Below, piece by piece: positions 1-10,280 of a stretch of 10,280 nucleotides of DNA. The notes under the pieces are model-generated. The model had not been told where the DNA came from, ran no database searches, and saw nothing but the letters and a program-made list of their open reading frames with translations. The first letter of the stretch is position 1, and the number at the start of each line of letters is the position of its first letter. The translations under genes and the position numbers were made by a program. The DNA comes from a virus (taxonomy: Duplodnaviria; Heunggongvirae; Uroviricota; Caudoviricetes). The stretch is taken from IMG/VR virus record IMGVR_UViG_2690316323_000007; one strand, 5' to 3'.

Positions 1-1251
1 GTGCTTACCGATACAAAATTAAAAAACCTCAAGCCGCAGGACAAACTGTACAAGGTCTCCGATCGTGACGGGCTGTATGTAGCTGTGCTTACGTCAGGCA
101 CGGTCTCGTTTCGCTATGACTACCGTATCAACGGTCGCCGCGAAACACTGGTAATCGGGCAGTATGGGCGTGACGGTATCAGCCTGGCAGAAGCGCGGGA
201 AGAACTGATTGCTGCAAAGAAGCTGCTTAAAGCAGGCCAGTCGCCGGCTGCGGCTAAACGTGACGGTATCAAAAAGATTCGTGGTGCCGAGACATTTGCG
301 GTACATACCGACAGTTATATGAAACACGTCATCCTGGCTGAAAGTACCCGCGCAATGAAACAGGCGGTGATCGACCGTGACATACTTCCGGTTCTTGGCA
401 ATAAAATGATGGCTGAAATTACCACATCGATGGTTCGTGATTTGTGTGACCGGATTGTCGAACGCGGTGGCCGGGCAACAGCAGTGCAGGCCAGGGAGAT
501 CATCAGTAGCGTATACCGTCACGCCAATGACCGTGGTCATGGTTTGTTTAATCCTGCGGCTGACATTAAACCTTCGTCTATCGCCATATTTAAACCACGA
601 GAGCGAACACTGACACCAGAAGAAATTGGCCTGTTCTTCCGCACGCTGGATGCCATTGGTGCTATGGGCACTATGAAAATGGCTTTAAAGCTGGTGCTTA
701 TCACTATGGTTCGTAAAGGCGAATTCACCAATGCAACGTGGGATGAAATAGATTTTAAAAAATGGACATGGACAATTCCTTCAGACCGCATGAAGGGAAG
801 CCGGACGCACGTTATTTACCTGCCTAAACAGGCACAGGATATATTGGTTGGGTTGCAGATGTGCGCTGGTGGAAGTGAATATCTGGTTCCTGGTCGTTAC
901 AATTTCCGGAAGCCATTATCTAATGCCGCGCTGAACTCTCTGATCGACAGAACGGTGAAAATAATAAATGAAGATGGTGAGCATATTCAGGACTTCACCG
1001 TACACGATATGCGCCGTACAGCAAGTACGTTGTTGCATGAGGCTGGTTATCCTTCAGACTGGATTGAAAAGGCTCTGGCACATGAGCAGAAAGGTGTGCG
1101 CGCCGTATATAACAAAGCGGAATACGCCAGACAGCGCGCCTACATGTTGCAGCAGTGGGCCGATATGATTGATTCCTGGATTGACGGGGAGCATACGGAT
1201 CTGATTCCGTTCTCCCCGTCGAAGTTTGAGAAATGGATGGCGGGGGAATAA
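1..1251 (+). CDS. Tyrosine recombinase / phage integrase, P4-like family (416 aa, GTG start at window position 1; upstream context not visible)
   Basis: N-terminal arm-type DNA-binding region (MLTDTKLKNLKP...DGLYVAV...FRYDYRINGRRETLVIG) and C-terminal catalytic region with H-x-x-R (HDMRRTASTLL) and a candidate catalytic Tyr (VRAVYNKAEY). Stop TAA at 1249-1251. Because the ORF starts at base 1, the true start could lie further upstream. Confidence 0.9.
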   Translation: MLTDTKLKNLKPQDKLYKVSDRDGLYVAVLTSGTVSFRYDYRINGRRETLVIGQYGRDGISLAEAREELIAAKKLLKAGQSPAAAKRDGIKKIRGAETFAVHTDSYMKHVILAESTRAMKQAVIDRDILPVLGNKMMAEITTSMVRDLCDRIVERGGRATAVQAREIISSVYRHANDRGHGLFNPAADIKPSSIAIFKPRERTLTPEEIGLFFRTLDAIGAMGTMKMALKLVLITMVRKGEFTNATWDEIDFKKWTWTIPSDRMKGSRTHVIYLPKQAQDILVGLQMCAGGSEYLVPGRYNFRKPLSNAALNSLIDRTVKIINEDGEHIQDFTVHDMRRTASTLLHEAGYPSDWIEKALAHEQKGVRAVYNKAEYARQRAYMLQQWADMIDSWIDGEHTDLIPFSPSKFEKWMAGE

Positions 1252-1258
1252 TTTTGCC

Positions 1259-1276
1259 CGGCACATCCCTGTGCCG
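1259..1276. terminator. Short hairpin between convergent genes (CGGCACA-tccc-TGTGCCG); possible weak bidirectional terminator
   Basis: Perfect 7-bp inverted repeat with a 4-nt loop in the 31-bp gap between the integrase stop (1251) and the Bro-N gene stop (1283). No clear U-tract on either side, so terminator function is uncertain. Confidence 0.3.
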
Positions 1277-1282
1277 CCGCCG

Positions 1283-1975
1283 TCAGAAGAACTCTGCTTT
1301 GTCGTTGATGTACTCCGCGTGCGTCTGGATATCACGCAGGCATTTGCTCACACCAACGATGTAGCAGAACATGGTGGTCAGCTCCGCCGCCGCGCCCGAT
1401 ACGTCGTGCCCGTCTTCCTGTAACTGGTTCAGCAGATTCATCAGCAGTGAGTTCTCCGTCAGGCCGAGAACACCAGACGGAGAATGAATCAGGCTACGGT
1501 AGCCGGGCTTCAGCGGGGCGCTGTAGGTTTTGTTCTCTATCTTCATTGCCTGCATCACTGCTGATGCTGTGGCGTTGGCTACCTGGTCGGCAACCATCTT
1601 TATGCGTTCTTCCTGCGGGAGCGAGTTTTTAATGTAACTTCCGGTGCGGCGGATCTGAGGAAGAACCTCACCTGTAACCCATTCAAGAAATCTGAATGCT
1701 CTCGTTCCCTCAGTCATTGCCTCTTTGCAACGCAGAATAAGGATGTAGAGACCTGATTCTGAAACGATGGATAGTTCTTGTATTCCACCAGGGGTCTGTA
1801 TTGAATACAGCCCCTTTTTGTTCCAGCCTTTTTTATCAAGTTTTCTCGCTTGTGTAACATCAATATTCAAAGCATTGCACACATCTTTGGTGACAAACCA
1901 AGGTTCTCCGTCAATCATGAACATACGGATCTGGCAGGATGACTCAAAGGAAAAGATGGAAGGTTTGGTATTCAT
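1283..1975 (-). CDS. Bro-N domain protein (antirepressor-like) with a C-terminal domain that is paralogous to the 85-aa protein at 3359..3616
   Basis: Six-frame ORF 1283..2020 trimmed to the internal ATG (1975..1973 on minus), which has an RBS (AAGGTGA) about 6 nt upstream. The N-terminal half matches the Bro-N pattern (FSFESSCQIRMFMIDGEPWFVTKDVCNALNI...GLYILILRCKEAMTEGTRAFRFLEWVTGEVLPQIRRTG). The C-terminal ~70 aa align with the small protein at 3359..3616. Confidence 0.85.
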   Translation of the reverse strand: MNTKPSIFSFESSCQIRMFMIDGEPWFVTKDVCNALNIDVTQARKLDKKGWNKKGLYSIQTPGGIQELSIVSESGLYILILRCKEAMTEGTRAFRFLEWVTGEVLPQIRRTGSYIKNSLPQEERIKMVADQVANATASAVMQAMKIENKTYSAPLKPGYRSLIHSPSGVLGLTENSLLMNLLNQLQEDGHDVSGAAAELTTMFCYIVGVSKCLRDIQTHAEYINDKAEFF

Positions 1976-2001
1976 GGCGATCACCTTTGTAGTTAGGTTA
2001 A

Positions 2002-2034
2002 TCACCACCGCTGAGACCAATCAGATGGTGGTGA
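2002..2034. promoter_or_regulatory. Inverted repeat TCACCACC-N17-GGTGGTGA in the Bro-N gene upstream region; candidate operator
   Basis: Perfect 8-bp arms at 2002-2009 and 2027-2034, located about 27-60 bp upstream of the Bro-N start codon on the minus strand. Function is inferred from position only. Confidence 0.3.
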
Positions 2035-2162
2035 ACTGTGCAGAGTTGGTCTTACCGGCTACAAAGGAACCCGGCGCACCTTTCGGTGCCCCCACACAGC
2101 CCACCATAGAATAGGTGCGCTTTACACATAAAAAAACCGCTTATGCGGCATATGTGCCTCTG

Positions 2163-2216
2163 TAGTAATCCGGGAGACCAATCCCGGCACTGGATTTTGC
2201 CAGTGCCCGATTACTA
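2163..2216. other. Nested stem-loop element in the divergent intergenic region (candidate RNA structure or protein-binding site)
   Basis: Inner stem CCGGCACTGG (2184-2193) / CCAGTGCC(G) (2200-2208) with loop ATTTTG; outer arms TAGTAATC (2163-2170) / GATTACTA (2209-2216). The 9-mer GAGACCAAT occurs both at 2175-2183 inside this element and at 2013-2021. No flanking U-tract, so it is not a classical terminator. Confidence 0.35.
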
Positions 2217-2335
2217 TGGCACAAGAGGAGTGCGATGTAAATTTACCGCAAAGGTAATAATAAATGCATAACTCACGTTATTTCAACCCTATGTGGTTTG
2301 ATTGATCCCATTTCAGAAAATACCTGCCTATTTTT

Positions 2336-2365
2336 TTGCCAGTATGCGTATACTTTCGATAGAAT
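2336..2365 (+). promoter_or_regulatory. Candidate sigma70 promoter for the two-gene operon (TTGCCA-18 nt-TAGAAT)
   Basis: -35-like TTGCCA at 2336-2341 and -10-like TAGAAT at 2360-2365 with an 18-nt spacer, about 55 bp upstream of the ATG at 2419. Confidence 0.45.
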
Positions 2366-2418
2366 GTTTACCCTAGAGGTAGTTGGGGGGGCCCGTGAAC
2401 ACGAAGAGAGCTACAGTA

Positions 2419-2838
2419 ATGCAGCATTTGAGGAAATCAGAAAAAAATAAAGACCATGAAATATTGAGTAAGGCCATTGTTCGGGCTTCCAATAATACTG
2501 TTATACCTCATGCTGAAGAGACTGGACAGAAATTTCTTATTCGGTATTTCACTGAAAATAGTGCAGTTGAGGAGATTTTAAAACATCAGGGAGGGGAATT
2601 TAAATGTGGAAAACTGGCAGATTATGTTCGTCGTGAAACGTCTGAACAAGAAGTATATTATGCTGATATTAATCATAAGTCAGGTGTGAAAATTGTAATA
2701 GGCTATTACACAACTCCCAAAAATGTTATGCATGAGGTCCCAAAGATGTCCGTCGAGAAATCTCATGCAATCTCGCGCAGGATGTTTGCACGCACTGCCG
2801 AAGATATGGCTCAGGAGCTCTACGACGATGCTGAATAA
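2419..2838 (+). CDS. Hypothetical protein (139 aa), first gene of a translationally coupled pair; candidate antitoxin/partner of the downstream gene
   Basis: ORF 2383..2838; start assigned to ATG 2419, which has an RBS-like AAGAGAG about 9 nt upstream (alternatives: GTG 2395, TTG 2383). No family recognised by eye; acidic C-terminus (ELYDDAE). Its stop TAA (2836-2838) overlaps the downstream start inside the string ATGCTGAATAA. Confidence 0.7.
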   Translation: MQHLRKSEKNKDHEILSKAIVRASNNTVIPHAEETGQKFLIRYFTENSAVEEILKHQGGEFKCGKLADYVRRETSEQEVYYADINHKSGVKIVIGYYTTPKNVMHEVPKMSVEKSHAISRRMFARTAEDMAQELYDDAE

Positions 2839-3334
2839 ATTCCAGGGGTTGGTTCACCCTGGAATTTTTGGGAAGGACCCTGAGCTAATACCTATCAAAA
2901 ACGCGTTCATAGATCACTGGCGCTACGGTCATCATAAGGATTTCGGAAAGGACACTCTGTTTCGGGATCCACCGAAAGAGATGCTGGAATATCACATACG
3001 CCACGTTCACGTAAACATCGGAAACTATACTGACAAGTTTGGTGAGAGCGGTACGGAACAATGCTGGAAAAACTGGGCATCCGGGAAGAAAGACAAGACC
3101 ACCAACAAGCATAAAAAAATACCAACCAGTGATGTGTATGTGATTTATCTTGTAACGTCTGAGCGACATGCGTTTCTTCTGGATTACTGGGATGAGCCAG
3201 CACACAAAAAAGTAGAAATTGACGAACAAAAACAAAAACTTCTTGTCGAGTGTGACAGAATTTTGCGGCTGAAAAATTTAGAATCCATGCCGCGCGATGC
3301 AAGTTTGTGGGACCCGGAATTTTACGACTGTTAA
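2828..3334 (+). CDS. Hypothetical protein (168 aa), second gene of the pair; weak resemblance to YafO-family type II toxins (tentative)
   Basis: ORF 2723..3334 trimmed to ATG 2828, which overlaps the upstream stop by 11 nt. Recalled YafO-like features: FGKD/FGRD-type motifs (IFGKDPE, DFGKDTLFRDPP), HIRHVHVNIGN, and a C-terminal block VYVIYLVTSERHAFLLDYWDEPAHKK. Confidence refers to the CDS call; the family assignment alone is about 0.4. Confidence 0.7.
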   Translation: MLNKFQGLVHPGIFGKDPELIPIKNAFIDHWRYGHHKDFGKDTLFRDPPKEMLEYHIRHVHVNIGNYTDKFGESGTEQCWKNWASGKKDKTTNKHKKIPTSDVYVIYLVTSERHAFLLDYWDEPAHKKVEIDEQKQKLLVECDRILRLKNLESMPRDASLWDPEFYDC

Positions 3335-3335
3335 T

Positions 3336-3360
3336 GGCCGCTCTTGCGGCCTTTAAATTT
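3336..3360 (+). terminator. Candidate rho-independent terminator after the two-gene operon (GGCCGC-tctt-GCGGCC followed by TTTAAATTT)
   Basis: Perfect 6-bp GC stem (3336-3341 / 3346-3351) with a 4-nt loop and a T-rich tail, sitting between the convergent stop codons at 3334 and 3359. Confidence 0.45.
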
Positions 3361-3616
3361 ACCGGGTTTGTTTTCGTAATTGTTCGGCACAATAGTCGAG
3401 ATGTGTTTGCAGATCCCGCATAGACATCTGTGAGCTGGTGACGTAGTTAATCAGTGCAGTCAGTTCGGCAAGTGGGCCATCGACATTAAATCCATCCTTA
3501 TCGAGATCCCGGAGTAATTTCATCAAGTGCGATCCCTCCACCAGTGACCTGACGCCTCCCGGCGTGTGAATCCTTTCGGTAAATCCGTCTTCCAGTGGAT
3601 AGTGATACTGCTGCAT
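3359..3616 (-). CDS. Small protein (85 aa), stand-alone paralog of the Bro-N protein C-terminal domain; predicted SOS-regulated
   Basis: ORF 3359..3634 trimmed to the ATG at 3616 (MQQYHYP...), which has an RBS GGAGAAG about 7 nt upstream; the ATG at 3634 lies inside that RBS. Shares about 40% identity by eye with residues ~160-231 of the 1283..1975 protein (IH[ST]P.GV..L.E.S.LM.LL..L..DG..V.G..AELT...Y......RD[IL]QTH). A LexA box sits 20 bp upstream. Confidence 0.7.
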   Translation of the reverse strand: MQQYHYPLEDGFTERIHTPGGVRSLVEGSHLMKLLRDLDKDGFNVDGPLAELTALINYVTSSQMSMRDLQTHLDYCAEQLRKQTR

Positions 3617-3635
3617 CTTATCTTCTCCATGCAAT

Positions 3636-3655
3636 AACTGTATATTTATACAGTA
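3636..3655. promoter_or_regulatory. LexA (SOS) box: AACTGTATATTTATACAGTA
   Basis: Matches the E. coli LexA consensus TACTGTATATATATACAGTA at 18 of 20 positions, with both CTGT and ACAG half-sites intact and 8-bp spacing. Lies immediately upstream of the minus-strand small gene (start 3616) and within the divergent region shared with the tail fiber gene. Confidence 0.75.
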
Positions 3656-3691
3656 TCAAATAATTTGTTTGCTATCCAGCACGTTTTGCAA

Positions 3692-3758
3692 ATTACCTGA
3701 AAGGTAATATCTGTTCGTATTCACACCCTTTCTATCCATATGTGGTTTTTCAGGTAAT
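3692..3758. promoter_or_regulatory. Cluster of GGTAAT half-sites upstream of the tail fiber gene (palindrome ATTACC-tgaaa-GGTAAT plus a further AGGTAATA copy)
   Basis: Palindrome at 3692-3708; AGGTAATA repeated at 3702-3709 and 3752-3759; TACCTGAAA (3694-3702) is the reverse complement of TTTCAGGTA (3748-3756). No good sigma70 -35/-10 pair is apparent for the tail fiber gene. Confidence 0.35.
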
Positions 3759-3811
3759 AGAATAACCAGATATGCGGCGCAACGGGTGCTGCGACTATCT
3801 GGAGATTTAAC

Positions 3812-6787
3812 ATGACGGTCTCAACCGAAGTTGACCACAACGAATACACAGGTAACGGCGTTACGACATCATTTCCGTATACCTTTAGGGTTTTCAAGGA
3901 ATCTGATCTGGCAGTACAGGTGGTTGACCTTGACGAAAATATCGCTGTGCTGGCTCTTGATACTGATTACACTGTCACTGGGGCTGGTGGATATAATGGC
4001 GGTAATGTAATTCTGTCGAAGGCGTTAGCTAACGGTTATCAGATTTCTATATCACGAGAGCTACCGGTTACGCAGGAAACTGATCTGCGAAATCAGGGAA
4101 AGTTTTTCGCTGAGGTGCATGAAGACGCGTTAGATAAGCTGACGATGCTGATACAGCAAGTCCGCAGTTGGTTTAGCCTGGCGCTGCGCAAACCATCATT
4201 TGTGGCAAACTATTACGATGCTTTGAATAATTACATCCGCAATTTGCGCGATCCTTCCAAGCCTCAAGATGCAGCTACAAAGAATTATGTTGATAATATT
4301 GTTAATGTGAATATTAACAGGACATTACGGGTTCCAGATAATTTTATTGAACCACTTCCTCCAGTTCATTTACTGGAAGAAACTGTCATTGGTATCGTCA
4401 ATGGTAAACCTATAGGTGTACCTGTGCCTTCTGGCAGTGCCGCAGATGTTCTTCTGCAATTATCTAGCGCAGGAGAAGGAAAAGGAGATGCATTAATTGG
4501 TGTAAGGCAGCCATTTGCCGGGGCTGTAACTATAACTCAGCATGAAAACAATGCTCTTTTCTTAAATGTAAAACAATTCGGAGCAATTGGGGATGGGAAA
4601 TATCATCCATTATCTGAGAGGTTTTCTTCAATTTCTGAAGCAAAATCCTTATATCCTTTTGTTGACTCATTATCTCAGTCAATAGACTGGGCCGCGTGGC
4701 AAGCTGCCATTAACACAGGAAAGGTTATTTATGGTACTGATAATGCGTATGTAATAACGGATACGTTAACACCTGTTTCTGGTGGTGGGATAATTGGTCT
4801 TGGTGTGGGCAAATGGGTCTCTGGATATACTGCAACATTTGCTCCTGATATTACCACAGGGACCACATTCCTGATGTACGGTGTAGGAAATAAAAAATAT
4901 ACTGTAGATTGTGTTTCTAATATGGATGTTAGTGGTGGTGTGGTTTCTAATCCATCTTCCGAAGACCCGTATACAACAACGGCACCTGCGTCATCATATG
5001 ATTTATTGGATTTTACTAACGGTGATGCTAATGGGGCTACAAGAGCCACGCTTAAACCATTCTCTGCCGCAATATTGATGCCAGAGACAGGATGTGTTCG
5101 CCTTGAGAACTTTCGTATTGTTCCATATTTCAATGGGCTGGATGGTTATAAAGACATTGCAAATACCGGTCTTGGCGATGAGTGGGATGTAGGTATTTGG
5201 TCACGTGCGTCTTTTGGCAATGAATACCGCAATTTGCAGGTGGTTGGATACTGGCGCAAGACGGCACTTTTAAAAACGAACATTCCTGTATCTGGCACGC
5301 TGGCCGCTCAGGGCGAGGATGAAAACTATTATCACTGTAGATTCCAGGGATTCAAGGGTGTTTCGATCCGCGCCCATGATGTATTCCGAATTACAGCGGT
5401 AACGTCCAGCACTATCGAAATCCCATGGTCATCAAGCCACACCTTCGAAACGTCCGGGGTTTTAAGATCGGGAGGCAGGAATTTCACTTATTCAGGATTA
5501 TCCGTATCCGGTGATAAGTTAGTATTTACTGGAGTGTCTAACGCTTCTGAGGCAACAGTAGGTTCTACTATACGGCGAAATGACATAGATAACTTTGGTA
5601 TGGCGGGAACGCAATTTTTCGATTGCTACATTACCAGCCTGTATCACCACACACATCTGCTTGCCACATCGCAATACCTGTCTCAGCCATTCAGCCGGCC
5701 ATCAGAGTGTATGGAGGTTTCAGGGGAACCAGTTCGCGGTGTACAGGTACATGCAGGAACCATTCAGGGATGGGATGATGTTCTTATTCATCTGCATGAC
5801 TGTGGAAATATGAACTTTTACAGTACATATTTCGAAAGCCAGCCAGCATATGTAACTATAAATGGTGGTAATGCTATTGGTTATGGAGCACGTATGATAG
5901 CTTCCAGGCAATCAACAAGCTCATTACCATATGCAGCAGGGAATACTCGAGTGCTTAGAATGGTCGGGTGCTCTGAAGGCAATGGCGTTGACTGGGGTCC
6001 TGTATTTAACAACTATACAGGAGGAAGATATAATTCTGGAGACGGTGTATTTAACCCCCGCGATGCATTTGTAGACCATAAATCTCTTCCTGAGCAGTCA
6101 GGAGGTGAGTCAAGACTCGTATCACAAAAAGGAAATGCCAGAGTAGTATGTGGTGTTGGTAAAACTGTACTGCTTGGACCAACTTCAGGAGATTGTAATT
6201 TACAGAGTAATACTGGAAGTTTAAATATTAGAAGTGGGATAAGAGTAAGAATCGGTCACGCTGATGGAACAGACTGGTGGTTGGCAGATGCTAATAAAAT
6301 AGCTCCTGTTGATGATAATGTTAAAGCTATTGGACAGCCATCAAACAGATGCTCTGTTATCTATGCAGGAACCGGGTCAATCAATACGTCAGATGAAACT
6401 CTTAAAACAAGATATGATATTCTTAATGCAGAGCGTGATGCCGCTATTGAAATAAAGTCAGTCATCTATAAATTTAAATTTAATGACTCAATTAATCACA
6501 AAGGAATTGAGTCGTCCAGGTATCATTTTGGCGTTGGCGCTCAAACCGTAGGGGATATTCTTAGAAAGCATGGTTTAAACCCTGAGCAATATGCTTTTTG
6601 GTGTTACGATGAATGGCCTGACGTATGGGATGAAGAGGTGATAACTGAAGAGAGCACAGATCCTGATACAGGTGAGAAAATTTATTCTCAATATAAAACA
6701 GGAGATATGATTCTTGTAAAAAAAGCAGGAGGACGCTACGGAATTCGTTATGACGAATTAGCCATGTTTATATTAATGTCAATGTAA
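3812..6787 (+). CDS. Tail fiber / tailspike protein (991 aa) with T7 gp17-like N-terminal adaptor, central pectate-lyase-like beta-helix (putative depolymerase) and C-terminal intramolecular chaperone (peptidase S74-like) domain
   Basis: ATG 3812 with GGAG 7 nt upstream. N-terminus (YTGNGVTTSFPYTFRVFKESDLAVQVVD...DYTVTG) resembles podovirus tail fiber N-terminal domains. Central region has the beta-helix start motif (NVKQFGAIGDGK...DWAAWQAAINTGK). C-terminal ~130 aa (SDETLKTRYDILNAERDAAIEIKSVIYKF...YHFGVGAQTVGDILRKHGL) resembles the self-cleaving chaperone of endosialidase-type tailspikes. Confidence 0.85.
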   Translation: MTVSTEVDHNEYTGNGVTTSFPYTFRVFKESDLAVQVVDLDENIAVLALDTDYTVTGAGGYNGGNVILSKALANGYQISISRELPVTQETDLRNQGKFFAEVHEDALDKLTMLIQQVRSWFSLALRKPSFVANYYDALNNYIRNLRDPSKPQDAATKNYVDNIVNVNINRTLRVPDNFIEPLPPVHLLEETVIGIVNGKPIGVPVPSGSAADVLLQLSSAGEGKGDALIGVRQPFAGAVTITQHENNALFLNVKQFGAIGDGKYHPLSERFSSISEAKSLYPFVDSLSQSIDWAAWQAAINTGKVIYGTDNAYVITDTLTPVSGGGIIGLGVGKWVSGYTATFAPDITTGTTFLMYGVGNKKYTVDCVSNMDVSGGVVSNPSSEDPYTTTAPASSYDLLDFTNGDANGATRATLKPFSAAILMPETGCVRLENFRIVPYFNGLDGYKDIANTGLGDEWDVGIWSRASFGNEYRNLQVVGYWRKTALLKTNIPVSGTLAAQGEDENYYHCRFQGFKGVSIRAHDVFRITAVTSSTIEIPWSSSHTFETSGVLRSGGRNFTYSGLSVSGDKLVFTGVSNASEATVGSTIRRNDIDNFGMAGTQFFDCYITSLYHHTHLLATSQYLSQPFSRPSECMEVSGEPVRGVQVHAGTIQGWDDVLIHLHDCGNMNFYSTYFESQPAYVTINGGNAIGYGARMIASRQSTSSLPYAAGNTRVLRMVGCSEGNGVDWGPVFNNYTGGRYNSGDGVFNPRDAFVDHKSLPEQSGGESRLVSQKGNARVVCGVGKTVLLGPTSGDCNLQSNTGSLNIRSGIRVRIGHADGTDWWLADANKIAPVDDNVKAIGQPSNRCSVIYAGTGSINTSDETLKTRYDILNAERDAAIEIKSVIYKFKFNDSINHKGIESSRYHFGVGAQTVGDILRKHGLNPEQYAFWCYDEWPDVWDEEVITEESTDPDTGEKIYSQYKTGDMILVKKAGGRYGIRYDELAMFILMSM

Positions 6788-6797
6788 TAATAAATGC

Positions 6798-6837
6798 AAT
6801 AACCCCGAATAAAACAGCGGGGTTATTGTTATTATAA
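6798..6837 (+). terminator. Rho-independent terminator downstream of the tail fiber gene
   Basis: 10-bp stem AATAACCCCG (6798-6807) / CGGGGTTATT (6818-6827) with a 10-nt loop, followed by the T-rich stretch GTTATTATAAT. Confidence 0.6.
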
Positions 6838-7080
6838 TAATGATCTTAACTTCTTAAATGATATTTATATGCACTTGGATTATTAAATCTATATTATGCC
6901 TGTTATTTATGTGTTCTGTTATATGTTTTGCAGGCACTGTTGGCAGCATTAAAGGAAATTGTATTTATGGCGAAATAGCTGGTATCGTGTTTTTATTGTG
7001 CGTAAAAATAACAGACTGCATATATTATTGTATAAAGTTTTGGAAATGAAAACACTCAAACTTACCGCTGTGGATATGTT

Positions 7081-7109
7081 TTGACCATCGCGAATTGGAT
7101 TGGTAATAT
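7081..7109 (+). promoter_or_regulatory. Strong sigma70-like promoter upstream of the lysis cassette (TTGACC-17 nt-TGgTAATAT, extended -10)
   Basis: -35 TTGACC at 7081-7086, 17-nt spacer, -10 TAATAT at 7104-7109 preceded by TG at 7101-7102. Located about 85 bp upstream of the first lysis gene. Confidence 0.55.
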
Positions 7110-7120
7110 TGGGTAACAAA

Positions 7121-7136
7121 AAACCATAAATGGTTT
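7121..7136. promoter_or_regulatory. Perfect 16-bp palindrome AAACCATAAATGGTTT just downstream of the predicted transcription start; candidate operator
   Basis: Arms AAACCAT (7121-7127) and ATGGTTT (7130-7136), separated by AA. Sits between the promoter -10 and the RBS AGGAGG (7161-7166). Confidence 0.4.
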
Positions 7137-7193
7137 ATCATGCGTAATGCTTTACTGTTCAGGAGGTAGTTATGCATATAAACGGTGGAAAAC

Positions 7194-7598
7194 ATGTCAG
7201 CTCAACTAACCAGTGAAACTTTAAATCAGTGGCTTAGCATGAGTTCTTTGGCGGCAGTGATAGCAGGAGTTCCTCCTGAGGTTGCTTTGGGGTCTTTGGC
7301 TGGGGCGGTGATTTTTGTTACCTCTGCGGTAGAGTATCCCATTCGTCGTCGCGTGCTCTTGTCGATGCTTAGCTTTCTCTGCGGACTTCTATTCTACAAA
7401 CCAGCAGCATCAATTCTTATCGGCATAGCCAGCCTGATCCCTACAATCACACAGGATTCTTTCGAGAAAGGGATTGTTTTCTCTGCCGGTGCATTTGTGT
7501 CAGCAATCGTCGCTGTGCGAATTGGGATCTGGCTCTATCACCGTTCCGATAATCCACGCGAGTTAATTCCGGGGAGAAAAGACGATGGTAACTCATGA
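7194..7598 (+). CDS. Holin-like membrane protein (134 aa from ATG 7194; 137 aa if GTG 7185 is used), about 4 predicted transmembrane segments
   Basis: Hydrophobic stretches LAAVIAGVPPEVALGSLAGAVIFV, VLLSMLSFLCGLLFY, ASILIGIASLIPTI and IVFSAGAFVSAIVAVRIGIWLY, with a charged C-terminus. First gene of an overlapping operon with the endolysin. Two in-frame candidate starts (GTG 7185, ATG 7194). Confidence 0.65.
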   Translation: MSAQLTSETLNQWLSMSSLAAVIAGVPPEVALGSLAGAVIFVTSAVEYPIRRRVLLSMLSFLCGLLFYKPAASILIGIASLIPTITQDSFEKGIVFSAGAFVSAIVAVRIGIWLYHRSDNPRELIPGRKDDGNS

Positions 7599-7893
7599 GC
7601 TTTTTTTGCTTATCACCAATGCGGTTATTTGCGCCGGTATAGCAGTTCGAGTTGCCACATTTCGGAGAAACGGTTCTCAACACAGGCGATGGGGTGGGTG
7701 GCTTGCTTATTTCCTGATTGTTGCTGCGGCCAGCATTCCAGTTCGTGTCGCTTATGCAATCTGGTTACGCACGCCAATGGCTGTGGATTTATCTGAGGTC
7801 ATTATCAACGCTGTCATGCTTGCCGCGGTTATTAAAACACGCGGTAACGTTGTTCAGATTTTCAAAATATCGAGGTCTAAACATGGAGATTAA
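7585..7893 (+). CDS. Second small membrane protein of the lysis cassette (102 aa; holin or antiholin-like)
   Basis: ATG 7585 with GGGGAGA 6 nt upstream; overlaps the upstream gene's stop by 14 nt in a different frame. About 3 hydrophobic segments ([53 protein letters not shown]). Its stop (7891-7893) overlaps the endolysin start. Confidence 0.65.
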
Positions 7894-8512
7894 ACAATTC
7901 CAGCGAGCTGCTGGTATTAGCGAGGCGCTGGCCGCACGCTGGTTCTCGCATATAACTTCTGCGATGAAAGAGTTTGGTATCAGCAAACCAGAAGATCTGG
8001 CAATGTTTATTGCTCAGGTCGGGCATGAGTCTGTGGGCTTCACCCGGTTGCAGGAGAATTTCAACTACAGCGTCAGCGGACTGGCTAACTTCGTTCGGGC
8101 TGGGCGTCTCACTCAGGGGCAGGCTAATGCACTGGGGCGACGTGCTGGTGAGCCACCATTGCCACTCGAGCGCCAGCGAGCGATCGCCAATCTGGTGTAC
8201 AGCAAACGCATGGGGAACAATGCCCCTGGTGACGGCTGGAACTACCGTGGGCGCGGACTTATCCAGATTACCGGTTTGAATAACTATCGTGACTGTGGAA
8301 ACGGTCTTAAGGTTGACCTGCTGGAGAGTCCTGAACTGCTGGCGCAGGACGAATACGCGGCTCGTAGCGCGGCGTGGTTCTTCTCCAGCAAAGGCTGCAT
8401 GAAGTATACCGGAGATATTGCACGTGTAACTCTGCTTATCAATGGTGGCCGGAACGGCATTGATGACCGGCGCGCGCGATACATAACTGCCAGTAAGGTG
8501 CTGGCGGTATGA
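7883..8512 (+). CDS. Endolysin, glycoside hydrolase family 19 (chitinase-like lysozyme), 209 aa
   Basis: ORF 7718..8512 trimmed to ATG 7883 (GAGG 7 nt upstream). GH19-type motifs: [45 protein letters not shown]. No N-terminal transmembrane segment. Confidence 0.85.
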
Positions 8513-8991
8513 TCTGGGCATTCGCAAAAGCATACTGGAAACAGTTGGTTATCATGGCGATGCTTGCTGTTCTGGTCATATCAGGAGTTGTAGCCTGGAA
8601 TGCACACGGCAGTCGTCAGTACGATGCCGGGTATGCGCAGGCGAAGGAAGACCGCAAAGCTGAAGATGAGATAGTTCGTCAGCACTACGAACAGGAGAAA
8701 TCGATCAATGAACGTGAAGCGCAGCAGAGGATCGACCAGGCGCGCAATGATGCTCTTGATGCTGCCGCTCGCGCTGGCCGGTTGCAGCAACAACTCTTTG
8801 CCATCCGTGAGCAGCTCAGGCAGTATAACGCCATTGTCGGCGCTGGGACGTCAGCCGCAGACACCGGAGTTTTGCTTGCCGACGTGCTCAGCAAATCTCT
8901 CGAGAGAAACAGACAACTGGCAGAGTATGCTGACCGGGCAGCCGAAGCCGGAAGAGTCTGCGAAAAACAATACGACACCCTGACCAGATAG
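8509..8991 (+). CDS. Rz-like inner-membrane spanin (i-spanin), 160 aa
   Basis: Start ATG overlaps the endolysin stop (ATGA at 8509-8512). N-terminal transmembrane segment ([18 protein letters not shown]), a long charged/coiled-coil-like region ([38 protein letters not shown]), and a C-terminal Cys. Confidence 0.8.
8708..8983 (+). CDS. Rz1-like outer-membrane lipoprotein spanin (o-spanin), 91 aa precursor, fully embedded in the +1 frame of Rz
   Basis: Lipoprotein signal peptide with positive n-region ([12 protein letters not shown]), hydrophobic core and lipobox LAGC (Cys at residue 26); Pro-rich mature part. RBS-like AGGAG 10 nt upstream. An alternative start at ATG 8747 would give too short a signal peptide. 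Confidence 0.7.
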   Translation: MNVKRSRGSTRRAMMLLMLPLALAGCSNNSLPSVSSSGSITPLSALGRQPQTPEFCLPTCSANLSRETDNWQSMLTGQPKPEESAKNNTTP

Positions 8992-9072
8992 CATGGCATT
9001 TTTCATGGTACTGATTTCCGGTGACGGTATATAAAACGGTACTAGAAAAATGAAGTTTTGGAAAAATGTTAT

Positions 9073-9109
9073 CACTCAATTAGTTATGATTGTCGTAAAT
9101 AATTGAGTG
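9073..9109. repeat. 10-bp inverted repeat CACTCAATTA-N17-TAATTGAGTG in the junction region between the lysis cassette and the flanking genes
   Basis: Perfect arms at 9073-9082 and 9100-9109. Could be a protein-binding site or part of the island boundary; no function can be assigned from sequence alone. Confidence 0.35.
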
Positions 9110-9141
9110 GGAATGATTTGAACCCTGTACTATGAATGAAC

Positions 9142-9171
9142 AAAACCCTCTGTTACTACAGAGGGTTTTTT
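9142..9171. terminator. Bidirectional rho-independent terminator (AAAACCCTCTG-ttacta-CAGAGGGTTTTTT)
   Basis: 7-bp GC-rich stem flanked by an A-tract upstream and a T-tract downstream. Lies about 40 bp beyond the stop of the minus-strand gene 9210..9749 and about 150 bp after the Rz stop. Confidence 0.7.
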
Positions 9172-9209
9172 ATACTCACGAATCATAGGCTTGAAGTTAC
9201 TGACATCGC

Positions 9210-9749
9210 TTAGTTAAACCAGCTGTCCGATTTGTTCTCTTCTGCTTTACCCACGCTTTTCATCAGATCGCGACCGCCTTCAGTCATATTTCTGTTTGCG
9301 TCAGCTTCAGATTGCACCACATCGGTTTGCGCAGCTTTGTGCTTCAGTTCCTGATCGATAAATTCGTTTTCGCGCTTAACGCGGGCTTCTTCTTTCGCCA
9401 GCGCCAGTTTTTGCTTCTGAATCTCTAAGCTACGTAGCTCATCTTCATAACTTTGATCGCGTTTTTTGTCCGCAGTGGCTTCGGCGTCCAGTTTATCCTG
9501 ACGAGCTTTCTTATTCGCTGCTGCCGTTGCCGCTCTTTTATTAGCCGCGGCCTGGGCGTTTGCGCGACGTTGCTTCTCTTGCTGGATTTCCCTGTTGCGC
9601 TCCGCGACCCATTCGTCATGCTGCCTTTGCTCTTCATTTTTACCTTGCTGTTCCGCTTCTGCGACAGCCGAGAGTTGATCCTGCAATGATGAGGCGATAG
9701 CCGGATAGCTTAAGGAGGCTAAGATGGCGCAAAGAAAAACTTTCTTCAT
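9210..9749 (-). CDS. Secreted (periplasmic) charged, Ala/Gln/Lys-rich protein with N-terminal signal peptide, 179 aa; probable chromosomal gene
   Basis: Signal peptide MKKVFLCAILASLSYPAIASS; strong RBS AGGAGGAG immediately upstream; low-complexity coiled-coil-like body. Length and context are reminiscent of the enterobacterial yfgI gene but I cannot confirm identity from memory. Confidence 0.8.
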   Translation of the reverse strand: MKKVFLCAILASLSYPAIASSLQDQLSAVAEAEQQGKNEEQRQHDEWVAERNREIQQEKQRRANAQAAANKRAATAAANKKARQDKLDAEATADKKRDQSYEDELRSLEIQKQKLALAKEEARVKRENEFIDQELKHKAAQTDVVQSEADANRNMTEGGRDLMKSVGKAEENKSDSWFN

Positions 9750-9764
9750 GACTCCTCCTGATTA

Positions 9765-10280
9765 TTAGCTCTTTTCAGGACATTTGGTATTTGGCTGAAT
9801 ACGCGTTTCGTTATACGTCGTGGTAATAACAACGGCTAAACCTGTCGTAAACTGGCACTCTTTACCCACCTGGGTGGAGGTATACACTTTGGTGCCTTCC
9901 TTATATGTTAAAGAAACACCTTCCACTAAGGTTTTATCATTCACCATAGAACCCGCTGCTGCGCCAACAGCTCCGCCGCCAACTGCACCTGCTGTCGTTC
10001 CGGAATTGCTGCCAGACCCGACGTTGTGGCCGATAACACCGCCAGCGACAGCGCCAATAAGCGCGCCGAAGGCTTGTGCGTTCCGTTTATTTTGGGCGTT
10101 GTCTACGGCAACTTTTGCGGGAAGAATGGAAATAATATTAACGGTTTTAGTTTCTTGTTTGGTATTCAGTTGATCGGTTTGATAAACATCGGCGGCATGA
10201 TCATCAGCATTTGACTGGCATCCTGCCAGAGTAAATGACGCTAACATTGCCACAGGCAGAAGACATTTTTTTAATTTCAT
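9765..10280 (-). CDS. Lipoprotein with glycine-zipper motif, 171 aa; probable chromosomal gene; start codon at window end
   Basis: Lipoprotein signal with lipobox LAGC (MKLKKCLLPVAMLASFTLAGCQ) and a Gly/Ala-rich zipper segment (GALIGAVAGGVIGHNVGSGSNSGTTAGAVGGGAVGAAAG). Its stop lies 15 bp upstream of the next gene's start, suggesting an operon. Reminiscent of yfgH-type lipoproteins, unverified. Confidence 0.8.
   Translation of the reverse strand: MKLKKCLLPVAMLASFTLAGCQSNADDHAADVYQTDQLNTKQETKTVNIISILPAKVAVDNAQNKRNAQAFGALIGAVAGGVIGHNVGSGSNSGTTAGAVGGGAVGAAAGSMVNDKTLVEGVSLTYKEGTKVYTSTQVGKECQFTTGLAVVITTTYNETRIQPNTKCPEKS

Follow-up and report, generated by a model that had tools for sequence, protein, structure and literature searches.

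A 9.3-kb defective Uetakevirus prophage at guaA in Escherichia coli, probably formed by one crossover between antirepressor paralogues

How does a prophage-like element come to have nothing from which to build a particle and yet retain its integrase intact, together with a 991-aa tail fibre and a lysis cassette of five overlapping genes? The initial annotation described this combination in a window of 10,280 nt (the whole stretch of DNA analysed here), and its gene inventory holds: all of these ORFs are present and intact, and none of the ORFs of the window matches capsid, portal, terminase, tail or replication families. We judge, with a probability of roughly 90%, that a Uetakevirus (phiV10/epsilon15-like podovirus) prophage gave rise to this defective element by a single-crossover deletion. 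It is a remnant of an ordinary kind, a recently formed leftover of a well-known E. coli virus group.

The chromosomal context defines the element. The source contig, AOQY01000018.1 (GCA_000397685.1, a draft short-read assembly), carries in order: guaA, int, BRO-N, genes for proteins of 147, 168 and 85 aa, the tail fibre gene, two holin genes, the GH19 and DUF2514 genes, and yfgI. The window is thus not one end of a normal prophage, since guaA rather than phage genes lies directly upstream of the integrase. A search for direct repeats, as had been proposed, found a 17-bp repeat, ATTGAGTGGGAATGATT, within the 3' end of guaA and at 9102-9118 (plus strand); these are the attL and attR cores, and the attR core copies the last guaA codons. 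The core has one match in the window, with 0 expected by chance; attL lies outside the window, 190-206 bp upstream of position 1. The extent of 1-9209 given originally therefore covers nearly the whole element, which in fact starts 206 bp before the window and ends at 9118, the true right boundary, where similarity to phage genomes also ends. Beyond it lies chromosomal flank, with host genes yfgI (9210-9749) and yfgH (9765-10280), both on the minus strand and named from the RefSeq annotation of syntenic loci. For phiV10, epsilon15 and vB_EcoP_ZX5, phages that insert at the guaA 3' end, the same sequence has been published as the attP/attB core (PMC9782041).

Comparison with syntenic loci, also suggested at the outset, proved informative. 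About 10% of complete E. coli genomes have an intact 39-kb prophage of this type at the site, and the integrase is present in 550 of 5,426 complete genomes. Intact prophages in EC21Z-144 (NZ_CP101222), DETEC-S566 (NZ_CP116085) and EC332 (NZ_AP039429) share both ends of the element at this same guaA-yfgI site. Together with N10 (NZ_CM165902), these prophages have an identical insertion site and DNA segments 97-99% identical to the element; however, they are about 39 kb long with a full gene set, whereas the element lacks the interval between the two antirepressor genes. Core to core, it measures 9,308 bp between guaA and yfgI, versus 39,325 bp for the EC332 prophage. Retained proteins equal their intact-prophage counterparts in length and are 98.8-100% identical to them: the lysis proteins are 99.5-100% identical to those of the EC21Z-144 prophage, and for BRO-N, the cargo pair and Ant the identity to N10 prophage proteins is 99-100%.

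At the left prophage end, positions 1-1251 (plus strand) encode an intact P4-type tyrosine integrase of 416 aa (Pfam Arm-DNA-bind_3, Phage_int_M and Phage_integrase), identical at 412 of 416 residues to the phiV10 integrase and likewise to that of an intact prophage. Facing it on the minus strand is an in-frame chimeric BRO-N/Ant-type antirepressor gene (1283-1975, 230 aa; Pfam Bro-N, E 2e-13; phrog_130, anti-repressor Ant). Its product differs at a single residue from the right-end BRO-N of strain N10 (229/230), and towards its C-terminus, residues 149-225 show homology to the SPC32H Ant (PDB 5D50_E, E 8e-14). Directly upstream of this gene, on the same strand, lies a C4 antisense RNA, the P1/P7 immI-type ant regulator (2024-2111; Rfam RF01695, full-length model, 78.6 bits, gathering score 45). 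Upstream of C4 is an isrK-family Hfq-binding sRNA with its terminator (2130-2206, minus strand; RF01394, full-length, 74.7 bits against 50), accompanied on that strand by a terminator-like hairpin (2149-2136) and a promoter-like site (2286-2257).

Two plus-strand genes follow as a cargo pair. The first (2395-2838) encodes a 147-aa phage protein (phrog_9503, E 5e-88) that is 100% identical to an N10 prophage protein; the second (2828-3334) encodes a 168-aa protein (phrog_1651, E 2e-46) and is followed by a terminator-like hairpin at 3336-3351. Neither protein has a Pfam, NCBIfam or PADLOC match. RefSeq names relatives of the 168-aa protein YafO-family toxin, a putative name that these searches leave unconfirmed.

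The second antirepressor is Ant itself, the small SOS-controlled antirepressor of epsilon15-like phages (3359-3616, minus strand, 85 aa; phrog_450), which matches the SPC32H anti-repressor over residues 2-84 (PDB 5D50 chain E, E 1.4e-46). Its promoter is overlapped by a LexA box, CTGTATATTTATACAG (3638-3653), the sole perfect CTGT-N8-ACAG match in the window; on the minus strand a TTGATA -35 element lies just upstream, and the ribosome-binding site and ATG 22 nt downstream. Five of the related loci compared, intact prophages among them, have the box at this position too. An SOS link had been raised for lysis. The perfect LexA box bears out the link, but it serves the minus-strand ant promoter, as in SPC32H, and not the lysis cassette: it faces ant on the strand opposite to the tail fibre gene, 159 bp from the start of the latter.

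That gene (3812-6787, plus strand) encodes a 991-aa tail fibre or tailspike of three parts: an N-terminal particle-binding domain, a central β-helix and a C-terminal S74 chaperone. Residues 1-129 resemble podovirus tailspike particle-binding domains (PDB 28lx/8ck1, E 3e-25), residues 221-336 the β-helix start of tailspikes (4ru5, 4ru4, P22/Sf6), and residues 820-988 the Peptidase_S74 intramolecular chaperone (7y5s, 3gw6; Pfam PF13884). The centre, which matches phrog_33794 over residues 293-816, is predicted to be a receptor-binding or enzymatic domain. The protein is identical at 989 of 991 residues to that of the intact EC21Z-144 prophage. Between it and the lysis genes lies an AT-rich spacer (6788-7193, 32-35% GC), the slot occupied by oac in phiV10; it contains no convincing gene, its only ORF (6858-7049) encoding a hydrophobic 63-aa product with no Pfam match.

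The lysis cassette, all on the plus strand, comprises a holin or holin-like membrane protein gene (7194-7598, 134 aa; Phage_holin_8, phrog_198 holin); a holin gene (7585-7893, 102 aa; Phage_holin_3_7, E 5e-27, phrog_217); a GH19 endolysin gene (7883-8512, 209 aa; Glyco_hydro_19, phrog_181 endolysin, E 6e-90); an Rz-like i-spanin gene (8509-8991, 160 aa; DUF2514, E 1.5e-42, phrog_312); and, embedded in the +1 frame of Rz, an Rz1-like o-spanin lipoprotein gene (8708-8983, lipobox LAGC; phrog_11621, E 1.6e-40). Successive genes overlap by 14 nt (holin/holin), 11 nt (holin/endolysin) and 4 nt (endolysin/Rz). Both holins are 100% identical to proteins of intact prophage H1, the endolysin matches its H1 counterpart at 208 of 209 residues, and Rz1 matches phiV10 p30a at 87 of 91.

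The gene order had been considered foreign to lambdoid and P22-like prophages, which is correct; yet it is not unusual, being the canonical Uetakevirus order around attP. On the phiV10 map the order runs BRO-N, gp24, tail fibre, (oac), membrane protein, holin, endolysin, Rz/Rz1, attP, int. The retained part corresponds to a contiguous segment of the phage genome that spans attP. The Uetakevirus members compared (phiV10, epsilon15, vB_EcoP_ZX5, SPC32H, TL-2011b and phiv142-3) place the element further. With phiV10 and its relatives it shares the att core, the guaA 3' site and an integrase 99% identical, as well as the order and orientation of the BRO-N ant, small Ant, tail fibre, two holins, GH19 endolysin and Rz/Rz1 genes. 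Its lysis proteins are about 96% identical to those of phiV10; for its LexA-controlled Ant, the figure against SPC32H Ant, whose structure has been solved, is about 85%. In contrast to phiV10, it carries a different allele of the tail-fibre receptor-binding centre (30% identity overall) and no oac or seroconversion gene between tail fibre and holin. Unlike the whole group, it lacks about 30 kb encoding the repressor, the AlpA-type regulator, and recombination, replication, packaging, capsid and tail/injection functions.

How this interval was lost can be read from the junction at 1260-1525, a 266-bp segment with homology to two genes of intact prophages, the left-end Ant gene and the right-end BRO-N gene, in each case to the 3' part. 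Window positions 1-1525 are of left-end type, matching the left ends of H26 and EC332 at 98.7-99.0%, and all 23 left-end matches among those listed end at 1525. The right ends of H1, EC332 and N10 are matched by window positions 1260-1690 and 1260-3896. In EC332 the two repeat copies lie on the same strand, 31,763 bp apart, and are identical at 260 of 271 positions. Alignment and a SNP table place the crossover at about 1299-1513, an interval derived from proxy relatives, themselves mosaic, in place of the actual parental prophage.

Since the 266 bp of overlap form a direct repeat shared by two antirepressor paralogues, one homologous crossover explains the structure. The intact ~39-kb prophage would have carried two antirepressor paralogues in the same orientation: Ant on the left, adjoining int, and BRO-N close to the right end, preceding the tail-fibre module. 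The 3' portions of both would encode an Ant-like domain and share a stretch of ~266 bp at 96-97% identity. A single crossover within this repeat would delete the 30-32 kb between the paralogues and join the prophage ends, removing the AlpA-type excision/regulatory gene, the Rep repressor, and the recombination, replication, terminase, portal, capsid and tail/injection genes. What would remain, in order, is attL; int; the in-frame ant chimera and its isrK/C4 control region; the two-gene cargo pair; the LexA-controlled Ant; tail fibre; lysis cassette; and attR. (In principle, the deletion could also have preceded integration.)

A repeat of this kind in a draft whole-genome contig might instead have misled the assembler, which would then have passed from the Ant copy on the left straight to the BRO-N copy on the right and skipped some 32 kb of a complete prophage. 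We consider this very unlikely. The join lies midway in a 177-kb contig; left-type SNPs (1279-1298) and a right-type SNP (1514) occur on one continuous sequence; and two further assemblies contain the same junction at 99.9% identity, an independent ENA metagenome contig, which spans guaA, int and the entire BRO-N gene and ends 325 bp past it, and a Logan contig. Repeats this long normally break contigs rather than yield the same wrong path three times.

Two other readings credit the element with a function, and both had been entertained initially. The host might keep int, the tail fibre, the lysis genes and Ant as a domesticated module, whether for SOS-triggered lysis of a subpopulation that releases a soluble depolymerase or, as a candidate added here, for induction of other prophages in trans by an orphan Ant. 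Every retained ORF is intact, the element has a perfect LexA box as well as an Ant of SPC32H type, and antirepressor crosstalk in trans is documented among Salmonella prophages (PMC3121763; reviewed in PMC7380047). Nevertheless, domestication is highly improbable. The intactness of the ORFs is a sign of recency and not of selection: the genes are intact because the deletion is recent, as indicated by near-identity (99-100%) to intact prophages, flanks 100.0% identical to the empty-site ST73 strains CFT073, Nissle 1917 and ATCC 25922, and the absence of the configuration from 5,426 complete genomes. (No compact remnant of similar kind occurs among those genomes, since none ranks above the empty-site matches.) Nor is selection needed, because the retained set is exactly what falls outside the two repeats, and the LexA box, oriented towards ant, is equally present in intact phages. 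The element is a prophage remnant, as proposed, but its selective retention is not supported.

Even more remote is a satellite-like mobile element, excising with its own integrase and supplying its own receptor-binding protein to the particles of a helper Uetakevirus. The intact integrase and tail fibre and the two att cores would suit such a role, and the antirepressors might sense or trigger a helper. However, the element has no replication initiator, primase, terS, capsid-remodelling or packaging-redirecting gene, or repressor; the AlpA-type gene, terminase region and whole replication module of intact relatives fall in the deleted segment. Its 9.3 kb amount to roughly a quarter of the ~39-kb genome that capsids of these phages carry, and it has no size-redirection function. 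It also belongs to no recurrent family: all its segments are 98-99% identical to a phage of the helper type, and as a configuration it is a singleton. The suggestion of a satellite is unsupported.

Cryptic E. coli prophages such as CP4-57, e14, Rac, DLP12 and Qin are integrase-bounded gene subsets, often including lysis or tail-fibre genes, that make no particles; they are old, widely conserved in the species, and partly decayed or domesticated. The deletion remnant at guaA resembles them in that it, too, is what a temperate phage left behind: some of its genes, bounded by an integrase. Unlike them, it is lineage-specific, essentially undiverged and the product of a single deletion event.

Judged by its gene content, the remnant should be unable to replicate, build particles or be packaged, and, having lost the AlpA-type gene adjoining int, it is probably poor at excision. 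Since the strain is viable without the repressor, the remnant presumably expresses its tail-fibre and lysis genes weakly or not at all. SOS-controlled antirepressor induction systems include SPC32H Rep/Ant, coliphage 186 Tum and Gifsy GfoA/GfhA (PMC7380047). Like SPC32H, the remnant has a small Ant, homologous to the 5D50 Ant, with a LexA box in its promoter; unlike in SPC32H, the cognate Rep repressor, whose homologue in intact relatives (PDB 5D50_A, E 4e-42) lies in the missing segment, has been deleted, and Ant is thereby orphaned. The sole plausible residual activity of the remnant appears to be SOS-induced Ant, whose own target is lost and which could affect only a related co-resident phage, in trans.

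An exact look-up of the protein encoded by the BRO-N antirepressor gene placed the element in contig AOQY01000018.1 (GCA_000397685.1; 177 kb), of which the window is an exact substring. The guaA gene lies directly 5' of the integrase gene, with guaB and xseA beyond it; yfgI, yfgH, yfgG, and pdeF follow on the 3' side. The initial annotation had allowed that phage structural genes might lie immediately upstream of the integrase, making the window one end of a normal prophage. Since guaA adjoins the integrase, such upstream genes are absent; the window holds essentially the whole element. Its boundaries are marked by a 17-bp direct repeat, ATTGAGTGGGAATGATT: one copy within the final codons of guaA, 190-206 bp before the first base of the window, and the other at 9102-9118 (core-to-core distance, 9,308 bp). 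Similarity to phage genomes ends at 9118. The repeat is identical to the published attP/attB core of phages phiV10, epsilon15, and vB_EcoP_ZX5, all of which insert at the guaA 3' end (PMC9782041). Thus, the attL/attR repeats that the initial annotation had proposed to seek do exist, and the attachment site is the guaA 3' end rather than a tRNA gene; a tRNA scan found none in the window.

The ORF listing and family scans account for all window ORFs of at least 85 aa. A P4-type tyrosine integrase (416 aa; 1-1251, plus strand) is followed by a BRO-N/Ant antirepressor (230 aa; 1283-1975, minus strand), two small genes with no assigned function (2395-2838 and 2828-3334, plus strand), an 85-aa Ant (3359-3616, minus strand), and a 991-aa tail fibre (3812-6787, plus strand). 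The lysis cassette comprises five overlapping plus-strand genes: two holins (7194-7598 and 7585-7893); a GH19 endolysin (7883-8512); an Rz-like i-spanin (8509-8991); and an Rz1 lipoprotein (8708-8983) embedded in the Rz-like gene. The right flank consists of two minus-strand host genes, yfgI and yfgH. Domain and family matches recovered all three parts expected of the tail fibre: an amino-terminal domain common to podovirus tailspikes; a central part whose start resembles tailspike beta-helices; and a carboxyl-terminal Peptidase_S74 chaperone domain. It is the sole structural gene of the element by PHROG matches, and the family scans found no capsid, portal, terminase, tail-tube, or replication protein among the window ORFs, so the unusual gene content originally described stands. 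Neither the ORF listing nor Pfam revealed an HTH repressor.

RefSeq labels the 168-aa product of the small gene pair (147 and 168 aa) a "YafO family toxin", a name that finds no support from Pfam (E up to 1), NCBIfam, or PADLOC. The PADLOC scan, which covered the pair and the tail fibre, matched no defence system. The prophage of strain N10 contains a second nearby pair bearing the same RefSeq toxin name (locus L011, 8070-8895, minus strand, and 10138-11077, plus strand). Such pairs are at most candidate toxin-antitoxin or defence genes.

The element has the features of Uetakevirus, the phiV10/epsilon15-like phages: integration at the guaA 3' end through the 17-bp core, with both attL and attR; an orthologous P4-type integrase, equal in length to that of phiV10 and identical at 412 of 416 residues; and the module order BRO-N (minus), gp19/gp24-like Ant (minus), tail fibre (plus), holins, GH19 endolysin, Rz/Rz1, attP, and integrase, as judged from the phiV10 annotation against the window ORFs. 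The match in the phage collection spans all these modules. The best named relatives there are phiV10, vB_EcoP_ZX5, O157 typing phages 9 and 10, TL-2011b, and epsilon15-like Salmonella phages. In phiV10, genes and sites run in the order BRO-N (minus), gp24 (minus), tail fibre (plus), oac (minus), membrane protein, holin, endolysin, Rz/Rz1, terminator, attP, integrase (plus), and then the early genes. A tail fibre just upstream of the lysis cassette, previously regarded as peculiar, is therefore the normal arrangement for the genus. Indeed, the integrase, antirepressor, tail fibre, and lysis genes form one contiguous, attP-spanning block in the phage genome, which integration splits between the two prophage ends.

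The integrase occurs in 550 of 5,426 complete Escherichia coli genomes, and in each of strains EC21Z-144, DETEC-S566, and EC332 the same site holds a complete prophage of about 39 kb. These prophages encode terminase, portal, capsid, an epsilon15-type capsid staple, and T7 gp14-like core proteins; they also have a repressor and genes for replication and recombination. Such a complete set of virion, packaging, replication, and immunity genes is missing between guaA and yfgI in the source contig, though present in intact relatives, so the element is a defective derivative and not a functional Uetakevirus. (Intact relatives also carry a tRNA-Arg gene between their terminase and portal genes, at 2560-2636, 663-739, and 29486-29562 of related loci L001, L007, and L008, respectively; it belongs to the segment missing here.)

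How the defective form arose can be read from its two kinds of sequence. Window positions 1-1525 match the left (integrase-side) end of the prophage, comprising the integrase gene and the 3' part of the adjacent Ant gene, at 98.7-99.0% identity; this similarity ends at 1525 in all 23 of the matches listed that have that left-end gene. From 1260 on, the window is of the right-end (lysis-side) type: 1260-3896 shares 99.1% identity with the N10 prophage, and 3336-10280 shares 99.2% with that of EC21Z-144. The overlap, 1260-1525, encodes an Ant-like carboxyl-terminal domain common to both paralogous antirepressor genes. In EC332, 31,763 bp separate the two copies of this repeat, which share a strand and agree at 260 of 271 positions. 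The pattern of single-nucleotide differences is left-type until about 1298 and right-type (N10-like) from 1514, which places the crossover inside the repeat. The resulting chimeric antirepressor gene is in frame, and its product is identical to the N10 BRO-N protein at 229 of 230 residues. One homologous recombination between the direct repeats explains the whole structure, including exactly which genes stayed. The guaA site holds a defective Uetakevirus prophage of an ordinary, already known kind and of recent origin, a neat case of one-step prophage reduction through recombination of paralogous antirepressor genes.

Could the join between the integrase and BRO-N genes instead be an error of assembly? 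The same join recurs at 99.9% identity in two independent assemblies: a Logan contig, and an ENA metagenome contig extending from guaA across the integrase and the entire BRO-N gene to 325 bp past it. This agreement makes mis-assembly a very unlikely source of the join.

The initial annotation took the intact ORFs as a sign of selective retention. However, the retained proteins are equal in length to their counterparts in intact prophages and 98.8-100% identical to them (tail fibre, 989 of 991 residues; both holins and Rz, 100%). Moreover, the chromosomal flank, compared over 11.4 kb, shows 100.0% identity to the ST73-group strains CFT073, Nissle 1917, ABU 83972, and ATCC 25922, in all of which the guaA-yfgI site is empty. 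When a 20.7-kb query including the flanks was compared with the 5,426 complete E. coli genomes, empty-site genomes alone took the top rank. In none of the 5,426 do the integrase and the yfgI flank lie less than about 10.8 kb apart; as no genome ranks above the empty-site matches, a compact integrase-yfgI remnant is absent from this set. Likewise, whole-window and sub-window megablast searches found the integrase adjoining the BRO-N/small-gene module in 0 of these 5,426 genomes. Together, these comparisons mark the configuration as a rare, lineage-specific, and very recent event. With so recent a deletion the ORFs have had no time to decay, and their intactness is no evidence for selective retention.

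The deleted segment, as located in intact relatives, contains all replication, packaging, and virion genes, the AlpA-family gene near the integrase (phiV10 p36), and the repressor Rep, which is homologous to that of SPC32H (PDB 5D50_A, E 4e-42). The partner of Rep remains: the 85-aa protein is an SPC32H-type Ant (PDB 5D50_E, E 1.4e-46), the Rep/Ant link being drawn from the PDB matches to 5D50 and from secondary citations. A predicted LexA operator, a perfect CTGT-N8-ACAG at 3638-3653, is flanked on the minus strand by a TTGATA -35 element and by the ribosome-binding site and ATG of ant; it is kept in intact relatives. (Allowing at most one mismatch, the window contains 9 such sites against 3.2 expected, a number reached in 0 of 200 shuffles; only 3638-3653 is both perfect and in a sensible promoter context.) SOS induction through an antirepressor is a documented mechanism in phiV10/epsilon15-like phages (PMC7380047; PMC9638917). 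The SOS link once proposed for the element is thus real for ant, and does not concern the lysis genes, which lie on the opposite strand. With no cognate Rep on the same element, Ant is predicted to be an orphan SOS-inducible antirepressor, its target lost with the deletion.

The BRO-N gene (ATG at 1975, minus strand) appears to have regulation of its own. Upstream and co-oriented are a C4 antisense RNA (2024-2111; full-length RF01695 match, 78.6 bits), placed as in the P1/P7 immI system and predicted to exert control, and an Hfq-binding sRNA of the isrK family (2130-2206; full-length RF01394 match, 74.7 bits). This tandem directly upstream of BRO-N constitutes a putative control region, P1 immI-like or Gifsy-1 isrK-anrP-like, inside a Uetakevirus. 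As for lost functions, replication, assembly, and packaging should be beyond the capacity of the element, and excision is probably poor without an AlpA-type factor. As the strain survives with no repressor, the lysis cassette is presumably silent or weak.

Two further proposals of the initial annotation fare poorly. A phage satellite, compared here with the P4-like, PICI/cfPICI, PLE, and PICMI classes, should carry a module for its own replication (primase/helicase, or Rep with an ori), for which Pfam and PHROG gave no match. The same searches found no means of hijacking helper packaging (terS, capsid-size redirection, or cos/pac); the terS region lies, as located in relatives, inside the deleted segment, and a cryptic pac could escape sequence search. 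Nor does the element belong to a recurrent family separate from its helper: all its segments are DNA of helper type, 97-99% identical to intact prophages, and the configuration is missing from the 5,426 complete genomes. A satellite is accordingly most improbable. The odds are similarly slight for a domesticated module that would lyse cells under SOS control or release a depolymerase, as it shows neither recurrence nor a signature of divergence, and the LexA box serves ant on the opposite strand. A tailocin or particle-release module was also considered and rejected: the tail fibre is the sole structural gene beside the lysis cassette, and the LexA box belongs to ant.

There is an outside chance that the remnant is active, combining in minimal form an induction trigger with a host-range cassette and riding on helper phages. 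If so, DNA damage would release LexA and so turn on the orphan Ant, perhaps together with the chimeric BRO-N Ant; a Uetakevirus that is co-resident or superinfecting would be induced in trans by these antirepressors, or suffer interference from them, and the intact tail-fibre allele could be donated to its progeny, either in trans or by recombination.

Related prophages vary in other ways. Tail-fibre bodies at the same position differ strongly beyond a 5' end conserved to about window position 3896 (RefSeq labels include endosialidase, GH28-related, SGNH/GDSL hydrolase, and generic tail fibre), as if the receptor-binding part were exchanged cassette-like. The tail fibre is separated from the first holin by a 400-bp spacer (6788-7193; 32-35% GC), whose sole ORF (6858-7049) encodes a 63-aa hydrophobic protein without a family match. 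This slot holds the O-acetyltransferase gene oac in phiV10 and O-antigen-modifying genes in epsilon15-like phages; here the seroconversion slot looks empty or degraded. In the otherwise complete N10 prophage at the same site (NZ_CM165902), an IS3-family transposase splits a structural gene (L011, 964-2177), a different and independent route of inactivation at guaA. Finally, "Escherichia phage YDC107_2" (CP025713.1; 18.6 kb), a "complete phage genome" in GenBank, covers just the region of a Uetakevirus that spans attP: lysis, attP, integrase, and early genes, plus a tail fibre whose annotation is broken into many short pieces. The record seems to be an assembly that is partial or of an excised form, not a true 18.6-kb phage.

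Beyond annotation, the importance of the locus is small: its proper label is a defective Uetakevirus prophage at guaA, neither a new type of island nor a satellite. It does offer a clean, datable instance of the birth of a cryptic prophage, in which one crossover between antirepressor paralogues removes all that lies between them. The genes left over, those flanking attP (integrase, antirepressor, tail fibre, and lysis), mimic a purposeful "minimal island". This counsels caution in genome scans, since a recent deletion can leave intact ORFs in a gene-poor phage island without implying selection.

Follow-up and report, generated by a model that had tools for sequence, protein, structure and literature searches.

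The window analysed here, the whole 10,280-nucleotide stretch of IMG/VR virus record IMGVR_UViG_2690316323_000007, holds the secondary-immunity (antirepressor) region of a decayed phiV10/epsilon15-like (Uetakevirus) prophage, and we consider it probable that this region encodes a pair of paralogous antirepressors that have a repressor-binding fold in common but answer to different signals, with cargo lying between them. Both kinds of antirepressor are already known, and the new part is only the link between them. The two genes and their common domain are arranged as follows:

1283..1975, minus strand: Bro-N protein gene (230 aa), a predicted modular antirepressor with an N-terminal Bro-N domain, a helical linker and a C-terminal Ant-like domain
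1286..1537, minus strand: Ant-like domain at the C-terminus of the Bro-N protein (aa 147-230), paralogous to the small Ant
3359..3616, minus strand: ant, the small stand-alone antirepressor gene (85 aa), ortholog of SPC32H ant

Both open reading frames lie where an earlier note on this DNA had placed them, and its estimate of roughly 40% identity is borne out by an ungapped BLASTP alignment of Bro-N aa 149-222 with aa 2-75 of the small protein, in which 32 of 74 positions are identical (43%, E=1e-20). When family was compared with family, hhalign returned E=5.1e-24 over 80 columns with a probability of 99.6%, far below the cut-off of E 0.01 proposed for this similarity. The small protein matches PDB 5D50 chain E, 'Anti-repressor protein', at E=1.4e-46 (aa 2-84 against 3-85) and the C-terminus of the Bro-N protein matches it at E=8e-14, while PHROG 450 is hit at 7e-48 by the former and at 3e-37 by the C-terminal domain of the latter. 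By BLASTP, hhalign, 5D50_E and PHROG 450 alike, the homology of Bro-N protein aa ~147-230 to the Ant family is significant. Close homologs were found for both proteins (147 and 970 database matches), and the paralog pair, again about 40% identical, recurs in EC.W1-9, ZX5, phiV10, Tyrion and an E. coli prophage. Judged from sequence, both genes would thus be antirepressors with one common repressor-binding domain, Rep binding by the fused C-domain being predicted from this homology. The suggestion that a single interaction domain serves in two regulatory contexts can be made concrete. What the two proteins share is the fold of SPC32H Ant; of the two contexts, that of the small gene is LexA/SOS, and that of the Bro-N gene is a C4/IsrK antisense-RNA cassette.

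The small protein is 86.7% identical over 83 aligned residues (tblastn) to the GenBank-annotated ant product of SPC32H, while the adjacent homolog in the ZX5 record is annotated 'hypothetical protein'. One site stands before the gene:

3636..3655, no strand assigned: LexA box that overlaps the likely -10 region and ends 19 nt before the start codon of ant

The near-consensus SOS box reported earlier proved correct, since TACTGTATAAATATACAGTT, as read on the minus strand, agrees with the consensus TACTGTATATATATACAGTA in 18 of 20 letters, and the CTGT-N8-ACAG core has zero mismatches. It lines up base by base with the box of SPC32H and stands at an equal distance from ant in 75 of the 77 related loci. 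Within the ~200 bp upstream of ant, the sole difference between SPC32H and SPC32N is a change of ACAG to AAAG, inside the LexA box. By these comparisons ant is an SPC32H-type small antirepressor gene with a predicted LexA box over its promoter. No good LexA box precedes the Bro-N gene, the sole good box being that at 3636-3655, and the Bro-N gene is not under LexA control. The likeness to E. coli DinD, offered with reserve in the earlier note, is weak: DinD compares with the Bro-N protein at E=0.13, and in the window it is the small gene, rather than the Bro-N gene, that has a LexA box in front. DinD, which is SOS-inducible, also carries a Bro-N domain (Pfam 32.4 bits) but, unlike the window protein, has no Ant domain.

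SPC32H Ant has been solved together with its repressor Rep (PDB 5D50); in the literature it is described as a tetramer that dissociates the Rep tetramer into dimers, and PMC7380047 cites the pathway from LexA to Ant. Intact relatives carry Rep, phiV10p40 being a homolog (5D50_A, E=4e-42). The cognate Rep (5D50 chain A family) was not found in the window element; the window ant is a member of the family, but its antirepressor system is incomplete, having no Rep. The prophage is a remnant of roughly 9 kb without rep, from which the whole rep-bearing early region of phiV10 is missing. The att core used by ZX5, whose integration site is the 3' end of guaA (PMC9782041), was found in the window at 9102-9118. 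With rep gone from the remnant, the only possible target of its antirepressors would be Rep from a different, related phage.

The Bro-N domain (Pfam PF02498) of the larger protein occupies aa 16-106 (1.7e-13, 51.4 bits against a cut-off of 25.6), and the protein also matches PHROG 130, 'anti-repressor Ant', at 8e-51. A Pfam search at E<=0.01 did not find in it an ANT/KilAC domain (PF03374), the C-terminal partner of Bro-N in antirepressors of the P22 Ant and AriS type, the C-terminus having the SPC32H-Ant fold instead. The protein is 80% identical to ORF4 of phage ZX5, with residues 105-230 differing at one position; ORF4 has the same genome position as the window gene, and the att core is common to both. 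Overexpression of ORF4, tested as a GST fusion at very high expression, lowered the prophage titre from 1e9 to 1e6, a 1000-fold drop in lysogens (PMC9782041). The ZX5 paper treats only the Bro-N protein as an antirepressor, and a term search of it for LexA, SPC32H and antisense control found no mention (PMC9782041). The N-terminal domain is swapped among relatives while the C-module is nearly invariant: Bro-N precedes it in the window, ZX5, EC21Z-151 and Tyrion, whereas in phiv142-3 the same module (from around YSAPLKPGY) is joined to AntA, and elsewhere in the family the Ant-like domain also stands behind pRha and ORF6N. The identical repressor reported for ZX5, phiV10 and phiv142-3 (PMC9782041) matches their near-identical C-domains. 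This domain architecture makes the Bro-N protein a predicted modular antirepressor, consisting of a swappable N-terminal domain and an Ant domain.

Upstream of the Bro-N gene lies a set of RNA elements, given here in the order of transcription:

2257..2286, minus strand: promoter-like site of the IsrK-C4-antirepressor transcript (TTGAAA, 18 nt, TATTAT; 10 of 12 consensus matches)
2130..2206, minus strand: IsrK-like RNA with two hairpins and a terminator (Rfam RF01394, 74.7 bits, gathering score 50)
2175-2181: b1 copy in the second hairpin loop of the IsrK-like RNA
2136-2149: intrinsic terminator of the IsrK-like RNA, with a T-run
2024..2111, minus strand: C4-type antisense RNA, full-length (Rfam RF01695, 78.6 bits, gathering score 45)
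2014..2020, minus strand: b2 target UUGGUCU, just past C4; complement of the single-stranded C4 junction AGACCAA
1984..1992, minus strand: a2 target CUACAAAGG, complementary to the C4 hairpin-2 loop; it overlaps the Shine-Dalgarno sequence, 8 nt ahead of the Bro-N start codon

The two RNA genes, together with operator-like palindromes, fall inside the coordinates covered by the earlier note, which does not mention them. The promoter-like site is a consensus match whose position is conserved in a four-locus alignment. C4 and IsrK exceed the Rfam gathering thresholds in the window and in four relatives, and C4 precedes the gene for the fused antirepressor in phiV10, EC.W1-9, EC21Z-151 and Tyrion; neither RNA was found in 5.2 kb around the ant gene of SPC32H, a phage without the fused copy. 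The upstream target region fits the IsrK model better than the overlapping Rfam c4-a1b1 model, which, at 39.9 bits, falls short of its gathering score (46.7).

The a2 target is an exact 9-nt complement of C4 nt 45-53, and the b'/b2 complement spans 7 nt. Across 86 loci a'/a2 occurs in four co-varying (compensatory) types, and b'/b1/b2 in three types that likewise co-vary in a compensatory manner. In the upstream region b1 is present and co-varying, but no a1 complementary to a' was found; because the first IsrK hairpin loop (GCAAAAUC) shows no co-variation with a', the data do not support an upstream 'a1' pairing as in the P1 scheme. There is no icd-like coupled ORF, with zero ORFs between C4 and the antirepressor ATG, and the only ORF overlapping C4 has 28 codons (2107..2021) and carries frame-breaking indels of 1-2 nt among relatives. 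These complementarities suggest that C4 pairing would block translation of the Bro-N gene.

A TTACC-N5-GGTAA palindrome lies upstream of each antirepressor gene:

2243..2257, no strand assigned: palindrome TTACCGCAAAGGTAA, directly adjoining the -10 of the IsrK promoter and spanning its +1 region; candidate Rep operator
3693..3707, no strand assigned: palindrome TTACCTGAAAGGTAA, between ant and the divergent tailspike gene; candidate Rep operator

The motif occurs four times in the window (0.31 expected), 14 times in phiV10 (0.65 expected; 12 of these are intergenic, rep-cro included) and 11 times in the early region of SPC32H (0.18 expected; three in rep-cro). It is found 200-330 nt upstream of the ATG of the antirepressor gene in 82 of 86 loci, and between ant and the tailspike gene in 77 of 77. 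In the copy upstream of ant, the half-sites are invariant and the spacer variable (window, phiV10, SPC32H and Tyrion). From this distribution, the palindrome is probably the Rep operator, and its recurrence from rep-cro at the IsrK +1 and upstream of ant makes it likely that Rep represses the IsrK-C4-antirepressor unit at least. The copy upstream of ant is about 37 bp farther out than the LexA box and may therefore serve the divergent tailspike promoter instead.

We propose the following sequence of events. LexA would occupy the box over the ant promoter; DNA damage would lead to LexA self-cleavage and Ant would be made, its tetramer splitting the Rep tetramer into dimers as in SPC32H, and with Rep taken apart the prophage would be induced. 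The Bro-N gene would be transcribed from its own promoter, through the IsrK-like RNA, the terminator and the C4 antisense RNA, and processed C4 would pair by two loops with b2 and a2. Because the C4-paired a2 would cover the ribosome-binding site, translation of the Bro-N gene would stay off in cells already holding the element, an RNA immunity of the P1/P7 immI type.

A different division of labour, compatible with this scheme but in our view unlikely, would have the fused paralog diverged towards the repressors of heteroimmune prophages (anti-immunity, like P22 Ant), with the small Ant serving self-induction. The paralogs are indeed only about 40% identical although each is conserved inside its own lineage, and the phiV10 record names its protein 'putative anti-immunity protein'; C4-type control would silence the gene in a lysogen and permit its firing upon infection, and antirepressor cross-talk among Salmonella prophages is described in PMC7380047. 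However, overexpressed ZX5 ORF4 hit ZX5's own lysogeny (PMC9782041), and no second Rep type was identified in the present analysis.

Less likely again is that the shared domain of the large protein serves only as a scaffold for oligomerisation, with the Bro-N, AntA or pRha domain as the active part, for example in DNA binding or against a host target. The C-module is constant among phages reported to have the same Rep while the N-domain is swapped even between families, as would be predicted for a C-module responsible for element-specific recognition, and the stand-alone Ant inactivates Rep without any other domain. These observations outline a recognition module, whereas a scaffold would agree with the tetrameric state of Ant in the literature, from which it follows that the fold oligomerises, with the low-confidence AlphaFold monomer model of the Bro-N protein C-domain (pLDDT below 50), as expected of an obligate oligomer, and with the separate activities of the two domains in Listeria AriS-like proteins (PMC9043618).

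Between the two antirepressor genes lies an insertion with the following features:

2248..3358, plus strand: cargo (moron) insertion relative to phiV10
2336-2365: cargo promoter-like site (consensus match)
2368-2382: near-palindrome TTACCCTAGAGGTAG, just after the cargo promoter-like site
2419..2838, plus strand: cargo gene 1 (139 aa)
2828..3334, plus strand: cargo gene 2 (168 aa)
3336-3351: hairpin in the cargo

The bracketing of this two-gene operon described earlier stands as physical flanking, but the functional tie does not, the operon being variable cargo. It takes the place of 41 bp of phiV10, and 43 of the 77 related loci carrying both antirepressor genes are cargo-free. EC21Z-151 has a different single gene at the same insertion site. 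Across loci, the spacing of the two antirepressor genes clusters around 320, 1150, 1390 and 1470-1560 nt, and the gene content of this gap is of four kinds. The cargo genes gave no match in Pfam (for gene 2 even at E<=10), NCBIfam or PADLOC. It is very improbable that antirepressors and operon form one module in which the shared domain regulates or neutralises toxin-like products. Besides the flanking itself, such a module could draw on the RefSeq label 'YafO family toxin' of cargo gene 2, on its weak similarity to K-12 YafO (31% identity over 54 aa, E=0.002) and on the near-palindrome right after the cargo promoter-like site; yet the operon is on the opposite strand, shows zero matches to toxin-antitoxin or defence profiles, is missing from phiV10, ZX5 and phiv142-3 as well as from the cargo-free loci counted above, and is replaced in other loci by unrelated cargo with both antirepressor genes kept, comparative data that contradict the proposal. 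Locus comparison thus marks the two plus-strand genes as unrelated cargo at an insertion hot spot. That the similarity is due to chance or composition, or that one ORF is no real gene, has practically no likelihood, as no supporting point was found and it is refuted by E=1e-20 pairwise and 5e-24 profile-profile, by the 147 and 970 homolog matches and by the solved structure of an ortholog.

The SPC32H system, whose Ant is reportedly the subject of Kim & Ryu (2013, J Virol) and Kim et al. (2016, PNAS), resembles the window in that ant adjoins a divergent tailspike gene and has a LexA box and a flanking palindrome (85 aa in the window, 86 aa in SPC32H). It differs in having neither a second, fused copy nor C4/IsrK in the 5.2 kb around ant, and the window element, unlike SPC32H, has lost rep. 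The immI region of P1/P7 consists of the c4 antisense RNA, icd and ant, and is said to have been studied by Citron & Schuster (1990) and Heinrich et al. (1995). There, as proposed for the window, a C4-family RNA is cut from the antirepressor's own transcript; C4 lies upstream of the antirepressor on the same strand, two loops pair with repeated targets, the loop/target pairs form specificity classes, and an operator-like site is found at the operon promoter. The window, however, has no icd, its a2 covering the antirepressor's own ribosome-binding site, and its antirepressor is without an ANT/KilAC domain.

One Gifsy prophage reportedly has two antirepressors, a small one under SOS control and another linked to IsrK. 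In Gifsy-1 the isrK promoter drives anrP by terminator read-through, with a processed downstream RNA, STnc1160 (PMC4825925); as in the window, an IsrK RNA, a terminator (leaky in Gifsy-1) and a processed RNA are followed by an antirepressor-like gene. IsrK there activates anrP translation via orf45 coupling, opposite to the repression proposed in the window; by this precedent the RNA control in the window may have either net sign. The C4-overlapping ORF of the window is the 28-codon frame broken by indels in relatives. LexA-controlled Gifsy antirepressors are cited to Lemire et al. 2011 in PMC7380047; the small Ant had no Gifsy match in the phage collection. [quoted passage not shown]

The paralogy link between the two antirepressors is a useful annotation. 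More speculatively, and with a probability that we would put low, mixed tetramers or rivalry for one Rep surface could join the SOS and C4/IsrK signals, since both antirepressors have an oligomerising, Rep-binding fold, and the pair left in the remnant could be a trans-acting device of the host. If this is true, the phage would integrate SOS (LexA) and RNA immunity (C4/IsrK) in one protein complex, and the pair in the Rep-less remnant could be an SOS-triggered, trans-acting system by which Uetakeviruses, whether incoming or co-resident, are kept from lysogeny or driven into induction.

The two antirepressor genes of the window, one encoding a large Bro-N protein and the other a stand-alone protein that we call small Ant (gene ant), carry related coding sequence.

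1283..1975, minus strand: open reading frame of the Bro-N protein, 230 aa
aa 16-106 of the Bro-N protein: Bro-N domain (Pfam, 1.7e-13)
3359..3616, minus strand: open reading frame of small Ant, 85 aa

Residues 149-222 of the Bro-N protein align without gaps to residues 2-75 of small Ant, with 32 of 74 positions identical (43%; BLASTP, E=1e-20). When family alignments made for each paralog (A5 for the small proteins, A4 for the large ones) were compared profile to profile, they matched with a probability of 99.6% (E=5.1e-24, 80 columns), the large protein being matched at aa 147-226. With E far under 0.01 in both comparisons, the paralogy proposed in the earlier note is real. The pair, about 40% identical, recurs in each related element compared that has the large gene. 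In eight IMG/VR loci (L019, L027, L028, L030, L031, L034, L044, L072) the Bro-N antirepressor is 99-100% identical to that of the window, and the 2.5 kb upstream of it contain no small ant on its strand; either the cargo is larger in these loci or ant has been lost. We could not find the paralogy of these two 'antirepressors', both with the solved Ant fold, stated in the accessible literature.

Over its entire length small Ant matched a single solved structure, PDB 5D50 chain E ('Anti-repressor protein'; E=1.4e-46), and by tblastn it shows 86.7% identity to the gene annotated ant in the Salmonella phages SPC32H and SPC32N. The near-consensus SOS box that had been reported ahead of the small gene is indeed present.

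3636-3655: LexA box, minus strand reading TACTGTATAAATATACAGTT, 18 of 20 consensus matches

The box ends 19 nt from the ant ATG and coincides exactly, in the alignment, with those of SPC32H and SPC32N; CTGT-N8-ACAG stands 19-20 nt ahead of the ant ATG in 75 of the 77 related loci with sufficient upstream sequence. Over the ~200 bp upstream of ant, the sole difference between SPC32H and SPC32N is a change from ACAG to AAAG within the LexA box. The 2013 abstract of Kim and Ryu reportedly describes these two genomes as only two nucleotides apart, and this LexA-site mutation as leading to constitutive Ant expression in SPC32N. In a review, SPC32H Ant is grouped among the antirepressors produced after LexA self-cleavage (PMC7380047).

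The Bro-N protein is modular. It matches PHROG 130 ('anti-repressor Ant') over its whole length, and its C-terminus matches both PHROG 450, the family of small Ant, and 5D50 chain E (E=8e-14). ORF4 of phage vB_EcoP_ZX5 shares 80% identity with the Bro-N protein, residues 105-230 differing at one position; ORF4 was named the anti-repressor, and its overexpression took the prophage titre from 1e9 to 1e6 (PMC9782041). A term search of that paper gave no mention of LexA or SPC32H, and the ZX5 record calls the ant homolog adjoining ORF4 a 'hypothetical protein'. Phage phiv142-3 shows where the domain boundary lies: there an AntA domain replaces Bro-N, while the C-terminal module, from YSAPLKPGY on, is practically identical. 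A word-indexed protein search with small Ant as query returned stand-alone close relatives only; fused forms were recovered only when 1.84 billion representative proteins were searched exhaustively with a profile, and this placed the Ant-like domain in just 63 clusters, either stand-alone (about 85-95 aa) or C-terminal in proteins of 150-319 aa that begin with Bro-N, AntA, pRha or ORF6N. The Bro-N part alone is common, with 1059 matching phage records, only 18 of which cover 80% or more of the protein. Listeria AriS-like regulators likewise alternate N-terminal domains before a constant effector domain, but their C-terminal domain is different (PMC9043618). In many enterobacterial 'BRO-N domain-containing proteins' the C-terminal module is the SPC32H Ant fold, and for that reason is probably the repressor-binding part of the fused proteins. 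An AlphaFold2 monomer of the Bro-N protein gave moderate pLDDT (70-85) for the Bro-N domain and values below 50 for the C-terminal domain. In the phiV10 record, at about 19688, a frameshift inside the Ant-like domain (around codons 181-185) divides the Bro-N gene into two annotated genes, p23 (194 aa) and p22 (29 aa). The other relatives have an unbroken gene, and the phiV10 copy is a pseudogene unless the frameshift stems from a sequencing error.

Two regulatory readings of the Bro-N gene were set aside. The suggested likeness to DinD found no support, comparison with DinD revealing a common Bro-N superfamily only, and LexA control was rejected because no box lies ahead of the gene. CTGT-N8-ACAG occurs with 1 mismatch at 2084-2099, in GC-rich sequence within the C4 RNA. 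An Rfam scan of the window instead placed two RNAs directly upstream of the Bro-N ATG on the minus strand. The core idea of the earlier note, one interaction domain in two regulatory settings, is right, and the settings can now be named as the LexA box and a C4/IsrK cassette.

2024..2111, minus strand: C4 antisense RNA (Rfam, 78.6 bits; gathering 45)
2130..2206, minus strand: IsrK RNA (Rfam, 74.7 bits; gathering 50)
C4 nucleotides 45-53: segment a', in the loop of the second hairpin, CCUUUGUAG
1992..1984: target a2, exact complement of C4 45-53, CUACAAAGG

The a2 site includes the Shine-Dalgarno sequence and lies 8 nt ahead of the Bro-N ATG. C4 nucleotides 60-66 (AGACCAA, segment b'), in a single-stranded junction, are complementary to UUGGUCU at 2020..2014 (b2) and again at 2181..2175, in the second hairpin loop of IsrK (b1). 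We compared the window with five annotated relatives and with 80 IMG/VR loci, drawn from 487 relatives recovered, for a total of 86 loci. Across these, a' and a2 change together in four types (CCTTTGTAG/CTACAAAGG, CCTTTTAG/CTAAAAGG, CCACTTAG/CTAAGTGG and CCTGTGAC/GTCACAGG), and b' co-varies with b1 and b2 in three (AGACCAA/TTGGTCT, ACGCCAA/TTGGCGT and GTGCAAA/TTTGCAC). Such compensatory changes are strong evidence that the C4/target pairings are functional, and they suggest that several RNA-immunity specificities exist among these loci. The c4 RNAs of P1 and P7 likewise differ in specificity. Duplex energies of C4 with its targets, where 2% and 14% of shuffles attained the observed value, are weakly discriminating because intramolecular structure is ignored, and the covariation is the real evidence. 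Enterobacter phage Tyrion also has both RNAs, as do phiV10, EC.W1-9 and the EC21Z-151 prophage. SPC32H, with the small ant only, has neither RNA in the 5.2 kb surrounding that gene.

Measured against the P1 scheme, the window is without an intervening icd-like gene and no a1 complement was found in it; the Rfam model 'a1, b1 targets of C4' scored 39.9 bits at 2167..2219, below its threshold of 46.7. The nearest studied case for the IsrK part is Gifsy-1, where transcripts from the isrK promoter run through the IsrK terminator into the antirepressor-like anrP, with a stable processed RNA downstream (PMC4825925). There IsrK acts positively, so occlusion of the Bro-N ribosome-binding site is taken as the likely, inferred direction of the C4 effect. 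A 28-codon ORF coincides with C4 (2021..2107, minus strand), its counterpart bearing the name 'ash family protein' in the ZX5 record and, in that of phiV10, 'similar to SF0880'. Conservation of this ORF as a protein is improbable, because in the C4 loop the relatives differ by indels of 1-2 nt that disrupt its reading frame; in Gifsy-1, orf45 at the analogous position is translated. We looked without success in the accessible literature for a large antirepressor described within a C4/IsrK cassette with co-varying specificity classes.

A third element, common to both antirepressor genes, is an operator-like palindrome.

2243-2257 and 3693-3707: TTACC-N5-GGTAA, exact
2368-2382 and 7318-7332: TTACC-N5-GGTAA, one mismatch
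2286 to 2257: best promoter-like site of the IsrK unit (TTGAAA, 18 nt, TATTAT), abutted at its -10 by the palindrome

These four sites compare with 0.31 expected in the window. Of 14 sites in phiV10 (0.65 expected), 12 are intergenic, and these include two that separate the repressor gene from the divergent cro-like one. The early region of SPC32H has 11 (0.18 expected); the stretch between rep and the gene diverging from it contains three, and one further site lies upstream of ant. The repressor phiV10p40 is homologous to SPC32H Rep, whose structure is solved (E=4e-42, 42% identity). Among relatives the half-sites are invariant and the spacer is variable; the palindrome lies upstream of ant in 77/77 loci and upstream of IsrK in 82/86. 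We infer that TTACC-N5-GGTAA is a candidate operator of Rep, which would repress at least the IsrK-C4-antirepressor transcript. The fused C-terminal domain is a putative binder of Rep. In phiV10 and SPC32H the sites are concentrated intergenically and often paired 48-62 bp apart, on either side of rep, between rep and cro, ahead of int and ahead of the holin operon, which would suit a repressor binding as a tetramer. Two close palindromes (87 and 105) lie within the small terminase gene of phiV10, and the one-mismatch site at 7318-7332, TTACCTCTGCGGTAG, falls within the first holin-like gene (7185..7598).

The antirepressor genes bracket two plus strand genes (2419..2838 and 2828..3334), to which the earlier note had tied the shared domain. 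Window 2248..3358 stands in place of 41 bp of phiV10, and in the EC21Z-151 prophage a single unrelated gene of 242 aa occupies this site. Measured from the stop codon of ant to the ATG of the large gene, in the 77 loci that have both, the gap is about 320 nt, with no ORF of 60 aa or more, in 43; about 1150 nt in 24; about 1390 nt, the window's type, in six; and 1470-1560 nt in four. Four distinct gene contents were seen, on the opposite strand throughout. On this variability, the bracketing reflects an insertion hot spot between the antirepressor genes rather than a functional unit; the proposed tie is unsupported, the cargo being variable and missing in 43/77 loci, and a toxin-antirepressor module was rejected on the same variable content. 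RefSeq labels the second cargo gene 'YafO family toxin', and its similarity to K-12 YafO is weak (31% over 54 aa, E=0.002). The cargo genes had no Pfam match even at E<=10, and NCBIfam and PADLOC gave no match for either antirepressor or either cargo product. The near-palindrome TTACCCTAGAGGTAG (2368-2382) comes after the promoter-like site of the cargo (2336-2365), hinting that Rep may control the cargo too.

The element itself reads as a prophage remnant of roughly 9 kb. Its integrase (1..1251) is 98% identical to phiV10 int, which there comes after the lysis genes; here about 30 bp separate the int stop codon (1249-1251) from that of the Bro-N gene, and homology to intact phages resumes at 1260, just beyond the Bro-N stop. 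The element lacks the phiV10 stretch that carries rep, the genes for replication and almost every virion gene. The att core published for ZX5, ATTGAGTGGGAATGATT (PMC9782041), marks the other end.

9102-9118: attR core, ATTGAGTGGGAATGATT, followed by yfgI and yfgH

Through contigs carrying identical proteins, the guaA-int-Bro-N junction was recovered in E. coli draft assembly GCA_000397685.1 and one metagenome contig, and a third, short contig has int adjoining the Bro-N gene. The guaA-int-Bro-N junction occurred in 0 of 5426 complete E. coli genomes, and an exact scan of one genome per species gave no match to the int/Bro-N junction. Both antirepressor genes, the LexA box, the RNAs and the palindromes are intact in the remnant, and their presumed target is absent. 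The 991-aa tailspike (3812..6787) contains an endosialidase-like segment and, at the C-terminus, an endosialidase chaperone domain (Peptidase_S74); its gene is the chief variable block among otherwise near-identical prophages, the relatives' versions being GH28-like, SGNH hydrolase or 'eliminase'.

No component described here is of a new kind, and for each a close relative has been studied (SPC32H Ant, ZX5 ORF4, Rfam C4 and IsrK); a known principle is refined while none is changed. Neither Pfam-A nor NCBIfam models the Ant domain (3359..3616 and 1286..1537), the entries for PHROG 450 and PHROG 15539 read 'unknown function', and the RefSeq name for the ant gene is 'hypothetical protein'; a concrete function can now be given to a domain left blank by profile libraries despite a solved close relative (5D50). 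For annotation, the gene pair between the antirepressor genes is to be taken as interchangeable cargo outside the switch. Two literatures are joined, in which 'the' antirepressor is the small Ant (Salmonella SPC32H) or the Bro-N protein (E. coli ZX5, phiV10), and phiV10-like phages prove to have an RNA immunity cassette like that of P1, in several specificity classes.

Follow-up and report, generated by a model that had tools for sequence, protein, structure and literature searches.

Results

Gene content of the window

The window, by which we mean the whole 10,280-nucleotide stretch of DNA analysed here, belongs to a tailed-phage (Caudoviricetes) record and was mapped using its list of open reading frames, the sequence itself, the RefSeq annotation of a 99.7%-identical E. 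coli chromosome and Rfam (Table 1). Two adjacent, co-oriented genes, A and B, with a common promoter-like site and a terminator-like hairpin, lie between a divergent antirepressor operon and a small convergent gene for a Tum-like antirepressor. As a sequence-only reading of this DNA had stated, the two genes overlap by exactly 11 nt (ATGCTGAATAA, 2828-2838, read directly from the sequence) and encode proteins of 139 aa (147 aa in RefSeq) and 168 aa. Both are real genes: each belongs to a PHROG family (A, phrog_9503, E 4e-88; B, phrog_1651, E 2e-46; both listed as function unknown), B is intact in a set of complete E. coli genomes, and dN/dS is low.

Table 1 Features of the window and of the A-B locus
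Feature	Position	Strand	Remarks
Tyrosine integrase gene	1-1251	+	
BRO-N/Ant antirepressor gene	1283-2020	-	PF02498, phrog_130
C4 antisense RNA	2024-2111	-	Rfam
isrK RNA	2130-2206	-	Rfam
TTACC-N5-GGTAA copy	2243-2257		Just downstream of the -10 of the divergent isrK/C4/ant promoter
Divergent promoter TTGAAA-18-TATTAT	2286..2257	-	isrK/C4/ant operon
Sigma-70-like promoter TTGCCA-18-TAGAAT	2336-2365	+	A-B; 10/12 consensus positions match
Palindrome TTACC-N5-GGTAA, copy TTACCCTAGAGGTAG	2368-2382		Directly after the A-B promoter -10; spans the predicted start site
Gene A	2395 (GTG) or 2419 (ATG) to 2838	+	
C-terminal module of A, VMHEVPKMSVEKSHAISRRMFARTAEDMAQELYDDAE	2728-2838	+	Residues 104-139 of the 139-aa form; predicted helix
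AGGAG Shine-Dalgarno for B	2813-2817	+	Within the 3' end of A; 10 nt upstream of ATG 2828
Gene B	2828-3334	+	
Terminator-like hairpin GGCCGCTCTTGCGGCC (GGCCGC-TCTT-GCGGCC), then T-rich tail TTTAAATTT	3336-3351	+	
Small Tum-like antirepressor gene	3359-3616 (RefSeq start) or -3634	-	phrog_450; phrog_1760 anti-repressor
LexA box CTGTATATTTATACAG	3639-3654		Upstream of the Tum-like gene; near-consensus, read from the sequence
TTACC-N5-GGTAA copy	3693-3707		tum/tailspike intergenic region
Tailspike gene	3812-6787	+	
TTACC-N5-GGTAA copy	7318-7331		Within a holin gene
Two holins, GH19 endolysin, Rz-like gene	Downstream of tailspike	+	
Host genes yfgI, yfgH	Downstream	-	

Gene A ends at the TAA at 2836-2838. 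Translation from ATG 2419 yields the 139-aa form, and the RefSeq start at the in-frame GTG 2395 yields 147 aa; the GTG may be the true start, because homologues retain the extra 'NTKR.T.' residues. The promoter-like element is the best plus-strand site in 2000-3820 and the hairpin is the top plus-strand terminator candidate of the region, bearing out the proposal that the pair has expression signals of its own. The two genes had also been called AT-rich, a description that suits A (GC 0.39) better than B (0.43-0.46); the locus is moderately AT-rich, most clearly in A.

On the left, the C4 and isrK RNAs (Rfam matches RF01695, 78.6 bits, and RF01394, 74.7 bits, in 2024-2206, both exceeding the gathering score) form the leader of the antirepressor operon, which is transcribed divergently from A-B. 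Related phages consistently keep the BRO-N/Ant gene of this operon next to the A-B pair. On the right, the Tum-like gene, a homologue of the C-terminal Ant domain, converges on B. The LexA box upstream of this gene has the form CTG-N10-CAG with an AT-rich centre, in agreement with the suggestion that a LexA-controlled gene approaches the operon from this side.

Gene B belongs with YafO

RefSeq names the 168-aa B protein 'type II toxin-antitoxin system YafO family toxin', and the label 'unassigned' that the sequence-only reading gave the operon was thus overstated. The similarity of B to YafO proposed in that reading is upheld by a RelE/HigB-like fold, by matches of B relatives to PF13957 and by a transitive chain to E. 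coli YafO. In Pfam, the B of the window does not match PF13957 even at E values up to 10, and NCBIfam gives no match at permissive thresholds. The same Pfam model is matched weakly by 11 of the 15 close relatives of B (best E 1.6e-5) and by 25 of 46 full-length members of the wider family. When the B clade was aligned with the single E. coli YafO sequence, hhalign returned a probability of only 10%. The B-clade profile, which collects only 69 clusters (at 50% identity) among 1.8 billion proteins, reaches an intermediate, P0102, at a library-wide E of 2.5e-4, and P0102 in turn matches E. coli YafO at E 9.5e-8, closing the chain from the B clade to YafO. Matches of the B profile in proteins of 700-3000 aa were set aside as probably spurious; one of these, P0078, is an RCC1-type repeat protein.

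A joint alignment of the 46 full-length family members together with E. coli YafO contains five invariant residues, F27, G40, H61, Y107 and H126, which are candidates for the active site. The AlphaFold model of B is confident (pLDDT 84.6, pTM 0.82) and predicts a RelE/HigB-like alpha/beta fold, with sequence identities of 9-14% to HigB2 and other RelE/ParE-superfamily proteins. Relative to YafO, B carries an insertion of ~40 residues (62-103) that is modelled at lower confidence. A search of viral folds in BFVD with B gave nothing at E below 0.1, and sequence searches of the PDB with YafO and with the family profile gave no solved structure of a YafO relative, returning a designed repeat protein alone, which we took as a chance match.

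B is under strong purifying selection (dN/dS 0.02-0.12) and is intact in 58 of 5,426 complete E. coli genomes, in every case on the chromosome. Taken with the transitive sequence links, the predicted fold suggests that B is most likely a toxin of the RelE/ParE superfamily, divergent within the YafO family. YafO itself cuts translated mRNA (PMC2814082); whether it strictly requires the ribosome is disputed (PMC11980606).

A conserved, predicted C-terminal helix in gene A co-varies with B

A was earlier said to fit no recognised antitoxin family, and this holds: searches of Pfam, NCBIfam and PADLOC gave no match. No PF02604 (Phd/YefM) match was found in A or in 10 diverse partner proteins, nor did Pfam detect HTH, RHH, Phd or AbrB domains in any of these proteins; the scan of the ten partners yielded sub-threshold noise only (RHH_8, E 0.03; HicA, E 0.12). 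A is annotated 'hypothetical' in every record seen. The AF2 model of A has a pLDDT of 46, a confidence too low to judge the fold, and residues 112-138 form its sole helix with raised pLDDT.

This helix falls in the conserved part of the protein. Among 25 homologues of A the last 36 residues are near-invariant (VMxEVPKMSVEKSxAISRRMFARTAEDMAQELYDDAE), whereas the N-terminal parts are of several unrelated types. Domain shuffling was also observed, one N-terminal type occurring with two different C-terminal modules. In the C-terminal third of A, dN/dS is 0.03-0.05, with dS near saturation. Conservation of the terminal [FY]DxxE must be read with the overlap in mind, as the start codon of B partly fixes the last 4-5 residues; the module upstream of this motif is not dual-coded and is conserved at the protein level.

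We examined 49 loci that encode B relatives of 39-100% identity. In all 49, a same-strand upstream ORF overlaps the start of B, by 4, 11 or 14 nt, and its product (from ~65 to 190 aa) ends in [MLI][ST]xxExxx[IL]Sxx[ML]...[FY]DxxE-stop, a helix module of ~33 residues. Conserved co-occurrence, whose absence the sequence-only reading had named as grounds for giving up its proposal, was thus found at 49 of 49 related loci, always with overlapping gene ends. A scan of genome contigs found a single locus, in Serratia.

The C-terminal module of A tracks the divergence of B, and identity in the N-terminal part stays much lower. At B identities of 35-50%, the C-terminal 33 aa are 27% identical and the N-terminal parts 16%; the corresponding values are 55% and 19% at B identities of 50-70%, 74% and 31% at 70-90%, and 96% and 57% above 90%. 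A conserved C-terminus joined to an N-terminus that is swapped is the pattern that fits an antitoxin neutralising its toxin through the C-terminus. Co-variation with B, together with the single C-terminal helix, leads us to regard this helix as a putative toxin-neutralising segment.

The pair in intact phages

The complete 40.6-kb phage EC.W1-9 is 97% identical to the window over the A-B pair. In this phage and in nearly all of 44 viral contigs, the pair sits between the BRO-N/Ant and Tum-like genes, just before the tailspike gene. This part of the genome is an immI-like antirepressor accessory region. In several phages a further pair, a paralogue at ~44% identity, flanks ant on the opposite side, and in one clade the pair lies downstream of ant on the same strand. 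The pair is accessory, as it is missing from most related phages and found in few E. coli genomes. A few relatives occur outside phages, adjoining IS66/AlpA or integrase genes (loci L009, L010 and L031), as would fit an autonomous mobile module.

The window has a different layout. Positions 1 to ~1525 align collinearly with an intact prophage inserted beside guaA, at its integrase end, and the sequence from ~1280 onward matches a viral contig on its immI side at 100% identity; the ~245 bp common to both correspond to the 3' ends of two same-strand ant paralogues. As judged from these alignments, the window is a 9-kb deletion remnant of a prophage. Recombination between the ant paralogues would remove the genes for early functions, replication and morphogenesis, leaving exactly the arrangement of the window. 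The deletion junction in one piece was present in no complete E. coli genome of the collection. The earlier description of the pair as lying between integrase and structural genes holds for this window alone, being a consequence of the deletion, and does not apply to intact phages. Likewise, the 'integrase-proximal cargo slot' proposed for the pair is a deletion artefact, since intact phages carry it in the immI-like region beside the tailspike gene.

A dispersed palindrome at the A-B promoter

The 15-bp palindrome TTACC-N5-GGTAA at the A-B promoter has six strand-matches in the window, compared with 0.04 expected by chance. EC.W1-9 contains 17 sites at no more than one mismatch, 16 of them in intergenic DNA, which makes up 8% of the genome. 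The HTH repressor gene of this phage is flanked by motif sites, two per side, in OL/OR-like regions. At the A-B promoter the motif is kept in almost all related loci, whatever the N-terminal type of A. The palindrome was considered as an operator of A itself and rejected, because the same motif accompanies unrelated A N-termini, is found genome-wide and occurs at the repressor gene. An operator that does not co-vary with the N-terminal type of A probably belongs to the phage repressor, and from the positions of the sites we infer that the palindrome is probably the operator of the prophage HTH repressor.

Expression of A-B is probably repressor-controlled, as the same palindrome lies at the repressor's own control region. 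A repressor operator at the promoter also argues against a simple 'moron' that is expressed constitutively in the lysogen. In the repressor an HTH_3 domain occurs without an S24 peptidase domain, which fits induction by antirepressors. The repressor gene is gone from the remnant, and the pair may therefore be derepressed there unless another prophage supplies the repressor.

Discussion

The features of this locus suggest that A-B is probably a toxin-antitoxin module in which a YafO-family toxin is paired with a member of an undescribed antitoxin family. We propose a type II toxin-antitoxin-like module that would reside in the immI-like region of ~40-kb temperate podophages of enterobacteria. 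By homology to YafO, B would stop translation by cutting mRNA, and A would be its cognate antitoxin, with translation of the two probably coupled through the 11-nt overlap and the B Shine-Dalgarno sequence within A. Residues ~104-139 of A could bind and neutralise B, leaving the N-terminal part as a swappable region. The prophage HTH repressor would silence the pair, allowing its expression upon infection, induction or loss of repressor. Likely roles would include stabilisation of the element, exclusion or abortive infection, this being the least certain step of the model.

The closest known counterpart is E. coli yafN-yafO, in the dinB-yafN-yafO-yafP operon. Transitive links and invariant residues place B in the same toxin family, and the order antitoxin then toxin, reported for the YafO family (PMC11980606), would be that of A-B if A, encoded first, is the antitoxin. 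YafN also ends in an acidic C-terminal helix, as does A, and both pairs have an SOS-linked setting: yafNO is LexA-regulated (PMC2814082), and A-B adjoins a gene with a LexA box. The differences are equally clear. B has 168 aa, including the ~40-residue insertion, versus 132 aa in YafO; relatives of YafN carry a Phd/YefM domain (PF02604), which A lacks; yafN and yafO are 2 nt apart, whereas A and B overlap by 11 nt; and the A-B promoter has a probable phage operator and no LexA box, unlike that of LexA-regulated yafNO. In a stop-anchored register, the C-terminus of E. coli YafN (...EEITRRAEQYLNDMTDDDFNDFKE) shares S, I, [ST], R, R, D and E with A. The resemblance is not significant: family-level comparison of the two C-termini by hhalign gave E values of 0.84 (global) and 0.26 (local), and an anchored permutation test gave z 2.1 (p 0.02). 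We do not claim homology between these C-termini on the basis of ISRR versus ITRR and the terminal E, because the family-level profile comparison does not support it.

B also resembles the mRNA interferase HigB2 of the HigB2/HigA2 pair, a member of the RelE/ParE superfamily (BECR fold), although sequence identity is only 9-14%. By contrast, higBA has the toxin gene first (PMC2814082), the reverse of A-B, and HigA antitoxins contain HTH domains, which are not detectable in A.

Other readings of the locus differ mainly in what the pair is for. Anti-phage defence could be its main function, through abortive infection or superinfection exclusion, with an infecting phage causing release of B and the N-terminus of A perhaps acting as sensor. 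The pair does occupy an accessory region in which related phages keep immunity and exclusion functions, some phages have two paralogous pairs, and the N-terminus of A is swapped rapidly while the putative neutralising module is retained; moreover, RelE/ParE-superfamily toxins are known defence effectors (PMC11980606). However, A, B and two neighbouring genes have no match in PADLOC-DB 2.0 at E values up to 1, and the probable repressor operator at the promoter would keep the pair low in a lysogen, leading us to consider defence unlikely as the main function. A more specific proposal, which we regard as quite unlikely, makes A a sensor-antitoxin. Its fast-swapping N-terminus would detect a signal from phage or host, for example a superinfecting phage's protein or a stage of the neighbouring antirepressor switch, upon which the constant C-terminal helix would let go of the YafO-like nuclease, giving trigger-specific abortive infection in a prophage immunity region by a module wired to the dispersed repressor operators.

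The same operator could instead point to the lytic cycle, in which A-B would be derepressed with the early genes, B would cut host mRNA, thereby shutting down translation in the host or tuning the switch, and A would limit the damage; the pair would then serve phage development and not addiction or defence. That the operator overlaps the start site, and that the same palindrome occurs at OL/OR-like regions and at many transcription-unit boundaries, would suit such a function, as would the tight linkage to antirepressor genes, which in one clade extends to a position downstream of ant on the same strand. Nevertheless, the pair is found outside phages too, near IS66/AlpA or integrase genes, is intact in a remnant incapable of lytic growth and, being accessory, is missing from most related phages (58 of 5,426 E. 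coli genomes), and a lytic function is in our judgment unlikely. Finally, B could be a RelE-fold protein without nuclease activity, with A and B as non-toxic accessory proteins that travel together. The failure of the window's B to match the Pfam YafO model and the lower model confidence of its ~40-residue insertion (62-103) would fit such a protein. By contrast, B keeps the residues that are invariant across a family including bona fide YafO, purifying selection is strong, and none of the 49 loci departs from the overlap or from the co-varying partner module, making a non-toxic pair very unlikely.

YafO is among the least understood E. coli toxins. In a 2011 survey the YafO family was small, lay on chromosomes and had Phd-type and unclassified antitoxins as partners; the survey placed no member of the superfamily on a phage or a plasmid (PMC3141249). 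The present locus would represent a branch of YafO that is carried by phages and pairs with another, undescribed family, the conserved element being the short C-terminal helix of the partner. Set against the published surveys, a phage-encoded YafO branch whose partner is not of the Phd type is novel, although toxins and antitoxins are well known to mix and the toxin is already named in RefSeq; we found no description of the A-B pair in the literature on YafO-like toxins, on YafO in prophages or phage defence, or on toxin-antitoxin systems of Uetakevirus. The C-terminal module of A is a compact candidate for a neutralisation peptide, and the natural swaps upstream of it bear on the role of the antitoxin N-terminus. 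For annotation, B is missed by current Pfam and NCBIfam models and A is carried as 'hypothetical'.

More broadly, the surroundings of the pair have known parallels. The immI locus of P1 and P7 (c4 - icd - ant) and the isrK locus of Salmonella Gifsy-1 resemble the neighbouring C4/isrK/antirepressor operon rather than A-B. In P1 the primary repressor, C1, controls the immI promoter by way of one operator among many that are dispersed, and the scattered TTACC-N5-GGTAA sites resemble this arrangement. P1 immI differs in having no YafO-like pair, and the operator found here is palindromic, with its binding protein deduced from site positions. The dispersed palindromic operator offers a separate lead on regulation in this group of prophages.

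Origin of the window and its antirepressor region

The window is an approximately 9-kb remnant of a prophage. This remnant appears to have arisen by recombination between 245-bp 3′ ends common to two antirepressor paralogues: an AntA/B-type gene adjoining int, and a second one, of the BRO-N type, which lies in immI, the antirepressor region beside the tailspike gene. The remnant junction was found in one piece in none of 5,426 complete Escherichia coli genomes. The order of C4 antisense RNA, isrK RNA and antirepressor gene resembles that of P1/P7 immI and likewise that of Gifsy-1, here in a podophage.

Positions of features in the window, unless another sequence is named
Feature	Position	Strand	Remark
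Remnant junction	~1280-1525		within 1-2020
C4 antisense RNA (RF01695) and isrK RNA (RF01394), in tandem	2024-2206	minus	upstream of BRO-N antirepressor gene
15-bp palindrome TTACC-N5-GGTAA	2243-2257, 2368-2382, 3693-3707, 7318-7331		
Small Tum-like antirepressor gene and LexA box	3359-3654	minus	
Hydrophobic ORF, 63 aa	6858-7049		within low-GC stretch 6400-7200
Second A-B pair in EC.W1-9	L055 4154-4955 = EC.W1-9 26008-26809		

A possible dispersed operator network and possible SOS induction

Nearly all transcription-unit boundaries in this phage group are marked by the 15-bp palindrome. In the related complete phage EC.W1-9, 16 of its 17 sites are intergenic, compared with an intergenic share of only 8% of the genome, and copies flank the HTH repressor gene on both sides. 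These sites look like a dispersed operator network of a repressor that has no self-cleavage (S24) domain. The adjoining Ant protein has a C-terminal domain homologous to the Tum-like antirepressor (phrog_450), whose gene carries a near-consensus LexA box. Together, this box and the absence of an S24 domain from the repressor suggest SOS induction via an antirepressor.

A second pair and the make-up of the partner proteins

Several phages (L013, L017, L021, L024 and L055) carry a second, paralogous A-B pair, whose second protein is about 31-44% identical to B. This pair lies on the far side of the ant gene, downstream and on the same strand, and is preceded by its own copy of the palindrome.

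P0033 and the partner protein of locus L028 have a common N-terminal domain type (MxRTKxAGPNLERAK...) and different C-terminal modules, of the YDDAE and FDGPE types. Because one N-terminal type is thus joined to two C-terminal modules, partner proteins arise through domain shuffling.

The B-family profile also matches six proteins of 700-3000 aa (P0078, P0084, P0090, P0098, P0106 and P0107), in 3-11 stretches each. These matches look spurious, since P0078, the one of the six that we inspected, is an RCC1-type repeat protein.

Elsewhere in the window, GC content reaches its minimum (0.32-0.38) between the 3′ end of the tailspike gene and the first holin gene.

Follow-up and report, generated by a model that had tools for sequence, protein, structure and literature searches.

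Kim and Ryu are said to have described, in 2013, a lytic switch made up of Rep, Ant and LexA in the Salmonella phage SPC32H, and structures of Rep and Ant (PDB 5D4Z and 5D50) were reportedly obtained by Kim et al. in 2016. LexA operators of the Escherichia coli type are 20-bp palindromes of the form TACTGT(AT)4ACAGTA, with invariant CTG and CAG triplets 10 bp apart and a low heterology index. In a passage of a review that cites Kim & Ryu 2013 for SPC32H, self-cleavage of LexA allows Ant to be made and the lytic repressor is then inhibited (PMC7380047), and a passage of a second paper, which refers to crystal structure 5D50, describes how SPC32H Ant, by binding Rep, detaches the repressor from its operators (PMC9638917). 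The same logic is seen with Tum of phage 186, AntC of N15 and GfoA, GfhA and GftA of the Gifsy prophages, where a small antirepressor gene outside the immunity region is directly controlled by LexA and its product binds a non-cleavable repressor (PMC3121763). LexA-repressed antirepressors are recognised as an alternative to repressor self-cleavage in prophage induction, and the Ant family has been studied in SPC32H by both genetic and structural means. Further, mitomycin C (PMC9782041) and a microcin that damages DNA (bioRxiv 10.64898/2026.05.26.727859) both induce Uetakevirus prophages of E. coli.

The stretch of DNA analysed here (10,280 bp; hereafter the window) is identical to L016:10001-20280 (contig AOQY01000018.1, assembly GCA_000397685.1). 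We consider it very probable that a 20-mer in the window is a high-affinity LexA operator lying on the core promoter and start site of a small minus-strand gene, ant, the antirepressor gene of podoviruses of the phiV10, epsilon15 and SPC32H type (genus Uetakevirus), as part of a switch that has been orphaned in the window. With the SPC32H switch the locus shares an orthologous Ant (86.7% identity; E = 1.4e-46), the divergent orientation of ant and the tailspike gene, a LexA box at the same alignment columns and a palindrome resembling a Rep operator upstream. It differs in its host (E. coli), in its phiV10-like lineage, in the Bro-N gene and the cassette resembling a toxin-antitoxin pair to the left of ant, and in belonging to a deletion remnant of 9.3 kb that lacks rep, which leaves the switch without a target in cis. 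Thus, an Ant homologue of about 85 amino acids, the position of ant outside the immunity region and divergent from the tailspike gene, and a LexA box at the predicted promoter are all present, whereas a cognate Rep is not encoded in the same element. By descent the locus thus belongs to the SPC32H-type switches, but its circuit is incomplete. The mechanism itself is already known from the orthologous SPC32H system, and the locus is ordinary in that respect. The coordinates of the features are given in Table 1.

Table 1. Features of the window, in window coordinates
Feature	Position	Strand	Basis or remark
Integrase, intact	1..1251	+	Pfam Arm-DNA-bind_3, Phage_int_M, Phage_integrase; left end of remnant
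Bro-N protein	1283..1975 (L016 11283-11975)	-	Pfam Bro-N, E = 2e-13
Two overlapping genes (147 aa, 168 aa; toxin-antitoxin-like pair)	2395-2838, 2828-3334	+	Second homologue: RefSeq 'type II toxin-antitoxin system YafO family toxin'
GC-rich hairpin GGCCGC-TCTT-GCGGCC	3336..3351	+	Canonical plus-strand terminator between the converging YafO-like gene and ant
ant, 85-aa antirepressor	3359..3616	-	Orthologue of SPC32H Ant, phiV10 p24 and epsilon15 gp19
Shine-Dalgarno sequence GGAG of ant	3625..3628	-	Read directly; 8 nt before ATG; invariant in 10/10 aligned phages
LexA operator (SOS box)	3636..3655	.	18/20 to consensus, weight-matrix score, conservation
Inferred ant promoter	3650..3678	-	-35 TGGATA (3678-3673), 17-nt spacer, -10 TACTGT (3655-3650)
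Perfect palindrome ATTACC-N5-GGTAAT	3692..3708	.	Rep-operator-like; conserved in 10/10 aligned phages
Tailspike gene, 991 aa	3812..6787	+	phrog_1171 tail spike, E = 0; divergent from ant
attR core ATTGAGTGGGAATGATT	9102..9118	+	Exact match to vB_EcoP_ZX5 attB/attP core (PMC9782041); right boundary

The LexA box and the predicted promoter of ant

Window positions 3636-3655 read AACTGTATATTTATACAGTA on the plus strand, and alignment with the LexA consensus TACTGTATATATATACAGTA gives two mismatches, at positions 1 and 11 only, so that 18 of the 20 positions agree. This is the sole match to the consensus at three or fewer mismatches in the whole 10,280-bp window, none of 200 dinucleotide-preserving shuffles contained such a match, and a perfect CTGT-N8-ACAG occurs nowhere else in the window. 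We also scored the window with an approximate weight matrix derived from 22 E. coli LexA sites of the published compilations; on this scale the box reached 26.7 bits and had a heterology-style index of 1.97, which puts it on a par with the strongest chromosomal boxes of E. coli, those of umuDC and tisB. The highest score among the 200 shuffles was 17.8 bits, 9 bits below that of the box. The runner-up in the window, TAATGTGAATATTAACAGGA at 4303-4322, was considered as a second LexA site and dismissed as a chance match, given its score of 11.5 bits (less than the best shuffle), its index of 12.7 and its location inside the tailspike ORF. The box therefore has the features of an E. coli-type LexA operator, and it resembles the SOS boxes of umuDC, tisB, dinD, sulA and recA in that its 20-bp palindrome contains CTGT-N8-ACAG, is AT-rich at the centre, would overlap a promoter and lies about 20 bp from an ATG. 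Unlike those chromosomal boxes, it is carried by a prophage and would control a phage regulator rather than a repair gene.

The ORF called mechanically for the small gene spans 3359-3634 and begins with TTG; the real start of ant is the ATG at 3616, which is preceded by GGAG and aligns with the annotated start of SPC32H ant. Read along the minus strand, the order is TACTGTATAAATATACAGTT, 19 nt that include GGAG, and then the ATG. Distances of 19 bp for the dinI homologues of Gifsy and 21 bp for sulA are listed elsewhere, and a separation of 19 nt is typical of genes under tight LexA control (PMC8072944 Table 1). An earlier note on this DNA, made from the letters alone, had put forward the 18/20 match, its distance of about 20 bp from the small minus-strand gene and its place in a divergent region shared with the tailspike gene, and had named weight-matrix scoring as a check. 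Each of these points holds, the box ending 19 nt before the ATG of ant, but it lies 157 bp from the tailspike ATG (3812). What is almost certainly a true regulatory site had thus been picked out from raw sequence.

To assess conservation, we aligned the intergenic region of ten sequences, namely those of the window, phiV10, SPC32H, epsilon15, the Enterobacter phages Tyrion and BUCT554 and four Klebsiella phages. The box falls at the same alignment columns in all relatives (the SPC32H version is TACTGTATGTTTATACAGTG), and TACTGT-N8-ACAGT does not vary among the phages of E. coli, Salmonella and Enterobacter. In the Klebsiella phages one half-site reads ATGT in place of CTGT, giving ATGT-N8-ACAG, and their box is weaker (16-17 bits); all orthologous boxes score between 16 and 26.6 bits on the approximate matrix. 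Identity is 85% over the box columns and 95% over the CTGT/ACAG core, compared with 73% over the remaining intergenic region, and against the Klebsiella phages the corresponding values are 80-85% for the box and 55-60% for the remainder. Conservation of a box between diverging flanks is the pattern that would be expected of a site under selection. The divergent order of ant and tailspike gene recurs in phiV10, 65FD, SPC32H, epsilon15, Tyrion, BUCT554 and the four Klebsiella phages, and the DNA around ant is phiV10-like, at 91-98% identity.

These results bear on whether the palindrome could be an AT-rich inverted repeat that arose by chance, or a site for another protein, and is not bound by LexA. 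The region is indeed AT-rich intergenic phage DNA, but not one of the 200 shuffles came within even three mismatches of the consensus, the score stands well clear of theirs, CTGT-N8-ACAG is kept across four host genera while the flanks diverge, and the orthologous gene is reported to be LexA-controlled in the review passage cited above (PMC7380047). We give this explanation hardly any credence and conclude, from the sequence comparisons, that 3636-3655 is a real and strong site and almost certainly the functional LexA operator of ant.

Pairs of -35 and -10 hexamers were then scored in each of the ten aligned sequences with an approximate sigma-70 matrix, under the requirement that a pair occupy the same alignment columns. 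TGGATA-17-TACTGT was the only pair found at the same columns in 10/10 sequences, with a mean of 5.2 bits compared with 1.9 or less for the others. The assignment for ant scores only about 6 bits on this approximate matrix, and a stricter scan for consensus promoters returned none for ant. The left half of the LexA box doubles as the predicted -10 hexamer, and the predicted start site, at about 3643, is within the box; the box would thus overlap the ant promoter, and LexA bound there would occlude RNA polymerase. Two other assignments were discarded: TTGATA-17-TATTGC would place the start of transcription inside the Shine-Dalgarno sequence, and TATAAA, a candidate -10 hexamer within the box, is not conserved.

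The product of ant and the proposed switch

When Ant was compared with the PDB by phmmer, a single match was obtained, to chain E of 5D50, 'Anti-repressor protein' (E = 1.4e-46, residues 2-84). The protein falls in phrog_450 (E = 7e-48) and shows, in addition, a weak similarity to the C-terminal portion of a PHROG named 'anti-repressor'. A tblastn search with Ant against 50,697 phage records, at E values up to 1e-3, returned 35 records, which comprise Uetakevirus genomes, four unclassified Klebsiella phages with the same locus and one phage contig. Ant is 100% identical to the proteins of phiv142-3 and HEMP4, 98.8% identical to phiV10 p24, 86.7% identical to the product of the gene annotated 'ant: anti-repressor protein' in SPC32H and SPC32N, 83.1% identical to epsilon15 gp19 and 60-64% identical to the Klebsiella phage proteins. 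No curated family was assigned to Ant in scans of Pfam and NCBIfam, and a sub-threshold Pfam match to DUF724 was dismissed as noise. Judged by these relatives, the small gene is an antirepressor gene, which the earlier note had not recognised.

We note that 186, N15 and Gifsy are not among the 35 records retrieved by tblastn and that the Pfam and NCBIfam scans of Ant returned no Tum, GfoA or AntC family. Ant would accordingly be a protein that works like Tum, GfoA/GftA and AntC but belongs to none of those families. Further, the window differs from the Gifsy antirepressor loci in having no dinI partner gene beside ant. The loci of phiV10 p24 and epsilon15 gp19 have the same architecture as that of the window.

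The site, its strength and conservation, the gene order and the orthology of Ant to the crystallised Ant are observed directly in the window and its relatives, and LexA occupancy, induction by the SOS response and the interaction of Ant with Rep are inferred from the work on SPC32H. By analogy with that system, LexA would sit on the box in an undamaged cell and block RNA polymerase. On DNA damage, RecA-stimulated self-cleavage of LexA would free the promoter and Ant would be synthesised. In an intact prophage, Ant would then bind the non-cleavable Rep and break up its DNA-binding tetramer, leading to lytic growth. In the remnant, which has no rep gene, SOS-induced Ant would be made without a cognate target in cis. 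The claim that the box places the small gene under DNA-damage control within a prophage induction circuit is thus supported by the orthology to SPC32H ant and by the conservation of the box.

Existing annotation could be improved. Most E. coli, epsilon15 and Klebsiella records (e.g. NC_007804 for phiV10, NC_004775 for epsilon15 and MW722083 for ZX5) continue to list the ant orthologue as a 'hypothetical protein', and the LexA box is annotated in none of the phage records (these three and others). In the epsilon15 record, only repressor and IHF sites are shown in the intergenic region. The ant CDS of Tyrion has been called from an internal start, at 165 nt instead of 261 nt. Downstream, the GC-rich hairpin listed in Table 1 sits 8 nt past the ant stop codon, and a rho-independent terminator is annotated in the corresponding position of the epsilon15 record, beyond the end of gp19.

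The tailspike side of the intergenic region

The perfect palindrome on the tailspike side of the LexA box has near-copies (2242-2258 and 2367-2383) in the DNA from which the Bro-N gene and the toxin-antitoxin-like pair diverge, and the window as a whole contains five matches to ATTACC-N5-GGTAAT at two or fewer mismatches compared with 0.4 expected. In the epsilon15 record, the homologous 17-mer is annotated 'protein_bind: repressor, lysogeny', with three more repressor sites beside the rep gene and one among the replication genes. On the tailspike strand, a TAGAAT hexamer resembling a -10 element (3761-3766) is overlapped by a conserved GGTAAT half-site at 3757-3762. The intergenic region therefore looks to be Rep-controlled on its tailspike side, and the distribution of the palindromes suggests that Rep also controls the promoters of the accessory genes (Bro-N and the toxin-antitoxin-like pair). 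With Rep absent from the remnant, the accessory and tailspike promoters may be derepressed.

This arrangement is relevant to whether the LexA box acts in both directions, so that it would also, or mainly, repress the divergent tailspike-lysis unit and DNA damage would directly switch on the right-hand part of the island. The box does lie within the 195-bp divergent intergenic region, and SOS boxes shared by divergent genes are known, for example at ssb/uvrA (PMC8072944). However, whereas it abuts the Shine-Dalgarno sequence and ATG of ant, it is well over a hundred base pairs from the tailspike start codon; promoter scans gave no plus-strand promoter-like site overlapping the box, and what is conserved towards the tailspike gene consists of Rep-operator sequences (3692-3708 and the half-site at 3757-3762), an indication that Rep, not LexA, is the regulator on that side. 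We find no support for a direct action of LexA on the tailspike gene and regard a bidirectional box as very unlikely. The earlier note had suggested that DNA damage may be coupled to expression of the island. Any such coupling would run by way of Ant acting on Rep; direct control of the tailspike gene by LexA finds no backing, and in the remnant, where there is no rep, SOS induction of ant cannot induce the island in the usual way.

Towards its C-terminus, the tailspike itself gives weak Pfam hits to the endosialidase C-terminal region and to the intramolecular chaperone domain Peptidase_S74 (residues 825-922). Its gene is mosaic, the first ~480 bp (to about 4295) being shared with phiV10 and SPC32H and the rest different. 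An O-antigen acetylase gene, which in phiV10 and SPC32H lies between the tailspike gene and the holins, is absent from the window.

The remnant that carries the locus

Window positions 1-9118 (L016:10001-19118) lie within a 9.3-kb, att-bounded, phiV10-like prophage remnant at the 3' end of guaA. The 17-bp core ATTGAGTGGGAATGATT occurs exactly twice, once as attR and once as attL at the guaA 3' end (L016:9794-9810), and phage homology ends at 9118. The gene order is guaB, guaA, int, the Bro-N gene, the genes for 147 and 168 amino acids, ant, the tailspike gene, two holin genes, the endolysin gene, a DUF2514 spanin-like gene, yfgI and yfgH. The remnant has thus retained int (the integrase is 88% identical to SPC32H Int over residues 1-414), both att cores, the LexA-ant cassette, the Bro-N/Ant-like gene, the tailspike gene and the lysis genes. 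Every gene between the att cores is accounted for, and none of them is rep, xis, a recombination or replication gene, a terminase gene or a virion gene other than that of the tailspike; a tblastn search with SPC32H Rep at E values up to 10 likewise found no Rep homologue in the window.

We note that residues 164-237 of the Bro-N protein align with residues 2-75 of Ant at 43% identity (BLASTP, E = 1e-16). Its C-terminal ~75 residues are thus Ant-like, which would make this a second, larger gene of the antirepressor type, and the presence of an Ant-like domain in the Bro-N protein implies that many Uetakevirus genomes encode two or three Ant-domain proteins. In the study of vB_EcoP_ZX5, the Bro-N protein was the only one tested as 'anti-repressor' (PMC9782041).

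Full-length relatives at the same site carry int, an AntA-type gene, a methylase gene, RecT, rep, replication genes, terminase and virion genes, and then the Bro-N/ant region. Window positions 1200-1555, which hold the end of int, the 3' ~300 bp of the Bro-N gene and a terminator, are 95% identical to L014:11200-11558 of a full-length prophage, where the match is to the end of the int-proximal AntA-type antirepressor-like gene. In full-length prophages the same Bro-N gene end is also found next to ant (99.7% identity in strain N10). The ends of the Bro-N and AntA-type genes therefore form a direct repeat in full-length prophages, and recombination between them probably deleted ~30 kb to give the remnant. 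The int/Bro-N junction of the remnant occurs in 0/5,426 complete E. coli genomes and, by an exact search, in none of the species-representative genomes, and the deletion therefore looks rare and recent. A different short arrangement, int-AntA-...-ant, is present in L017 and suggests that the deletion event recurs.

Phage satellites (P4-like, PICI and cfPICI) carry an integrase, their own regulator, a replication module (primase/helicase and ori) and genes for exploiting a helper, and lack lysis and tail genes. The earlier note had likened the locus to the induction circuits of prophages and satellites alike; the satellite comparison fails, since the element has no replication module but does have lysis genes (holins, endolysin and the spanin-like gene) and a tailspike gene, and recombination between the ends of two paralogous genes accounts for the int-proximal junction. 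We class the element as a remnant that has lost Rep by deletion, not as a satellite or an intact prophage.

With the operator taken as functional, the orphan Ant might nonetheless act in trans during the SOS response and inactivate the Rep of a co-resident or incoming phiV10-type phage. The ant gene, its Shine-Dalgarno sequence, its promoter region and the LexA box are all intact, and the protein does not differ from that of the functional phages phiv142-3 and HEMP4. Antirepressors are known to act on non-cognate repressors in Salmonella, as in the prophage crosstalk shown for the antirepressors of Gifsy and Fels (PMC3121763), and phiV10, phiv142-3, ZX5 and O157 typing phage 10 carry an identical repressor (PMC9782041). 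If this were so, co-resident or incoming phages of the phiV10 type could be driven from lysogeny by the orphan Ant on DNA damage. However, the junction is absent from the 5,426 complete E. coli genomes and the species representatives, so that the deletion looks rare and recent and the remnant does not look like a module retained by selection. We therefore view action of the orphan Ant on related phages as speculative and, on balance, doubtful. We think it less probable still, and improbable, that the remnant has been kept because its SOS-inducible Ant acts in trans, in crosstalk or as a decoy inducer, or that, with Rep absent, its tailspike and lysis genes are expressed as a domesticated module. 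On the preferred reading, a LexA-controlled ant orphaned by deletion, such remnants leave SOS-inducible antirepressors without a repressor in genomes, where they could influence the induction of related phages.

The two overlapping genes between the Bro-N gene and ant gave no match to Pfam or NCBIfam when scanned as the overlapping mechanical ORFs 2383-2838 and 2723-3334, and the PHROGs that they match are of unknown function only. In strain N10, a second toxin-antitoxin-like pair is present just upstream.

Follow-up and report, generated by a model that had tools for sequence, protein, structure and literature searches.

Three copies of the hexamer GGTAAT precede the tail fiber gene in a 10,280-nt stretch of DNA from a tailed phage (Caudoviricetes; IMG/VR record IMGVR_UViG_2690316323_000007), and this whole stretch is referred to as the window hereafter. 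The initial annotation regarded these copies as half-sites for an activator or a repressor dedicated to that gene. Two questions are raised by this locus: which protein would recognize the sites, and whether such a protein would serve the tail fiber gene alone. The reading that we favor, with a probability of roughly 0.78, is that the palindrome formed by two of the copies (3692–3708) is a predicted operator of the phage repressor Rep, which would keep the tail fiber gene off in lysogens.

The GGTAAT sites and the prophage remnant that carries them

In the window, ATTACC at 3692–3697 and GGTAAT at 3703–3708 form a perfect palindrome with 6-bp arms and a 5-bp spacer. A third copy at 3753–3758 lies downstream within a repeat: the 8-mer AGGTAATA occurs at 3702–3709 and again at 3752–3759, with an offset of exactly 50 bp (the stretch covering the array reads ...ttttgcaaATTACCtgaaaGGTAATatctgttcgtattcacaccctttctatccatatgtggtttttcaGGTAATagaataacc...). 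This is the arrangement that the initial annotation had described, and its expectation that the motif would exceed the background frequency was also borne out. GGTAAT occurs 14 times on the two strands of the window, as compared with 5.06 ± 2.09 times in shuffled sequences, none of which reached 14 (200 shuffles). Three GGTAAT copies inside 67 bp were seen in none of 1000 dinucleotide shuffles, and the perfect ATTACC-N5-GGTAAT palindrome in one of 1000; with up to two mismatches allowed, this palindrome is present five times in the window, where 0.40 copies are expected. The three copies, however, are not equivalent: two of them make up a complete operator, while the third has no TTACC partner arm 5 nt upstream and lies on the edge of a −10 element. 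The features that define the locus are as follows.

3362–3616, minus strand: ant, the gene for the small antirepressor by which Rep is inactivated (phmmer match to PDB 5D50 chain E)
3692–3708, unstranded: ATTACCTGAAAGGTAAT, predicted operator of the Rep type, which fits the 17-bp family consensus perfectly
3753–3758, plus strand: lone half-site GGTAAT, the same as the right arm of the operator; GGTAATA (3753–3759) is invariant in nine of nine aligned regions
3812–6787, plus strand: tail fiber (tailspike) gene, the product of which has an N-terminus common to the phiV10 and epsilon15 tail fiber proteins
9102–9118: attR core ATTGAGTGGGAATGATT, followed by host yfgI/yfgH (window 9102–10280)

The window is the remnant, roughly 9 kb, of a prophage of the phiV10/epsilon15 type (Uetakevirus). 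The stretch 3300–4300 matches 23 phage records, and all of the taxonomically identified ones that were checked are Uetakevirus. The ORF at 1–1251 encodes an integrase that is 99% identical to that of phiV10. This int gene directly adjoins the 3′ end of a gene for a BroN-domain protein, which in intact phages follows the virion genes; therefore, approximately 30 kb have been deleted, and rep, cro, and the replication, packaging, head, and tail genes are absent. In no complete E. coli genome of our collection was the int/BroN junction found in one piece. At its right end, the window contains the lysis cassette and the att core, the sequence of which is that given in PMC9782041, and then the host genes yfgI/yfgH. 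Because rep (and cro) have been lost, the operator at 3692–3708 is orphaned in this remnant, and it can have a function only if Rep comes from another Uetakevirus prophage. The 176-bp spacer between ant and the tail fiber gene is present in 525 of 5426 complete E. coli genomes (about 10%).

The GGTAAT sites are located in this spacer, from which ant and the tail fiber gene diverge. The ant product matches 5D50 chain E, "Anti-repressor protein," over residues 8–90 (phmmer, E = 1.9e-46), and it is 88% identical to the Ant of phage SPC32H (73 of 83 aligned residues). As for the BroN-domain protein (1283–2020, minus strand), its C-terminal 74 residues are 43% identical to the whole Ant, and the protein looks like a second, fused antirepressor.

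A probable operator family dispersed over Uetakevirus genomes

The motif search in related phages, which the initial annotation had proposed as a check, was performed with the pattern TTACC-N5-GGTAA, up to one mismatch being allowed. The resulting 17-bp repeat occurs 13–18 times per Uetakevirus genome.

phiV10: 14 copies (≤ 1 mismatch), 0.64 expected
epsilon15: 15 copies (≤ 1 mismatch), 0.68 expected
SPC32H: 18 copies (≤ 1 mismatch), 0.74 expected
Tyrion: 15 copies (≤ 1 mismatch)
Klebsiella phage BUCT711: 13 copies (≤ 1 mismatch)

In an unbiased count of all palindromes with 5-bp arms, TTACC with a 5-bp spacer ranked first in each genome (8–11 perfect copies), while the next unrelated palindrome of this kind has only 2–3 copies per genome. 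The logo derived from 45 sites reads tATTACC-N5-GGTAATa, in which the A, C, and C of the left arm and the G, G, and T of the right arm are kept in 44–45 of the 45 sites; the operator at 3692–3708 fits the consensus at all 12 arm positions. The window carries two other operator copies.

2242–2258, unstranded: second operator copy TTTACCGCAAAGGTAAT, overlapping the −10 element of the promoter of the leftward BroN-Ant fusion gene
2367–2383, unstranded: third operator copy TTTACCCTAGAGGTAGT, directly after the −10 element of the promoter TTGCCA-18-TAGAAT (2336–2365)

When mapped onto the annotation tables of phiV10 and epsilon15, the copies are intergenic. The phiV10 site at 87 falls just within the annotated start of terS; this start (41) is probably too far upstream, a homologous ATG being found near 121. 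Two operators stand before terS, and one each stands before the head genes, the BroN gene, the tail fiber gene, the lysis genes, and int, these positions being conserved; one more is found before p42 and two before p45. In addition, clusters of 2–3 operators occur downstream of rep and between rep and the cro-like gene. These clusters flanking rep are in the classical OR and OL positions, and they were seen in all complete relatives, the window being a deletion remnant that has neither rep nor cro. Since the same repeat occurs 13–18 times per genome, mostly between genes, the regulator is not one dedicated to the tail fiber gene. The other part of the initial proposal, namely, that the array is a binding site for a regulator, is supported by the sequence, its conservation, its distribution, and the annotation of epsilon15.

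The RefSeq record of epsilon15 (NC_004775) marks seven of the roughly 15 copies as protein_bind "repressor," and these features are predictions. One of them, at 19895–19911 (ATTACCTGTAAGGTAAT), is located between gp19 (= ant) and gp20 (tail fiber). The palindrome in the window is the orthologue of this predicted site: it has the same 17-bp consensus and the same neighbors (LexA box, ant, and tail fiber gene), and the consensus match at the orthologous position was found in the window, epsilon15, and seven other orthologues. The same palindrome is also present in the ant–tailspike spacer of SPC32H, at 20013. Thus, the site belongs to an already annotated kind of operator that occurs genome-wide. 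What the annotation does not cover is the constant distance of −70, the half-site that overlaps the −10 element, and a phased second box; neither the promoter-proximal GGTAAT nor this CCATATRTGG box is marked in the epsilon15 record. Another difference is that the window copy resides in an E. coli prophage remnant without rep.

Several phages are known in which one repressor silences transcription units directly through many dispersed sites: the inverted repeats of phiC31, the C1 operators of P1, and the gp71 stoperators of L5. Those of L5 and P1 lack symmetry, and the L5 stoperators lie inside transcribed regions in one orientation. In contrast, the Uetakevirus sites are palindromic, and the mapped copies are intergenic; they are therefore not stoperators in the sense of asymmetric sites inside transcription units that are oriented with transcription. 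Their closest counterparts are the 17-bp inverted repeats of phiC31, although the repressor families are unrelated. One repressor acting on many operators would explain the silence of each separate late unit in the lysogen.

Two observations on individual copies may be added here. Some operators stand directly after intrinsic terminators (phiV10 87–119, 26870, 33112, and 35070; epsilon15 12–44), and these are the ones before terS, int, p42, and p45; the terS pair, which has no obvious promoter, might form roadblocks to read-through instead of acting at initiation. Upstream of the lysis genes of the window (7102–7116), a direct repeat GGTAAT-N4-GGTAA is found at the place where phiV10 and epsilon15 have a TCACC/TTACC-N5-GGTAA palindrome, and the box AACCATAAATGGTT follows 5 nt after it. 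The first lysis gene likely starts at ATG 7172, not at GTG 7185.

The candidate binder and the layout of the intergenic region

The immunity repressor Rep, of the SPC32H/epsilon15-gp38/phiV10-p40 type, is a strong candidate for the protein that would bind the site. The phiV10 protein p40 is the matching Rep (5D50 chain A, 4e-42). The evidence for the assignment is indirect, though consistent, and it includes two parallels. One is that NLVNRW, in the recognition-helix region of the N-terminal domain, is invariant among Reps that are 43% identical overall, just as the half-site is invariant. The other is the occurrence of operator clusters on both sides of rep, which is the OR/OL arrangement. 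The enterobacterial Reps examined share both the helix and the half-site, so that specificity covariation is not seen within the genus.

Distant relatives of Rep were found by tblastn against a phage collection; two scans of IMG/VR for more divergent ones returned solely copies that were 99–100% identical. The distant repressors have only the N-terminal domain in common with Rep (36–40% identity), their C-termini being LexA-like S24 peptidases, and related repeats occur alongside them. The cI gene of Pseudomonas phage PseuP_224 is flanked by TTACC-N4-GGTAA three times (1907, 2769, and 2808), and the CI gene of Psychrobacter phage pOW20-A by (A/T)TACC-N5-GGTA(T) five times (1380–1444 and 2287–2326), while Moraxella phage Mcat9 has degenerate versions. 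With a common TACC/GGTA core and a different spacing or outer base, the PseuP_224 and pOW20-A operators constitute a natural specificity series for this HTH family.

The biochemistry of Rep is compatible with such a role. According to PMC9638917, Rep is a tetramer that binds palindromic sites, and Ant disassembles and releases it. In PMC9986798, an N-terminal DNA-binding domain, a middle dimerization domain, and a p53-like tetramerization domain are described; two pairs of the middle domains are about 100 Å apart, the DNA-binding pairs point apart like those of DNA-looping repressors, and the structural basis of the repression is called "not extensively characterized." The DNA is bound through the N-terminal HTH domain of Rep, and the tetramerization domain is the part to which Ant binds. 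When the identical Rep of phage ZX5 was overexpressed, the transcripts of holin and endolysin fell by more than 99.9% (PMC9782041). The Rep/Ant switch of SPC32H (PDB 5D4Z and 5D50) resembles the present system in that its Rep is homologous and a LexA box overlaps its ant promoter; the work on it, as described in PMC9638917 and PMC9986798, deals with the protein structure and the switch, not with dispersed late-gene operators. The cro-like protein, which is also highly conserved (76–84% identity), could use the same sites as Rep. The families of phiV10 p55 and of p41, the cro-like protein, carry generic regulator labels only.

Of the host regulators considered (CRP, FNR, IHF, NarL 7-2-7, CpxR, TyrR, PdhR, and others), none is known to have a site that fits TTACC-N5-GGTAA. 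The epsilon15 record marks an IHF site right after the operator, and this stretch is unconserved in the lineage of the window.

The layout of the spacer was examined in nine aligned regions, from the window, phiV10, epsilon15, Tyrion, and prophages of Citrobacter, Erwinia, Superficieibacter, Pseudocitrobacter, and Scandinavium. The mean column identity is 60%, and the conserved footprints follow one another in this order: the start codon and ribosome-binding site of ant, a LexA box, the CTATCCAG block, TTACCT-N4-GGTAATA, approximately 24 unconserved bases, ATnCATAT, GGTAATAgAaT, a GC hairpin, a ribosome-binding site, and the ATG (3812 in the window). Three further features belong to this layout.

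3636–3655, unstranded: LexA (SOS) box AACTGTATATTTATACAGTA, overlapping the ant promoter; 18 of 20 positions match the consensus
3650–3678, minus strand: putative ant promoter, −35 TGGATA (3678–3673), 17-nt spacer, −10 TACTGT (3655–3650)
3735–3763, plus strand: putative tail fiber promoter, −35 TCCATA (3735–3740), 17-nt spacer, −10 TAGAAT (3758–3763)

All three GGTAAT copies are unchanged across the nine regions, which come from several enterobacterial genera, and the operator arms are invariant in each of them. The approximately 24 bp after the operator are unconserved in sequence, yet they contain no indel in any of the nine regions. The CTATCCAG block is almost indel-free, with TCCAG kept in nine regions and the full block in eight. 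The GC hairpin (3777–3789; 4 pairs), in what would be the 5′-UTR of the tail fiber gene, is conserved in eight sequences, among which no compensatory change or covariation was found.

These data bear on the notion that the palindrome is a chance repeat in AT-rich intergenic DNA, or else an RNA hairpin or a terminator. Its 6-bp arms could indeed pair in RNA, and GGTAAT is over-represented across the window as a whole. Such an explanation is nevertheless hardly credible in view of the shuffling result for the cluster and of the arms, which are invariant without compensatory change in the 45 sites and the nine orthologues. The intergenic region also has no T-run, no terminator call, and no Rfam match, and the hairpin or terminator was rejected.

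The LexA consensus is TACTG(TA)5CAGTA. In the box upstream of ant, ACTGTAT and ACA are invariant, and most of the other positions are conserved in at least seven of the nine regions. The ant start is predicted near 3643, and the −10 TACTGT lies within the box. A small Ant homologue and an SOS box overlapping its promoter are thus both present, as in a LexA-controlled Ant module. This divergent promoter beside the site had been omitted from the earlier reading.

The tail fiber gene was initially said to lack a convincing sigma70 promoter. This view should be revised: a conserved, weak promoter of the sigma70 type is predicted, with a start near 3770, and the window copy, TCCATA-17-TAGAAT, falls just below the threshold of the promoter scan. 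Its epsilon15 orthologue, TTCATA-17-TAGAAT, has 9 of 12 matches and is the sole promoter-like hit in that spacer. The T, A, A, and T of the −10 hexamer, which are the key positions of this element, and the CATA of the −35 hexamer are invariant in the nine regions. Two other promoter assignments were rejected: TTGCAA-16-TATCTG, the spacer of which would contain the operator and the hexamers of which are poor and unconserved, and a leftward Rep-controlled promoter to ant with TATTAC as the −10 element, the −35 region of which is unconserved.

The third GGTAAT copy reaches into the −10 hexamer of this promoter from the upstream side. Its GGTAA occupies −17 to −13, and its T is the first base of the −10 hexamer (GGTAA followed by TAGAAT). 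Sigma70 has no need of GGTAA at −17 to −13; nevertheless, the GGTAA on the −10 edge is invariant and identical to the right arm of the operator, with no left arm. In four phages, the head promoter shows this arrangement too (GGTAATA with TAnnnT), while the lysis promoter has no proximal GGTAAT, though its operator is also at −70.

The center of the operator (3700) is at about −70 from the putative tail fiber start and at about −57 from the putative ant start; relative to starts predicted likewise, the operator center is also at −70 at the lysis promoter (phiV10 and epsilon15) and at about −82 at the head promoter. These distances call to mind class I activator sites, at which a regulator contacts the alpha subunit of RNA polymerase, as CRP does at −61.5, −71.5, and −82.5. 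On this view, the late promoters would be activated through the palindrome as an upstream site, and its binder would be the cro-like protein or some other regulator of the phage, which might compete with Rep for the same sequence. The centers at −70, −70, and about −82 are roughly one helical turn apart, the −35 hexamers of the late promoters are poor, the operator–promoter spacing is indel-free in the nine sequences, and the cro-like protein is well conserved. We consider this alternative unlikely, however: the same sequence occurs in or right after core promoters (rep–cro, early-left, 2242, and 2367), which are repressor positions, no activator was found, and the values of −70 and −82 may be several bases off, the starts being predicted. 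A known parallel is p4 of phi29, which activates the late promoter at the divergent A2b/A3 promoters from a site at −82. The likeness lies in a regulator site placed between divergent early-type and late promoters at about −70 to −82; the differences are that p4 activates and that the proteins are unrelated.

The distance to ant admits another reading, in which the operator would mainly serve ant, Rep at about −57 tuning the LexA-controlled promoter, and the tail fiber gene would be controlled only indirectly. The operator begins 13 bp upstream of the putative −35 element of ant, with nearly indel-free spacing, and the paralogous operator at 2242–2258 overlaps the −10 element of BroN-Ant, the other gene of the antirepressor type. 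Against this, the head and lysis units share the operator-to-promoter layout without an ant-like neighbor, and a site at −57 is clear of the ant core promoter, which makes the reading quite improbable. LexA alone is reportedly named as the controller of ant in the 2013 abstract on SPC32H.

A second palindromic box and possible action at a distance

The Rep operator that we favor calls for a mechanism by which a repressor at −70 would silence the tail fiber promoter. In these phages, modules of the opposite orientation (ant in the present case and serotype-conversion genes in relatives) divide the late genes into separate transcription units, and each late unit (head, tail fiber, and lysis) has a weak putative promoter that is preceded by a single predicted Rep operator. 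The operator at 3692–3708 stands between the putative divergent promoters of LexA-controlled ant and of the tail fiber gene. In the lysogen, a Rep tetramer would occupy the palindrome via one pair of DNA-binding domains. The second pair would probably reach either the CCATATGTGG box or the GGTAAT half-site (−17 to −12), so that the tail fiber gene stays silent. This conjectured second contact would be needed because a repressor centered at −70 cannot occlude RNA polymerase alone. Upon DNA damage, LexA would be cleaved, Ant would be made, Rep would be pulled off, and the tail fiber promoter would be freed. The tail fiber promoter would thus be tied to the LexA/Ant/Rep induction switch. The promoter of BroN-Ant (TTGAAA-18-TATTAT; 2286–2257, minus strand) has its −10 element inside the operator at 2242–2258, which suggests that a Rep-repressed second antirepressor would reinforce the induction begun by the LexA-controlled Ant.

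The box mentioned above forms a second family of palindromes, with the consensus AAyCATAT(A/G)TGGTT and the perfect copy AACCATATATGGTT.

3734–3747, unstranded: second box ATCCATATGTGGTT, an imperfect copy of AACCATATATGGTT, overlapping the −35 hexamer and the spacer of the tail fiber promoter
2285–2298 and 7122–7135: the other copies in the window
3305, 20539, 24736, 33132, and 35113: copies in phiV10

ATnCATAT is invariant in the nine-region alignment. CATATNTGG occurs 19 times in phiV10, epsilon15, SPC32H, and Tyrion, and for 16 of these hits an operator-like match (≤ 1 mismatch) starts 22–23, 44–47, or 56 nt before the hit; of the remaining ones, two are hundreds of bases off and one overlaps a match with one mismatch. 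The offsets of the box from the operator start are roughly whole helical turns apart. The box overlaps core promoters, at variable positions. Relative to the predicted starts of different promoters, its center varies from about −18 to −41, and for this reason we rejected CCATATRTGG as a fixed substitute for the −35 element or as a MotA-type activator box. The idea that the second Pfam HTH_3 match of Rep (residues 106–147) reads the box was weakened, this part being a dimerization domain according to PMC9986798.

Tentatively, and with low confidence, we suggest that a composite, helically phased control region consisting of the operator, the second box, and the half-site may exist at each late promoter. 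Such a region may combine a complete Rep operator centered near −70 or −82 with a AACCATATATGGTT-type box in the core promoter, 22, 44–47, or 56 bp from the operator start; at two of the three late promoters, the −10 edge would also carry a lone GGTAAT. A single looping Rep tetramer may connect the distal operator with these proximal elements, or the distal operator may serve for activation as well when Rep has given way to the cro-like protein. If this composite reading is true, one family of sites would set both immunity and the early-to-late timing without a Q-type antiterminator. The −70 spacing, the proximal half-site, and the second box bear in any event on how a tetrameric, looping-type repressor acts at a distance. 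The practical value is modest: phages of the phiV10 and SPC32H types serve as reporter phages, so that knowledge of their Rep-controlled late promoters is of help in engineering.

A minor observation concerns the segment at 2336–3351, which is an insert missing from phiV10 and epsilon15. It contains two ORFs (2383–2838 and about 2834–3334), which belong to phrog_9503 and phrog_1651, both of unknown function, and in which no Pfam or NCBIfam match was found; the second, as judged by eye, presumably resembles a YafO-type toxin. The insert has its own strong promoter (TTGCCA-18-TAGAAT), with the operator at 2367–2383 placed at the start site, and it ends with a terminator at 3336–3351.

Follow-up and report, generated by a model that had tools for sequence, protein, structure and literature searches.

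What bacterial surface structure is recognized by the phage protein encoded at positions 3812–6787 of the window, the 10,280-nucleotide stretch of DNA analyzed here? The ORF listing of the window gives a single 991-aa frame on the plus strand, starting with an ATG ∼8 nt downstream of a GGAG. The original prediction was of a tailspike with a central β-helix and a self-cleaving C-terminal chaperone, and the motifs on which it drew are all found in the translation: FGAIGDGK at aa 256, AAWQAAINTGK at aa 294 and SDETLK at aa 860, with the Ser860 codon (TCA) at 6389–6391 and the Lys865 codon (AAA) at 6404–6406. A 991-aa ORF bearing these motifs is far beyond chance expectation. The protein is identical to RefSeq WP_089552410.1 ('tail fiber domain-containing protein'), is present unchanged on many E. 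coli contigs, and is matched end to end by PHROG 1171 ('tail spike protein', E = 0). Scans for promoters and terminators around the gene gave scores no better than those of shuffled sequence. We conclude, with a probability of roughly 0.8, that a temperate podovirus of the epsilon15/phiV10 type, integrated in E. coli between guaA and yfgI, has this protein as its only tailspike (receptor-binding protein), and that the protein consists of an anchor, an exchangeable β-helix module and an S74 chaperone; the part of this reading that names the K13/K20/K23 capsule as substrate stands at about even odds. The features of the window are as follows.

1–2020, strand not assigned: left end of the prophage remnant (integrase and antirepressor)
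1–1251, plus strand: tyrosine integrase (Pfam)
1283–2020, minus strand: hybrid BRO-N antirepressor gene (Pfam)
3812–6787, plus strand: tailspike ORF, 991 aa and stop codon, ATG start
3812–4186, plus strand: virion-anchor domain of epsilon15/phiV10 (Uetakevirus) type, aa 1 to ∼125
4187–4477, plus strand: low-confidence linker from anchor to receptor-binding module, aa ∼126–222
4478–4558, plus strand: module junction, aa 223–249, KGDALIGVRQPF...
4559–6091, plus strand: right-handed parallel β-helix, putative depolymerase, aa ∼250–760 (structure model, family conservation)
6092–6388, plus strand: C-terminal stalk before the cleavage site, aa ∼761–859 (pLDDT 55–85)
6389–6784, plus strand: Peptidase S74 intramolecular chaperone domain, aa 860–991 (Pfam, PDB, Foldseek)
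7185–8991, plus strand: lysis cassette, downstream of the tailspike
7185–7598 and 7585–7893, plus strand: two holins of the lysis cassette
Ending at 8512, plus strand: GH19 endolysin of the lysis cassette
8509–8991, plus strand: DUF2514 i-spanin of the lysis cassette
8708–8983: lipoprotein ORF of the lysis cassette, embedded in the i-spanin gene

The genomic setting had been missed by the original prediction. The window is 100% identical to L016:6190–16469, where the order is guaA-int-ant-...-tailspike-lysis-yfgI and guaA lies directly upstream of the integrase. It is a ∼9-kb E. coli prophage remnant (integrase, hybrid antirepressor, tailspike and lysis cassette) between guaA and yfgI. Full prophages of this type are 38.6 kb, and in them the tailspike gene follows those for the ejection and SLT proteins; the genome of the window keeps only the remnant and not a complete Uetakevirus prophage. 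Positions 1–1525 match the int and ant left end of a full prophage (98.9%) and positions 1260–10280 match the right arm of a full prophage (99.93%), with an apparent deletion junction within 1260–1525. The tailspike gene is intact in a remnant lacking all head, tail and replication genes, and cannot alone make an infective particle here.

The first 483 nt of the gene are 78–88% identical to the 5′ ends of the tailspike genes of PAS61, TL-2011b, phiV10, O157 typing phages and Salmonella E15-like phages, and this nucleotide comparison assigns the tailspike the N-terminal anchor specific to the genus Uetakevirus. With phiV10, epsilon15 and PAS61 (82–88% over these 483 nt), the locus has in common not only the anchor but also the guaA integration site and a tailspike gene placed ahead of the lysis cassette, whereas the receptor-binding domains of those phages are unrelated at the DNA level and O-antigen-specific (O157, Salmonella O3,10, O146). 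The anchor also matches the N-terminus of the Dpo31/Carin1 tail fiber in the PDB (E = 2.7e-25) and, by Foldseek, 8ck1 (TMt 0.62); its model has pLDDT >90 over aa 10–80, and this domain (aa 1 to ∼125) docks the spike onto the tail. Confidence falls below 50 in the linker, at aa 125–133 and 144–206. The exchangeable receptor-binding module, made up of the β-helix (aa ∼250–760) and the stalk (aa ∼761–859), starts at aa 223. From this residue to the C-terminus, the same module is found at 97% identity on a P22-type head-binding domain in other prophages (BLASTP versus P0111), PF09008 being carried by P0109–P0120, and the neck of the Sf6 tailspike aligns with aa 221–270. Identity of the module from aa 223 drops to 80% in the lytic Kayfunavirus YZ1 and to 42% in Vectrevirus phages. 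To the YZ1 tailspike, the 'YZ1 RBP subtype' in Pas et al. 2023, the central β-helix shows 79.9% identity across 98% of its length. That spike has another N-terminal anchor and comes from a lytic T7-like phage, whereas the module here sits on an epsilon15-type anchor in a temperate prophage remnant.

What does this module recognize? Tailspikes of Uetake- and Lederbergviruses are textbook O-antigen depolymerases (PMC10408124), and the spike might be O-antigen-specific, as most spikes of epsilon15-like and P22-like temperate phages are, with any mix of host O-types arising from vertical inheritance of the prophage and swaps of the host O-cluster. We screened 5,426 complete E. coli genomes and found the module in 15, which represent at least three O-types (O1, O102, O153-like) and at least two lineages. 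Chromosomes of three carriers (HS4, SBF22 and LS45) have undergone a large rearrangement that makes the K-12 map distance unusable, so the rfb locus was located in these strains with small probes. O1 specificity, considered since the first typed carrier (EC21Z-144) is O1, was rejected, as the O1 wzy gene is present in only 2 of the 15 carriers; in other O1 strains, this prophage backbone comes with another tailspike. An O153-like cluster is common to 6 of the 15 (enrichment P = 3e-8). This favors an O-antigen target, but O153-like specificity was not adopted either: one lineage explains those six carriers, and YDC107, an O102 strain, has different flanking alleles and comes from a separate lineage. 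EC21Z-144 (O1) and LS45 (O153-like) do not differ in their His, WzzB and Ugd proteins, which shows that O-antigens were switched within a lineage, as the O-antigen reading supposes. Against this, the module resides on two unrelated prophage types and one lytic phage, and Pas et al. 2023, who independently list the YZ1 subtype in prophages of O102, O6, O1 and O153 hosts, judged it probably not O-antigen-specific and suggested K antigen as the receptor (PMC10408124). O-antigen specificity seems to us improbable, at something like one chance in five, the more so as no O marker is associated with the module nearly as strongly as is a capsule gene.

That gene is krkA, which encodes the K13/K20/K23 capsule polymerase in kps region 2. 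It was detected in 11 of the 15 carriers versus 54 of the 5,411 non-carriers (odds ratio 273; Fisher P = 4e-19), an association confounded by clonality, in that His, WzzB, Ugd and kps region-1 proteins are identical across the single lineage to which most carriers of epsilon15-type prophages belong. Still, krkA co-occurs in carriers that differ in O-type and prophage type. The marker was identified as KrkA from its first 356 aa, which match PDB 9yfx (E = 1.8e-236), and it cannot tell K13, K20 and K23 apart. In the carrier kps locus, it is part of a layout comprising a transposase remnant, an acetyltransferase and a 1113-aa 'HAD' ORF, and the same layout has been described for the K13 strain NCTC9022 (PMC12887879). 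A K100/K18 capsule (ribose-ribitol-phosphate) was considered for the 1113-aa 'HAD' gene and rejected, its N-terminal domain being the KrkA of K13. The krkA segment is absent from four carriers (OZ547246, LS45, XH992 and 23CRST013), and LS45 has a different kps region 2. We infer that the Rib-Kdo capsule is a likelier target than O-antigen, because the carriers span at least three O-types yet 11 of the 15 have krkA. Genome co-occurrence points to the K13/K20/K23-type group 2 capsule, ->3)-beta-D-Ribf-(1->7)-beta-D-Kdop-(2->, and not O-antigen, as the substrate, an assignment with an equal chance of being right or wrong. The statement in the original prediction that the substrate cannot be told from the sequence is softened accordingly.

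Capsule specificity has parallels among the endosialidase tailspikes of K1-specific phages, which likewise set a capsule-specific spike on an exchangeable anchor. Those of K1F (EndoNF) and of the P22-like prophage CUS-3 have the same C-terminal S74 chaperone and Ser/Lys dyad (3gw6, E = 2e-14), whereas the catalytic domain of EndoNF is a β-propeller sialidase acting on polysialic acid rather than a β-helix. CUS-3 provides a precedent of a P22-like temperate phage with a capsule-specific, chaperone-bearing spike. Kdo-cleaving coliphage glycanases were the subject of biochemical reports in the 1980s, which we do not count as evidence. The literature searched yielded no receptor for YZ1, no sequenced K13/K20 phage enzyme, and nothing on ST354 tailspikes, E. 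coli K13/K20 phage depolymerases or a Kdo-acting 'bacteriophage-associated glycanase'.

A further question is whether the module cleaves its glycan. Structure prediction was run as a check for the absence of a helix and instead returned a β-helix in the central region (structure model, Foldseek), upholding the predicted fold; the FGAIGDGK...AAWQAAINTGK cap belongs to it, as does a small β insertion at aa ∼540–575. Identity to LKA1 gp49 and phi297 gp61 (Pseudomonas phages; PDB 4ru4, 4ru5), which target the P. aeruginosa O-specific antigen and lack an S74 chaperone, falls to 12–21% past the cap, and the helix of the Klebsiella phage Kp7 gp51 tail fiber (PDB 7y5s), with another host and capsule, is 13% identical. 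Pfam gave no match to aa 164–824 even at E ≤ 1, and an NCBIfam scan gave none to the central domain. The β-helix falls outside all Pfam, NCBIfam and CAZy-type models and is matched only by PHROG 33794 ('unknown function') and 1171; the protein may therefore be a hydrolase or a lyase, and a purely binding role is possible. A search with the central domain alone recovers a large family, 1,241 relatives (E ≤ 1e-3) when counted by representatives of clusters at 50% identity. When conservation was scored on 96 members (24–69% identity), ten polar or charged residues, three carboxylates among them, proved 92–100% conserved: R435, Y446, D459, Q512, R520, D523, H612, E635, R642 and E675. Counts were 96/96 for R520 and E675, 95/96 for H612, 93/96 for D459 and R642, and 92/96 for E635. 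Such conservation is the pattern of an active site and not of a variable binding surface, and the carboxylates D459, E635 and E675, together with H612, R520 and R642, form a candidate active site. We therefore consider it rather unlikely that the β-helix merely binds a glycan or cleaves some other shared polymer (colanic acid, ECA, another K type), the krkA link being a lineage artefact. The best structural matches, all of them depolymerizing tailspikes, lyases or epimerases, also argue against this, as does the sharing of krkA by carriers of differing O-type and prophage type. Going by the behavior of the family, the β-helix would bind and cleave a surface polysaccharide, letting the virion reach the outer membrane.

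The C-terminal region conforms to the predicted chaperone. The stalk, where the monomer model reaches no more than moderate confidence, is for that reason probably intertwined with the other chains of the trimer; it aligns with the pre-cleavage stalks of 3gw6, 7y5s and 4uw8, and Pfam End_tail_spike scores 22.6 bits on aa 825–859, under the 25-bit cut-off. Beyond the stalk, PF13884 matches aa 860–922 (22.9 bits versus a gathering cut-off of 22), and phmmer relates the domain to PDB entries 7y5s (8e-23), 9vvr (2e-15), 3gw6 (2e-14), 4uw8 (6.5e-12), 6eu4 (4e-11) and 3gud (2.7e-9). Foldseek recovers the chaperone fold (3gw6, E = 2.7e-10, probability 1.0; 4uw8, 1.6e-9; 3gud, TM(target) 0.75), with pLDDT ∼90 or higher over aa 870–991. 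The dyad itself was checked by alignment: S860-D-E-T-L-K865 falls in the same columns as TSDARLK (7y5s), VSDARDK (9vvr) and VSDARKK (6eu4), and as the Ser-to-Ala crystallization mutants TANGERK (3gw6) and TADARLK (4uw8), which places a catalytic Ser, with Lys five residues on, at the N-terminal border of the domain. Autocleavage is predicted immediately before or at Ser860, with Lys865 as base. As in known S74 families, three chains would fold with the help of their chaperone domains; Ser860, activated by Lys865, would then cut its own chain, freeing a ∼132-aa fragment and leaving a stable mature trimer of ∼859 aa per chain. That the domain is degenerate, aiding folding but staying uncleaved, is very unlikely despite a Pfam score barely over threshold, given that Ser860 and Lys865 fall in the catalytic columns of five solved homologues, that TSDxxxK is the consensus in family members with the same C-terminus (59 Ser and 50 Lys of 87 aligned rows), and that PDB E-values reach 8e-23.

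The gene is thus of a common, well-understood tailspike type (a virion anchor, a sugar-cutting β-helix and a self-cleaving folding chaperone), and this textbook architecture adds nothing new. The identical protein was already known from RefSeq, and already in 2023 the YZ1-like subtype was considered unlikely to be specific for O-antigen. The useful part is a testable substrate assignment. Tentatively, and at somewhat less than even odds, the aa 223–991 module would be the first sequence-defined phage enzyme to depolymerize the Kdo-ribose capsules K13/K20/K23 of extraintestinal pathogenic E. coli, representing a large β-helix depolymerase family (the 1,241 cluster representatives) that lies outside curated databases and has its own conserved active site (D459, E635, E675, H612, R520, R642). 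In the kTYPr study, K13_K23 ranks with the capsule types that show the strongest association with invasive E. coli disease (PMC13171606), and our literature search turned up no sequenced K13_K23 depolymerase. If confirmed, a spike of K13/K20/K23 specificity could be used as a reagent for typing, as an enzyme against virulence or as an exchangeable module in engineered phages and tailocins. Confirmation of this specificity would also resolve one 'multi-serogroup' receptor-binding subtype left open by Pas et al. 2023, and the case would illustrate how the rule tying prophage to host O-type fails where the spike targets capsule.

The tailspike is encoded by a single long ORF in the window (3812..6787 on the plus strand in our ORF listing), which begins with ATG, is preceded by the ribosome-binding site GGAG and specifies 991 residues. 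PHROG 1171 ('tail spike protein') covers the whole product (E=0), and RefSeq WP_089552410.1, a 'tail fiber domain-containing protein', is identical to it in sequence; the identical protein occurs in many assemblies of E. coli and in some of E. marmotae. The original prediction assigned a beta-helix start motif and an SDETLK sequence to this ORF. Both are present, with FGAIGDGK at residue 256, AAWQAAINTGK at 294 and SDETLK at 860, and the Ser860 codon (TCA) lies exactly where it had been placed, at 6389-6391. Lys865 is encoded by AAA at 6404-6406.

Domains of the tailspike, with the evidence for each
aa 1 to about 125: N-terminal anchor (nucleotide, PDB and Foldseek matches)
aa about 126-222: linker (low model confidence)
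aa 223 (KGDALIGVRQPF...) to the C-terminal end: receptor-binding module (recurrence on another anchor), made up of the next three
aa about 250-760: beta-helix (AlphaFold2 model and Foldseek)
aa about 761-859: stalk (moderate monomer confidence)
aa 860-991: S74 chaperone (Pfam, PDB and Foldseek)

The first 483 nt of the gene are 78-88% identical to the 5' ends of the tailspike genes of PAS61, TL-2011b, phiV10 and Salmonella E15-like phages, and the remainder of the gene has no match to the tailspikes of these same phages. The corresponding N-terminal stretch matches the N-terminus of the Dpo31/Carin1 tail fibre in the PDB (E 2.7e-25; Foldseek 8ck1). Prophage tailspikes of 901 aa contain the module, at 97% identity, behind a P22-type head-binding domain (Pfam PF09008), and both anchor versions are present in four complete genomes. 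Judged from these sequences, the receptor-binding module is exchangeable between anchors.

An AlphaFold2 model based on an alignment of 96 family members has a mean pLDDT of 84.9, with values of about 95 across the beta-helix, and LKA1 gp49 and phi297 are the top-ranked structures in Foldseek. Residues 251-313 match the start of both crystal chains (E 1e-16 and 1e-13), indicating that the start motif reflects true homology. By fold, the domain belongs to the beta-helix tailspike class; only curated sequence families fail to place it there, as no model in Pfam or NCBIfam covers it. The family is large, with 153 cluster representatives at E<=1e-30 and 1,241 when the cut-off is relaxed to E<=1e-3. 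R520 and E675 are invariant (96/96 each) and H612 nearly so (95/96), followed by D459 and R642 (93 each), E635 (92), R435 (91), D523 (90), and Q512 and Y446 (88 each). These ten residues form a candidate active site.

The moderate confidence for the stalk is as expected of a segment that would be intertwined in the trimer. For the chaperone, Pfam PF13884 scores barely over its cut-off (22.9 versus 22), but PDB sequence matches are strong, with 7y5s (8e-23), 9vvr (2e-15), 3gw6 (2e-14), 4uw8 (6.5e-12) and 6eu4 (4e-11). All of these alignments put Ser860 and Lys865 on the catalytic Ser (Ala in crystallisation mutants) and Lys, and the structural comparison concurs (Foldseek 3gw6, E 2.7e-10; 3gud, TM 0.75). 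Sequence, dyad and fold thus all place the domain in S74, and the earlier reading of a beta-helix tailspike with an S74-type chaperone is supported. G+C drops within the ORF from 0.44 in the beta-helix (4559-6091) to 0.36 in the chaperone (6389-6784), which suggests a different evolutionary origin for the chaperone and is consistent with a mosaic gene.

Folding and self-cleavage steps are established for EndoNF, T5 pb1 and related proteins. In the tailspike, domain order, fold and an intact Ser860/Lys865 dyad are shown by the sequence or the structure model, and the later steps are drawn by analogy with EndoNF and T5 pb1. Three C-terminal domains would start trimer folding, and the chain would then be cut by Ser860, with Lys865 activating. 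A fragment of about 132 residues would depart, leaving a kinetically stable mature trimer, whose beta-helix would bind and depolymerise a surface glycan as a putative hydrolase or lyase.

The window is 100% identical to positions 6190-16469 of contig L016 in E. coli assembly GCA_000397685.1.

Genes on L016, in order, with window coordinates and evidence
before the integrase: host genes xseA, guaB and guaA (L016 gene order)
1-1251: integrase (L016 gene order; Pfam)
1283-2020, minus strand: BRO-N antirepressor (Pfam)
between antirepressor and tailspike: three small ORFs (L016 gene order)
after the tailspike: two holins, GH19 endolysin and DUF2514 spanin (L016 gene order; Pfam)
9210-10280, after the lysis genes: yfgI and yfgH (L016 gene order)

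Related genomes have the same right arm within a complete 38.6-kb epsilon15/phiV10-like prophage, where ejection and SLT proteins are encoded upstream and the integrase adjoins guaA. Window 1-1525 is 98.9% identical to the int and antirepressor left end of one such prophage, and 1260-10280 is 99.93% identical to the right arm of a full prophage; the two matches overlap inside the antirepressor gene, with the apparent junction within 1260-1525. This BRO-N gene is an apparent hybrid of the int-proximal and tailspike-proximal paralogues of full prophages. The distance from integrase to tailspike is just 2.5 kb. The simplest reading of the hybrid is that recombination between the two paralogues deleted about 30 kb. 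The window is therefore what is left of a prophage between guaA and yfgI, roughly 9 kb long and with its tailspike and lysis genes intact.

Out of frame within the DUF2514 gene (8509-8991) lies a 91-aa ORF (8708-8983, plus strand) with a lipoprotein signal (LALAG|C), unannotated in the RefSeq relatives examined; it likely encodes an o-spanin of the Rz1 type, embedded in the gene for the i-spanin. The 397-bp spacer that separates the tailspike gene from the first holin gene (6788-7184) is low in GC (about 35%) and contains an unannotated 63-aa ORF (6858-7049), hydrophobic and Cys-rich, with no match in Pfam. Surface-modification or exclusion genes sometimes occupy this position in related phages.

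Of 5,426 complete E. coli genomes, 15 carry the central domain of the module at 98.8% nucleotide identity or higher. A 1.2-kb segment of krkA, the K13/K20/K23 capsule polymerase gene, occurs in 65 genomes overall and in 11 of these 15 carriers (odds ratio 273, Fisher p 4e-19, with many carriers clonally related). The krkA-positive carriers span O1, O153-like and O102 strains, and among them are 3/4 genomes with the P22-type fusion only. Region 2 of the kps locus in strain EC21Z-144 has a transposase remnant, a gene for a hexapeptide acetyltransferase and a 1113-aa ORF annotated 'HAD family hydrolase'. In this ORF, residues 1-356 match PDB 9yfx 'KrKA' (E 1.8e-236) and residues 396-729 the Bcs3 ribofuranosyltransferase/phosphatase region. 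This layout is that published for E. coli K13 NCTC9022, in which KrkA alone polymerises ->3)-beta-D-Ribf-(1->7)-beta-D-Kdop-(2-> (PMC12887879). The Ribf-Kdop backbone is common to K13, K20 and K23 (PMC12887879; PMC13171606), types that the krkA marker does not separate. The substrate had been called unpredictable by eye; host associations now favour the K13/K20/K23 capsule, with a probability of about 0.5.

Specificity for an O antigen we regard as unlikely. The O-antigen cluster of strain LS45, common to SMS-3-5 and a strain named CE-O153H30, is found in 78 genomes overall and 6/15 carriers, and the O1 wzy gene in 92 genomes overall and just 2/15 carriers. EC21Z-144 is O1 by PGAP wzx/wzy names; YDC107 is O102 and, since its his, wzzB, ugd and gnd alleles differ, of another lineage. 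In four O1 strains (Ecol_881, ECONIH1, FDAARGOS_497 and RS571), the same prophage backbone at the guaA-yfgI site carries an unrelated tailspike, 'glycosyl hydrolase family 28-related'. The closest phage homologue is the spike of the lytic Kayfunavirus YZ1 (79.9% identity); this subtype was found in prophages of O102, O6, O1 and O153 strains and 'most likely' targets a non-O-antigen, e.g. K antigen (Pas et al. 2023, PMC10408124). A spike that cleaves another polymer, or none, we regard as equally unlikely. As a caveat on the capsule reading, 4/15 carriers lack the krkA segment.

LS45 (L013 11034-14334; L026 4461-14632) and EC21Z-144 (L024) show one lineage with two surface-antigen sets. Strains of this lineage have identical his, wzzB, ugd and kps region-1 proteins and differ in the O-antigen cluster (O1 versus O153-like), with the LS45 gnd flanked by IS1 copies. 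Region 2 of LS45 is of another type (GT2/glf versus krkA), suggesting a change of capsule type after lysogeny. Because the O cluster and kps region 2 differ between strains with these proteins in common, both surface antigens appear to have been swapped around the resident prophage. Compared with K-12 and EC21Z-144, the chromosomes of HS4, SBF22 and LS45 (L003, L009, L010) have a large rearrangement in common, with helD-putA about 0.5 Mb from yfgI, at the expected place of the rfb region.

A genus-specific anchor joined to a swappable beta-helix and an S74 chaperone is a well established architecture, the identical protein is already deposited under a generic name, and the YZ1 subtype has been treated in print. 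Only the proposed K13/K20/K23 specificity is new, and it can be tested at little cost.

Follow-up and report, generated by a model that had tools for sequence, protein, structure and literature searches.

A conserved dyad in a genus-wide control region precedes the lysis cassette of a deleted epsilon15/phiV10-like prophage

Late promoters of phage P1 consist of a -10 element and an inverted repeat near -22 and are activated by Lpa, some of them being dually controlled, and the operators of its C1 repressor are asymmetric and scattered over the genome; T4 middle promoters carry a MotA box at -30. The IS10 transposase message folds back on itself: read-through RNA pairs an upstream segment with the ribosome-binding site, and the element's own promoter gives RNA that begins within the structure. 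Closer to the locus described here, the Rep protein of SPC32H, a member of the same genus as the prophage analysed below, is a tetramer whose N-terminal DNA-binding domains are paired in trans, and it is countered by a LexA-controlled antirepressor (PMC9638917). In the relative ZX5, overexpression of the prophage repressor cuts holin and endolysin mRNA by >99.9%, directly or indirectly (PMC9782041). No mapped transcription start was found for any Uetakevirus in the literature searched.

We analysed a stretch of 10,280 nucleotides, hereafter the window. Judged from its sequence, it is a deleted Uetakevirus (epsilon15/phiV10-like) prophage at the guaA/yfgI site of E. coli, in which the final ~8 kb of the prophage (a Bro-N gene, the tailspike gene and a five-gene lysis cassette) are joined to the integrase gene. 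Megablast of the window gave matches to phiV10 (NC_007804), epsilon15 (AY150271/NC_004775), SPN1S and TL-2011b. The att core lies at 9102–9118, and the cassette is the prophage end beside it. Full-length relatives encode Rep; the rep gene is lost from the window, in whose Pfam and ORF content no regulator or repressor gene was found. A perfect LexA box is kept at 3638–3653, beside a small reverse-strand gene.

The lysis cassette said to lie directly downstream of a promoter-like site is real: five genes were recognised by ORF and Pfam match, in the order gp23-like/holin/GH19 endolysin/Rz plus Rz1 beside att (Table 1). This is the Uetakevirus cassette, and its DNA is 82–94% identical to that of phiv142-3, phiV10 and epsilon15-like phages. 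It is an autonomous unit behind a terminator, the hairpin at the tailspike end folding with -18.1 kcal/mol (z = -5.1); in epsilon15 and phiV10, annotated terminators or reverse-strand (moron) genes occupy the tailspike-lysis interval. The arrangement, which the original prediction called unusual, is instead the standard layout of the genus. The further proposal of an independently repressed lysis unit stands in that the cassette is separate and has its own conserved control region with a dyad, but not in that the dyad would serve lysis alone (see below).

Table 1. Features of the 10,280-nucleotide window that bear on control of the lysis cassette.
Feature	Position	Strand	Details or basis
Third module: perfect operator, 29-nt gap, dyad copy CCCTATGTGGTT	2243–2298	+	Operator 2243–2257, dyad copy 2287–2298
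Perfect repressor operator TTACCTGAAAGGTAA, before tailspike gene	3693–3707		Homologous epsilon15 site annotated 'repressor'
Second dyad copy CCATATGTGGTT	3736–3747	+	28 nt after operator, 5' of tailspike gene
Tailspike/tail-fibre gene, unit 5' of lysis cassette	3812–6787	+	991-aa ORF; annotated as tail fiber domain protein in E. coli relatives
Terminator-like hairpin 3' of tailspike gene	6796–6830	+	12-bp stem, then U/A-rich tail
Degenerate operator-like site TTACCGCTGTGGATA	7062–7076		Two mismatches to TTACC-N5-GGTAA
Promoter-like site TTGACC-17-TAATAT (original prediction)	7081–7109	+	-35 7081–7086, -10 7104–7109, TG 7101–7102
Two GGTAA half-sites, direct repeat	7102–7106, 7112–7116	+	Second 7 nt before dyad core CC (7124)
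Alternative promoter-like site GTAACA-17-TATCAT	7113–7141	+	Dyad in spacer; predicted start ~7148
Conserved dyad AAACCAT-AA-ATGGTTT (AAACCATAAATGGTTT)	7121–7136		Left edge of conserved lysis leader; genus consensus AACCATATATGGTT
Conserved leader RNA hairpin	7130–7186	+	Buries SD and AUG of upstream ORF
CGTAAT	7143–7148	+	Position-equivalent, by alignment, of relatives' TATGAT/TATAAT 7 nt 3' of dyad
14-codon out-of-frame upstream ORF	7172–7216	+	SD AGGAGG 7161–7166; overlaps first lysis gene start
First lysis gene, gp23-like membrane protein	7194–7598	+	Phage_holin_8 (Pfam); SD GGTGG 7184–7188
Holin	7585–7893	+	Phage_holin_3_7 (Pfam match)
GH19 endolysin	7883–8512	+	Glyco_hydro_19; ORF and Pfam
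Rz-like i-spanin	8509–8991	+	ORF
Embedded Rz1 lipoprotein ORF	8708–8983	+	Within Rz; lipobox present

The feature described as a perfect 16-bp palindrome is a genuine dyad, but of 7+2+7 design: its arms, AAACCAT and ATGGTTT, are perfect and its AA centre is not palindromic. In first-order Markov, dinucleotide-frequency-matched resamplings of the 406-nt spacer (31.5% GC), an inverted repeat with 7-bp arms and a gap of 0–4 appeared in 27% of cases; the palindrome is therefore unremarkable alone, and its weight comes from conservation. It was present in 49 of 49 distinct leaders, with its symmetry conserved among these relatives (7-bp arms). Conserved lysis-leader DNA begins exactly at the 14-bp dyad AACCATATATGGTT, and the sequence 5' of it is mosaic. 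The left half of the dyad is conserved (A3, C6 and A7 in alignment A1) though it lies outside the RNA hairpin described below. By these comparisons the palindrome is real, conserved across the epsilon15/phiV10 genus and part of a genus-wide control region of repressor sites, dyad and hairpin.

The dyad does not hold as an operator private to lysis, since it recurs before several other rightward transcription units. With up to two mismatches allowed, AACCATNNATGGTT matched 6 times in the window (0.64 expected) and 8 times in phiV10 (1.77 expected), and no shuffle reached either count. Intergenic copies precede the portal, tail-fibre, lysis, p42 and p45 blocks in phiV10, epsilon15 and an E. coli prophage; relatives have copies before portal, replication and nin-like blocks. 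In the window, the dyad of the third module (Table 1) is followed by TTGCCA-18-TAGAAT (2336–2365) and an operator-like site (2368–2382). An apparent copy in the phiV10 PL region was set aside as spurious (three mismatches, absent from epsilon15). Compared by eye, the dyad showed no match to the consensus of IHF, DnaA or the other host factors considered. Two lysis-site variants are changed symmetrically (CCACATGTGG and CCGTTTACGG); a matching change was not found in the tail-fibre dyad of the same contigs, and these variants therefore give no evidence of protein co-evolution, either way.

A second element of the control region is TTACC-N5-GGTAA, of which phiV10 has eight sites, seven of them within the intergenic 6.5% of its genome; the sites coincide with features that the epsilon15 GenBank record labels 'repressor'. 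All 19 unique leaders with an operator (class 1) had a gap of 30–32 nt between operator and dyad, the gap sequence itself being divergent, and the two elements lie about four helical turns apart centre to centre (~43.5 bp). A full operator at the 31-nt position was absent from the window's lysis leader, which has half-sites and a two-mismatch site 47 nt away; the GGTAA half-site 7 nt before the dyad core CC also occurs in many relatives. The half-site of the dyad is AACCA and that of the operator TTACC, and the two elements are 1 bp unlike in their ACC...GGT spacing, so that binding of Rep to the dyad is a guess. A promoter fitted between operator and dyad (2+6+17+6 = 31 nt) was also considered and rejected, because the hexamers at its -10 position mostly lack the essential A.

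The third element, directly 3' of the dyad, is an RNA hairpin, with a minimum free energy (MFE) of -20.1 kcal/mol in the window, -32.1 kcal/mol in phiV10 and -36.2 kcal/mol in epsilon15 (z = -2.0, -4.9 and -5.4). The fold is strand-specific: the reverse strand of the hairpin region gave -8.6 kcal/mol (z = 0.1), and over 49 leaders the mean MFE was -24.6, compared with -11.9 for the reverse complement. In pair counts taken from a manually specified structure, 86.9% of the hairpin cells were paired, as against 36–54% when partner columns were slid, and the covariation score was 0.241, as against at most 0.119, a score of 0.241 being reached in 0 of 500 shuffles; with RNAalifold, indels in the MAFFT alignment limited recovery to a part of the stem. 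The region thus combines a long stem with strand asymmetry and covariation, as a structured leader does. Class-1 stems are 22–24 bp long, and that of the window is broken by two bulges. A search with the Rfam 15 covariance models returned no family match (two sub-threshold chance hits, both outside the hairpin).

In transcripts containing the 5' arm, the predicted unpaired probability was 0.13–0.17 for the SD and 0.00–0.02 for the AUG; in transcripts starting inside the 5' arm it was about 0.5 and 0.45–0.66, respectively. The start that is predicted to be hidden is mostly that of the upstream ORF, the SD and AUG of the main gene being less affected. The AUG of the upstream ORF is nearly invariant, and its frame and peptide vary between leader classes. 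The epsilon15 GenBank record annotates the hairpin as an 'RNaseIII' site (24755–24817), an annotation by which the leader may be cleaved by RNase III. The original prediction did not mention the conserved hairpin; a transcript from the promoter that it proposed would be expected to fold and bury the ribosome-binding site.

The lysis leader holds three or four overlapping promoter-like sites, and in DNA as AT-rich as this such matches are frequent (26, against 17.4 expected). Among class-1 leaders TTAACC-17-TATGAT is the only consistently placed one, and GTAACA-17-TATCAT is kept in all class-2 leaders, the class of the window. The dyad falls across the -35 and spacer of the conserved candidate promoter and across the spacer of GTAACA-17-TATCAT. 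For the dyad-overlapping candidate, transcription would start at ~7155 in the window, and the candidate start in epsilon15 is ~24781. The equivalent -10-like hexamer of the window, CGTAAT, is weakened by a G at the A-11 position, the critical A being missing. The last T of the internal -10 is at least 90% conserved, yet it is unpaired in 22 of 48 leaders.

We tentatively favour a reading in which the cassette is autonomous under phage control, the dyad most likely binds protein and is coupled to the repressor, and the leader hairpin gates translation; we consider it quite possible, if somewhat short of probable. The dyad and the Rep operator would most probably form a bipartite operator gating a weak promoter that overlaps the dyad (TTAACC-17-TATGAT in relatives, GTAACA-17-TATCAT or AAAACC-17-CGTAAT in the window's class). 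RNAs begun 5' of the hairpin, by read-through or from TTGACC/TAATAT, would fold and be translated poorly if RNase III did not process them, and RNAs begun inside the 5' arm would be open for translation. As Rep and the other phage regulators are deleted in the remnant, silence there would rest on weak promoters and the leader hairpin. A more elaborate form, which we regard as rather doubtful, would have each late or lysis unit doubly guarded, by a bipartite operator clamped by tetrameric Rep and by a leader that folds back as in IS10. Operator and dyad would be matched by the tetramer's two DNA-binding pairs, so that Rep would directly clamp each late promoter; the unit's own promoter would lie inside the 5' arm of the 22–24-bp hairpin, and only its transcripts would expose the ribosome-binding site, read-through RNA being silent in translation or needing a cut by RNase III. 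If true, this would account for intact lysis cassettes in repressor-less remnants like the window.

The dyad might instead be the site of a phage-encoded activator that replaces the -35 at delayed or late promoters, much as the inverted repeat of P1 late promoters or the MotA box of T4 middle promoters does, with repressor operators superimposed as in the dually controlled P1 promoters; we think this unlikely. The phage must time its late genes somehow, and every dyad module follows a terminator or reverse-strand genes, so that initiation must occur separately in each. The lysis, tail-fibre and portal modules each have a poor -35 match and, 7 nt after the dyad, a -10-like hexamer, or a better one at 8–10 nt (TATGAT for lysis; TAATAG at 7 nt and TAGAAT at 10 nt for tail fibre; TAATAA at 7 nt and AATAAT at 8 nt for portal). 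However, the dyad is also found before the early replication block (p42/gp40) in another geometry, and its distance to the -10-like hexamer is variable, from 7–10 nt in the tail-fibre and portal modules to 0–2 nt at p45 and 61 nt at the window copy at 2287; a role as a core promoter element at a fixed distance from the -10 in every module was rejected for such inconsistent distances. The conserved -10 puts the dyad centre near -27, between -35 and -10, which is a repressor-like position. As for the activator itself, we considered phiV10p55/epsilon15 gp49 (phrog_536), encoded by the last gene before terminase, and rejected it: phage ZF40 has a 65%-identical homologue, and neither the dyad nor the TTACC operator was found in the intergenic DNA of ZF40. 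The phrog_536 family co-occurs with a different palindrome, GTGACATGTCAC.

Improbable, too, is the explanation first offered for this locus, in which TTGACC-17-TGgTAATAT is a working sigma-70 promoter starting at ~7116 and the dyad, spanning +6 to +21, is an operator that silences a constitutive lysis operon. The promoter-like site is present as described. It matches the -35 consensus at 5 of 6 positions and the -10 at 4 of 6 (A2 and T6 included), has a 17-nt spacer and a TG, and with its extended -10 scored 9/12 in the scan, the best promoter match among all leaders scored. A site of this quality with TG arose on the + strand in only 3% of spacer resamplings (on either strand, one of this quality arose in 54%). 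RNA started at ~7116 would include the dyad and the entire hairpin, consistent with selection acting on the RNA fold; poorer versions of the site stand at the corresponding position in other class-2 leaders (TCGACA-16-GACAAT, TACGAT or GACGAT), and the -10 overlaps a GGTAA repressor half-site. Against these points, the TTGACC -35 occurs in only 11 of the 70 E. coli genomes with this leader (missing in 59) and in none of the class-1 phages. It lies outside the block common with relatives, homology to most of which begins at ~7097–7113, and the two hexamers are not both conserved in relatives sharing the downstream genes; the site is confined to one tailspike-linked sub-lineage. Transcripts from 7116 are predicted to bury SD and AUG, and the recurrence of the dyad elsewhere argues against a private operator. 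In a remnant with no regulator gene, moreover, a strong unrepressed promoter before intact holin and endolysin genes should kill unless the hairpin blocks translation. We infer that the cassette's conserved promoter is something other than the near-consensus TTGACC/TAATAT, which either was added in this lineage or is a match by chance.

Very improbable is a dyad that acts in RNA only, as a translational switch or RNase III site on a long late transcript with no DNA binding, its right half forming the hairpin base and its left ACCA pairing alternatively with UGGU of the SD GGUGG: MFE folds of phiV10, epsilon15 and many other leaders do pair the dyad CCA/ACCA with UGG/UGGU just 3' of the hairpin, left-half C-to-T changes preserve G-U pairing, and the class-1 hairpin of 22–24 bp is long enough for RNase III and is so annotated in epsilon15, but the dyad is found again in modules whose downstream sequence is unrelated, an RNA role leaves unexplained the 30–32 nt between operator and dyad across divergent spacers, variants that break the pairing exist (CCTTAT, ACATAT and CCATATACGG), and a mini-hairpin of 5–6 A/U-rich bp would be very weak.

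Leaky lysis genes are lethal, and how they are silenced in lysogens and decaying remnants bears on prophage stability, on engineered lysis circuits and on reporter or therapeutic derivatives of phiV10, SPN1S and epsilon15. Should the favoured reading of a repressor-coupled dyad and a gating hairpin be true, the genus would not rely, as lambdoid phages do, on a single late promoter with antitermination but would use a distributed scheme, each block having a repressor-gated promoter and a leader that keeps out transcripts from elsewhere. A concrete, testable prediction for how the unusual tetrameric Rep of the SPC32H type engages DNA would also follow from the dyad and its constant phasing to the operator. 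Should the reading fail, what is left is an unexceptional intergenic region of a phage in which a promoter match arose by chance.

Compared with P1, the epsilon15/phiV10-like phages similarly have repressor operators before many operons, late ones included, and a dyad just 5' of a -10-like hexamer with a poor -35. Unlike in P1, the dyad also precedes early genes, its spacing to the -10 varies between modules, as it would not in a P1-type late promoter, and the operator is symmetric; no Lpa homologue was identified. Like the IS10 fold-back, the leader has its conserved -10-like hexamer and predicted start within the 5' arm and its SD and AUG in the 3' arm, and the SD is predicted to be open in RNA begun internally but closed in read-through RNA. 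It departs from IS10 in that the AUG it occludes is that of a short upstream ORF, out of frame, and not that of the lysis gene itself, the internal start is a predicted one, and RNase III cleavage could activate the read-through RNA instead. The closest systems are epsilon15 and phiV10 themselves, which share with the window the five-gene cassette, its place at the prophage end beside attR, the leader hairpin, and the dyad and 'repressor' site family before late blocks; the epsilon15 record annotates neither the dyad nor the operator found here at 24704. The window differs from both in its second leader class (the 31-nt position has no full operator, and a GGTAAC half-site lies 7 nt from the dyad), in its weaker, bulged hairpin and in the lineage-specific near-consensus promoter upstream. 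Compared with SPC32H, the window is without a rep gene, and AACCATATATGGTT is only a candidate Rep site; a tetramer with two DNA-binding pairs, as in SPC32H Rep, would fit an operator and a dyad set four helical turns apart.

The segment at 6780–9100 was matched (megablast) by Uetakeviruses including phiV10, epsilon15, SPN1S, TL-2011b and phiv142-3, and the ORFs downstream of the leader are the lysis cassette of this genus. The yfgI and yfgH flanks, together with the att core, show that the element sits at guaA, the site used by ZX5. No more than 8 nt separate the complete integrase gene from the 3' flank of the Bro-N gene. Intact prophages have ~29 kb between the integrase and the Bro-N region, a stretch that in intact relatives holds the early, repressor, replication, terminase and head genes, which identifies the window as a deletion remnant. 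Its tailspike remains and its lysis cassette is intact, but no regulator is left; missing are the repressor, cro, the replication genes, the phrog_536 regulator and every head gene. Among complete E. coli genomes, none covered at least 80% of the window.

Positions of features in the window and of GTGACATGTCAC copies in other genomes
Feature	Position	Detail
Integrase gene	1–1251	complete
Integrase–Bro-N junction	1–1290	Bro-N region resumes from 1260
Regulatory module	2243–2382	complete; precedes ORF 2383–2838
Dyad copy	2287–2298	
Reverse-strand gene	3359–3634	phrog_450; small
LexA box CTGTATATTTATACAG	3638–3653	perfect
Dyad copy	3736–3747	tailspike
Dyad near-copy AACCAGATATGC	3764–3775	reverse-oriented
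Tailspike leader hairpin	3766–3802	
Hydrophobic ORF	6858–7049	63 codons
Predicted promoter	7081–7109	
Dyad, lysis leader	7121–7136	
Lysis leader hairpin	7130–7186	
SD AGGAGG	7161–7166	
Upstream ORF	7172–7216	AUG at 7172
Phage_holin_8 membrane protein	7194–7598	
Phage_holin_3_7 holin	7585–7893	
GH19 endolysin	7883–8512	
Rz	8509–8991	Rz1 embedded at 8708–8983
att core ATTGAGTGGGAATGATT	9102–9118	
GTGACATGTCAC, other genomes	L009 2142, 19517, 39612; L006 2262, 19493; L007 1969, 19200; L008 811; L170 5125, 7622, 14944	

The original prediction placed a sigma70 promoter (TTGACC-17-TGgTAATAT) and a perfect 16-bp palindrome upstream of the lysis genes. The hexamers and spacing are as described, with TG preceding the -10; the palindrome, here called the dyad, in fact consists of 7-bp arms flanking a non-palindromic AA. 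In first-order Markov resamplings of the 31.5% GC spacer, matched for dinucleotide frequency, an inverted repeat of this kind arose by chance in 27%, a comparable promoter on either strand in 54%, and a + strand promoter with TG in 3%. Neither element is compelling without comparative evidence. Sequence shared with most relatives begins at ~7097–7113, and the -35 region is included in only 11 of the 70 complete E. coli genomes (of 5,426) carrying this leader class. Sequence 5' of the dyad is a mosaic throughout (47 distinct 180-nt upstream sequences from 77 loci). At the equivalent position, other leaders of the window's class (class 2) carry weaker look-alikes (TCGACA-16-GACAAT, TACGAT or GACGAT), and class-1 leaders (phiV10, epsilon15, Tyrion, many IMG/VR contigs) have no consistent promoter-like site. 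This distribution indicates that the predicted promoter is lineage-specific. It may be functional in its own sub-lineage. RNA made from it would in that case contain the inhibitory hairpin, which might explain how a remnant lacking a repressor can tolerate this promoter. The original prediction and its interpretation are each borne out in part. The lysis unit does appear autonomous and repressor-linked, as proposed; it is not unusual, such a unit being the genus norm. What is notable instead is a recurrent dyad phased with the operator of the prophage repressor Rep, and a leader hairpin that sequesters an SD.

The dyad's right half marks the start of the conserved RNA hairpin. On the + strand its MFE is -20.1 kcal/mol (z -2.0) in the window, -32.1 kcal/mol (z -4.9) in phiV10 and -36.2 kcal/mol (z -5.4) in epsilon15; the reverse strand of the window gave -8.6 kcal/mol (z 0.1), an asymmetry attributable to numerous G-U pairs. 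The 49 unique leaders had a mean MFE of -24.6 vs -11.9 for the reverse complement, and 39 of them had z < -2. In alignment A1, with a stem of 24 pairs specified by hand, 86.9% of cells were paired, vs 36–54% with partner columns slid, and the covariation score was 0.241 vs ≤0.119. Eight stem pairs vary on both sides, and the observed values were reached by 0/500 shuffles. No Rfam family matched the hairpin. Enclosed by the stem are a strong SD and an almost invariant AUG. This AUG starts an out-of-frame ORF of 12–14 codons that overlaps the beginning of the first lysis gene. Since the frame and peptide of this ORF vary between leader classes, the act of translating, not the peptide, probably matters; it could provide coupling or open the hairpin.

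The 5' arm also holds a -10-like hexamer 7 nt 3' of the dyad (class 1, TATGAT or TATAAT; class 2, CATAAT, CATGAT or CGTAAT). With a weak -35 overlapping the left half of the dyad, it forms the only consistently placed promoter-like site of class-1 leaders. The last T of the hexamer reaches at least 90% conservation although its partner base is left unpaired in 22/48 leaders, a hint that something besides RNA pairing constrains it. Class 2 additionally carries GTAACA-17-TATCAT, with the dyad in its spacer. Starts predicted from either site would fall within the 5' arm. In read-through or 7116-started transcripts, where the 5' arm is present, the SD of the upstream ORF is predicted to be unpaired at 0.13–0.17 and the AUG at 0.00–0.02; for transcripts begun inside the arm the predictions are ~0.5 and 0.45–0.66. 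Start-dependent SD exposure is the basis of fold-back inhibition in IS10, and we infer that the modelled accessibilities would follow the same logic. Alternatively, RNase III may cut, and thereby activate, a long late transcript; the hairpin stretch is annotated as an RNase III site in the epsilon15 GenBank record.

The conserved block opens 2–4 nt 5' of the CC in the dyad consensus AACCATATATGGTT. With ≤2 mismatches allowed, AACCATNNATGGTT was found six times in the window (0.64 expected) and eight times in phiV10 (1.77 expected), counts equalled by no shuffle. In phiV10, epsilon15 and one E. coli prophage, intergenic + strand copies precede the portal block, tail-fibre gene, lysis cassette, replication block (p42/gp40) and nin-like block (p45/gene 43), and every dyad-preceded unit comes after a terminator or reverse-strand genes. 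Judged by this placement, the dyad is genus-wide, not lysis-specific. In variants CCACATGTGG and CCGTTTACGG (lysis leaders L090/L093/L095 and L138) both half-sites are changed symmetrically, and on these contigs the dyad at the tail-fibre gene retains the consensus; palindrome-templated mutation may be responsible.

The operator, TTACC-N5-GGTAA, has eight sites in phiV10, seven of them intergenic (6.5% of the genome is intergenic), and clusters at PL and PR; it coincides with the 'repressor' features of the epsilon15 record. From operator end to dyad is 30–32 nt in 19/19 unique operator-bearing lysis leaders (exactly 31 in 14), despite divergent gap sequence, with centres ~43.5 bp, or roughly four helical turns, apart. 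Two modules of the window are similar, with gaps of 28 (tailspike) and 29 (module at 2243). Many leaders without a full operator, the window's included, have a GGTAAY half-site 7 nt 5' of the dyad. This fixed phasing argues for the dyad acting in DNA with whatever binds the operator, and the tetrameric Rep of these phages may use it as a second site. PMC9638917, citing the SPC32H work, describes two DNA-binding pairs in Rep; overexpressed Rep abolished holin and endolysin mRNA in ZX5, possibly indirectly (PMC9782041). A P1-type late promoter that depends on an activator would suit a -10 and dyad with a poor -35, but the dyad also precedes early genes, its spacing is variable and it shows no linkage to the phrog_536 regulator. 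A role of the dyad purely in RNA would leave both its phasing with a DNA operator and its presence in unrelated leaders unexplained.

A candidate site of the phrog_536 regulator may be GTGACATGTCAC, a perfect 12-bp palindrome with three copies in epsilon15 and three in the unrelated myovirus ZF40, one in each lying directly 3' of the regulator gene. Uetakevirus copies (epsilon15, phiV10, E. coli prophage) adjoin rho-independent terminators that close rightward units; the window has none.

The module at 2243 comprises a perfect operator, the dyad (~85 nt 5' of the predicted start), the good promoter match TTGCCA-18-TAGAAT (10/12) and, directly after, a second operator-like site. The tailspike leader hairpin (-20.9 kcal/mol, z -3.3) has the dyad near-copy as its 5' arm and extends its 3' arm into the SD; epsilon15 retains a hairpin there with a different inner stem. 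In the AT-rich spacer between tailspike terminator and lysis leader, an ORF without an obvious SD encodes a very hydrophobic, Cys-rich peptide; the corresponding place in epsilon15 holds small O-antigen conversion genes for membrane proteins, and the ORF could be a moron or nothing. The LexA box lies between the tailspike gene and the reverse-strand gene, whose product has weak antirepressor similarity. SPC32H-type phages reportedly keep an antirepressor under LexA control, and by analogy the box and this gene would fit such an arrangement.
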